This document shows positions 1 through 64,000 of a stretch of 64,000 nucleotides of DNA, one piece after another (position 1 is the first letter of the stretch; each line of letters begins with the position of its first letter). Below the pieces are notes generated by a model. It saw nothing but the letters and a program-made list of their open reading frames with translations, was not told the DNA's origin and made no database searches. Location of the stretch: positions 5,456,001 through 5,520,000 of the forward strand of contig OX597817.1 of the NCBI GenBank assembly GCA_951406725.2, given 5' to 3'. This DNA is from Octopus vulgaris (Eukaryota). Both the position numbers and the translations under genes were made by a program.

Positions 1-300
1 ACCTCCCCTGTTCGAAGGTTTATAATGGACGCAGGTTGTTTGTCAAATAGCTAGCTCTTGGAGCTAATCAGCGACAGCTTTAGTCTTATATTTATAAGAC
101 TGCCATATAAGTATGGCGATAACTATTTCTATCCCTAAATGTTGAGTAATGGATAGAAATTATTTTAGATAACTCTAACGATATGCTTCCAATGTAAAAT
201 CGTACTTTATTACGAGTACTGATTATACACTGGTATATAGAATTTTTAATCTTAGAGTTACTTGACATAAACTTAATTCTATTGACTTCAGATACAATAA
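1..300 (-). mobile_element. Degenerate Penelope-like element, GIY-YIG endonuclease fragment
   Basis: Minus-strand manual translation gives KNSIYQCIISTRNKVRFYIGSISLELSKIISIHYSTFRDRN, matching the IY..YIG..H..F pattern of PLE endonucleases. Confidence 0.7.
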
Positions 301-452
301 CCTTGTTATTAATATTTCTAGAGGGTTGGATGGTATTAGCTAAATTAATGTTAGTATTAGTAAATGTATTAATATTTAACAGTTTGTCATTATGTGAAGA
401 GATAATTTATAAGAGATTTTTTTGTGTTTGAAAAATCGATCCTAACCGTATT

Positions 453-581
453 AGCTAGAACGTTTAACTGAGTGCACATGCACATCGGAGTCCAAGGTCA
501 ATCTGTACTAAGCGGCTTCCCCCTGCGTGCTATAGCTTTGTGGCTATGGCAGAAGTCCAAATAGTCATTGATCAGACCATA
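453..581 (-). mobile_element. Isolated terminal arm of a mariner-derived non-autonomous element
   Basis: Reverse complement of 1653-1780; ends ...attgatcagacca next to (TA)n. Confidence 0.75.
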
Positions 582-596
582 TATATATATATATAC

Positions 597-670
<74 letters not shown>

Positions 671-714
671 CATATGCATATACATATACATATATGTATA
701 TCTATATGTATATG

Positions 715-784
<70 letters not shown>

Positions 785-924
785 TGTATATATACATAGA
801 CACATATACATATATATGTATATATATATATATATATATACATATATATACATATGTATACATACATACATATATATACATATGTATATATATATATATA
901 TACATATATATACATATATATATA
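579..924. repeat. (TA)n/(TACA)n compound microsatellite
   Basis: Seen directly. Confidence 0.97.
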
Positions 925-1048
925 CTACGGAGATGTACTTGCATAGCAAGTGATTTGATCTGAGATCGTGTGCTGGAACGAAAACAATTGCAGCGTGGAA
1001 GGTGTTTGTAAGCCATTTAAGAAACACACAAAAGCTGTTCGATTCACT

Positions 1049-1091
1049 TCAGTGAACAGGTTGCGGACTTAAAGCGACGAAAATATTTTGA
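1049..1091 (+). ncRNA. Minimal type I hammerhead-like motif with G3-C8 swapped core
   Basis: TCA-GTGAACA-G-GTTGC(ggacttaaa)GCGAC-GAAA-ATAT-T-T-TGA. This gives stem I TCA/TGA, a 5-bp stem II, and a 1-bp stem III with a palindromic AUAU loop. Confidence 0.55.
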
Positions 1092-1188
1092 CAAATTAAA
1101 CTTAAATGTGGAAGTGAATCGAACGGCTTTTGTGTATTTCTTAAATGGCTTACAAACACCTTCCACGCTACATATATATACATATCTT

Positions 1189-1238
<50 letters not shown>

Positions 1239-1370
1239 ATAGATAGATATATATAAAGATATATATATATATAAAGATATGTATATATATGTAGCGTGGA
1301 AGGTGTTTGTAAGCCATTTAAGAAACACACAAAAGCCGTTCGATTCACTTCAACATTTAAGTTTAATTTG

Positions 1371-1413
1371 TCAAAATATTTTCGTCGCTTTAAGACCGCA
1401 ACCTGTTCACTGA
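1371..1413 (-). ncRNA. Second copy of the G3-C8 hammerhead-like motif
   Basis: Reverse complement of 1049-1091 with one change in the stem II loop. Confidence 0.55.
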
Positions 1414-1440
1414 AGTGAATCGAACAGCTTTTGTGTGTTT

Positions 1441-1554
<114 letters not shown>

Positions 1555-1565
1555 TATATACGTAC

Positions 1566-1649
<84 letters not shown>

Positions 1650-1652
1650 ATA

Positions 1653-2445
1653 CACATGGTCTGATCAATGACTATTTCGACTGCTGCCATAGCCACAAAG
1701 CTCTAGCACGCAGAGTGAAGCCGCTTAGTGCAGATTTTGTGGACTCCGATGTGCATGTGCAATCAGTTTAACGTTCTAGCTCACTTACGTTGTTTACAGC
1801 AGTGCTTGGAAGGAAGGTGTGTAGCGTGTGATCGTCGCATTGACCATGACAGACAAAGATGAGATGAGATTGTGTTGTTCTCGACACAATCTAGATCTTG
1901 TGCAACTGAAACCAGAGTGTCTTTTTGGTCAGCTGAAAGCAGTTTTGGCAGACACGCATGTCATACCCAAATTTTCAGTACTAATGGACTGAACTGCACC
2001 TGCAAATCCGCTGAAAACTCATGGATGCTGATTCGACGAGTTTCCCTTCACAGCTGCACGCGTATCTACAATGTTTTTCTCAGTTCCCCTGGTGGCGGGT
2101 CTCCCAGAACGTTCGTAAATATTGACATTTTTTCGGCCATCTTGGATACGTCTGAACCACTCGTACACTTGTTTGTAGATCATACATTCCTCTCCATACA
2201 ATTTCTGCAACTTTGTACTGGCCTCTGAGCAAGTATCGTCATGACAGCTCATGGTCAATGCGATCAGACGCTACATACGTTCCTTCCGAGCACTGCTGTA
2301 ATCAGCAAATGTGAGCTAGAATGTTAAAACTTAGTGTGCATGCAAATCAAAGTCCAATGTGAAGACGTACCAACCAGCTTCACTCTGCATGCCTTAACTT
2401 CGTTACTATGGCAACAGCCCGCATACTCACTGATAAGACCACGTG
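1653..2445. mobile_element. Non-autonomous mariner derivative with about 195-bp inverted arms
   Basis: Termini cacatggtctgatcaa / tgataagaccacgtg in a TA context. The internal minus-strand ORF 2019-2258 (KLQKLYGEECM..QVYEWFRRIQDGR..ERSGRP) is a mariner N-terminal HTH. Confidence 0.85.
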
Positions 2446-2449
2446 TGTA

Positions 2450-2480
<31 letters not shown>

Positions 2481-4029
2481 ATGTATATATGTATATGTAT
2501 ATATGTATATGTATATATGTGTGTGTGTGCGGATCCATGTGTGTGCGGATCCATCATTAATGGATACATTGCAACTGACCACATGTATGTTGTCTCCACG
2601 TAGTGTTTTTTTTTATATCGCTTTATCAATTGGTCTCTGTTCCACAGATCTTTCTAGCTTTGCAATTACATCGTTTAACCTACCCTATTCGTCACTTCAC
2701 TTATGACATTTACTACGTTTAATTTCTCTTTCGCACACTGACGTTACAGTCATCAGCAATAGTATTACTACCGATTCTAGTACCACCATGATCGGCAAAA
2801 CTTGTGCCTACAAAACTGAAGCTTGCGTTGACGAAGAAGAAACTTGGTTTCATCAGTAGGTGATACCTCCTCTATACAAACCAGTATTGTTAGGGCAATT
2901 TTTTTCATATGTGCTACCACGAGCAGCCGTTATATCGATTCCAACAGAAAAAAATCTAATAGCAGGTGCAGAAAGCTTACAGCTGACAAATTAGTGAAGA
3001 ATTTCGCAGGGGTTCATAACGATGATTCTCATAAGTTGGTTGTGTCTGTGTCTTTGGCGCGAGTCATTATAACAAAATCGATAAAATACGAGATATTAAA
3101 CGGTGGATAATTAGCAAAAACACGAGTTTCTCGTCTCTTCGTTATTTCGGTTTCGACTAGGTGCAGCCCTTCTCCAGAACGTCCTTTCTTCTACATTCAT
3201 TCCTTGTACAGTTTTTCTGCTGTCACCGATAAGCAACAAATTAAATGAAATATTTGACATCAATCTCATTAGCTTTAAAAAGCCACGTGAAAGCTATTCA
3301 TGAAGCTCCTCTACTCCAGACCTTGCAAACAAAACAGATATATGGGGGTTATATTGTCGTCCTTAAAGAAGAAAAGAGATTTAAGTTGATAAATGAGATG
3401 ATTATCAGTAGTCGCCTCTATTACTATACAATGTTGGTTACGAAAACAATTAAATGGAATTTCACATTGTCAGAAAATTTACTCTTTGATTATGGAACGT
3501 ATTGCAGCAAGATTCCGAAACACATTGTAGCAACATTCCAAAGACTAGAATAGATTCCTGTACATACAGAGAAACGGAAGAATTTGATGGGGACGAAGGC
3601 TCTTACTAGAGTGTAGTGGACGTAAATATTAAAGCATAATATCAAAGCATGCTGGTAAACGTGGTTATCAATTCGAAAGTATAACAAAGATTATATGTGT
3701 GCGTTTGTACGTGTATGTGTGTGTGTGTGTGAGTGTGCGTGCGAATGTATGTAGGTATCTGCATGTATGCCTTTATGTATATGTTCATATGTATGTGTTT
3801 ATGTATGTATATGGAACGAAATGAAGAAAGGGAGAGATGCACAGAGAAAAACTGCTAACATGAAGAAACCTTACAGAAAGAAATGTCTTTGAAAGAAATA
3901 CATTCAGACTGAAATTTATTGAAAACAGTGGAAGGAAGACTCCAAAATTTAGCCCACGTTACATTTCTACACAAGTTTTTCAGAAGGAATATATATAAAT
4001 ATGTATGTATGTATGTAAGTAACAGTGAG

Positions 4030-4548
4030 ATAAAAAGGACGAGGGAGGAGGAGAAATAGGAGGAGGAGAGGAGGGAATGAGGAGCAAGGGGAAGAGAAGG
4101 AAGAGGAGGAGAGAAAAAGAGGAGGGGAGGACGAGCAGAAGAGGAAGAGAAGAGGAAGAGGAGAGAAAGAGGAGGAGGGAGAGGATAGGAAGAAGAGAGG
4201 GGAGGATGAGGATGTGGAGGAGGAGGAAAACGCGGGGATAGGAGGGGAAGAGGAACAAGGGGATGAGGAGGAAGAGAAGGGGGAATGAGGAGAGGAGGAG
4301 GGTGATTATGAAGAGAAAATGGAGGAGGAGGAGGAGGAGGAGGGGAGAAAGAAAACGAAGAAGTGGAGGAGAAAGATGTGGAAGTGGAAGTGGAAGAGAA
4401 GGAAGGGGGGGGGAATGAAGAGGAAGGGGAGGAAGACGAATGGAAGAGTAGGAGGAGGAAAAAGAAGAAGAAAAAGAAGAAAAAGTTAATGAGATAGAGG
4501 GACGACTGGATGGATGGATGGATGGCTACAGGCACAGATCGACCGATC

Positions 4549-4643
<95 letters not shown>
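4030..4643. repeat. Purine-rich (GGA/GAA) low-complexity tract followed by (GATA)n
   Basis: Seen directly. Confidence 0.95.
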
Positions 4644-4645
<2 letters not shown>

Positions 4646-5469
4646 AGAAATGCTTAAAGCAAAATGTAATCTTTTTGGTACATTTATGATTAGAGAAATA
4701 GTTAACTAAATGGGGGGAATCAAAATTCAAACAAAATGTTTCTGGTAACTTCATAATTAGTAACAACTAGATTCTGAAAAAGAGCATTAGACAAAAATAG
4801 GTACCATGTGAAATAAACAATGGTATCTATTCATTGCACTGTTAACTGCGGTATAGAAGATCCTGACAAATATAAAATAAAATGCGTCATATTTCGTTTT
4901 TGTTAGGATTGTATACAATTGAGTATGCAAAAGAAAAAAAAGTAGATGGCCAGATAAGATCACATGGAAAAAAATAGTGAATAATAGCAACAACAACAAC
5001 GAAGACGACACCGACAACAACAACTGGCTCATGATCCAACAAGTAAAAAAACTAAAGCACATGCAAAGAGAGCTATTTCGAAAATCTAACAGAAGCTATA
5101 AATGAAATACTAAAACTAGGCATAACAAAATCAATATCTGTGGATCAATGAAAACACCTCTCCAAGTTAAGAATAAATGAACAATTATAGAAAATAATAG
5201 CCAATAATACAATGAGGCCCTTCAAGAAATACTTTCGGCAAAAAGAAAATCGCATTACAAAAATACCTAAATTTATGTAGTTGCTAGGGAAACTGGTTTG
5301 AAGTAAATATTTCCTCAGCAAATCTCACCTAAATACAGCAGGGAAAGATGAAATACAATACAAGACCAAGTAAAAAGGAAAAGAATCGTTACTTGGTGAA
5401 ACAGGAAGAAAGATATCTAATATATATGTATGCATATAAATGCGTGCATGTATGTGTATGTATATATAC

Positions 5470-5567
<98 letters not shown>

Positions 5568-5904
5568 ATAATAACAAATAGAATTCTGAGGAGATAGATC
5601 TTTCATGTGAAAGAAATATTTAAGCCACTAATCCTAGCATTGACATTCCAGATGAGAACTGAAAAAAATGTTTTAAAATTGTGAGAGCTTCTCCCAAAGA
5701 ATCTCGTACTTGATATAGATAGTCAATTACTTTCGAAGGACATTATTAAAAAGGATATATCAGAATAAAAGTTCAATCATATTGGCAGGGCTTATGAAGA
5801 TAAATCATAACAATACAATATATAATGCATAAAGAAAAGCAGAGTGAAACAAATCACAATACCTCCACAGGATTACTCTGGTAGAGCAAAAAAGAGGATT
5901 TCCG

Positions 5905-6250
5905 CATAGGCAAAGGCATGTGCTTTTGGGTTCTGTCCCAATGCACGGAACCTTGGGCAAGTATTTTTTACTAAAGCTTCGAATTGATAAATAGATTGTC
6001 AATAAATTTGGCAGGCGGAAACTGCATGGAATCCCAACGTATAATTGTGAATGTCTTTGTGTTGCGCTTGACAACTGGTGTTCATTTATCTACTTCCCCT
6101 TAACTTTGCGGTTCGACAAAAGAATTCGATAAAATAAGTGCCAGACATTGAAAATCAGCACTGAGAGCGATTTGTTTAAGTAAATTCTTCAATGCGGTGC
6201 TCCAGGATGGCCGCTGTCCAGTGAGTGTAATGAGTGAAAGGTAAAAAAAT
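5905..6250 (+). mobile_element. Degenerate tRNA-derived SINE, family A
   Basis: ccttgggcaagt core and gcggtgctccaggatggccgc tail match the younger copies. Confidence 0.7.
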
Positions 6251-6337
6251 AAAGATGCAATTCGATACACTAAAATTGGGATTACTGGTTAAAGGTAAAC
6301 ACAAAGTAATATGTTTTCGGCTTTTTAACCCCTATTT

Positions 6338-6390
<53 letters not shown>

Positions 6391-8576
6391 TTGTTTTGTT
6401 TTTGTTTTGTTTTTATTTCATTTTCATAGTGAAAGTAAGAGAAAATGTATTTGTTCCTATTTTTTACATTCTGAGTACAAATTGCGCTTTTCATTTCTCC
6501 AGGATAGATAAAATGAGTACCTATCAAGTAATGGAGTCGATTATTATCGACTAACTTCTTCCTCTTAAAATCATTACCTCGAGTCTGAATTAGAAACAAT
6601 TAATTACTAAGGAGCTCATCTAACTGCTTACTAGATGGGAAAGCAATATTAATTTTAAATGTTTTTTTCACTGAACCAGTTCATTCAAACTGGTGAGGCT
6701 TTATTTGGTATGAATGAAGCCAACATCTGTTATGCATTAGAATTATTCAAATATACACGCAGGAGCCCTCACAAACCAACAGCCAAAGACCGCTAATAGC
6801 AAGAAACAAGAATAAACATCTTTGCTTTTGATTGATTCCACATCCAGATAGAGATCTAACAATGTGATGGCGTTAATATATTGAGCTGTAATTATTCGCG
6901 TGACATGGTATATTTCTTTTCCTAATACTTAATAGAATGGAATTTTCCTTGGAGTGTATTTTTCTCACGAGAAGAAATTAAAGATTTTTCTTCAGGATAG
7001 AAGTAATCATTTATTATTTAATGCAAAATCATACTATTGACGTTCGAAACCAATTAGAGTTAAGTATTTTTCTTCTGCCTTCATCTATAACAATCCTTCA
7101 AAGTAGCGCGCTAATCTTCACATCTAAAGTTAAGTACTCTATTCCGTAATGTTGTTGATATTGCTTTTCTATTATCAACAGCGGTACGCGTCAATATCTT
7201 TATATGTAATCGGTACAGTTTATGGTGAAACCAGTGGATTTAGTTCGATGCAAAATTATGTAGAAACATAAGTGGATAGAAGAAAAAGAAGTGAAAGAAA
7301 TGTGTGATCAGATATACTGTAGTTCTCTCAAGTTGGTGATGCTTTTATAATGTGGTAAGTTCTATTGGTAAGAGCCTGGTTTGTGGTATAGTTGTCCTCA
7401 CATCGATCTTTCTATTTCCTGTTTTGAGGCGGTGGTCATAGAATGTTTGTACCCACATGGTTGCCGAACCCCTCTTCTGTATGTTGGCTATGGTCATAGT
7501 TTAGCTACAGCTGCTATTGCTCCTGCTCTTGCTACTACTATTTACTACTGCTGTTGTTGTGGTATCGGAGTCGTTGACACCCTTTCTTTTACGGTAAAAA
7601 TCCTTCTGATGGTTGATTCTGCCACTTGTGTAACTCGGAACATCCAGCCCTCCAACAACTTTTTCATTCTCTCCTCCCCTTCTCATCTATATTTCACTGT
7701 CTTCTATTCTTTATCACATAACTTTACAATTTCCGTTTGCAATTAGTTATTTTAAAAAAAGCCTCAGTTTCTATAGGAAACTGGAGCACAAGAACTCCTC
7801 TCACTTGGCCTTCCTTTTCGCAACCAAGTTGGAAAAGTGTGCGATCACAAACTGCAAATTAATAATGGCAATTACAATGTAGAAGAGCCATTTAGCTATC
7901 TAATAACATACAAAACTGTTGAATTCACTATAAATGACATAAGGTGTCAAAATTTTCCTTACACAATAGCATCGCCTGCACAGTTTTATTGAAAACCAGC
8001 TCTGTACCTCTAAGAAAAGGTATCTTTCAGACATTCATTTCACTGCTTGTTTGCCTAACCCTGGAACCATAAGCAGATTTATTAAAAGAAATTACTAATA
8101 GTTGCAGAAGTTACAGACAATCTATAAATCATTTCTTCTACATGGAAATGACATCAAAATATCAATATCCAGTTGGAAATCCTACTAAAAAATCCTACTA
8201 AACATTGTTCATAGATCTAACCAAACATAAAAGTAAATATTAAATTAGACAAATAGGCCAAAGCTGAAAAAATGTAAAAGAAATACGTAAGTTACAGCTG
8301 AGAATATATTACGATGTGTTTCTATTCAATGTCATAGAACACAATTAAAGAAGCTGCCTTGTCATTAAAGAAATAAAAAAAAAGGCACAGGAGTGGCTGT
8401 GTGGTAAGTAGCTTGCTAACCAGCCACATGCTTCCGGGTTCAGTCCTACTGCGTGGCATCTTGGGCAAGTGTCTTCTGCTATAGCCCCGGGCCAACCAAT
8501 GCCTTGTGAGTGGATTTGGTAGACGGAAACTGAAAGAAGCCTGTCGTATATATGTATATATATATATATATATATA

Positions 8577-8740
8577 CTAGCAGTATCGTAGACGCGCGCT
8601 AATACTCAGACGGGCTCGATATGAATCACGACTATAAGATACCCGAATTTGGTTAAACTGCAACGCAAAATGTGGGAGGAGTTAGGAATCTAAATCGAAG
8701 GGGACAGACACTCACACAACTACAGTTTTATATATATATA
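8577..8740 (-). mobile_element. Internally deleted non-autonomous Helitron, tandem partner of the next copy
   Basis: ctagcagtatcg is joined directly to tagacgcgcgctaatactc...; the rest is nearly identical to 9101-9250. The 3' hairpin is missing. Confidence 0.8.
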
Positions 8741-9253
8741 CTAGCAGTATCGCCCGGCGTTGCTCGGGTTTGTAAGGGAAATAACTATATAAGCATTTTT
8801 AGAGAGTTACTTCCCTTATAGATGCCAATTCGGGCTTTCTTAGCCATTTCTGTTTTGGTGTCTTCAAGCCATGAAGTTGTTGTTCTAAAAGAACGCTGGT
8901 CTCCTTGACAACGCATTACGACGTTGATTTCCTTACACTCCCTTCCCCACAGCTTCACGAGGGAGGGAAGAAGGGGGAGAAGCAAACAGGTGCAGGTGTG
9001 ACCATGGACGCCAACTCCGCCGCCATCGACACACGAAAAAATATGCATTAAAATGGAATAAAAAATTATGTTAAATTATTTTTAAAATCGTAGACTCATT
9101 GTAGACGCGCGCTAATACTCAGACGGGCTCGATATGAATCACGACTATAAGATACGCGAATTTGGTTAAACTGCAACGCAAAATGTGGGAGTAGTTAGGA
9201 ATCTAAATCGAAGGGGACAGACACTCACACAACTACAGTTTTATATATATAGA
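8741..9253 (-). mobile_element. Non-autonomous Helitron
   Basis: Minus strand starts A|TCTATATATATAAAA and ends with the hairpin cccgagcaacgccggg followed by CTAG|T. Confidence 0.88.
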
Positions 9254-9985
9254 TATATGTGTGTGTGTGTGTATTTGTTGGTGTGTCTGTCTTTGTCCCC
9301 GTAGCATTGCTTGACAACCGATGCCGGTGAGATTATGTCCCCGTTACTTAGCTGTTCAGCAAAAGAGACCGATAGAATAAGTACTGGGCTTACAAAAAAT
9401 AAGTCCCGGGGTCGATTTGCTCGACTTAAGGCGGTGCTCCAGCATGGCCGCAGATAAATGACTGAAACAAGTAAAAGAGTAAAGAGTAAAAGAGTAATCT
9501 CTCATTTTCTGTCTCTAAAGATAAAGGAAAATTGTTCACATCTGTCTATGTATATCTATCTAAAATTAAAATGATCAAGGTGTTACATGTAGGAATCAAC
9601 AGAATAGACGAGTTTCTTCATAAAGTATTTAGTTACATCATATTTACAGAGTAGATATTCTCCAAGAAGTATTCGAATTATGAGTAATGTTAACAGGATT
9701 TAACAAACTATACATCTAATTCTCAAAAAAGGTACTTATAATGAATTAGTAAGACCCTAATTGAACGTCTATGACAAATTCGCGCTATTCAAAAGTGATC
9801 ATTAATATTCTTCTGATAATTATTATTCATGTAATTCTTGTTAATTTTCTGTTTTCCTAATTAGTCCCTACATGCATATGCTGCATAAAAAGCTCATTGG
9901 TAGACAATATAGGAACATATGTATGCAGAATCACATGTGCGTCAATATCGTTATGTATGATTGTACTTATATGTTGTGTATATAA

Positions 9986-10217
9986 GGCGGCGAGCTGGCA
10001 GACACGTTAGCGCGCCGGGCGGAATGCTTAGCGGTATTTCGTCTGTCGTTACGTTCTGAGTTCAAATTCCGCCGAGGTCGACTTTGTTTTTCATCCTTTC
10101 GGGGTCGATAAATAAAAGTACCAGTTTCGCACTGGCGTCGATGTAATCGACTTAATCCCTTTGTCTGTCCTTGTTTGTCCTCTCTATGTTTAGCCCCTTG
10201 TGGGCAATAAAGAAATA
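9986..10217 (+). mobile_element. tRNA-derived SINE family B
   Basis: ggcggcgagctggcag head, GAGTTCAAATTCC B-box, catcctttcggggtcgata body. Flanked by the 16-bp direct repeat tatatgttgtgtatat (TSD). Confidence 0.9.
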
Positions 10218-10235
10218 TATATGTTGTGTATATTA

Positions 10236-10282
<47 letters not shown>

Positions 10283-10372
10283 AATGTATTTGTGTATATG
10301 TATGTATTGTGTATATATTTGTTGATGTATATAATGTTATATGTAAGTGCAAGTATATATGTATGTATACGT

Positions 10373-10406
<34 letters not shown>

Positions 10407-10507
10407 GAGTACAATTAATCAATTTAGGGTAGTAAAAAATTCGATAGAAATTTATCACTACCAGCGGCCCAGTGGAAAAGAAAAATAGTCATGAGACTAA
10501 AATGTAA

Positions 10508-10940
10508 ATATATAACAATTTAGGAATGGCCTTAACAGGCCATTCGTCCACTAGACAGAGCAGCCATAACTCCAACCGCAAAGTAACATAATTCGGAAAT
10601 AGGTGAAAAATTAAAAACGTTTACCCTAATTCATCTTTTAGACGATGCATCGTTTTTGCGTTTTTAATGATAGACCAGCTTAATTAAATTAAATTAAGCT
10701 AATCTACCACGTTTCTTTACTGACGAAGCGTGACCTATGGTAGATTAGCTTAATTTAATTTAATTAAGCTGGTCTATCATTAAAAACGCAGAAACGATGC
10801 ATCGTCTAAAAGATGAATTAGGGTAAACGTTTTTAATTTTTCACCTATTTCCGAATTATGTTACTTTGCGGTTGGAGTTATGGCTGCTCTGTCTAGTGGA
10901 CGAATGGCCTATTAAGGCCATTCCTAAATTTTTATATATA
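10508..10940. repeat. Near-perfect long inverted repeat (about 200-bp arms, 28-nt spacer)
   Basis: 10517-10709 is the reverse complement of 10738-10930 with very few mismatches. Confidence 0.95.
10714..10813 (+). ncRNA. Type I hammerhead ribozyme (Penelope pLTR/retrozyme type)
   Basis: CTGACGA at 10720-26; stem II GCGT/ACGC extended by a 19-bp hairpin; GAAA at 10791-94; palindromic stem III ACGATGCATCGT; GTC site at 10804-06; stem I TTTA/TAAA. Confidence 0.75.
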
Positions 10941-11059
10941 TGAGTACATATGTAAATATTTATGTGTATGTGTTATGCGTGTGTATACATGAATGTATAT
11001 ATATATGTATATATATATATATGTGTGCGTGTGTGTGACAGCGTGTGTATCGTTGGCGA

Positions 11060-11234
11060 TTTTCCTTCTCCGTATTCCCTTCCTTGGACCTTTCCTTTTT
11101 CCATGTTTCTGACGAAAAGCTCCACTCGAAACGTTAAATCCTCCTTCTTTCTTTCCTTTCCTGGGCGTCCAATAACACTATACTTGTTCCACGTCTTCAC
11201 ATTGTTGTGTTTTCTCTTTGCTCATGTTTGGAGT

Positions 11235-11238
<4 letters not shown>
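11060..11238 (+). mobile_element. Short HHR-bearing repeat, family H1 (PLE-derived)
   Basis: gttt-CTGACGA-aaagctccactc-GAAAC-GTT-aaat. Homologous to 18596-18745 and 49776-49943; flanked by microsatellites. Confidence 0.75.
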
Positions 11239-11276
<38 letters not shown>

Positions 11277-11902
11277 TATGTATGTGGGTGTATGTGTTCA
11301 CATGTGTATATACATATGTGGGTATTTGTGTATATGTGTGCATTTGCTGACTGAAGTGTCGGTAAAGATGACAAGCAAGTGACACCCTAGCTGCCTATAG
11401 CGAATAATCAAGCGTAGGAATATTCCACTGGTATCTTTAAAACGCTATAACAACCGCTATGTATCTCTCTCTCTCCATTATCATAGGCACAACAGAGACT
11501 TAGGTACTTATTCCTTATCTACAGGTATTAGAGAAAATTCTCTTTTCTTCTACGAGTATTTAAGAAAATTCTTTGATCTAGTTTAACACAGTAGTTATGG
11601 TCATTCATACTATAATGCTCTCTGAAATCTGTTATAAATCTTAAAAGTTATTTGCGAGTGTTAAGCAACGTTTTACGACTTGATAATGTAATCTGTTTAA
11701 TAGCCTTTCCTTATGTAACGATTTTATTATTGTTAATGAAATGTGCGTAGGATGACATAATCAAATAATTTAGTAACAAACTCTGTTCTATATGTGTGTG
11801 TGTCTGTGTGCCTGTGTGTGACTTTATGTATATATATATATATGTGTGTGTGTATGTGCGTGTGTGTTGACATACATGTATATGCGTGTGTGTGTGTCTG
11901 CG

Positions 11903-11934
<32 letters not shown>

Positions 11935-11997
11935 TGTATGTATGTATGTATGTATGTATGTATGTATGCATGTATGTATGTGTGTATGCATGTATGC

Positions 11998-12372
11998 ATG
12001 TGCAAGACATGCAGTGTCTGTGCAAGACCCTGCCTCAGTGAAGCTGGACTCAAGAGACATCTTCGTAGTCATAAAGCGAGACAGATGAGTGACAACCTGG
12101 CCACTGGTAGTGGTGTAACACACCATACTAATCATATCTGTCGGGCATGTGGAAGAGAGTGTAATTCGGCAGGAGGGCTTAAACGACATGCAAAGGTACA
12201 TGAAGTCCAGTTACAACTACAGCCGGCTTTTTACCGGTAAAGGTTTTAGTTGCCAATTCTGTACAAGTCATTGTAGATCTTTAGCTGGGCTAAAAAGTCA
12301 CATTCGATCACAGCACCAGTAACAGTTAAGCTTCGTGCAATGGCCATACTCGATGACGAGGGGGCAGCCATA
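11998..12372 (+). mobile_element. 3' end of an RTE-type LINE with three C2H2 fingers and 3' UTR
   Basis: CSVC..GLKRHLRSH, CRAC..GLKRHAKVH and, after a frameshift, CQFC..GLKSHIRSQH*. The UTR ggccatactcgatgacgagggggcagcca+(tgta)n is shared with 17474-17520. Confidence 0.7.
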
Positions 12373-12799
12373 ATGTATGTATGTATGCATTATGCGTCAA
12401 TGTGGTTCAACCTGCAGGAAATAACATCCAAATATGTTTTATTCATACATACAATTATTTAAAAAGAAAATATTCGATAACACAATCCTTAAGAATTTGC
12501 TTCTGAATTTCAGATAAAGGAAAACAAAACGTAGTCCATGGAACGATGGATGGTCACAGCCGGAAAGCCCTCATCATGTATCAGCTTAATCAGGACTGAC
12601 CTGCTTAGAACAGTTATCCACTATAATCTTTTAAGCTGATCAGACTTCCCCACAACAGTGACTTTAAAACTATCCTCTTACAATTCCTTCCTGAATAACG
12701 GTGATCCTGAACTTCCCCCTATACAACAAATATACACTAAATAGTACTTTTATATAAATGTCCATGCCATTGCCAAAGAATTTTAAGGTAGCCAGTTAG

Positions 12800-13062
12800 G
12801 TTATATCAATAAAAGTCCTGCCTATAATAGTTGATGCTTTGGAAACAGTAAGCAAAGATATAGACACATGGCTGAAGGAAGTTGAAATAGAATGCCCGGT
12901 AGAGCTCCTACCGAAAGTTTGTCTCTTAGGGACAGCAAGGATTATGAGGAAGGTTTTAAACACTTGAAAGACTACTGAATGCTTATGGATACCTAAGGTA
13001 ACAGGCAGTGACCTGCTACCCACATAACTCCTACCAAGTATAAGACCGAACCTGAGCCAAAC
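12800..13062 (+). mobile_element. R4/Dong-clade non-LTR retrotransposon 3' end
   Basis: VLPIIVDALETVSKDIDTWLKEV..LPKVCLLGTARIMRKVLNT*, then a short UTR and (TAA)n. Confidence 0.75.
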
Positions 13063-13063
13063 A

Positions 13064-13790
<727 letters not shown>

Positions 13791-14558
13791 TGAAAGTATT
13801 ATCATGTAGATTGTGTTGTCTTGCTATAAAAGATGGGCTACAGCAAATATTTTGCTCAATACCACTGATTTGCTTGTCATTGTCATTTGCTGGACTTTAA
13901 CCAGTTGAGAATGACCTTTAGTGACTGACGATATGTGCATCGCTGATCACGAGTAGAAGTAGTGGGGGAGTATCATAGCCATGTGTCTCCTTTTGTATTC
14001 GCATTGTGCGGATTTACTGCACTCAGATGTGATAAAAAGAGGCACTGAAACCTATTTGAAAATGATACTAGGCTTACCATCCCAACAGGAAGTTAACTGG
14101 AACGGCTCATGTACTGAGAAGAGCATTATCGCTGTGAAAACAACATCCATTCACGAATTTATTTATTTATTAATCTTTTTAAATACATATTTTACCTGTG
14201 AATTTGCGTGTGTAATCTGGGAATGCATACAATGAGCTTCTCTGCCCTAGGTGTACGGAAAACAGTCAGCGAGAAACGGAAGAAAATTTGAAGAAAGAAG
14301 GAATTAATAATAATAATAAATTATCAGCATAGTCAAGTTCAGTCGGTTCGTTTCATTTAAAAAATTGCATTTTAGATTTAAACGAAATATTTCAGTTTTA
14401 ACGACCAACACTAAAACCTGTTTAGCGACTAACGTACGGGAGGTGGTAGATGGATAAATACAGAAATTCCTCTTAATTCATAGAGATAAACTCACAAAAT
14501 TTCATATAACAAGTGTTTTGAATGTGGATGTATGCATGTGTGCGTCTGTGAGTGTTTG

Positions 14559-14611
<53 letters not shown>

Positions 14612-14827
14612 GCGAGAGCGTGTTTGAGTATGTGTATGTGTGTGTATATTTATAAGTGCGTATGCGCGCGCGTGCGTGTGTGTGTGTTAAAGGGACTAAC
14701 ATCTGCGTTCTGTCTTTATGAAGCGCTTCTGCGAATCGCTGCAGTCAGTGGTATATATGTAGATGTTTTTTCTTGAAGAAGAAAGCTATCCACACAAGTT
14801 GAAATTCATGGCCAGGTGTGTGTATGT

Positions 14828-14863
<36 letters not shown>

Positions 14864-14865
<2 letters not shown>

Positions 14866-15090
14866 CGTAAGGTGTACTAGCCATCTGAATGTGGCTAGCC
14901 ACTGGGGGTGGGGTGTTACTGATGCTTTTAGCCCCAGGCGATCAACGTCACCAGATGGACTTTAGATACAACATTTCAGTGCCCTTGTGTTATTTGCAAA
15001 GGGAGGTCATCCTCCCTCGAAAACCTAAGTGCTACATACACCCCACCCCCAGTGGCTAGCCACATTCAGATGGCTAGTACACCTTACGTT
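14864..15090. repeat. Element with perfect 53-bp inverted arms
   Basis: 14864-14916 is the exact reverse complement of 15038-15090; 121-bp spacer; adjacent to (TA)n. Confidence 0.9.
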
Positions 15091-15134
15091 GTCGAGCGGT
15101 TACTGTTTATATCTCGTTCAGAGATTTATTAATG

Positions 15135-15248
<114 letters not shown>

Positions 15249-15286
15249 CATACATATATATATATTTTCACTCCTTAACTGCCCAC

Positions 15287-15418
15287 GGGCATATGGCGCA
15301 ATGGTTAAGAGTGCGGGTTACTAACCCCAAGATTCCGAGTTCGATTCCAGCCAGTGACCTGAATAATAATAATAATGACATCAAAAATAAATTTCCCCAC
15401 GACACCTGATGAAGGCGG
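15287..15418 (+). mobile_element. tRNA-like SINE head (family C), truncated
   Basis: A-box TGGCGCAATGG, B-box GAGTTCGATTCC, anticodon-like stem gggt-tacta-accc, poorly paired acceptor stem. Followed by (aat)n and acacCTGATGAaggc. Confidence 0.6.
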
Positions 15419-15419
15419 G

Positions 15420-16116
15420 AGTGTAAATATTTTACACCTACATGATTGGAGTATCGATCCATCAAATATTCCGATTTCGATGGCCTTTATTACTTCATCA
15501 AGCATTACACGAGGTCACTGTTTTGCCAGACTGCTCTATCGTGACAATGATTACCCCAATGTGAATCTTAAACTTTTACCTGAGCTTTGCTTAGATGCCT
15601 TACTTAGGTATGACTTTTTGAAATAGCATGATCAAGTAAACATAGCCTTCGGGGTCCCAGACTTCCATTTTTACTCCTACACTATTCAGTCACTTTTACT
15701 ACATTGCAAACCTATTGCTACTAAATCCAGTCGCCTGTCACTGAGGGATCAGAAATTTGCCGAAAGTGAAGTCGACCGTCTTTTGTCAGAACAAACCATT
15801 GAACCATCTCATTCTCCCTGAAGAGCGCAAGTTTTAGTCACCAGTGATGAATCACACAAAAGACGAATGGTAATCGACAATAGCCAGACAATCAATCTAT
15901 ACACACAACTCCGTATACTGTGCCACGTATCGATGATTTGTTTGAGAAAATATCTCTCTTCGAGATATTCACTACTTCCGATCTTAAGAGAGCTTATTAT
16001 CAAATCCCTATACGCGAAGATAAGAAAAAAGTTACAGTTTCGAAGCGTGTGGGAACCTGTATCATTTCCGTCCTATACCATTCGGAGTCACAGATAGTAC
16101 AGCTTGTTTTCAACGT
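15420..16116 (+). mobile_element. Gypsy LTR retrotransposon pol fragment (protease end and RT N-terminal half), degenerate
   Basis: CKPIATKS..EVDRLLSEQTIEPSHSP*RAQVLV..KRRMVID..PRIDDL..DLKRAYYQIPI..IPFGVT..CFQR. Confidence 0.88.
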
Positions 16117-16572
16117 ATTGATTGATTGATTGATTGATTGATTCTAGTTTCAGCTCATGAGCTGTGGCCATGCTGGGGCACCGCCATTTGGTGTTGCTAC
16201 TTGGTTTTACTTCACGAAAGCTTTTTAGCAACTGCCATTTGGTGCATGAGAGAGTTCGATGCAGCTGCCCTCATCTGCACCTCCTGCCGTGAAGTTGGTT
16301 CATCTGGGACACCTGACAGGAAGAGATCCAGTTTCATTTTAAAGACATCTGCATCAACCCCATGCAGGTCTCTTATGTTCTTTGGGAGGATATTGAAGAG
16401 CTGTGGGCCTCGGAAGCCCAGGCTATCACAGTATATTGTCCTACATCTTGATGGCAAATTTGGAGTCCTAGGCACCACGCAGTGGCGCCCAGTTCTGGCA
16501 TTTGTGTAACTCTCGATGCCAAAGTTTGGGACACGTCCCTCCAGGATCTTCCAGATGTATATTATGGCATAT
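16117..16572 (-). mobile_element. 5'-truncated CR1-group LINE (ORF2 C-terminus, 3' UTR, (aatc)n tail)
   Basis: ORF 16212-16604: YAIIYIWKILEGRVPNFGI..RGPQLFNILPKNIRDL..FKMKLDLFLSGVPDEP. Inserted within the Gypsy RT. Confidence 0.88.
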
Positions 16573-16576
16573 CTTA

Positions 16577-16810
16577 TGGTATCATTGATAATCTTATCAA
16601 ACAAACAAACCTAGTGGATACCTTCGCCTACGTTGACATCACAATATGCAGGCGCAACAGAAAGCAACATGATGAGAATTATGAAAGTTTCCTACAAGTC
16701 GCGAAGACATACGGGCTTACCTTCAACGATAAGCAGACAGTCATTGCCGCCAGGACTATCACTCTCCTGGATTACGAAGTGCTCAAAGGGGTAAACAGAC
16801 AAGATTAAGA
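16577..16810 (+). mobile_element. Gypsy RT, continuation
   Basis: IIDNLIKQ..FAYVD(-)ITIC..QHDENYESFL..YGLTFN..ITLLDYEV, which is the YxDD region with one D missing. Confidence 0.85.
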
Positions 16811-17473
16811 AGGATTCTGCTGGTCAACAGCACCTACACTCATACAACTTACGAAGTTGATAGATGTAAGCTGTCCAGAATATTGTAATGCCGCATGTTA
16901 TATTTTGATGCCTATGAACTTTACGAACTTTCCTAGTAGTACTCAGATTCTTCAGCGGGGAAGAATGTGGTAATAATTACTGATATTATAACTATACCTA
17001 TACATGATATACTCAGTACTGTTAATAATACGACAGCCGATTGAAAACGAGGCTTTGGGATGAGAACGTGACTTGGTAAGGGTATTCAAAACATGGCTGC
17101 CTGCTGACCAGCAGCTCCTACTGACGAATACAGCACTCTCGTTCCTAGAAAAGTACAGCCTACTTATGACCAATCTTTTCACCTGCCACTATTGACGAAG
17201 CTGAGAATTGCTACACTACTACCAAAGAAATGTTATGATCTATGAACGAAAATCGGACGGAAAACGTACAAAACTTGCTAATAAAAACTGCAATCAGTTT
17301 GTTCAAATGAACTTTTCAAGGCTTTACGCTAGACTGGCAACAATCCAGTGACTGAAATATAGGATATCTACATACGTATAATTGCGTGCATGCATACATA
17401 CATACATACATACATACATACATACATACATACATACATACATACATACATACATACATACATACATACATAC

Positions 17474-17990
17474 ATGGTGGCTGTACCCTCCTTATCGAGT
17501 ATGGCCATTGCACGAAGCTTAATCAATGTTGTTATCGTGCAATGCCTGTGCAAGAAGATTTTTTTTTTAAAGTGAGGAGAGGCTGTGCACGGAGTCAATC
17601 CCACTCACTAAGCAACAGCAGCCATAATCCGAAAAGAAGAGCAAGTCAACATCATCGGTAACCACCGAGCCGCAGGTTTTGTGTCGGAGTTATCCCAGTT
17701 ACCTGAGTTACCTTCTCCTAGAAGGATGCCCTAAAAAAGGCTAGGAGTCCTTCACTCCGAATGGCTTAATCGCGCGATCGGGTATTCAGTCCGATTATTT
17801 ATATGTGACCGCGCATGATACAGCTTTAAGACATTTATTGGATGGCCGTTGACTCTCAAGAGTTCCTCCTACTGGTAACATGTAATCCAGTACAACCTGT
17901 TGCATGGTCGGGCCGTCGGCGACTAAACCGGCAACCCCACCAAGCTTTCTTGGTGAGGAGGGTGTTTATTGGACACCCTGCGGATGAAAA
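17474..17990 (-). mobile_element. Non-autonomous bipartite RTE derivative (5' UTR joined to 3' UTR)
   Basis: RTE-like 5' UTR motif gggcatccttctaggagaaggtaactc. The 3' end taagcttcgtgcaatggccatactcga..cagcca matches the 12.33-12.37 kb LINE tail. Embedded in (TACA)n. Confidence 0.65.
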
Positions 17991-18056
17991 ACATACATAC
18001 ATATATATACATACATACATAAATACATACATACATACATACATACATGTGTGTAT

Positions 18057-18452
18057 GTGTGTGGCTGTGTGGTAAGAAGTATGCTTCTCAACTACATGGT
18101 TCCGCGTTTAGTCTTACTGCGTGGCACCTTAGTCAATTGTCTTCTGCTATAGCCTCAGGCTGACCAAAGATTTGTGAGTGAATTTGGTAGGCAGAAACTG
18201 AAACAAGTTTATATATACATATCTATATGTTTATATATGTATATCTATATGTGTGTGCCTTTGTGTCTATCTTTGTCCCCCACACGATCATCACCGCTCG
18301 ACAACCGGTGTTAGCGGATAAATTCAGATTCAAATATTTGCGGTTCGGCAATTCGAAACTATAGAATAAATACCAGGCTTATTTGACAAAAGTTTCTTCT
18401 GGGCAGTGCCCCAGTATGACCGCAATCTAATGAATGAAACAAGTATAAGATA
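18057..18452 (+). mobile_element. SINE family A, diverged
   Basis: Head, body and tail motifs are recognisable. Confidence 0.8.
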
Positions 18453-18471
18453 ACAGAAATATATATATGTG

Positions 18472-18520
<49 letters not shown>

Positions 18521-18523
18521 ATG

Positions 18524-18591
<68 letters not shown>

Positions 18592-18595
18592 CATA

Positions 18596-18739
18596 TCCTT
18601 CTCCTATGTTTCCGACGAAGAGCTCCGCTCGAAATGTTAAACCCTCCTTCTTTCCTTCTTTCCTGAGCGTCCAATAATACTTTATTTGTTCCACGTCCTC
18701 GCGTTGTTGTGTTTTTTTTTTGTGTTTTCTTGTTTGGAT

Positions 18740-18745
<6 letters not shown>
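18596..18745 (+). mobile_element. HHR-bearing repeat family H1 (CCGACGA core variant)
   Basis: gttt-CCGACGA-a-gagc(tcc)gctc-GAAAT-GTT-aaac, between (TA)n tracts. Confidence 0.75.
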
Positions 18746-18771
<26 letters not shown>

Positions 18772-19939
18772 CGGCTTTTATCACTATATATATATTTATT
18801 ATATGCATATATATACATATACCTATACATATACCTATACATATACCTATACATATACATGCGTGTAAGTGCAGGCCCACACTTAACACTCTTACATACA
18901 GTCCATCCGACACCGCTACAACATAATAATTGCCTCATGAAAATATTCATAAAACGGAGTGAAAAAAATGAATAAATAAAGAGTGTTGTCTTTTCATCGT
19001 TTTTCAATATGTTCGTTCCTCCTTTGACGTTGTTATTAGACTTTCGTCCTGTATTTGGCAGAAACTTGAATAGTTAAATTGTCAATGTGATGAATGAACA
19101 CAGAAGATAGAATTCTGAATGGAATATGTTTTACTTCTTTTTTTTCTTTTTTGGTGCTTTTATTATATATTATATTTACATATTTTCTTCTTTTTTGCTT
19201 TCGTCTGTAATTTGTTTTTTATCTTTTACATTTGAAGTTTTTTTTTTTTGGCTATGTTCATTTCGTTATATATATTTTTTTTTATTCTTTGCGTGTGTTA
19301 ATGAAAGAAAGCAAAACGATAACAGATAGAAGAGAAAGGAATGGTGCCAAAAAAGAGAAAAAAAAATAGAACGGAGTAAAGGAATACAACTTTAGAACTG
19401 TAAACAAAGTCGAGAGGGAGAGAGACTTAAAGGGAAAAATAATAATAGTGATTAGGTTGTCGTTGATGTTGTTGTTGTTGTTGGTGGTGGTAGTGGTTGT
19501 TGTGGTGGTGAGGGGGCACGACAACTGCAGTCGTCAGGGGTTAGAGAGTGAAATGAAAGAATAAATTAGAAGACAATATAGTAAATGGAAAAATAAATGT
19601 TTCTGTTTATACGTGTGCGTGTACGTTTATATGCGTACATATATATATGTGTGTGTGTGTATGGGTTTGTGCGTATGTATGTGTATATAAATATATGTGA
19701 TATAGATATGTCATATGTATATCGATCTATGTATGTATGTATATATATAGGTATCTATCTATTTTTCTATCTCTTTCTCAGATTTCTTAGTTCTTGGCGT
19801 AGTATACACCCTTCTCATAAATTAGGAGACACATTGCACAGACGCATTCATACATACATTCATATAAATATATACATGTATATGTATGTATATATATATA
19901 TGTGTGTGTGTGTTTTATATATATATGTATATATATATA

Positions 19940-19972
<33 letters not shown>

Positions 19973-19977
19973 GAATT

Positions 19978-20012
<35 letters not shown>

Positions 20013-20286
20013 TTGTTTATATATATATATATATATATAATGTATGTATGTATGTAGTATTAAAAGGGAAACAATATTGTAAGCAGGTGAAAGAGGAAAA
20101 AAATCAAGATATATAATAGAAATGTAGGCAAAAGAAATGATGACAAGAAAATGCAAAATCCCAAATAAATTTTAAAATTACCGGTTTGTGTAAAATAATA
20201 ACGAAAACTAGTTTTCTTTCTTTACATCTATAGCAACATAAAACAAACTTTAGGTACCCTAACAAAGACAAAGCCTGGGAGTGGGA

Positions 20287-20322
<36 letters not shown>

Positions 20323-20461
20323 GCATACATATATGTATTTATATGTATATATATGTATGTATGTCAACAAATGTAAAGGCAAAAAATTCTGACATTATAA
20401 ACTACACAACAAAAATACAAGAAAAATTATTTTCTCTCTGTCTTGTTCTCTTTCTCTCTCA

Positions 20462-20508
<47 letters not shown>

Positions 20509-20863
20509 GCTCACTCACTCTCACTGCATATATGTGTCTATGAGTCTGTGTATATATATTTGTATGTATGTATTTTCACAGAGAGAAAGTGAGAGAGAGG
20601 AAGAGAGATCTATAGGAATTGTATATACCTCAAAGTGAACGCTTTCTGTGTGTTTGTTAAAATATATGCGTAGAAAAAAAATTTGAATTCCTAATGCTTT
20701 ATAAATATAAATTCTTTACATGTGTGTATCCAAAAGTATACAGTTCTCTTCTTCTTTCTTTCTTTCTTTCCATATATATATATATATATATATATAAACA
20801 CACACATACATGCAGAGTCCCTCACAAATATGCGTGTGTGTGGGAGTGTGTTTATGTGTCATA

Positions 20864-20958
<95 letters not shown>

Positions 20959-21479
20959 TTGTATACTCGTAAACTGCATACAAAATCCAAGATGAAAAAA
21001 GAAAAGAGTTTCATATAGAGTTGCACAGATTGTACAAATACAACAGCGCTTTTTCTATATACAATCGATGCTCATCTCTATAAAACGGAACTATCCCTTC
21101 TAAGCCCCACATCTAACCTTTCTATAGATTGAGTTTCCTTTATTTATTGAAAATACTCAGCACACAACAATGTATGTGTCTGTATATGTGTCTTTGTATA
21201 TGTACGTGTGTGTATGTTAGATATATTTATGTATGCATGTAGATATATATGTATGTATATACATATATATATATATATATGTGTGTGAGTGTGTGTGTAG
21301 ATAGGTGAGTGTGTCCGTATGGGTGTGTGTGCGTGTCTTTTATTCTTTTCTTTTATGCTTTTATACGTTTCATCCCTAAGATTGTGGCCACACCAGTGCA
21401 CCGCCAGTATCATCACTTTTTCAATGGCCCCTTTTATGTGATTTGCTCTTGGTGAAGGAGGCACTTCGACACCGTTGCC

Positions 21480-22230
21480 CTCTTTTAAGTCTCCTACTTT
21501 TATATTGGTTCTGGGACCTTGGATAGGGAAAGGTCATGTTGTTTCTTGAAAACATCTACCCCCATTCCATGAAGATCCTTCAAATGTTTTGGTAAGGCGT
21601 TAATTAGCTTGCCTTTGAATCTCAATCTATTGCAGTACATGGTCCTCACTCTTGATGGCACAACTGGAACCTTTTAAACAGTGCAGTGACGTCCAGTTCA
21701 GGGTCTGGTATAGCTCTCAATTCCGAAGTTTGGTGCCAATCCCTCCAGTATCTTTCATACATATATTACTGCATACCTCTTTCGTCTTCGCTCCACCTAG
21801 TAGAGTCGTAACTTTTTCAGTCTCTCCCAGAAGCTCAGCTGTGCCATTGATGCAACCTTCTTTTGTGTAACATCGCTGAACTGCCTCAAGTTCCGCTATT
21901 AAGCTGACACTGTAGGGTGACCACAGTTGAGAGTAGATGGCTGTAGTTCCTCGATGCATTATTATGAAGGTTCTCAGTATCCATCCGGCCATTCGCTTGC
22001 ACACTGCCACCATGTGAAACGGGGCATGATTGCTCATATCAATCCTGTGATCAGGCACCGTATGTGATTCTGGGGTTACTGCTCTTTTTGGTTCAAAATA
22101 TCGTTGTTATGGCTTCTGCGCACCGAATATCTGATAGCAGAAGGGTTGGGATTTGCCTGCATTTCATTGCATGTCGTTCCCATTAGCCCATTTATATATG
22201 GCATATAGGTGTTTCTGCAGATTAGCTAGC
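21480..22230 (-). mobile_element. CR1-group LINE RT/C-terminal fragment, degenerate
   Basis: RMAGWILRTF..YSQLWSPYSVSLIAELEAVQRCYTK. Confidence 0.85.
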
Positions 22231-22523
22231 ATCAGAAGGTTCCTTGACTTCGTGTACTAGAAGATGCCTTGAATATGTCGTTTGCATAGCTAGTAAGTGT
22301 GGCTGTCTGTATAACTGCGTAATGCATACATACATACATACATACATACATACATACATACATACATACACATATATATATATTAGAGAAAAAACTCTAT
22401 AAGGCAATTCAAACAATGAAAGACAGAAACCAAATCATAAATAAAAATAAAATATATTCTAAAACATATTACTAGATCACAAAAAGTACAAAAAATTAAT
22501 AAACAACATATAATAAGTAAAAA

Positions 22524-22625
22524 GACTACGTACGTTTCATGGCTATAATTAAGATTCGAATTACAATTAAATTTAAATTTAATCGAAAAACAAATGAATT
22601 TAAAATTATAGTCCCTCATCAGGTC
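22524..22625 (-). ncRNA. Type I hammerhead ribozyme
   Basis: gac-CTGATGA-ggga-ctataatt..aattatag-ccat-GAAAC-GTAC-GTA-gtc. Palindromic stem III, GUA site, stem I GAC/GTC; the base of stem II is imperfect. Confidence 0.65.
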
Positions 22626-22779
22626 AACAATAATAACAATAATAGTTTTAAAAAATAAGCAAATAGAATTAAACAATATTTCTTAAAGAAATAAAATCAT
22701 GATATTTCTTATAGAAGAAACTCCATTAACTAAATTTTAAATTTAAAACATTAGGACAAGGTGCCTATAATACATTTAT

Positions 22780-22990
22780 CATGTTAAATATTTAAGGTAA
22801 GAATATAGAGTAAATAGATAGAAAAATGTTTTAACTGATATGTTCAGGGAATTCTTTAATTTAATGCAATTTTCCATCATAACATAAGTAAAGACAGATA
22901 CAGAATAAGAACTGCATTAAGGTTAATTATTCAGCTAGTAAGAATTTCAGTAGTTATATTAAAAATTGTAATGTGGCAAAGTCGTATAAA
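22780..22990 (+). mobile_element. Possible Penelope RT-EN linker remnant
   Basis: IKVNYSASKNFSSYIKNCN resembles the PLE VKVSYS..N...I..HN motif and the 32.37 kb copy. Confidence 0.4.
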
Positions 22991-23113
22991 CAACGATAAT
23001 GCAACTTCAGAACTTATGAGAACGGTCAGTTTCTTGGTAACTCTGTGATAAAGTCTGTAATATACAGCACAGTAAAAATGAACAACGTTCATTAATCCAT
23101 AATGTCATTAGTC

Positions 23114-23158
<45 letters not shown>

Positions 23159-23568
23159 CTTAATTTTCCGTTAAGGTAAGATCAATAAAAATACATTCCA
23201 TCTGTTGTGAGATGAATACTTAAATGTACACAGTATATACTTATGATCTAATAGTTTTGTGCATTTGAGATGTTTTCCAGGCAGGTGTTGATAACAGGCC
23301 TCATGTCTCCAAGCTATCGGAAGGCTCTGAGCACATGGCCTATACAAGTTGTCCCAATTTTTAACTTTTACAAGCCATATTCAAGAGCCTCAGATTGTTT
23401 GGAGACACTAGGTGCCTTATTAAAACCTGCCTAGAAACATCTCTAATATATAAAAATATCAATAGCTCACAACTATATACTGCGTTTGTTATACAACATA
23501 TACATATTTTATATACATATATATATATACACACATACATGCATACATATACACATACATACATATAT

Positions 23569-24130
23569 GTCCAACGCCACTACACTAAAAAGACTGAAAC
23601 GGTGCAGTGGATGAGCTACAGGGATAAGCTGAGAAAACTGCAGCTTTACTCCCTGGGGCAAAGGCGTGACAGATGCAATGATCCACATATGGAAGACTCT
23701 ACAAGGGTTAGTACCTAATTTCGACATTGAGTGTTATACAAATGCCAGAACTGGCCGCCATTTTATTGTACTAAAAGTATCATCAACTCCAGCTAAATTC
23801 AGGACCAGGTACTGCAATAGTCTTCAGTTCAAAAGCTTATAACTCTTCAATGCCCTGCCACAAAACTTAAGAAACCTGCATAAGGTGAAAGTAGATATCT
23901 TCAAAGAGGAACTAAGCATCCTCCTCTCAACACTACGGGATGAACAAACAGCCTCACATGAGGTGCAGACGAGGGCAGCGGAATCACTCCCTTATACACC
24001 AAAAACAGCTCGAACAAAGGCACATACAGAAGTGGTGATGTGAAACGCACCCAGACTGAGGAAATCAGAAAGACCACGGTGGTGCTCCATCATGATCGCA
24101 GCCGCATGGATGTAACGAATAAAAGAATAA
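23569..24130 (+). mobile_element. CR1-group LINE 3' fragment
   Basis: VQRHYTKK..SYRDKLRKLQLYSL..; homologous to 16117-16572; tail ggtggtgctccatcatgatcgcag. Confidence 0.85.
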
Positions 24131-24138
24131 AGGAAATA

Positions 24139-24174
<36 letters not shown>

Positions 24175-24499
24175 TGTATGTATGTATGTATGTATGTATG
24201 TCTGTATGTATGTATGTATGAATGTATGTATGTATGTATGTATACACATACACACGCACACGCATAATCTCTTGCGCCAGTGAAGTGAGTGTGTTATGAA
24301 AACAAGTTCGTCGCCAACCGGAGTCGTTCTCTCTTATGGCGTACATAATTCCGACGGGCATGTTTCTGTTTAAATCTGCCTGAATGTATTAATAATAAAT
24401 ATCATTTCAAATCTCCGTGTAGACAGTGTAAATAACGGTTTTTTTATCGTTTAACAGGTAAAAAAAAAAGTTTTTTATTTGAAATTATGAACACATATA

Positions 24500-24664
24500 G
24501 GCGCAGGAGTGGCTGTGTGGTAAGTAGCTTGTTTACCAACCACATAGTTCCGGGTTCAGTGCCAATGCGTGGCACCTTGGGCAAGTGTCTTTTACTATAG
24601 CCTCGGGCCGACCAAAGCCTTGTGAGTGGATTTGGTAGACTGAAACTGAAAGAAGCCCGTCGTA

Positions 24665-24704
<40 letters not shown>

Positions 24705-24913
24705 TGTCTGTGTTTGTCCCTCTAGCATTGCTTGACAACTGATGCTGGTATGTTTATGTCCCCGTTACGTAGCGGTTCGGCAAAAGAGTCCGATAGAATA
24801 AGTACTGGGCTTACAAAAGAATAAGTACCGGGGTCGAGTTGCTCGATTAAAGGCGGTGCTCCAGCATGGCCGCAGTCAAATGACTGAAACAAGTAAAAAA
24901 GAAAAAAGAAAAG
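24500..24913 (+). mobile_element. SINE family A, full length
   Basis: High identity to the copies at 42765, 57941 and 60351. Confidence 0.92.
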
Positions 24914-25323
24914 AAAGGCAGTGGCTTCTTTCGGTTCATAGTTGCAGGTCCTTCTGGCTGACGAAACACAGAATTCTCTGCGATGATGCGCCGTGTGTGA
25001 TGTGAGCACACTCTTGTCATAAAATATGGAAGCCGTTCTCTTCTGACGAACAGAGCAGATACTTGTATATCTGTTCATGTATCTCCTGGTATGTACTATA
25101 AATTTACAAATCATTGTTATGTATACTGTTCCAAAATACATTGAAGAAGCAGCTAATTCAAGAGGAAACAGGTTTAAATTACCAACGGAAAAAAGGGAAA
25201 CATGAAACTCAGATTATAGGAAGTAATGATCCTTTTAGTTATAATGAATTACAAAATGCTTTACATATCGTGTTCTGTAATTTATCGCCTCTTGGTTAAT
25301 CAACAGAAAATATGCATACATAA

Positions 25324-25373
<50 letters not shown>

Positions 25374-25533
25374 TGTGTGTATGCATGCAGACACAGCTTT
25401 TTATTGAAACTGAAGCTGAGATATTGTTTCACTACTCAAGTTTCCCACCATCGCGATCTTCAGGTGAAACAGTGGCGTGAACTTCACCCTCGAAAGAATC
25501 TCTTAGCTTCAATTTCTGTGAAAAAAAGATAGG

Positions 25534-25626
<93 letters not shown>

Positions 25627-25705
25627 CTCGAATGAGGCTTTTACATGCCGAAGACTACTTGGTGTAATTGATAATTATTCCAAATTAATTAATTTCACCC
25701 TTCAT

Positions 25706-25775
<70 letters not shown>

Positions 25776-26063
25776 CATGGCTGGCTATTCCGTTCGAGGA
25801 CATCTCTTCTAGTTGGCTAACATTGCGCAACTGCATCCGATATATCGAGAAACGGAGAGCGGCCCTATATGTATATTTTTATGTATTAAGTACGCCTTTC
25901 TCACTCATTCGACGTAAGGCAACGCAGTATGTATGTATGTATGTATGTATGTATGTATGTATGTATGTATGTATGTATGTATGTATGTATGTATGTATGC
26001 ATGTGTGTATGCGTGTGTGTATATATATATACACACACATATATTACATATATCTATCTATCT

Positions 26064-26117
<54 letters not shown>

Positions 26118-27322
26118 GTGTGTGTGTGTGTGTGTGCGTGTGTGTGTGTGTGTGCGTGTGTGTGTGTTTGTATACACATCCCTCTTACTGTTTTCAATCA
26201 TTGAAATACGACCAAAGTGGAGTACCAATTCTAAAGAAACTATTAACATATCAACACATTCCATATACTTAGTATGGTGCTCATTTTATCGAGCATCCTT
26301 TGCTGAATGCTTGAATTAGCGTAACTTAATTAATTCTATTAGCATACATATGTATATAAGTACGGATACACAAACCCATGCATGCACACAAGCAGTTATC
26401 TATGCATATCTACGCATGTCTGTGCAAAATAAATATCTACGTAAACGTGTTTGTGTGTATGTGTGTGTGTGTGCATGTGTGTGTGTGCGTGTGTGTGTGC
26501 GCGCATGTTAGAAAGAAATTGAGTAAGAGAGTGAAAAGCAATAAAGATGGCTGGTAGGATTAAAGACAGTTAAAGATATATTTTGAAAACAGAAATAAAT
26601 GAAAATATATCTTGATGCATGTATTACTTAATATAATAAAGGATATCCGTTACACTGAAAATGGTGTTATACATAATGTAAGAATTCCCGGGTTCATATA
26701 CATGTTGAAATTATACACACGTTGAGAAACGCATTTTGAAACATATGTCGCCGGACCTAGCGTATGTTCTTTTTTAATTTTGCTTTGTTTTGTTTAGTTT
26801 TTTGTCGTGTTTTTTTTTTTTTGTGGCACGCCAGTTAACTTCCATCACCATAAATAATACAAAATAATTAATAACTAGTCTTGTGTCATCATAAGTAAGA
26901 GAGAGAGCGGGGAGAGAGAGAACAGAAAGTGAGAATAAACCTATCCTTTGTAAAATAACCGCGGCACTATGGCACAAATCCGGCTTGCATGCATTCGCCT
27001 ATTGAAGCATACTGTATATATATTCGAGAGCAGATGTATAGCTTCTAACTTCGACGCAAGACAGCCGTGAGGCAGGTGTACGGTCTCACAAATTTATATC
27101 TCTTGGCATTAAGCAATTTGAAATGATATTAATGAAAATCAACGAGACATTTTCACTATATACGTATGCTAAAGTACACAAGAAAATATGTTCTATGTGC
27201 TATTTATGGAAAAATGTATATTCTCAAGATGCAAATTAGATATTTATTTCAGTTAGGAGAGAGAGTACAGAAAAAAACGGGATATAATTACTGTTGCTTT
27301 CCATTGATGATTTTGTTGTTAC

Positions 27323-27356
<34 letters not shown>

Positions 27357-27726
27357 GGTGGTGGTGGTGGTGGTTGTGGTCCTACCATTCACTGTTGCTG
27401 TGGTTTACTTTTGCTGTTGATATTGTCGGTAGATTCAGAAGGACTCAGTAAAATTGAATGTTTTTTTTTCCTTTTGAAATATAAAAGGGCTCAACAAATC
27501 GAGAGGGTACGATAATTATAAGAGAACTCTACTGGATTAAACAATTACAAATTATTTGATTGGTGTGAACATATTTTTTTAATTTGTTAACTCAAAGCTT
27601 CAGACTTCTTTGAGTTCAAGAGGCCCAAACCCCATGCTTGGGACCACTTAGCCATTATGCCACTGGGCCACTGCGGCATGGCCTATAGTGGCCCATATAT
27701 AAATCCTTCCCTGAACATGGCCAAAT

Positions 27727-28110
27727 AGGCGCAGGCATTTCCCTGTGGTTAAGACTTTCGCTTCACAGCCAAACGGTTTGCGATTTTGGTCATATCATGG
27801 TGCACCAACGTCTACTATAGCTAAGGGTTAATAACTGACTTGTGAGTGGATTTCATAGACTGAATCGGTGTGGAAATTGTCGTATATATGCGTGTGTTTG
27901 TGTGTGCATCCCGCTGTTCGTACTTACCTACTTGTAGCATGCTAACCGGTGTTAGTTTGTTTACGTCCCCGTAAACAATTCGGCTGCAAGAAAGAGACAA
28001 CATCAGTACCAAAACTAAAAACAAGTATTGAAGTCGATCGATGCGTTTAAATATTACAAGTCAGTGCCTCCTGCATGACCACGATCCGATGCTTGTAAAA
28101 GGTAAAAGAA
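27727..28110 (+). mobile_element. SINE family A, old diverged copy
   Basis: ggcgcagg head, ttgtgagtggatt body, tacgtccccgtaa motif. Confidence 0.7.
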
Positions 28111-28246
28111 TATATGCACCAGCGAGTAGTGTATATGTATGTATATATATATCCAGCATAAAGTTAGAAACTACTAACAGTAACATGAATAAGAAATGGA
28201 GTCTAGGCAAGCTTCTATAACACGCCTGGTGTCATCAAGCAATCCT

Positions 28247-28499
28247 TGAGCTCTGAGTACGTGGCTTATACAATTTACAAATCAGGACTAGAACAAGAGA
28301 ATTCAAGAGGGAAAATGGGTTGGATGCAAAAAGTGGAAGGGTAAAAATAAAAAAAAAAAACCAACGGAAAAAGGAGAGAAGAGACAAATTTTCAATTGCA
28401 TTTTTTTTTTTTTTCAGCCTTCCACTTTATGCATCTTTTTTCTCCTAATACCCCTTGTTTTATTGTACTGATTTGTAAATTGTATAAGCTATGAGCTCA
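28247..28499. repeat. Imperfect fold-back (MITE-like)
   Basis: gcttatacaatttacaaatcag pairs with ctgatttgtaaattgtataagc, and gatgcaaaaagtggaagg with ccttccactttatgcatc. Confidence 0.7.
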
Positions 28500-28629
28500 G
28501 GGCCTGGAGACACAAGTATATATGCATGTATGTATGTCTCTTCTATTTTTTAATTATTATAAATCTTCCACTGTGGAGGGGGCCGGTTTGCAACAAAGAT
28601 ACAAGGCTCCATCTTTGGGATGTATCTAA

Positions 28630-29035
28630 CACAGGTATGTATGTATGCATGAATCTATATATGCGTATGTATGTATGTATGTATGTGTATGTATGTATGT
28701 ATGTATGTATGTATGTATGTATGTATGTATGTATGTATGTATGTATGTATGTATGTATGTATGCATGTATGTATGTATGTGTGTGTGTATGTATATATGT
28801 ATGTATGTGTATGTATGTATGTATGTATGTATGCATGTATGTGTGTATGTATGTATATATGCATGTATGTATGTGTATGTATGTATGTATGTATGCATGT
28901 ATGTATGTATGTGTGTATGTATGTATGTATGCATGAATGTATGTATGTAATTATGTATGTATGCATGTGTATGCATGTATGTATGTATGTATGTATGTAT
29001 GTATGTATGTATGTATGTATGTATGTATGTATGAA
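28630..29035. repeat. (TATG)n microsatellite
   Basis: Seen directly. Confidence 0.96.
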
Positions 29036-29273
29036 CGCATGTCATGTTTGCATGTAAAGATATATCTATAGCTTGTAACTGTATATTGTGTACATTAGCT
29101 GATATTTATCTTTCACTAGATAGAGTACTTATATTACCGATTTTACATTAACAGAAAAGTAAACTATAGATAGATACATCCTTATATACATTCATACAAA
29201 CATACATACATATATACATACTACGTACGTACATACATACATACATACATACATACATACATACATACATACA

Positions 29274-29304
<31 letters not shown>

Positions 29305-29368
29305 GCATGTATGATTGTATGTATATGTTTTACGGCGTTTGGCAGAATTTTGAACTTTTCCCTCTTGT

Positions 29369-30315
29369 GTGAGGGGGGAAATTATTCTTTTTTGGGGGCG
29401 AGGGTGCACCCAAAATTATCATTTAAAAATGAATAGTTCCTCAGGTGAGGCAACTACGACGGAGCCAATACTGAACATGCCTACTGAAGATCAAGAAACC
29501 GAACCAAGAAATAAGAAAGTGACAAATTTTGCAGCAGTAGCTGGCGTGAATAAGAAGGAATTGAATATCGATCAGAATGAACTAAGCAAATATAAAGGAC
29601 TGATTCAAAGGGTGGGGCACGAGGTAAATGTCACCTCTCCTAGTGAAGTGACTCACAAAGCGTCCCGTTGTACTGTAGTTTACAAATCATTTATTACAAA
29701 GAGCAAAAACTTGGATATAGCTCCGAAAGAGGCCGTGTGGCAAGTTATCGCCTACTTAGCCAGGAGCAAAAGATATGCAACCATAGAGGTGAGATTCAAA
29801 ACGGAAGAAAAAGCCAGGCAAAATTCCACGGACTCCCTGAAATCTACAGTGGTGATCTTCCTGCCCACATATCTTAGAAGACGCACTACCAGGGTAAGGG
29901 TAGGAGAAATCCCTCCAGAAGTGGACGTTGCCTGGCTGGTGGTGACACTTGTGGTGGACCTGGAGGATAAAACTTCCATCCTCCAGGCAACCAAAATAGA
30001 GCATCAAAACTGCTTAGGACAAGTGCTTGAGATGTTGATACAAGCTGCCCCCGCTGAGTTAGAACAAAATGTAGAGACTAGATGGAGGAGGAGACCAGGC
30101 TTCGAGTGATGGTCGAGGAAAGGAAGCTTACATGCCACATAAGAGCAGATTACAAGCCTCTTCGCGAGAAAGATTCGGCTTCCGCACCTCCTGGAAAAGA
30201 TACCGAACCCTCAACAACAGCCAAGGCAGCCTCTACATCAGAGGTTGAAGCAGAGAAACCAGAGGTGGAAGCAGAGACACCTACCACACAGTCAGGGACA
30301 CAATGGACTTCGTGA
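29369..30315 (+). mobile_element. Tx1/L1-type LINE ORF1 (gag-like), degenerate
   Basis: 246-aa ORF with an FAAVA N-terminal motif and RRM-like IEVRF..TRVRVGEIPPEV. After a frameshift, RVMVEERKLTCHIRAD looks like a collapsed zinc knuckle, followed by a P/E/T-rich tail. Confidence 0.6.
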
Positions 30316-30319
30316 GACA

Positions 30320-30538
30320 GCACATCAGAAGCATGGGTGGACCGCTCTCATCCCGGACTTGAACCCAATTCTACACCTGTGGGATGAAATCCAGGAACGG
30401 CTGAACAACTCGTGTGGAACTGGAGGCAGCTTCATTCAAATAATCAGTAACATTAAACTGGCGGTTATAATTCGCAAGGCTTCACCTTCTAATTAAATAC
30501 AAAAACATGCATGTATGTATGTGTGTGTGTGTATGTGC

Positions 30539-30603
<65 letters not shown>

Positions 30604-30765
30604 GTTAAGTACATGCTCGGTCATGGAGTGATCAATGGTTTCGCATTCATGAAGAGCTTAGTCCCATGGATGCGAATGTATTGGTCACTCTATGACCGGA
30701 CATATAACTGCATATAAATACATTACTGCTTTATGCTTTAGAGTGTGCTTCTTTTTCGTGTATAT
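30320..30765 (+). mobile_element. Tc1-like transposase 3' remnant
   Basis: WTALIPDLNPILHLWDEIQERL matches the WPxxSPDLNPIEHLW motif; split by (TA)n. Confidence 0.6.
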
Positions 30766-30786
30766 GATTCACTAACGGTATTGTGA

Positions 30787-30829
<43 letters not shown>

Positions 30830-32254
30830 CGTGCGCGTGTATTTTTTGGACTAATGGGTATATGTCAATTAATGTGCTGGTGTGTTCCGTAAAGCACTAG
30901 CAAGCTTTAGGCTAACTGGTGTCATCCGGAGTCGATGTATATTTCCGTTGGATCTACTTCAGTGTTGAGATAATAATCGATAATGGAAACAGTAGGTGGG
31001 TTTGGCATTAGTCGTTATTGTGTACGACAATCGATCGAAATGATCGTCTTACACAATACCAAGTCTATCTTCTGTTTCCCTAATCGATATACATGTGTGT
31101 GTGTGTGTGCGTGTGTGTGTGTCTGTGTGTGTGTGTGTGTGTGTGTACATTACCAACATGATATAGAGTAACAATGCATCTTCAGTCCTGGTATCGGAGA
31201 TAATAATCAGGTTTAAGAAATAAATATCACGGACTGAAGTAGTTTTAATAGGGATAACAATATATCCTACTTAATGTTTATGTTTCGAGAACGTCGAATA
31301 ACGTTTCTATGTTTGTAGAACACCGAATAACTTATATATTAGTAATATATATTCTAGTAGTATATATAAATTACTAGAACAACCGTGCATAATTCGTCTT
31401 GAGATATCCTCTTGCGACATCAGTGACTGAAAAATCATTGTCATTCCTTGTATCATTGGTAATGAGATTTGGCTTGCATGTGGTGAGCGGACGTCTGTCA
31501 CTGAGGAAGTTAAGTACACTGAAATTAAGTGATCTTGTAGTTTCGCCGCCCAAGCTAACTGTTCTTGTTTATTAGCGAAATATGTGTGTTCTTAGCAACG
31601 CACGTCTCTATGGTGGGGAGAACCTTTCAAGGCGAATACCGTAGCATTCTGTGTTCTAAGAATACATCCATGTAGGATATAAAGATTGCCATTCAGTATT
31701 AATACTGCTTCCGTCGCTAATATTTATAATATACGCGCGCGTATGTGTGTGTGTGTGTGTTTTATAGACGCATAAGCAGATGCATATATCCATTCAAATA
31801 TATGCACATTCAAATAGAATACACACACATACCGATACGTATGCCCCTGTATAAACACCGACTTTCATATATATATCTGGACCATTCTGACAAAAATCAA
31901 AATTGTATGCACAATATGAAGAACACCACTACCCAAAAAGAACAGGCAGTAGGAAGAGTGAAAGATAAGAAGTCTACGCAATTAGAATACAGAAATAAAT
32001 TGACATGAATTTGTGCGAAATAAAGTGCAAAGTGGTTTAGATTTGAATGGACCTACTAAGAGATGCTATTCAAATAGAGGAGGTAACCAATACATAAGTT
32101 CGGTAAATAGTACTATAGGAATAGCTGACAAATATAATGTTAAATATAATAGCAAACAAACCCATTGCCGTAATAAAAACCAACTAAATAGGTTACACAC
32201 TTTTACTAAGGTAAAAATAGAAATACATACCTCAATAACATAGATACCTTTAGC

Positions 32255-33197
32255 GATATCGAATGGTATATAATTCCCTTCAGAAAACAAATAATTTCCA
32301 TTATACCAAAATTGATTTATTGACTAAAACTTTTCCAAAGGACTGTAAATACTATAGAATATTAAAAGCATAGAATTAGACTAGCTTTTTCCAATAGCAA
32401 AAATCCAGTACAAATTATAGCAGCACAGAACGGAATTAGATTTTACAGTTTCCATATGAACAATATTAATGATAGTAACCAGAATGATAATCATAGATCG
32501 ATAAATAGCAACAACGTCAACATAAGCGAACAAACTATAAGTAACATAACAACGCATTAGGATAGGAAGTATGCTTTAACAACCAATAAAATAAGTGAGA
32601 CCCGAGTGAACTCTCCCATTAACCTGGAAGTAGAAAACGTGAATCCTAAAAAGCGCGGTACCCAGAATGTTATCTATGTGTAAAAGACTAATAGCTAATA
32701 AGATAGACAGGAGAATATAGAAATCACACCTAGCGAAGGTGAAGCTGATATTATTAATAGAAGTAGTAGAATTATTAAATGTGATTATGCAAGGGACAGA
32801 GTCTGTTCGCTTAACTCTAATTGTAGATATAAAAAATATCGTATACAGATGTCAGATTACCTCAGAGAATAGGGAGAATATAGGAGCTTGCTCGTGTTAT
32901 ATTAGCAATTCTCTAATTGCTAATCATTTAAATTCATTTAGAAATAGGAACAAAATGGATGCTACTAACCTTAGTAAACAAATTTGAGGACTAGAAGATA
33001 GTAACAAAATATTTTCGGTTGCTTGGAAATAATTAGTGAGGCAAAAACCTTATCGAATAGACGATAATAGATGTGAACCTTGTAAGGAAGAAATGTACCA
33101 AATTTTTACTTCCAAATTCACTCTTATAAACACTAAACAGGAACAAGCTATGAGATGTCCACACGGGACAAAATATGCGTTTAAACGATTTGAATAA
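32255..33197 (+). mobile_element. Degenerate Penelope-like element: RT-EN linker and GIY-YIG endonuclease
   Basis: IEWYIIPF..KTFPKDCKYYRIL..IRLAFSNSKN; KNIVYRCQITSE..IG..IANHLNSFRNRNKMDATNLSKQI*..VAWK..KPY..RCEPCKEE..LINTKQE..RCPH. Confidence 0.85.
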
Positions 33198-34443
33198 ACA
33201 TAACTTACCATCTATAGTAAATATACTGTTTAAAATAATGATTATGATAATTAATGATATTTATGCAAATAATACAAATAAATATAATTATAATAATAAA
33301 AACAATAATATAAATTGAAGATATAAACCCAAAATAAGTTAAATACGTCTGAATTAAATGAGGCGTTTAATAATAGACCGTCTTAAGCCCCACAACTTAA
33401 AACCCGAGAAAAACGTAGTCAAAGTTTCACAACATACAGAATGCGATATCTCAGCAAAGAATGAAGTTAGGAAACTGGTTTTGGTCTTAAAATGACAGCG
33501 AAGACTTCCTCTAATCATTCTAAGCAAATATTTATGTATCTAAAAGATGAAACTATATGACTGCATTTTTCTCATTTTGTAGAATATACTGGTACTACGA
33601 AACGGTGTATTGCATTGCACGTTTTAGCCATAACACCAAGAAAAAACATACAGAGGCACTCCAAAGGTATTCTCTGTGTTTTAATATACCAAGGTAAGTA
33701 TGTTTAAAATATAAGACAAGATAGTGAGATAAAGCCCATTATCGTTACGATGGTAACGAGGTGTATTAAAAAATGAGCCATAACACCTCGTAAAACGATA
33801 CAAGGACCACACCAAAGTTGTTGATTGAGCTTACGATGGTGTGTTACTAAACTCTCTGGTTCGAGTTTGGGTGAGCGAGCGTCGCGTCAACAGCGTCGAG
33901 ATACATTTTTTTCAACTGAATTTCAGACCTTATTGCAAGCCTCACCGGTTCTTCCTCCCAACTTCTTGGGGACTCTAGACGCCGAAACAAAGAAAGTGAT
34001 ATACTAACCTCGAAAATGGTCGGAGTGGCGCTTACGATACTCTGTTACTAAACGTCTCAAATAATATGCTCCATACAATAAAATGCAAACAAAATTGCTA
34101 CAATTAATTGGAATATGAATAAACATTTTAAAACCACGATTCAACTGTAAAACCAGCAGAGGTGATTATAGCATTAAAATTCAATTCGATTCAAAAAGTA
34201 ACGTCATCACCTTCAAGTGAATACCAACGCAGGAAGCTTGTTTGAATTATTCACTTTGAAAACGCTATAAGTAATGGACCCTTGATGAAATTGCAGTGAC
34301 AAGGATGCATAATTGCATAAGAACAATGTGCAGTTGCTGCAGTAGAAACATATGTTGGTTACTGTTATATATGTTGTGGAAAACATTTTTAATAAAAATG
34401 TTTTGGATGTGAATAAATCTCCACTCTCCTCTTGGCTTTCAAT

Positions 34444-34474
<31 letters not shown>

Positions 34475-34535
34475 ATATACATATATATATATACATATAC
34501 ATATACATATATGTGTGTGTATGCGTGTGTGCGCG

Positions 34536-34590
<55 letters not shown>

Positions 34591-34749
34591 TATATAAGAT
34601 AGATGAGTGTATTTTTCCTTGTTAACGAATTAACACGGAAAAATAGATAGTCGACGCGAGGCGCTAGCAAAATAATCACACAAGTAAAGAGGTTGTATGC
34701 TCCATGTTTTTATATAGGTACGAAACTTCATTTACGTGTATTTTTATAT

Positions 34750-34990
34750 CTTGCATATATAAAAAGATATACGTGTCTGTCTCCTACGATTTAGATTCCA
34801 ACTACAGGACGTTTTGCGGTGAAAAACATAAAATCTTATAGTCGTGATTCATATCGAAAAGTCCTTCTGGGTATTAGCGCGCGTCTACGATGAGTCTATA
34901 TTTAAATATAAATTTATATTCATTTTTAAATTTTAATGCATTTTTCCCTTTATATAACAAGTAACTCTCTAAAAATAGTCTAAATGAGTC
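34750..34990 (+). mobile_element. Degenerate 5' part of the non-autonomous Helitron family
   Basis: tgtctgtctcctacgatttagattcc..tcttatagtcgtgattcatat..attagcgcgcgtctacgatgagtc is the reverse complement of 36340-36480. Confidence 0.75.
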
Positions 34991-35095
34991 ACCAGGGTAG
35001 CAAAAAATCACACATATAAAGAGGTTGTAACTCCTTGTTTTTAAAGGTAGAAACTTCGGGTTTACGTGGAATTTTTTATATAATATATAAGTAAA

Positions 35096-35344
35096 TAAAT
35101 GGAGTTTAACGCAGGTATAATTCAAATACTTTTACTTCCGATACATGTTTCGAAGATTTCACTGATATTATTCCACAGGAATAAATGGTGTAAAACAAAT
35201 GTAATCTTCTCTTCAGGGAAGTGAAGAAATGAAGAGAAGACTACATTGCTTTTACACCATTTATTCCTTTGGAATAATATCAGTGAAATCTTCGAAACAT
35301 GTATCGGAAGTAAAAGTATTTGAATTACACTTGCGTTAAACTCC

Positions 35345-35349
<5 letters not shown>
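35096..35349. repeat. Long inverted repeat (about 120-bp arms, 14-nt spacer)
   Basis: 35096-35215 against 35230-35349; abuts (TA)n. Confidence 0.93.
35134..35222 (-). ncRNA. Type I hammerhead ribozyme
   Basis: ACTTCC-CTGAAGA-GAAGATT..AATCTTC-GAAA-CATGTA-TC-GGAAGT. This gives a 6-bp stem I, a 7-bp stem II, an AUC site and an ACATGT palindrome in loop III. Confidence 0.78.
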
Positions 35350-35406
<57 letters not shown>

Positions 35407-36102
35407 GGAAATATAAATAAACAAGTCTTAACGTATCTTCAACAGAAAGATACACACAGAGAGAAAAAACACAGAAAGAAGGAGAGAAAAAATGCGTGCA
35501 GAGGTAAGTGTTGATAGTGGTATTGGTAGAATATAGGATGAAAAGGAAAGAGAGGAAGAGAGGGACAGCACATAAGTTAGAATACGAAGATGGGGAAAGT
35601 AATAAAGAAATCATATAAACTTACAAATACAGCTTAAAATTGCGACGCGGCACCTCCAGATTATTATTACATTCTTCTCTATCTTACGAAATTACAGCGA
35701 AGTGTTAATTCTATCATCAAAAGAATGTTTATTGCACTTACCTACCTTTGATTGTAGTCAATAAATGTAGCTTTATAGCAAAAATATATCGTAAATATAT
35801 ATATAAATAAGTTTATATACTGAGACATTAGATCTGAAATCATATATTGAAACGGATATTGTTGTAATTTTCAAGATTACTGCTTGTTATTTTAATAAAT
35901 GACAAACTTACTCACTGTCTGTTATTTTATGCACTTCTTCGGCTACTTTTGCTGGAACTGAAGTCATATAATGTAAAGTAGCAGTAATTAAAATAAAGAA
36001 GTGAATTAACAGCTATCTCTTTAGCGCCTGTGCTGCATATTTGGCAAAAGAACAAATGCAACAACCTATATTAATTACTAACAACTAAAGTTATATTTTA
36101 CA

Positions 36103-36504
36103 CTAGCAGTATCGCCCGGCGTTGCTCGGGTTTGTAAGGAAAATAACTATATAAGCATTTTTAGAGAGTTATAGCCAAACAATAGCAAAAAAATGCATTA
36201 AAAATGGAAAAAAAAATGATGGTAAATTTTTTTTAAATCGTTGATTCATCGTAGACATTTTTAGAGAGTTACTTCTCTTATATAATAGCGAAAAAGATGC
36301 ATTAAAATGGAAAAAAATGATGGTAAATTTTCTTTAGAATCGTAGACTCATCGTAGACGCGCGCTAATACCCAGAAGGGCTCTATATGAATCACGACTAT
36401 AAGATACCCGGTTTTGGTTAAACTGCACCGAAAAATGTGGGAGTAGTTAGGAATCTAAATCGTAGGAGACAGACAGCACACAACCACTCTTTTATATATA
36501 AAGA
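36103..36504 (-). mobile_element. Non-autonomous Helitron with internal tandem duplication
   Basis: A|TC...hairpin+CTAG|T termini. An about 100-bp unit (ttttagagagtta..gcattaaaatggaaaa..catcgtagac) occurs twice. Confidence 0.88.
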
Positions 36505-37294
36505 TTACTTATTTCGATAAAATCTGAACTTTATGGTAACAAAACATGCTATAACGTAACGTTATTCCTTAAAAAAAATTATGTTCACATTTATGAATAA
36601 TCTGTATTCCATAATAGACTGCAAATGTATTCTTGTTGAAACCTCAGAACACGTTTCACTTTTATCATTGTCTGAATAGTCAGTATTCAAGTTCAGCACA
36701 CTTGATAGCATATAGAGGTATTCATGTTTTCTTATTCTCTTCTTTTAGCTGACACGGTGCTCAACTAAGTAGTCTTTGACTGTGGCATACATTAATTATT
36801 ATGTTCACCACCTACTACTTTGGTTTAATGCATACACAAAACTGACATCTGAAAAGTTGTTATAAAACTTAGCATAAACACTATAGCGAAGTGATTTCAT
36901 TGTACCGTAACTGATGTTTGCCCGGAAAAGTAATTCGTTGAAACAGCGTAATTCTGCACCGCTATCTACATTCCACGCACTCCTCTTTTCCAGATAACGT
37001 TATCCAACGAACTGAAATTAAATTTTTAATTTGCACACTTGCTAACTATTTGCAGTTATCTCAGGAACAACTCAAATTATGAAAACCTACCGTTTATATC
37101 TACGAAAACGAAATAAATTAAAAACAAAAGTCTACGTATAGACCCCTTTTCTTATTAAGAAATTATTTGGTACTTTAGAATGTAACCTTGCTCTGTTCAA
37201 CATATCGTATGCAAACGAACTACGAGTTATGAAAGCAGATTTAGTGATAAGAAAACAAAATCTTATAGTAATATACACATACTATAGTAATATA

Positions 37295-37719
37295 GGTGCA
37301 GAAGTGGCTGTGTGATAAATAGCTTGCTTACCAACCACATGGTTCAAGGTTCCGGGTTCAGTCCCATTGCGTGACACCTTGGGCAAGTGTCTTCTACTAT
37401 AGCTTCGGGCTGACCAAAGACTTGTGAGTGGATTTGGTAGACGGAAACTGAAAGAAGCTCGTCGTATATATGTATAAAAATAATATATATATATGTATAT
37501 GTGTGTATATGTTTGTGTGTTAGTGTTTGTCCCCCAACATCGCTTGACAACCGATGTTGGTGTGTTTACATCCCCGTCACCTAGCGGTTCGGCAAAGAGA
37601 CCGATAGAATAAGTACTGGGCTTACAAAGAATAAGTCCTGGGGTTGATTTACTCGACTCAAGGCGGTGCTCCAGCATGGCCGGATTGAAATGACTGAAAC
37701 AAATAAAAGAGTAAAAGAG
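37295..37719 (+). mobile_element. SINE family A
   Basis: Full-length copy. Confidence 0.9.
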
Positions 37720-37729
37720 ATACGTAAAA

Positions 37730-38130
37730 GGCGGCGAGATGGCAGAAACTTTAGTGCGCCGGGCGAAATGCTTAGCGGTATTTCGTCTGTCACTAAGTTG
37801 TGAGTTCAAATTCCGCTGAGGTCGACTTTGCCTTTCATCCTTTCGGGGTCGATTAAATAAGTACCAGTTACGCACTGGGGTCGATGTAATCGACTTAATC
37901 CGTTTGTCTGTCCTTATTTGTCCTCTCTGTGTTTAGCCCCTAGTGGGTAGTAAAGAAATAGGTATTTCGTCTGCCTTTACGTTCTAAGTTCAAATTCCGC
38001 CGAGGTCGATTTTGCCTTTCATCCTTTCGGAGTCGATAAATTAAGTACCAGCTGCGTACTGCGGTCGATCTAATCGATTGGCGCCCCTCTCCCAAAATTT
38101 CGGACCTTGTGCCTAGAATAGAAAAGAATA
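37730..38130 (+). mobile_element. SINE family B, dimeric form
   Basis: Full unit followed by a second head-truncated unit with an alternative tail. Confidence 0.85.
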
Positions 38131-38185
38131 TACACATACGTTGATAAATAGCATCACAATTTCTTATTATATGTGTCTATTATAA

Positions 38186-38585
38186 AGCTGCGAGATGGCA
38201 GAATCGATAGCACGCCGGGAAAAATGCTTAGCGGTACTTTGTCTGCCGCTACGCTCTGAGTTCAAATTCCGCCGAGGTCGACTTTGCCTTTCATCCTTTC
38301 GGGGTCGATTAAATAAGTACCACTTACGCACTGGGGTCGATATGATCGACTTAATCCGTCTGTCTGTCCTTGTTTGCCCTCTCTGTGTTTAGGCCCTTGT
38401 GAGTAGTAAAGAAATAGATACTTCGTCTGCACTACGTTCTGAGTTCAAACTCCGCTAAGGTCGACTTTGCCTTTCATCTTTTCAGGGCTGATAAATTAAG
38501 CACCAGTGAAACACTGGGTCCATGTAATCGACTAGTCCTCTTCCCCCTAAATATGAGGCCTTGTGCCTCCAGTAGAAAGGATTAT
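38186..38585 (+). mobile_element. SINE family B, dimeric form
   Basis: Same architecture as 37730-38130. Confidence 0.85.
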
Positions 38586-39098
38586 ATATGTTTAAAATAT
38601 CAACATTTTTTTGTTATAATAATTAGTAATACAAACTACTTGAAATTCTGACCACATATGAAGAATATTTTGTCTTTGTTTGAATTCATTTAGTGTTGGG
38701 TTTCTATTGAGTAAAGCATTTCGTTCAGTTATGTCATATAATGAGGGATGTGTTACATCGAACGTAGATCTCTTTGTTTACACATTGTTAATACTGCAGC
38801 GTAATTATGATGAATATTCCACTCCGGTCATTGACATAATATCAAGCTTGATACAATAAAACCGCAAGCTGTACGTTTTGCCGGTTATTGCTTGATAAAG
38901 CTTACATCTCCAAAGAGATGACAGAACGTTAGCATAAAAATAAAGAATTATATCCTACTAAGCCATTCAGACGTGTTTAGGATGAAGAACGTGAAAGGTT
39001 AAATTTGCGGATATATCTCTAATGAATGTCTGCGAATCTATCTTCGCAGTATCCACGTGTGTGTGAGTGTGTGTGTGCATGTGTGTGTGTGCGCGTAC

Positions 39099-39146
<48 letters not shown>

Positions 39147-40356
39147 CGAAGTTCTTGTCTCTATTTTAATGCAGACCGTCATGGGAAAATTCTTAATTGC
39201 GAAAGAATACTGTGAAGAATACCGGTTCAGCATTGAAAAGGAAACCTTCGACTGAATGACCTATACGAACACTGGAAAATATTGAAGTTATTAAATGATA
39301 TGTAATGAGGAGCTTGCGATATTTTGCAATGAATCATGACGCTACACTCAACATTTACTTGTTTGTATGCGAACAATATTTCATGTTGATATAGTTCTTT
39401 TTCCTTATAAGACTTATTACTTATTACTGTAAATCGACATAACTAAGGATGCTAGAAAACGCTTGCAGAAATGATGCTTACAATGTGCGTATATAAAGGT
39501 TTTCTCGTGAGTGACAATGCGCAATTTTCATTTCTCTAGTTGCGTAAATAAGTAAGGCTTCCGCCCGTTATTGGCAAGATAGCAATCTGCGACAACCACA
39601 TGAGTTAGCCCTCCACTGTGAACTTGTTACAGCATGGTACTGTGAGTAATTTGTTTCAGAAGCCTGCTTGGATCGTTATGTGTTCATGACGCGCAACCTC
39701 TTCCAAAATGAAATTAAACTGGTGCTGCTAATACACAAGCCATTACAAGAGAGACGAAGGGAGGAGAGAGAGGGAAGAAAGAGAGACAGAAAGAGAAAGA
39801 GGGATTAAAGATTTGTGTGTTCAATCCAATTGTGTGAACACTTGAGCATATAAACAACATTTACTAATGAATGGAAAATAAAATCTCGGAGATAATTTCT
39901 GTTTTATTAACAGAAATGCAACCTCAATAATAAGAAAATGAAAAGAAAATGCGATGCTTTCTGCTATTCTTTTGAGCATTTGGTGACGTGGATGAAATGG
40001 TAGGATAAAACCAATTGTAACAATAGCTTAAGATTTTCAGAGTGAAAATAACCCTAACCCTAACCATCACCAACACCAACACCAACACCACAACAACTAC
40101 AATAACCGGCGACAAAAATAGCTCCGGTTATTCTGCTACCAGGAAACCAGGGATGACAAAGCAATCATGCTTTTGCAGAGAGTATGTGACAACTAAAATC
40201 CACTAATAAAAACAACAACAACAAAAAAGCAACAACATCCGAATACTTTGTAAATCCCGTGACAACAGAAAAATGAGGCGAAGTAACGTTCATACCTTTT
40301 CCTAAGTGCATTTGCTCATAGGTATTAAGAAAAAAACATGCGCAACAAACAACAGC

Positions 40357-40850
<494 letters not shown>

Positions 40851-41163
40851 ATAACGACCACATCAACCACAACACCACCAGCAAAAACTTTAAAAGTAAC
40901 AAAAGCAAGCATAACACACACAAACACACACTCACAGAACACCAACAGCAACGACAGCAGTAGCAACAGCGTTAATAGCAACAGCAGCAGCAGCAGCAGT
41001 AGCAACGAAAGATAAGGGTTTTTCTGTTTTCATTACAATAGAAATAGGTACTAGCTTTTGCCCTGAAAGAGACCTTTGTTATCAAAATAGTGTTATGCCT
41101 AAAGAGTACTTGTGATATTAAGGATCAAAGAGGTGTGTACGTAAACGTTAGCACACATAAAAT

Positions 41164-41240
<77 letters not shown>

Positions 41241-41761
41241 TGTGTTTGTGTGTGCGTGCGTATGTATGTACGTATATTGGCGGTGACATGAATATAAATG
41301 AAAGAGCCAATAACCACTCAGCGGCTATTAGTTGGCACTTATCAGTGAAAAGCTATTTGTTCCCTTCGGATCCACCTACATACCACCAGCGTACAATATC
41401 GCCATTAACACCAGCTATCACCATTCAAATAAGTATCACCCACCACAACCTCGGCTGTCACCACCACAGCCTTTACAATACAATACACACCACTGTTATG
41501 ACTTCTACTTCAACGGTCGCCACAATTATCAGACAGTCAACGGTCAACGCCAGACGCTCATTACCACCACCGTCACCACCACCGAACCATCACTACAACC
41601 GCTAGTTCATCTCTACCACCTCCACAACAAAACAATGAATACGTTCAGCGTGCGAGCAATCGCAGTCAAATCTACCTTCAATCACACTGTGTCGTCTTAT
41701 ATGAAATAAAAAAACGATGGTCACCTTGGACATAACGTGAGACAAAATAATAATAATAAAT

Positions 41762-41987
41762 GCGCCCTTTTAAAGCCAGGCTCATGGGCCCGGTTTCCCG
41801 GTTTCTATGGCGTCTGTGTTCCCCAGCTGGACGGCTGCCAGTGCATCGCAGCGTTACTCATTTGTGTCAGCTGAGTGGATTGGAGCTACGTGGAATGAAG
41901 TGTTTTGCTCAAGAACACAACGGTCCAGGGATCGAAACCACAACCTTACGATCATGATGCTGACACCCTAACCACTAAGTCACGCAA
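41762..41987 (-). mobile_element. tRNA-derived SINE family D
   Basis: Minus strand: tgacttagtggttagg A-box, ggtttcgatccc B-box, gtgttcttgagcaaaacact and tccactcagctg..aaatgagta body, (tta)n tail. Confidence 0.7.
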
Positions 41988-42161
41988 ACCACGTCTAAAA
42001 ATGTGAGATGGGCATACTGAAATACTTTTGATCATAGATATGATCAATAATGGTTGACCTAGGGTTAAACAATAACAAAAATAACGACGACGACAACAAC
42101 AAAAAGTAACCTTTGTATTGTCGTTTGACCGGCCAAAAAATAACTATCACTTACAACATCA

Positions 42162-42932
42162 GGATCTATTCAGTTTGGCTCACAGATTTTTTTAATTAAT
42201 TTTTTTAAACTATTTTTAATTTAGTTTGAAACTTCGTATACTGGTGGAATGTCTCACGTAGGACACGGTTAACTTTGAACATTTTTGACAAAATTTGGTA
42301 TTTTAGAAATTATGCCGTGTTAAAGTTGCCGTATTTGGATAATTTCAATCAATCAACGACATGTATTCGGTTGAAGAAAGCTACTGCTGTTTGCGATAGT
42401 AATCGAAGAGGAACAACAACTTCCGGTTCATCTCTTCTAAATGTCACCACTCTGTTCAATTCGTATGTCGAGTGAAGATGATGCCACCTTTATCCTTTCT
42501 TCCTTTCTAGTCAGCACCGTGCATTTCTTACTCTTCCCCTCTCCACTATACTATCAACTAGCAACCAGCGAGCGAACTTGTCACTGCCACTACAATTACG
42601 GTATATTCCAGTATATAATCTTACCCTTATGTTTTGATAATGTTATTTTTTAATCTACTAATAACTTTTATATTGACGAAATGTATTTACTGTTGATTAT
42701 AGTAAGATAAAATCATGACCATAATGATGCATCTCATAGATGCAAAACAAAGCATTTTGAAACTACAGGAGTGGCTGTGTGGTAAGTAGCTTGCTAACCA
42801 ACCACATGGTTGCGGGTTCAGTCCCACTGCGTGGCATCTTGGGCAAGTGTCTTCTGCTATAGCCCCGGGCCGACCAATGCCTTGTGAGTGGATTTGGTAG
42901 ACGGAAACTGAAAGAAGCCTGTCGTATATATG

Positions 42933-42980
<48 letters not shown>

Positions 42981-43703
42981 TGTGTTTGTCCCCCCTAGCA
43001 TTGCCTGACAACCGATGCTGGTGTGTTTACGTCCCCGTCACTTAGCGGTTCGGCAAAAGAAACCGGTAGAATAAGTACTGGGCTTACAAAGAATAAGTCC
43101 CGGGGTCGATTTGCTCGACTAAAGGCGGTGCTCCAGCATGGCCGCAGTCAAATGACTGAAACAAGCAAAAGAGTAAAAGAGTATACGTTAACAGCAAGAA
43201 AGTTAGATGCGGACTCGTAGCTCTATGGGTCTTTTAAACATCGGTGTGCTTCATGTGTGGATAAAACACCGATGTCGGGCAACGAATAAATATATGTAAA
43301 TAATATTTCTTCCTTATTGGTGTTGATTCTTTGATGTTTACTGGTTACTCCGACGCGAGAACAACAAAAGAAAGGTGTGTAATATGCAACACGAGCAGTA
43401 AACAGTAAATAAAATAGAACAGAGTGGTGACATTTAGCAGAGATGACTCAGAAGTTGTTCTGCTTCGATTACTATCGCACACAGCAGTAGCTTTCTTCAA
43501 CCAAATACACGTCGTTGATTGGTTGAAATTACCTAAGTACGATAACTTTAACACGAAATAACTTCTAAAATACCAAATTTTGTCAAAAATGTTCAAAGTT
43601 AACCGTGTTCTACGTGAGACATTCCACCAGTATACGAAGCTTCAAACTGTTTAGTTACAAAACAAATTAATTTTTAAATCTGTGGGCCAAACTGAACAGA
43701 TCC
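42162..43703. mobile_element. Non-autonomous DNA transposon with about 290-bp TIRs and 8-bp TSD (Merlin-like)
   Basis: TIRs 42162-42457 and 43417-43703 start GGATC; CAACATCA flanks both ends (42154-61, 43704-11). Confidence 0.8.
42765..43182 (+). mobile_element. SINE family A nested inside the TIR element
   Basis: Near-consensus copy. Confidence 0.92.
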
Positions 43704-44319
43704 CAACATCACTAACGCCTGATTTATGCACAGTCTGTGCTCGGGATCTCCGTCTACGACGATGAGGCTTTGATCGTTCCATCAAGTAAACTACCTACTC
43801 TGTATTAGAGTGTAAATGACTGAGCGATTCTCAGACACTTCTATCCTTCTCAGACAGAATTTTTGTGATAGTACGTGACAAAGCTGTATCTTTTGAATCA
43901 CAGATACAATCATTTCGATGGGCTTCAGCACAGTTTCCGTCTAGCCAGTTTCACTCACAAAGTATGGGTTAACTTGAGACGATAGAAAAGTGTATTTGTC
44001 CGATTCTACATAGTAGATTCGAACCCAGGACCTTGTGATTCTGAAATCGCTCAACGTGCTAACAAGCTAACAATAGTAGTCAAATCTAATTGAAATCACA
44101 GTCGTTTCCTATGAAAGGTGGCTACTTTGGACATAGTGTATATAACATAATATAAAACAAGTATCCGAAAACCAGGCGTCAGTGATGTTGGAATTTGTTC
44201 GGCAAGATATACATAGAGATGAGATATTCATGTATGGTATGCATTTGGACATAGGCTGAGCAGGAGATGAACAACAATAGCAACAAAACACAACTGCTAT
44301 TAACGAAGCTGCCATTACC

Positions 44320-44552
44320 TATTTCTTTACTACCCACAAGGGGCCAAACACAGAGGGGACAAAGAAGGACAGACAAACGGATTAAGTCGATTATATCGAC
44401 CCCAGTGCGTAACTGGTACTTATTTAATCGACCCCGAAAGGATGAAAGGCAAAGTCGACCTCGGCGGAATTTGAACGCAGAACGTAACGGCAGACGAAAT
44501 GCGGCTAGGCATTTCGCCTGGCGTGCTAACGTTTCTGCCAGCTCGCCGCCTT
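44320..44552 (-). mobile_element. SINE family B
   Basis: Perfect 17-bp TSD acgaagctgccattacc (44303-19, 44553-69). Confidence 0.93.
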
Positions 44553-46080
44553 ACGAAGCTGCCATTACCATTACTGTAATACTTCTGCTTGAGTGGTCAG
44601 CATATTTACCAGGGAACCTTTATGTTTTCGATTAAGCTGGTAGAAATAGCTGCCAAATTTCCCTCATATTACAGCCCTCTGTATTAATGAAGAACATAGA
44701 TAATTTAGTTTTAGCTACGAAAGAAAAGCTGAGATCGTCGAATTTCGCAGGCTTTTGAGAAAATAGGGCTACAAAGATCAGAAAATAACGAGGCCTGAAC
44801 AAAAACAATAGTAATGTTTATGATTGAAACCTCAATCACAATTACAACTACAATTATCTCTGTAAACACAAACACAAGAACAAACACAAACATAGTTAAC
44901 AAGAACCATTGCCATTATCACTGCTACCACCACCACAACCACCATCATCAACACGCATTATAACCACCGCTACCGCCACCATCATCGGTACCAATATTGC
45001 CTGTTATCCCCACCAACACTATCACACCAACAGCATCAACACCATCGCCATCTTCAACGTCAGCATCACCCAATATCACAACTAACATCATCATCATTAT
45101 CAACAACAGCAGCAGCACCAGCACCACCATGATTCGTTTTCATTGCCAACATTACCACAAGCATCATCATTGCCTCCATCACCCGTTACACTACGTTCAA
45201 CAATAATATGACCACCAACGTGACCCATCAGCCGGCTCAAGCATCAAGGGGAACATATACAAAGAAGCAGTGAAGAGACAAACAGACAGGCAGACGGACA
45301 GACAGAAAGGCAAGCGGGAACAGAGTCAGACAGAGACAGACAGAGACAGAAACAGACAGACAGAAGTAAGAGAGAAAGAGAAACCGAAACAGGGAGAGAA
45401 GGATAGACAGACATACAGAAGGAAGATAGAGAGGGGAGAGAGAGGAAGACAATGAGAGAAAGAAGAAGAAAAATGAAAAAGAGTGAGAAAGAGAATGAGA
45501 GAGAGAGATAAAGTGAAAGAGAGAGATAGCAGAAGGTAAGACAGTAAGGATATAGGAAGTAAGATTTGTATGTAGTTTCATCCGCACATGTAATTGCCTT
45601 GGTACATACACGTATGTGGCCGTGTTAGTTCGCACATAAGGAAACACCCTAGATTGATGATATAGTGCTGTCTCTTTAAGCAGTGAAATTTAGATTAATG
45701 AATAAAGGTGATGTGTGGACAGGTGTTTGGTAAAGCAAACTTGGAAGTAGAGTAAGCGAGAGAACATGAAGTGAGGTGTAATGGAACGTATATAAATATG
45801 GTAGAACTCATAGGAACGATAGTGCTAATTGTTGTTGTGGTGGGAGTGGAGCTAGATTTACGGAACGTAATTATTCTTCCACATGTCCATTTCTGGGTTG
45901 TCTGATTAAAGCACACGTTAGGTTTAGGTTACGAAATATAACGCAACGCCACAGATGTATGCATACGCACGCTCAAATTTATTGACTGTGGTTTCGTACT
46001 TTCGACAAATATGTGGCTTATACAAACTGTGTAATGTAGAGACATGCAATGAGTCTAAATAATCATTCTCTTCACTGAGT

Positions 46081-46118
<38 letters not shown>

Positions 46119-46126
46119 CGTAGTGT

Positions 46127-46185
<59 letters not shown>

Positions 46186-46375
46186 TGTACTATATATGCA
46201 TATATATGTATATATAAATATATGCATGTATATATGTATATGGTATATGTATATATGTATATATAAATCTTTAGTTAAATATATTCAATGAGAACATTAT
46301 ATATTGAATTTATATTGAGTGCTTATTGTATCAATGTATGAATTTCGCAGACGAAAATGAAACCCGTCGCATATA

Positions 46376-46508
<133 letters not shown>

Positions 46509-47089
46509 TTAAAAATCTTCCTCTAATGACACGATGTAATAGGTATGATAGGTATGAACTATAAGTGGTCAGGTTGGTTTATCAGTAAAATTCCAGCTCG
46601 AAAAGCAGCTGAGGCGAAGGTGTTCTTGAAGCTGCCTATGAAAGATGGTAGATATATATTATATAGCGAGGTGGACAAGTAAAATATGTGGTATCCTTTT
46701 AGGCCGTGTAATTTATAATTCGAACATAATTGCAGAGTAGTATAGTAAATAAGGGATTAAGAAATAATACGTTAGATTCCTTACAGCTGTTTCTAGAATA
46801 GCTGAGCATGTGCATTATATGTCATTGAGCGAAGAATTCGATGTAAGCTACTCCGTCTTTGGAGATTAAGATTTAAAGAATATCTTTAATAATGAATGTT
46901 AATAGTTACCAGTTCATCGCAGAATTTAATAACATACTTAGTGAAAGTTACTGGTGCTTAGCACTTTTATGATCAGAGAATTAAGGAAATCCATAGTAAA
47001 AGATAATAGCAGTTCGCAGTTCAATTGTTGAAGGATCTTAGTAAAAGATTAAAAAGAAAACTTACTAATTCTATCTTTGAAGAGAAAGC

Positions 47090-47560
47090 TAACACATGTC
47101 ACAGGAAACTTCGTAAGTCTCATAGCAGAACTTGCCGAAGTAAGTCAGCGGCTTGAACGACCAGTTAATTTCCTATCTGATCCCATACTAAATGAAATCT
47201 TAGGGACATATGCTCATAACATGAGAGTAGAAAAATGTTTGAAGATTCCATGTTTATTGGTATTAGATGTGATTGCCCTGGCATGGAACAAGTATCAATT
47301 ATTGTCGGTATGCTTCTGAAAACCAGGATGTCCACGAAGATTTTTTCCTGATTACACTTCGGAGACACTAAATAAGGTTACTCTGGATGATTTTTTTTTT
47401 TTTTGCCTAAACAATGAGCTGGGGTCAAATTTATGTTTGAAGCATTGTCTGACACACTGTGTTGTAATGCATGTACACAAGATCTTCTGCAGTGAAAAGG
47501 CTTAGGATAACCTCTTGGAAAATTTCATCACCAAAACGTGCGAGAATAGGAAAATTTTTG
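47090..47560 (+). mobile_element. hAT transposase remnant (ZMYM1/DUF4371-like)
   Basis: GNFVSLIAELAE..NFLSDPILNEILGTYAHNMR..SMFIGI.CD..EQVSIIV..VHEDFF, read across frameshifts. Confidence 0.6.
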
Positions 47561-47744
47561 GAGTGATTTGAAGCTTTACTTTTCCATGTATAATAATAAA
47601 AAATATCCTTATACCTGTGTTTGTTCTGATATTGAGATTGAAAAAATATCGGCCTTCTTTCTAAAACATTTTAGGCCAGCGTTTTTACCAACTAAGCAAG
47701 TTTCGTTCCCGGACCACTGTATATACATATAAAGTGACCTGCAT

Positions 47745-48182
47745 GCAATATATAAATGGGCTAATGAAAATAACATACAGTTCAATGGCGATTAGTTTCA
47801 AGCACACTGCTGTCGGATCACAGACTACTGTCGGAATACATAGGACTAGGGACCAGTGCAATTCCAGAGTTAGAATTGGTGCGTGACCTGGGAATCCATA
47901 TGACTAGTGATGTAACATTCCATGTGAATATTGCCAGGATGGCAACATTGTGCAGGCGAGTAGCTGCATGGATCCTTAGATTATTCAGAGCCAGAAATAA
48001 GGATACCCTGTTACTCCTATGGAAGACAATTGTCCTCAGTCGTCTGGATTACTGCTCCCAACTGTGGTCACCAGAGAGTATTGAATTGTTGGAAGAACGT
48101 GAGGTAAACTAGCGCCACTACACAAAGAGGATTGATTCAGTGAAACAGACGAGCTACTGAGAGGGGCTACAAGAACTGAAGG
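47745..48182 (+). mobile_element. CR1-group LINE RT fragment
   Basis: IYKWANENNIQFN..VRDLGIHM..AWILRLF..IVLSRLDYCSQLWSP. Confidence 0.88.
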
Positions 48183-49071
48183 AGAGAAGGCAAGAAAGGT
48201 ATGAGATAGAGGGAGACAGAGAGAGACAAAGAGACAGAGAGAGAGAGAGTGGATGAGTAAGTGAGATACATACATACATAGTTTGAATATCGCCGTCGTC
48301 AACTTTGCTTTCATCCATTGGATCATTGTATTTCTATAACAATTAAGTACCAGTGAAGAACTGCAATCGAAATAATCAGCTATACTACTGTACAACTCAT
48401 CCTAGCTACGAGATTGCGTGCATTTGTTAGAATTTAATATTGTTACAGATTTTATCTTTTAATATTTATATTTTCAATTTCATTTTCCTACAATGCTCAC
48501 ATAATGGTTTTGAAAATTTTCGCTTATGCATCTTGACATGTTATAGCTTCCTTCTTTAGAATTCATGGTTTCAATATACTTTCACCAATTTATTTATAAA
48601 CTCGAAATATTGCTTTGCTTTCTTCTTTTTGGAATTCGATAAAATGTACCAACCTAAAGTATTGAAATTGCAGAACTGTCAGTGTCATGGACAGAATGCT
48701 TTACTATATTTGTTTTAGCTCTCTGCAGTCTGATTCTAATGACAATGGTGCACAGCTTTATTAGTTCCAAAGAGGTGGCCTTTCAATTTATTCATGAGCA
48801 GTGGCGTGTAGTGGTAGTAGGTGCAAACAAGAACGACAGTCAGTCTTCCGCAACATATTTTACCTGCATTTACTGTTGTATGGTCAACCTGTACGACGTG
48901 TACTCAAGACTGAGAGGGGTACGACACGAACAGACAGCTGTGCAGACAGGCAGAGAGACAGAGAGACAGACGTATAGACAGATAGACAGACAGGTTGACA
49001 GACAAACAGGCAGACAGACAGACAGATAGATAGATACAGATATACATAGTAAGGAGGTAAGTAAGCAAGTC

Positions 49072-49124
<53 letters not shown>

Positions 49125-49139
49125 ACAGACGGACGGCCG

Positions 49140-49245
<106 letters not shown>

Positions 49246-49514
49246 CTTTCATAAAAAATAAATATTCAGTGTCAGATAATCAGTCCAAAATTTCTTTTCT
49301 GAATTATGAGTTCAGAAACAAAGATTGTATGCGAGAGGTTTATGCCCGGAGTGCAAACAATTCAGTCAGTTCGCCGCCTTTAAAAAACTGAAAATTTACA
49401 TTAGAAATAATTAACTTCTAACAAAGACATAGGGACTCGCGTGCAAGTAGGCAGGTATAGTGTGGATTATATCTCATTCACTGGTATTCATATATATAGG
49501 AGTGTGTGTATGCG

Positions 49515-49705
49515 TTAATTCCTGCACATTTTTCTCTCTTTTTTTTTCGTTCTCTTTTCCTTTATTTACTCTCAATCCTTTCTGTCGAAAAGCGTAGGGT
49601 CAAACGTCAATGACTTTTCCATTTTTCCTGAGCGTTAATCTAATACACCTGCTTGTTATTCTTTCACTTGTCTTCCTCTTTTGTTTGCTGTAAATTTGAA
49701 CTACA
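49515..49705 (+). mobile_element. HHR-bearing repeat family H2, degenerate
   Basis: cttt-CTGTCGA-aaagcgtagggtc-aaac-GTC-aatg; homologous to 61310-61500. Confidence 0.6.
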
Positions 49706-49775
49706 CACACATACACACACACACACACAGATATATATATGTGTGTGTGTATGTTTGTATGTGTGTGTATACATT

Positions 49776-49941
49776 TCCTCTGTCCTCCCGTCTCGGGATC
49801 TTTCTTTCTCCTATGTTTCCGACGAAGAGCTCCGCTCGAAACGTCATACCCTCCTTCTTCCATTTTCCTGACCGCCTAATAATAATAATACTGTAATTGT
49901 TCCACGTGTTGTTGTTTTTTCTGTTTTCCCGTTTGGATTAA

Positions 49942-49943
<2 letters not shown>
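49776..49943 (+). mobile_element. HHR-bearing repeat family H1 (CCGACGA core, GUC site)
   Basis: gttt-CCGACGA-a-gagc(tcc)gctc-GAAAC-GTC-atac. Confidence 0.75.
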
Positions 49944-49987
<44 letters not shown>

Positions 49988-50001
49988 TGTATGCATGTAT
50001 A

Positions 50002-50593
50002 TACGTGGTCTGATCAATATGTATTCGGACTATTGCCATAGTAACGAAGCTAAAGCAGGAAGAGCGGAGTGAAGCTGCTTGGCACACACTGACCTTGAAC
50101 TTTGTTTTGCATGCGCACTAAGTTTTAAGGTTCTAGCTTATTTCTGCTGTGTACAGCATTGCTTGGAAGGAAGGTGTGTAGCGTGTGATTGTCGCATTCA
50201 GCATGACAGAAAATTCAGATGAGAATCTGCATCAAACTTTACCAAAAGTTTGGCGATAGCTGTCAGAGACCGACGCAAAGTTTTCAAAAAGATTTCATCG
50301 TTCTCGTCAACAGTAAAGAGTTCTTGTGTAACTGAAACCCGAGTGTCTTATTGATCAGCTGAATGCAGTTTTGGCAGAAACTTGGCAGACACGCGTCTCA
50401 TACCCAAATCTTCAATGATAATGAACCGAACCGTAACTAATCTGCACACCCTCTGACACCTCAGAGATGGTGATTCGACGATTTCCCCTCACATCTCCAC
50501 GCACAACTGCGATGTTTGTTTCAGTTCTGCTGGTTGCGGGTCTCCCAGAACTTTCGTCAATATCGACATTTTTTCGGCCATCTTAGAAACGTG
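50002..50593. mobile_element. Partial copy of the mariner derivative at 1653-2445
   Basis: tacgtggtctgatcaa terminus and shared internal segments. Confidence 0.8.
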
Positions 50594-51339
50594 TTAGGTT
50601 TAAACTTATTTAAACTTTTCTAGTTTATGGACGTGTTGCTGCATATGTGTATGTATGCATGTATATATGTTAGTATGTATGCATGTATGCATGTATTTAT
50701 GTATGTATGTATGTATGTATGTATGTATGTATGTATGTATGTATGTATTTATGTATGTATGTATGTATGTATGTATGTATGTATGCATTTTAATCACGCA
50801 AATACATGCTTCTGGATAACAAAATTTTCACATCTTCTAGATAAAGCCTATTTTCATTGGATGAAGAGTAAACATAATTTTATAGTTTAGTTCAGATTAC
50901 ACAGTGAAGTAAATTAAGGTGGTTACTTCTTAACGCTGAATACTGATGGATAAGACTCCAACTGATTAATAGTAGGTTCCTTGACTGGCACTGAGGATGG
51001 TTTGCAGAAGTTTCACTTGTTCTGGTCAGAGATCCTTGTATTTGCAGATAATGAAGAATTATAGAATTTTTATGCAGATATCAGTAAAAGCTTATAAATT
51101 TACATTATTTTTGTTATATATTGGGGGTTTATTGGTAACGTCTCTTTGTATATGTTAGGTTGATTCATAGTTTAAGTTTTTTTTTTTAGGTTTAATCTAT
51201 ATTAACAGCTAAATACTGGGATTAAAACAGTAGAAAGACTGATCAAATATCTTCTAAAGCAGTAAGTTGTAAGTGTATGTAGGTCAGAGTCTAGATACTA
51301 TTAACAGTTAGCAGGTTTAAAGTTAGCGGGTAGGAAACC

Positions 51340-52000
51340 CAGATTGTGGCAACAGAATCGAAGCTCAGTTTTCGTGTCATGGAATTATATATATACTGTT
51401 GCAATATATGCAGTTTCTTGCTCTTAGTGAGTCAAAAGTAACAGCTGTGCGCTCTGCGGGGTAGAACGACCTATATTGATAATGCTCCAGCTTATACTGG
51501 ACAGATCGATTTTCTTGTTCAGTAGTTGCCAGAAAAAAAGTAGTCAGGAAATTGGACTCTCTCTCTCTCTCTCTTCTTCTTCTTCTTCTTCTCTCTTCCT
51601 GGACCTTAATGAGTGCATATGCTTGGTAAATTTCCCACTTGATGCTATTTCAAGGTACTATATAGGACTTAGAGCTAATAGCTTCGAAGGAAGATTTAAT
51701 TCCCAGAGTATTAAGAACGATGTAATGTCTTGTCATCATGATCGACATTGAGAAAATCTTTAGTTCCTTGATGAGGAAGTGATCCATGCTTTCCGGGATA
51801 GCTTCCCCACATTGAATTAATGACACTATCTGATTTGCCTCAGTTGTTGATGGCTGGTAGATGATCAGAGATGTTTTGGAACTCCTGGCTTACTCATTTT
51901 CCTATATGCCTTGTTGAAGTCAACATTTGTCTGTTGTAGATGGTTTTCCAAAAACAAGTCTACAAAAACTGGTCATCTCTGTTTTGGAATTCCCATAGGG
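51340..52000 (-). mobile_element. Highly degenerate Penelope-like endonuclease region
   Basis: KSYI..KFTKHMHSLR..FWQLLNKKIDLSSISWSIINIG..SCYF*LT..TELRFCCH. Confidence 0.5.
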
Positions 52001-52672
52001 ATCTTCCAGATATCTAGTTTTAAATGACCTGCTAACTTGCGTAGAAAATATCGGTTCCTAACGTGTTTCATTAGTACTCTATATAAGATTTGGTACATTT
52101 CACCATTGATGTTTGTGAAGATGACTGAAAATATGTAAAATACTTAGAGATTTCTTTATTGTCTTTAAGATAAACGACATCCTGTTAGGGATTTCTTCAA
52201 ACTGGGTGAGTCACGAAGTGAAGATAATGAATAATACTGGGTAAATTAAGCATCCTGGTTCGCATGCACCTAATAAAATTTGAAACAGGTGTTGTTGAAA
52301 ATGACCGTGGAAAATATGTAACAAAATAGCTTGAGAGCACTTTACAGCGACATATTTGACGTTGAATTATATGAAAAATCCCAGAACGTTTTACTTCAAA
52401 CTGGTTACGCAGGATTTGATGAAATTGATGAATGCCGTCTACCAAAGCTTACATGGTTCCCAATATTTTTCTTGTCGCCTGTAGCAGATATTTTCTTGTA
52501 ACTTAATATGAAGTTACTGCAGTTAATGAAGCAAATTACTTCAAATTTTGAAAATCTTGGCTAGTATTCCTTCATGTTCGATAGATTTTTTTTATTTCGA
52601 TTTCTTCCAGCGTCTGAGTATTGGTATTTTCCTCAGGAAATCAGCAGTGTGCAGTAGTGTAATCAAATTGGT

Positions 52673-52730
<58 letters not shown>

Positions 52731-52732
<2 letters not shown>

Positions 52733-52889
52733 CCAGCCGAAATTGCAAAGATAATCTGGAACTCGACTGAGTATAGAAAAATCCGAATGACCCGTCCTCG
52801 TTTTCTTTCTATCATCTGTCTGGATGTTTTGTTGTCCCTTTTTTTGTATCACCTAACTGCCTGGATGTTTAGCATCCTTGTCCCATTTT

Positions 52890-52895
<6 letters not shown>
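52731..52895 (+). repeat. Short interspersed repeat related to 58737-58860 (opposite orientation)
   Basis: Shared cagccgaaattgc..gactga..cgaatg.cccgtcc; flanked by (TA)n. Confidence 0.55.
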
Positions 52896-52941
<46 letters not shown>

Positions 52942-52962
52942 TTGGTAGGTAGATAGATAGAT

Positions 52963-53019
<57 letters not shown>

Positions 53020-53460
53020 TATGTTATGCACACCGGGCTGACACAGATAGAACAAATTACAAGTAGAGCTTTTCTTTTGAAGGGTTAGAAAAAAAAAAAA
53101 AAAGGAAGGGGGAGTATATCAATAGGGATATCACAGAAATGTCAATATGAAGTAAAGGGGAGGACAGGTGAGGTTTACCCGTGGAAGAAAAGCCTACGAA
53201 AAGACCACGGTAACCTCGGTCAATAAGTCACTTTTATATTTCTTTTTTTTTTTTTTTTTTTTGCAAATAAGCAACTCTCTGTTTTCGATTTCTGGGTTCA
53301 TAGGACTATGCTCAAGGTGGCTTCGTCATTCATACGTGCCATTCTTGCTACATTCACCTTTTTTAAAACATTCGCTAGACAAACTTGCTCTCTCTCACTT
53401 TCCTTTTCAAGTGGTACTTGAAGAATAGATTGAGAGAGGAAGAGTAGGTAGGTAGATATG

Positions 53461-53524
<64 letters not shown>

Positions 53525-53707
53525 CATACATGAGTTATATATCTATATATATCCTTTTATTATATTGTAATATTTCGGGATTTTTTTATTTTTGCCAAAT
53601 ATTTGGAAAACAAAAAGAAAAAGATCATACTGAAAAATAACAATGTTTGTTTCAACACACGGTTTCACATCAGGAATCTTGCAACACAAATTCATAAATG
53701 TATCATT

Positions 53708-53829
53708 TTTATTCTTTTACGTGCTTCAGTCATTTGACTGCGGCCATACTGGAGCACCACCTAAAAGGGTTTTAGTCGAAGAAATCGACCCCAGTAGTTA
53801 TTTTTTGTAAGCTTACCATTTATTCTATC
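53708..53829 (-). mobile_element. SINE family A 3' fragment
   Basis: cagtcatttgactgcggccatactggagcacc. Confidence 0.8.
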
Positions 53830-54942
53830 TACCGGTTTTGGAATCCGGCCTGGAATTCATTTTCCCTAAGTGAGTCGAGGATCTTCTGCGCTTCCCTCTG
53901 GATCTCGACAATGGTGTTAAAACGGCCACATTTGAACAACTTTTTCATCTTGGGGAAGAAATTAAAGTCCGCAGGTGTTAAATCTGGTGAATAGGGCGAG
54001 TGCAGAAGCGATACCATACCTTTTTTGTGTGGTGAGAAACTCACCAGGTGAAGGATCCAATTCTTCTCGCTCCTCAGATCCGGTCGCTTTTGACGAATGT
54101 CCTCCCTCAAGCGCTTCAAACGTTAAGTAGGGCTTTCGATTGAACGTCTGGCACGGAGTTGGGTGGGGGTGAATTCTCGATGTTCTATACCGCGAATGTC
54201 GAGAAAAATACGATGAGCACGGTCTTGACTGAGCTGCGGCTCTGCGTTGCCTTCTTCGTGAAGATGAAGGGCTCATCCATCTCGACGACCCTCGACAAGA
54301 AGAATGGATCATCATCGGCATGCTGACGGAAATTTTGACAGACTTCGACCCGATGCTCTTTCTGCTCGGTGGTCAACAGGCGGGTGACAAACTCAGCAAA
54401 GAGACGCTGCATGTTCGATTTAGACGTTAGGATTGTCTGCATGGACCCATACGACAGACCAACAACATCAGCAATGTTGTTAATTGTCCTTCAACCATGC
54501 CCATACACAGTCTGATGACTTTTCTCCACATTTCCGTGGGTAACGCACGTGACACGTCTTCCAGATCGCTCATCCTCTTCCAGGGACGTTCTTCTGCTTT
54601 TGAAGCGCCCGTTCCGTTCCAAACATTACGTACGACCCATTGCCTCGTCGCTGTAAGCTTATTGAAGCATGCTCAATGTTTCTGTAGCAGACTTCCCTAG
54701 TTTAACGCGAAATTTCACGTTGGTTCTTTGTTCCAACTCCCTGTTCATGACAGAATTGCAGAATATAGCATTACACGTGGTCACAAATCACAAATTTCCC
54801 AACTTGTGAAGTAAAAACAACAATGTCGCTTGGCACACTGCAACATAAAGGTCACTGCTAGCTCTCTCTGCGCATACAACCGGGTGCTGCCACCTGTTGG
54901 CGAGGTACTGTACTAGTGCGGGAATGTTTTGATACCACCTCG
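53830..54942 (-). mobile_element. Mariner transposon, degenerate transposase
   Basis: FVTRLLTTEQKEHRVEVC; KTVLIVFF; RLREDIRQKRPDL..WILH..HSPYSPDLTPADFNFFPKMK; 5' terminus ta|cgaggtggtatcaaaa. Confidence 0.9.
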
Positions 54943-55012
54943 TAGACAGGCAGATAGACAAACTAATAGACATACATACATACATACATACATACATACA
55001 TACATACATACA

Positions 55013-55044
<32 letters not shown>

Positions 55045-55846
55045 CACTGTGTGACAGAGAAAATGAGAAAGAGAGAAATCAATGGTCGAGTATGCACATT
55101 GAAGTATTACAGCAAAGTTATCGCTGGAGTATTTAATTTCCTGTTCAGCCCTGATAATACAGCATATAATATAATCTATTCCAGCCGTGATCATCCTATC
55201 ACTATTTTTAAGAGAAGCAGACACCAAACTTCTCTCTGATCACTTTCTACCGTCTTTTAAAGAAAGTTCAGCTTGATAAATTGATACTTTTGGAAAGGTG
55301 GATAGAGGCAGATGTGAAAAGACCAGATGGATAAAAAAGGAAAAAGCCAAGCAAGCAAGCAAAAACTATGATCCAAGAAAACTCGTAATAGGCTGCATCG
55401 GAAAGAACTACTTACAAACCCATATATAAGATAGTGAACTTTATTACATGGATAGCAACAAATCTGTTTGAGAAAGGAACTGAGAGCAAGAAAGAGGAAG
55501 GGTTAGAGATATAATCATAACACGTATTGCAATAAAAGAAAACAAGAGAGAAAAAAGAGAGAGAGAGAGAGCAAGAGAAAGAAAGGGGACGGACACATTG
55601 AAAAATGGAGTAAATACCACAATATTCTAGAGATAGTATTATCGTCTGCCATCTGACTGGTTGCGATCATAGATCGCACTTTAATGCTTATTAGAGTTAA
55701 TTGTTGAAACGTAATTTATTTCATCCATTCTATGCTTTAAAACTCGCATCCTAGTAAATAACAAAACCCATAAAAAAGACCGCGTAGCTCTCTTCTGCAG
55801 TTACCACTAAGTGTCCACACAATGGTGTAGGATTGTTAATCTGGAG

Positions 55847-55964
55847 CAGGGATTCCCAAAATGTGTGGAAACACTAAGATTCCTTGAAAATTATCAAGGG
55901 TTCCACGTTTTTAAAAATAGTGTCGAATGATTCCACAGCAAAAAAAAAAGTTTGGGAACCACTG
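55847..55964. mobile_element. hAT-Charlie-type MITE
   Basis: TIRs CAGGGATTCCCAAA / TTTGGGAACCACTG. Flanks atctggag / atctagcg fit a degenerate NTCTAGAN 8-bp TSD. Confidence 0.8.
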
Positions 55965-55997
55965 ATCTAGCGATTAACTAAACGGTTTTAAGCTTAC

Positions 55998-56060
55998 CAA
56001 AGTCATGCCTCTGTACGAATTCATAGAGTGGTGCTTGCTGTTGTACATCGATAGCGCTGT
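55998..56060 (-). CDS. Candidate 63-nt phase 1-1 microexon: (D)SAIDVQQQAPLYEFVQRHDF
   Basis: tgtttcacAG acceptor, GTAAGC donor, frame open, length divisible by 3. Confidence 0.45.
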
Positions 56061-56193
56061 CTGTGAAACACGTCTCTCACCATGTAAACGGACGAGCGTA
56101 TGACGCATGTTTATGGTATTTGGAGATAAGAAAAATATAAAAGTCGGGTGGGAACCATTGATCTAGCGATTAATTGAATGTTTTTAGACTTAC

Positions 56194-56256
56194 CAGAGTT
56201 ATGCCTTTGTACGAATTCAGACAGTGGCGTTTGCCTGTGTTCGCCAATACTGCTGT
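56194..56256 (-). CDS. Candidate duplicated 63-nt microexon: (D)SSIGEHRQTPLSEFVQRHNS
   Basis: tgtttcccAG acceptor, GTAAGT donor; paralogue of 55998-56060. Confidence 0.4.
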
Positions 56257-56378
56257 CTGGGAAACAGGTTTCTCACCAAATAAACAACGAGTGTATGATA
56301 TATGTGTTTATTGTTCTTCAAGATGTATTATATTTCAAGATGTATTGTGCTTCAAAATGTATTACTCGAGTATATACG

Positions 56379-56426
<48 letters not shown>

Positions 56427-57051
56427 TAATTTTTTATGTGTGAATGGATGAAGTATTTTATACGAAAATTTGGAATTGAAATTGTCTGGAATTGAAAAAA
56501 ATATGGAATTGAAATTGTTTAGAATTTCAGAATGACTGAATATTTACATATTTAAAATTGAACTTCTGGGAGAAGCAATCCAAATTTAAACAGTATATTT
56601 ATTTAACTTTCATAATGCAGTTTGTATATACATTGTGAAGCTTCAAGCACATTTGGTACTATTCCAGTGTGGCACCTGTGCTTGCTTCACATTGGGAACT
56701 TTTCATTCATCGACATTAGTCAACATGTTTGATTTTAGCTTCAGCTTGTCAAAATCATAAAATACACGTCAGTTTAGCATTTCATAATTTCCTTTCATTC
56801 CAAACTGCAACAGACAAAACCTTTTTAAAATAAAATAAAATGCATAAATTATGAAATAACAGAAACAGAGTCGTGTACCTTGCCTCGTTCTTAGAATAAC
56901 ATTCCAGCATTTAATAAAGAAATCAGAATAACATTCCAGCATTTATGAATATATCATGAAATAACATTTTAAAATATGTAACAGAGAAGACTATAATATA
57001 ACAGTTATAAGAAAACCTACATTCCGCTGTTTGATATTTATTCGTAAATAT

Positions 57052-57430
57052 TGAGTGTGGTAAGAAGCTTGCTTCCCAAACACACGGTTCCAAGTTCAGT
57101 CTCACTGTGTGGCATCTTTGGCATGTGTCTTCTACTATAGCTTTGGGTTGGCCGAAGCCTTGTGAGTGGATTCGGGTGACGGAAACTGAAAGAAGTCCGT
57201 TGTACATATTTGCATATATGTGTGTGTGTGTTTGTTCCCCATCACCACTTGACAACCGGTGCTGGTTCGTTGAGATCCACGTAAATTATCGGTTGGTAAA
57301 ATAGAATAAGTAGGAGGAGGCTTTAAAAAATATTAGTACTGTGGTGGATTCGTCCGACTACAAAATTCTCCAAGGCAGTACCCAGCTTGGTCGCAGTCTA
57401 ATCTCTGAAGCAAGTAAAAGATAAAAGATT
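57052..57430 (+). mobile_element. SINE family A, diverged
   Basis: Head, body and tail motifs are recognisable. Confidence 0.8.
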
Positions 57431-57940
57431 AAAAAGGAGAGTGGTTACTTGATTCAGCTACAAAAAGCAAACAGGTCTCCTTGAAGAAACATCAGAAATG
57501 ATCAAGTCGTTTACATACTGCCTGTCGACACAAAAAAGGTAATCACATTACGGTGACGTTAAAGTATAAAGTTTTCCTAAATAAATGATATCAATAATAC
57601 TTGTTGCTTCAGCAATATGATTTTTTAAACAAAGGAAGTCAATACTGCTAGAGCAATTAAAATTTTAAAGAAATGTAGTAAATTATGCTCACGTAGAGCT
57701 ACTAAAATGTGTAACTAGGACGCGTAAACTCCCTGGGCTCATATGCAATTTACAGTACATTAAAAAAACCTTTATATAATGTAACAGTAAATAAATTTTA
57801 CGAAACTGAAGTAAGTGTGGAGCTTTTAATAAAACAGCTTCTAATACATAAAATAAAAGAACATAAAAAATTGTCCTAATATTCAATGGTTGTGAAAGAA
57901 ACCAATGGAGAGAGAATAAATGTCTCAAAAATAATTATGA

Positions 57941-58432
57941 GGACGTAGGAGTGGCTGTGTGGTTATTAGCTTGCTAACCAACCACATGGTTCTGGGTTCA
58001 GTCCCACTGCGTGGCACATTGGGCATGTGTCTTCTACTCTAGCCTCGGGCCGACCAAAGCCTTGTGAGTGGATTTGGTAGACGGAAACAGAAAGCAGCTC
58101 GTCGTATATGTGTGTATATATATATGTGTGTGTGCGTGTGTGTGTGTGTGAGTGTATGTATATGTTTGTGTGTGTTTGTGTGTGTGTGTGTGTGTATGTA
58201 TGTTTGTGTGTCTGTGTTTGTCCCCCCCCCCCCCACCAACATCGCTTGACAACCGATGCTTGTGTGTTTACGTACCCGTAACTTAGCAGTTCGGCAAAAG
58301 ACACCGATAGAATAAGTACTAGGCTTATAAATAATAAGTCCTGGGGTCGATTTGTTCGACCAAAGGCAGTGCTCCAGCATGGCCACGGTCAAATGACTGA
58401 AAAAAGTAAAAGAGTAACAAGACTAAAGAGTA
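57941..58432 (+). mobile_element. SINE family A with expanded internal microsatellite
   Basis: Full-length copy. Confidence 0.9.
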
Positions 58433-59051
58433 GGACGGAATTTTTCCGAACTTTCGGAAGTTTTCATTTGTGGCGCATCTTACATATGGAAACAAATAAT
58501 AAAGCAAAACAAGTCCGAACTGTAGTGGCTTCCTAATTTAAGAATTTCGCATCCACTCAGTATGACGTGACTCAGATTATTTCAAGAATTCTTGCCAATA
58601 GAAAAGGAATCGGTTTCTAACCTAGATTCAAGGCTCCTTCATTGGAATTTCAACATCAACAACAGGGTATTTTTGTACTATGTATGAATGGATGTATGTA
58701 TGTATGTATGTATATATATATATATATATATATGTAAAAAAATACAAACTGGGAGAAGAACGCAAAACATTTAGAAGACGATACAAAAAACACGGACGGG
58801 ACATTCGAAGCCTTCAATCTTCAGTCAAGAACCGAATCATCCTCGCAATTTCGGCTGAGGTAGGTAGGTAGGTACGTAGGTAGGTAGGTAGATAAGTGTG
58901 TGTATATATATATGTATGCGCGTGAATATATATAATTACATATATGCATTATATATGCATGCATAGATCAGTATGAGCATGTGTGAGAGTACGTATGTAT
59001 ATCAAGGTGGTGCTCCAGCATGGTCGCGGTCAAATGACTGAAAACATAAGA

Positions 59052-59088
<37 letters not shown>

Positions 59089-59285
59089 CATACACACATA
59101 TATATACATATATGTGTGTGTGTGCGTGTGTGTCTGTGTGTACATATTAAGTATCAAGATTTCAAGTAATGATACAAATAAAAGAGAAATAACTCAATAG
59201 GTGTAGTAAAATAAATACATATATTTTATTTATGTTATTAGATTTGATTAATGTTCCATTACTTCAAGTTTTGCACTGGCCAGGC

Positions 59286-59366
59286 GGTCCGCAGATGATG
59301 TGTTAACAAAGAAAGTATGAAAACTTTCTTAATTGAAGCACCAGCTGGTGAAACAGCAGTCGGATC
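59286..59366 (+). ncRNA. Degenerate hammerhead-like motif
   Basis: ggtccg-CAGATGA...GAAAC-AGCA-GTC-ggatc. One core change, a near-palindromic stem III, and an unclear stem II. Confidence 0.4.
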
Positions 59367-59470
59367 TAATAATAAATATAAATTTCTGTATATATGTGCG
59401 TGCGCGTGCGTGTTCATGTCTGTGTGTGCATTATATATATATTGCACAACAAATATATAAATATATAAAC

Positions 59471-59508
<38 letters not shown>

Positions 59509-59832
59509 TATACATATATATATATACATATATACATACATATATATACATATATACATACATATATACATACTATATATATAAATATATATGTAGAAAA
59601 ATATATATATATGAGTATATATATACATACATATAAACATACATATATACATATATACACAAATATATATATGTATATATATATAAAATTTTTGTAAAAA
59701 CCGAGGTTTATTTAAAAAAACCGAGGCTGTCATTTTATAAATACAAATATATTTTGACTTTGCAGAACTCCTATATATATATTTTACTCTATGTATATAT
59801 ATATGTGGTTAACCCCGAATCAACCCGGGACC

Positions 59833-59865
<33 letters not shown>

Positions 59866-59869
<4 letters not shown>

Positions 59870-60106
59870 TAAGTTGTTTTATGAACATTTATAGAACACA
59901 ATCCCATATAAAGTAAAAAAAACAATTAAAGATGGAGAAGAGATGTTAAAAGTTTTATTAAATTTTATTATGATTTTTTAATAAATTTTAATCGTATACA
60001 TGGATTAAAATTTTATAAAACTTTTAACAACGCTTCTTCATCTTTAATTGTTTGTTAAGTTTATATAGGATTGTGTTCTATAAATATTCACAACACACCT
60101 TATACT
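59866..60106. repeat. Imperfect AT-rich fold-back (about 105-bp arms)
   Basis: atttatagaacacaatcc..aacaattaaagatg..gttaaaagtttta against its reverse complement; abuts (TA)n. Confidence 0.8.
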
Positions 60107-60350
60107 TGTGAAAAAGTTTCATATTTTTGATAAATTACTTGCACTAGTAAGCTACAAATTTAGAATGAAGAATCTTTATTAGAATCAAACTTTAGACCCT
60201 CCTAAGTAAAAATGTTCTAATTGAACTCAACATTTCTCTCACACACTCACACACACATACACACTCACACATACATATATAATATCAATAATATATATGC
60301 ATATATATACATATATATGTATATATATATATTTGTATGTACGTACATAT

Positions 60351-60750
60351 ACTCTCTTTACTCTTTTACTTGTTTCAGTAATTTGACTGCGGCCATGCTG
60401 GAGCACCGCCTTTAGTCGAGTAAATCGACCCCAGGACTTATTCTTCGCAAGCCCAGTACTTATTCTATCGGTCTCTTTTGCCGAACCGCTAAGTTACGGG
60501 GACGTAAACACACCAGCATCGGTTGTCAAGCAATTCTAGGGGAACAAACACAGACACACACACACACATACACATATATATATATATACACATATACGAC
60601 AGGCTTCTTTCAGTTTCCGTCTACAAAATCCACTCACAAGGCTTTGGTCGGCCCGAGGCTATAGCAGAAGACACTTGCCCAAGATGCCACGCAGTGGGAC
60701 TGAACCCGGAACTATGTGGTTGGTTAGCAAGCTACTTACCACACAGCCAT
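60351..60750 (-). mobile_element. SINE family A
   Basis: Near-consensus reverse copy. Confidence 0.92.
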
Positions 60751-61178
60751 GCATATATATATTATTTATATTATTATTTTATCGAACGCCACGCATCCAT
60801 CTCCGAGTAAGTTTATCTTAAGCATGTTGATGCGACTCAACTCTATACTGGTCTAACGACCCCCCACCCATGTTTGTTTTTGTTCGGTTTCCTTGTATGT
60901 CTCTACTGTTCTGTTTTTGTTGCAAATTTTGAATCTCCATAAAAATTTTATTTTGGCCTTTGCGGAAACAACTGCCATTGAAGATTCATATTGTCGTTCA
61001 ATGCTCGAAATGAGGAGTAGATAGACAGCCGACAACTGATGAAGGGTCATTCTTTATGTTACTTGTCCTGTTTTCCATTTGTTTCTCTCGTTGCTTGCGT
61101 ATTCAACTTATTTGTTTTCGTATATCATATTGTTTACTGCTTGTTATGTCCTGTACTTATATATGTATGAAATGTGTA

Positions 61179-61210
<32 letters not shown>

Positions 61211-61309
61211 TGTGTATGCATGTATGTATATGCATATATATATAATTATATTATTATTTGTTTGAACGCCCCGCATCCATTGCTAAGTAAATTTATTTTA
61301 TATATATAT

Positions 61310-61500
61310 TCACATACAGGGGAAGAATTCACAAGAAAAAACAACAAAAGACGAAGACAGATGGAGTAGACAACAAACAGATGTATTAGTATAACACTCG
61401 TGATGTGAAAAAGTCTTTAACGTTTCGAGCCTACGCTCTTCCACAGAAAGAAACAAGGAGAGAAAATAGAGAGTGTGTAGTGGCTAGCGATCTATCATGG
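61310..61500 (-). mobile_element. HHR-bearing repeat family H2 (CUGUGGA core; motif at 61415-61450)
   Basis: cttt-CTGTGGA-a-gagc(gtag)gctc-GAAAC-GTT-aaag. Confidence 0.68.
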
Positions 61501-61512
61501 CGAATGAGATGC

Positions 61513-61599
<87 letters not shown>

Positions 61600-61600
<1 letters not shown>

Positions 61601-61925
61601 CACTGTCCGAATGATGTTGACATCACCTTCAAGATACATCCAAGGCTTAGACCACGTGCCATCCGTTCGCAACAAAAATCTAAATCGCATCACATAACGA
61701 CAATACGGCACAATTATTTCACCTCAATTGGACCCGCTCTCTTCAACATTACACCAGGACACGTCAAAACAGAAACTGACCACACAAAATTCAAGAAGTC
61801 TTTGGACAAATTCCTTCAAACAGTCCCGGATAAACCACCCAAATCCTGAATTGAAAGACTTCGCCAGGTGGTGCTATTAAGTTAGACATGGCAAGGGCCA
61901 ATACTGGCCTAAACCTTTCTAAGTT
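61600..61925 (+). mobile_element. CR1-group LINE 3' fragment (different subfamily)
   Basis: TIRHNYFTSIGPALFNITPGHVKTETDHTKFKKSLDKFLQTVPDKP. Confidence 0.7.
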
Positions 61926-62536
<611 letters not shown>

Positions 62537-63604
62537 GTCATACATGTATATGTACGTTTATTTATACATTGATGTTCTTACCTATAAGCACACACACCTA
62601 TACACACACACATATTGTAGCGAAATGTGCCCATGAAATATCAAATAAAGTTTATTTTATCGACACCGCATATGTAATCAGAATGAACAACGATTCAATA
62701 GGCAGGTGGTGTTTTAGCTGTCTATAAATATTAAACAAACGAGGAAAATTGACTTGAAATTTAGAAGTTAATGAAAATTTGTAATACTTGTATGGACAGG
62801 TACTTTGTGATGCATTTACAATTGATTAATGGCCTATTGCTTTAAATTTTCTGCTCACCAGTTAGTCCGAATATATCTTGACAAATATAAGGAGATTTTC
62901 TTTACTGCAGGGCAAACAGCTGTAGAATTATATATACTGTTGCTGTTGTTGTTGTTGACAACACGTGTCATTGGCTTATAACTACCAACAGGCAAACGAT
63001 TGAACTGATCATTTAATATATCATCAAAAAATAAAAACGGTCGTAGAAGGAACAGTAGGAGAAAATATATTTAAAAGGTTCTACGGGACGCAGGGATATA
63101 GGATGGGACGCTTAGATGTAAGGCAGATGCATGATTAGTTGATATAGAAACCTATACCCTACTATTTTAGTTCGACTACGCGAGATAATGATCATCAAGT
63201 GGCTATAGTGACTCGGCAGATGAATGGTGCTGCTAACAAAACAGAACTAATGGAAATAATTCAAAGAACCATAGGCAGGAATTTGAATAACTAACAGATG
63301 AGGTGAAGTGATTTTCGTGCAAATTACATTCTGAATATAGCTACTGAATTTAATTTATTGGGTTTTCCTTTGAGCTAGATACGGAATATACCAACCTGAC
63401 GACAACTGTTGGCGATACACAAGTATTTGATTAAGAGATTCTCAAGTGGATCTACCGAGTAAGGAAAAAACAATTTGATCTTCGCTTAAAAGCAGGATAC
63501 AACAGTGGAAATGTCTTTCGGGTTCTTAATTTACATATTCATCATAGTTCTGACCTACCTTGCCTGTCGATCACCTTTTACACACCTTGACAGAGAGAAA
63601 TAAT

Positions 63605-63818
63605 GCTTTCAAATTTTGGCACAAGGCCAGCAATTTCAGGAGAGAGGTAAGTCGATTACATCGACTCCAATGATCAACTGGTACTTACTTCATCGACTCC
63701 GAAAGGATGAAAGGAAAAGTCGACCATAGCGGAAAGAGAACTCAGAACGTAAAATCCGGGCAAAATGCTTAGCGGCATTTTGCCCGGCGTGCTAACGATT
63801 CTGCCATCTCGCCACCTT
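63605..63818 (-). mobile_element. SINE family B, diverged monomer
   Basis: cgaaaggatgaaagg..gtcgac..ctcgccacc; flanking gaNagagagaaataat repeat (probable TSD). Confidence 0.8.
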
Positions 63819-64000
63819 GAGAGAGAGAAATAATAAATTACATTTTTGGACAGGGATACTTTGGTAATAAGGAAAATTTCAATGTATCAAGAATTTATTC
63901 CCTACAACATTCAGTACAAGCTCAATTTGCAATCGAAATTCATGGATAAAGAACAAGGAAAGTACAGCTCAATAAAGGATTCAATACATTATATATCTAG

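Follow-up and report, generated by a model that had tools for sequence, protein, structure and literature searches.

Does a hammerhead ribozyme motif at the centre of a near-perfect palindrome of about 430 bp in octopus DNA form an RNA switch, or is the palindrome a trace of how a mobile element inserted? Within the window (the whole 64-kb stretch of DNA that was analyzed), sequence analysis recovered the arms, the spacer and the motif, as the original prediction had described them. We put at about 80% the probability that the 519-bp insert here consists of two head-to-head copies of a hammerhead-bearing repeat, likely a Penelope-like retroelement (PLE) represented by its truncated end (pLTR), and that the palindrome is likely an insertion by-product with no switching role.

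Palindrome geometry and insert boundaries

The palindrome arms occupy positions 10508 to 10709 and 10738 to 10939. Each is 202 nt long, and the two are 99% complementary across a 28-nt spacer. Three mismatches separate them: right-arm position 10791 (G) against left-arm position 10656, 10911 against 10536, and 10931 against 10516. The right arm is the sense copy of the element body (10738 to 10932, plus strand) and carries a private G-to-A change at 10911, while the left arm is an inverted, 5′-truncated copy (10515 to 10709, minus strand) that starts within stem II of the ribozyme. The spacer (10710 to 10737, plus strand) is additional 5′ sequence belonging to the copy with the longer head; it contains the 5′ strand of stem I (10711 to 10719), CUGACGA (10720 to 10726), A10727, and the 5′ side of the stem II base (10728 to 10731). 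Read in the ribozyme sense, the left copy starts 28 nt further in than the right copy; it lacks the stem I 5′ strand and CUGACGA, and it has a private G-to-A change at G12 (10656).

A 16-bp direct repeat (10398 to 10413 and 10933 to 10948) was the longest direct repeat from flank to flank and encloses the 519-bp insert. Its 16-mer is present just twice in the 64-kb window, both strands having been searched. The left copy of the repeat, likely a target-site duplication, closes a (TA)n run, and the insertion target is an AT-rich TA microsatellite. The outermost 7 nt of the right arm coincide with the start of the right repeat copy and also fit the element's own continuation, a junction microhomology.

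The two element copies also differ at their 3′ ends. The right copy spans 10710-10711, just upstream of stem I, to about 10932, and the left copy is ~100 nt longer. This one-sided, tail-like extension (10414 to 10514, minus strand, with an inner boundary accurate to within a few nucleotides) has no second copy in the 64-kb window; in public sequencing runs, letters related to it appeared only as a loose end behind 10941 in one run and in one single contig. The originally predicted extent of the palindrome was therefore right for the arms, but the true insertion reaches ~100 nt further left, and the right-arm edge overlaps the duplication. A 10-nt direct repeat was also seen between the one-sided extension (10502 to 10511) and the DNA just past the right target copy (10950 to 10959); it possibly reflects template-target homology that favored the site, or chance in AT-rich DNA.

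The hammerhead motif and its predicted folds

On the basis of a fold model and a shuffle test, a type I hammerhead motif was placed at 10711 to 10815 on the plus strand, with a predicted cut after C10806. Its core letters are CTGACGA (10720 to 10726), GAAA (10791 to 10794), and UH at 10805-10806, where the GUC ends at 10806. Stem I pairs the 5′ strand at 10711 to 10719 with a 3′ strand that begins at 10807; it has 4 bp, and 5 more are possible past a bulged C. The stem II region covers 63 nt (10728 to 10790, counting an extra A), with GCGT (10728 to 10731) pairing with ACGC (10786 to 10789) at the base and a 19-bp AU-rich hairpin (10737 to 10780) above it. Stem III is a 12-nt palindrome (10794 to 10805) that gives 4 bp in a monomer and 12 bp in a dimer.

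As predicted, CTGACGA lies in the spacer; the basal 5′ strand of stem II, previously assigned to the right arm, lies there too. Only the plus strand has a complete core. This part of the prediction stood, but the cause proposed for it, the arm mismatch on the G of GAAA, did not: the minus-strand copy begins at the equivalent of 10738, without stem I and CUGACGA. Because the left arm already lacks CUGACGA, its G-to-A change is irrelevant to the core, and the chance that at least one of two to three mismatches falls within the six core letters of an arm is 6 to 9%. The motif is also not minimal, contrary to its first description.

The A-A mismatch reported at the base of stem II was confirmed. 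A10727 and A10790 flank the G-C pair and place an A·A next to the core, and no 10.1-11.1 pair (usually G-C) adjoins G12. The missing pair lowers the motif's status as a canonical member, not as a hammerhead-like one. A literature search found no published data on 10.1-11.1 mismatches in hammerheads, and the noncanonical base bears on how much the hammerhead core tolerates.

Chance occurrence was assessed with a descriptor, written after the motif had been seen, on 200 dinucleotide shuffles of the window. The descriptor matched two cores in the window itself, at 10720 (plus strand) and at 25463 (minus strand, without a palindromic stem III). Shuffled windows held a mean of 0.03 cores and a maximum of 1, and a match with a palindromic stem III arose in 2 of the 200. 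The Rfam search proposed along with the original prediction returned no hammerhead, either at the gathering score over the whole window or at an E value of ≤10 over 10000 to 11800; four other hammerhead-like motifs in the window likewise went unmatched at the gathering score. Generic hairpin matches in Rfam (miRNA and similar) fell below the cutoff and were discarded.

Folding was examined with a nearest-neighbor model that ignores tertiary contacts. For the right half alone, as a monomer, the hammerhead fold lay 5.7 to 8.4 kcal/mol above alternatives, partly because 10710 to 10716 pairs with 10790 to 10796. This modeled gap does not exclude cleavage, tertiary contacts being left out of the calculation. 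The ribozyme 5′ end (10711 to 10716) is exactly complementary to AGAAAC at 10790 to 10795, and a helix between them would hide the GAAA box. Two copies favored a 12-bp intermolecular stem III, with the 12-nt palindrome at −18.7 kcal/mol as a self-duplex versus −1.0 kcal/mol as a hairpin. The double hammerhead reached −75.9 kcal/mol compared to −74.2 kcal/mol for two monomers, about 6 kcal/mol above the best dimer. The suggestion of a dimer-type hammerhead is thus supported by these energies and by an architecture that matches the literature.

The left arm changes this balance. On the plus strand it comes first in transcription order, and a minus-strand transcript has no core. Adding 30 nt of the left arm placed the hammerhead 19 kcal/mol above the hairpin, and with both full arms present the hammerhead ensemble lay 78 kcal/mol above it. 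The comparison of the whole region with its right half therefore did not yield the two exclusive folds, dsRNA or self-cleaving ribozyme, that had been proposed; the long hairpin is predicted to swamp the ribozyme once the left arm is present, and a switch is not supported. Any transcript of this copy with both arms is predicted by the model to be a plain hairpin of ~200 bp. Editing or dicing of a hypothetical read-through transcript is plausible on general grounds (excerpts of PMC5625713).

The repeat family and the origin of the palindrome

The sequence was found in public sequencing runs, in 20 of the 24 rows listed, under four organism labels and with a best share of 0.58 of sampled words. 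None of the rows listed was an RNA run, which carries no information about expression. Four runs from three organisms were aligned over 10682 to 10950 as contigs of ~60 nt, with 332, 338, 149, and 260 contigs placed per run. Summed depths reached 5 × 10^4 to 5 × 10^5, single records were as low as 4 to 40, and depth is not a copy number. The placements mark the element as a high-copy repeat.

At the hammerhead core positions, 10791 included, no variant letter reached 3% in any of the four runs. The core letters are the family majority in all four, which upholds the family-level conservation that had been posed as a check. Because no other letter reaches 3% at 10791, G is what the family has there, and the mutation lies in the left arm. 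At 10911, the family G makes up 96 to 99% of the depth and the right arm carries a private A, so the family polarizes one private mutation on each arm. A10790 is also the family majority, with C in 4 to 13% of the depth, and the odd stem II base is therefore a family trait. At 10859, 10860, and 10867 the two arms agree with each other but not with the family majority; this pattern points to a single template for both.

Over the left-arm stub (10682 to 10708), depth fell to 3 to 11% of that in the next bin and to <1% of the peak. The loose ends that precede 10711 and 10716 were unrelated to the left arm. Most family copies therefore do not share this palindrome. In three of the four upstream loose ends listed, AG directly adjoins stem I. 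Further loose ends, of one or two contigs each, belong to relatives that have other palindromes, with different letters, in stem III. A minority of multicopy contigs nonetheless aligned to the left-arm stub in each of the four runs, leaving gaps at 10706 to 10710; they may represent a palindromic subfamily or misplaced relatives. The exact palindrome junction appeared in the four runs only as a trace (depth of about 28 in one run).

Searches for the family elsewhere gave little. Two pattern scans of viral contigs returned no matches. Candidate relatives in a metagenome (two loci) and in genome contigs (three loci) matched over only 20 to 22 nt around the pattern, and all five were rejected as chance. 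Literature searches on hammerheads, Penelope, and cephalopods turned up no published description of the family; Repbase/Dfam or the supplements of Cervera 2014 may contain one.

The stub contigs are an argument for a rival reading, in which the palindrome or a palindromic 5′ end itself amplifies within a subfamily, either MITE-like or from a master copy that already contains a 5′ palindrome. They occur in four of four runs, at depths of 627, 1714, 75, and 1400, and have a common inserted G behind 10706; in addition, A. vaga pLTRs are described in excerpts of PMC3846280 as bearing 5′ palindromes of 18 and 38 bp. The same contigs, however, stay below 1% of the peak depth, lie three inserted letters off this junction, and could equally be sense-strand relatives of the right arm placed on the stub. 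The four-run alignment lists no joints, and the ends at this locus are asymmetric by ~100 nt. We consider amplification of the palindrome improbable.

A second palindrome in the window serves as an internal control. It is also arranged head to head (35083 to 35362; 133-nt arms, 93% complementary, 14-nt spacer) and derives from a family unrelated to the first, the two having no significant match to each other. Its type I hammerhead lies on the minus strand, with the core CTGAAGA at 35216; it starts in the spacer and has a canonical G-C stem II base, a 6-nt palindromic stem III, and a GUA site. The inverted copy starts one base into the core. Because an unrelated family has the same layout, a ribozyme at the palindrome turn is, on this comparison, a repeated outcome rather than a one-off design. 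This second palindrome is nested in another repeat and has (TA)n at both ends. Its flank at 34940 to 35083 was considered as a tail and rejected, as it matches other repeats at 34665 to 34749 and 36242 to 36295.

An insertion of a single copy that was later duplicated in inverted orientation, through DNA repair or replication slippage, is very improbable. The spacer could form a snap-back hairpin (10710 to 10715 with 10725 to 10730; −3.8 kcal/mol as DNA) and the arms are 99% alike, but the direct repeat encloses the two arms together as a single event, the flanking host DNA is not doubled, and the turn-round falls at the ribozyme 5′ edge in two unrelated families. An artifact of assembly or of library fold-back is just as hard to credit: one family-polarized private mutation per arm, a 16-bp duplication unique in the window, asymmetric ends, and unmirrored flanking DNA all stand against it, whereas the four runs did not recover the exact center and none held more than 58% of the sampled words. 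Least probable of all is a selected RNA switch between long dsRNA and active ribozyme: the plus-strand core is intact and above chance in shuffles, and octopus hyper-edits long dsRNA while Penelope is massively edited in lizard (excerpts of PMC5625713), but the 78 kcal/mol lies in the hairpin's favor, the G mismatch is a private and irrelevant mutation, an unrelated family repeats the layout, and no host gene was recognized nearby.

Other repeats and coding traces were recorded in the window. A third repeat, which has a minimal hammerhead, occurs as three solo copies at 11040 to 11217, 18596 to 18740, and 49770 to 49945 (cores at 11109, 18612, and 49819); two read CCGACGA, (TA)n follows each, and stem II of the 11109 copy has decayed. 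The strict descriptor misses these three motifs and the one at 35216, which were read by eye from a relaxed scan. At 989 to 1447, two units of ~157 nt (1015 to 1171 and 1291 to 1447), 97% alike, stand tail to tail across a TA run; each is a fold-back with arms of ~37 bp and a loop of ~60 nt that holds a GAAA-palindrome motif without CUGAnGA. DNA-transposon-like elements with long inverted repeats occupy 42228 to 43643 (234 nt, 90%) and 34774 to 36475 (134 nt, 81%), and the insertion nested in the former is presumably SINE-like. The segment at 61924 to 62417, with long A and T homopolymers among TA repeats, resembles low-quality assembly. Pfam searches of 150 of the window's 186 filtered frames gave no GIY-YIG match and no recognizable PLE or clear host gene. 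One weak RT match (RVT_1; E value of 0.0013, below the cutoff) fell at 16452 to 16805, 5.5 kb from the palindrome. This and traces of a Mos1-type HTH_48 domain at 2022 to 2270 (E value of 2.4e-5) and of a zinc domain at 12119 to 12319 (E value of 1.5e-6) are likely decayed mobile-element fragments.

Proposed insertion mechanism and comparison with known systems

The proposed Penelope-like link is supported. An inverted 5′-truncated copy, a one-sided extension, a direct repeat, and a TA target match the published insertion unit, and excerpts of PMC8557442, PMC3846280, and PMC2377424 describe PLE insertions with inverted 5′-truncated copies, tails, and a microsatellite bias. Membership is rated likely rather than established because no RT or endonuclease gene was linked to the family in the frames of the window and because the tail and the duplication are longer than those published.

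Given a Penelope-like insertion, we lean toward twin priming by the element's endonuclease. The enzyme would nick the two target strands at points 16 nt from each other, and the 3′ ends so exposed would prime reverse transcription at separate start sites on the element RNA, leaving one copy with a 3′ end longer by ~100 nt. One cDNA would end at the equivalent of 10738, just inside the ribozyme, and the other at that of 10710, just upstream of it; the two could be joined via the imperfect 6-nt match in the spacer (10710 to 10715 with 10725 to 10730). Each arm, read from flank to center, is antisense, as expected of cDNA primed from a nicked target strand. Such a single event would yield the duplication, the head-to-head order, the unequal 3′ ends, and the unequal 5′ ends. 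Self-priming fold-back is a somewhat less probable route to the same insertion; self-priming on an antisense template is a published model for PLEs (excerpts of PMC3846280). A simple snap-back from the right-arm cDNA was rejected, since on its own it cannot explain why the left copy exceeds its template by ~100 nt.

The hammerhead of the parent element would likely work in dimeric form, held together by the palindromic stem III and possibly helped by a protein. It is doubtful that the family encodes a new gated hammerhead variant, in which only dimerization, splicing, or the element's protein would switch cleavage on. The features that would mark it are an extra nucleotide on each side of the stem II base, the long stem II hairpin, and a 5′ end (10711 to 10716) that could pair with and hide GAAA and that lies directly behind a likely splice acceptor; a stem III palindrome kept with different letters in relatives is as expected under selection on this reading. 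If true, such regulation would be a property of the parent retroelement and not of this palindrome. As a single locus, the palindrome matters little, being probably just another scar of Penelope-like insertion. Taken together, such scars provide preformed hairpins of ~200 bp, two of them in the 64 kb analyzed, and may enlarge the pool of dsRNA that is edited in cephalopods. Where their junctions are clean, young copies also preserve a record of the PLE insertion mode, for which twin priming versus self-priming is still unsettled.

Comparisons with published systems refer to the cited excerpts. Among PLE type I hammerheads (Cervera and de la Pena 2014, PMC4209133), dual motifs lie on opposite strands 100 to 700 bp apart, helix III is palindromic, an extra nucleotide follows A9, and the D. 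virilis intron ends at helix I. Our family shares the type I topology, the CUGAnGA/GAAA/UH core, the extra nucleotide after A9, a dimer-suited palindromic stem III, and the opposite-strand pairs, and three of its four upstream loose ends finish in AG by stem I, as the D. virilis intron does. It differs in the 63-nt stem II region with its 19-bp hairpin, in the extra A (or C) before G12 that creates the A·A base, in a stem III palindrome of 12 nt rather than 2 to 4 nt, and in the 6- to 7-bp helix from the 5′ end that can sequester GAAA. For the giant squid genome, PMC6962438 gives 235 hammerhead loci without detail.

Non-LTR retrozymes (bioRxiv 10.64898/2026.07.22.740005) are likewise short, noncoding, PLE-derived, and equipped with a type I hammerhead; they form head-to-tail tandems with one hammerhead per unit, whereas the two copies at this locus stand head to head and have one complete core between them. 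A MITE or fold-back DNA transposon was rejected on account of ends asymmetric by ~100 nt and a stub depth of <1% of the peak.

The Poseidon element PAc of Anolis carolinensis (Frangieh 2024, PMC11167929) offers an enzymatic parallel. Its protein, predicted to dimerize, cuts AT-rich sites on both strands and extends each strand, using two internal start sites, which would give the geometry found here, and its hammerhead requires the protein. At our locus, no ORF start is tied to stem II, and the greater length of the extension implies more widely spaced start sites.

The closest match is the insertion unit of EN+ Penelope-like elements (Arkhipova 2013, PMC3846280; Craig 2021, PMC8557442; Schostak 2008, PMC2377424), with its hammerhead-bearing end, head-to-head inverted 5′-truncated copy, extension at one end, target duplication, and microsatellite target. 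In PMC3846280, the inverted pLTR is 37 bp shorter, the target-site duplication measures 8 to 10 bp, the tail is 31 bp, and head-to-head palindromes occur. The locus departs from this unit in having no ORF between the repeats, a 16-bp duplication compared to the 8 to 10 bp of A. vaga PLEs, and an extension of ~100 nt, of weakly supported family origin, compared to published tails of 30 to 40 nt. The architecture is thus likely an ordinary one, the known layout of a PLE insertion, with the family as a new member.
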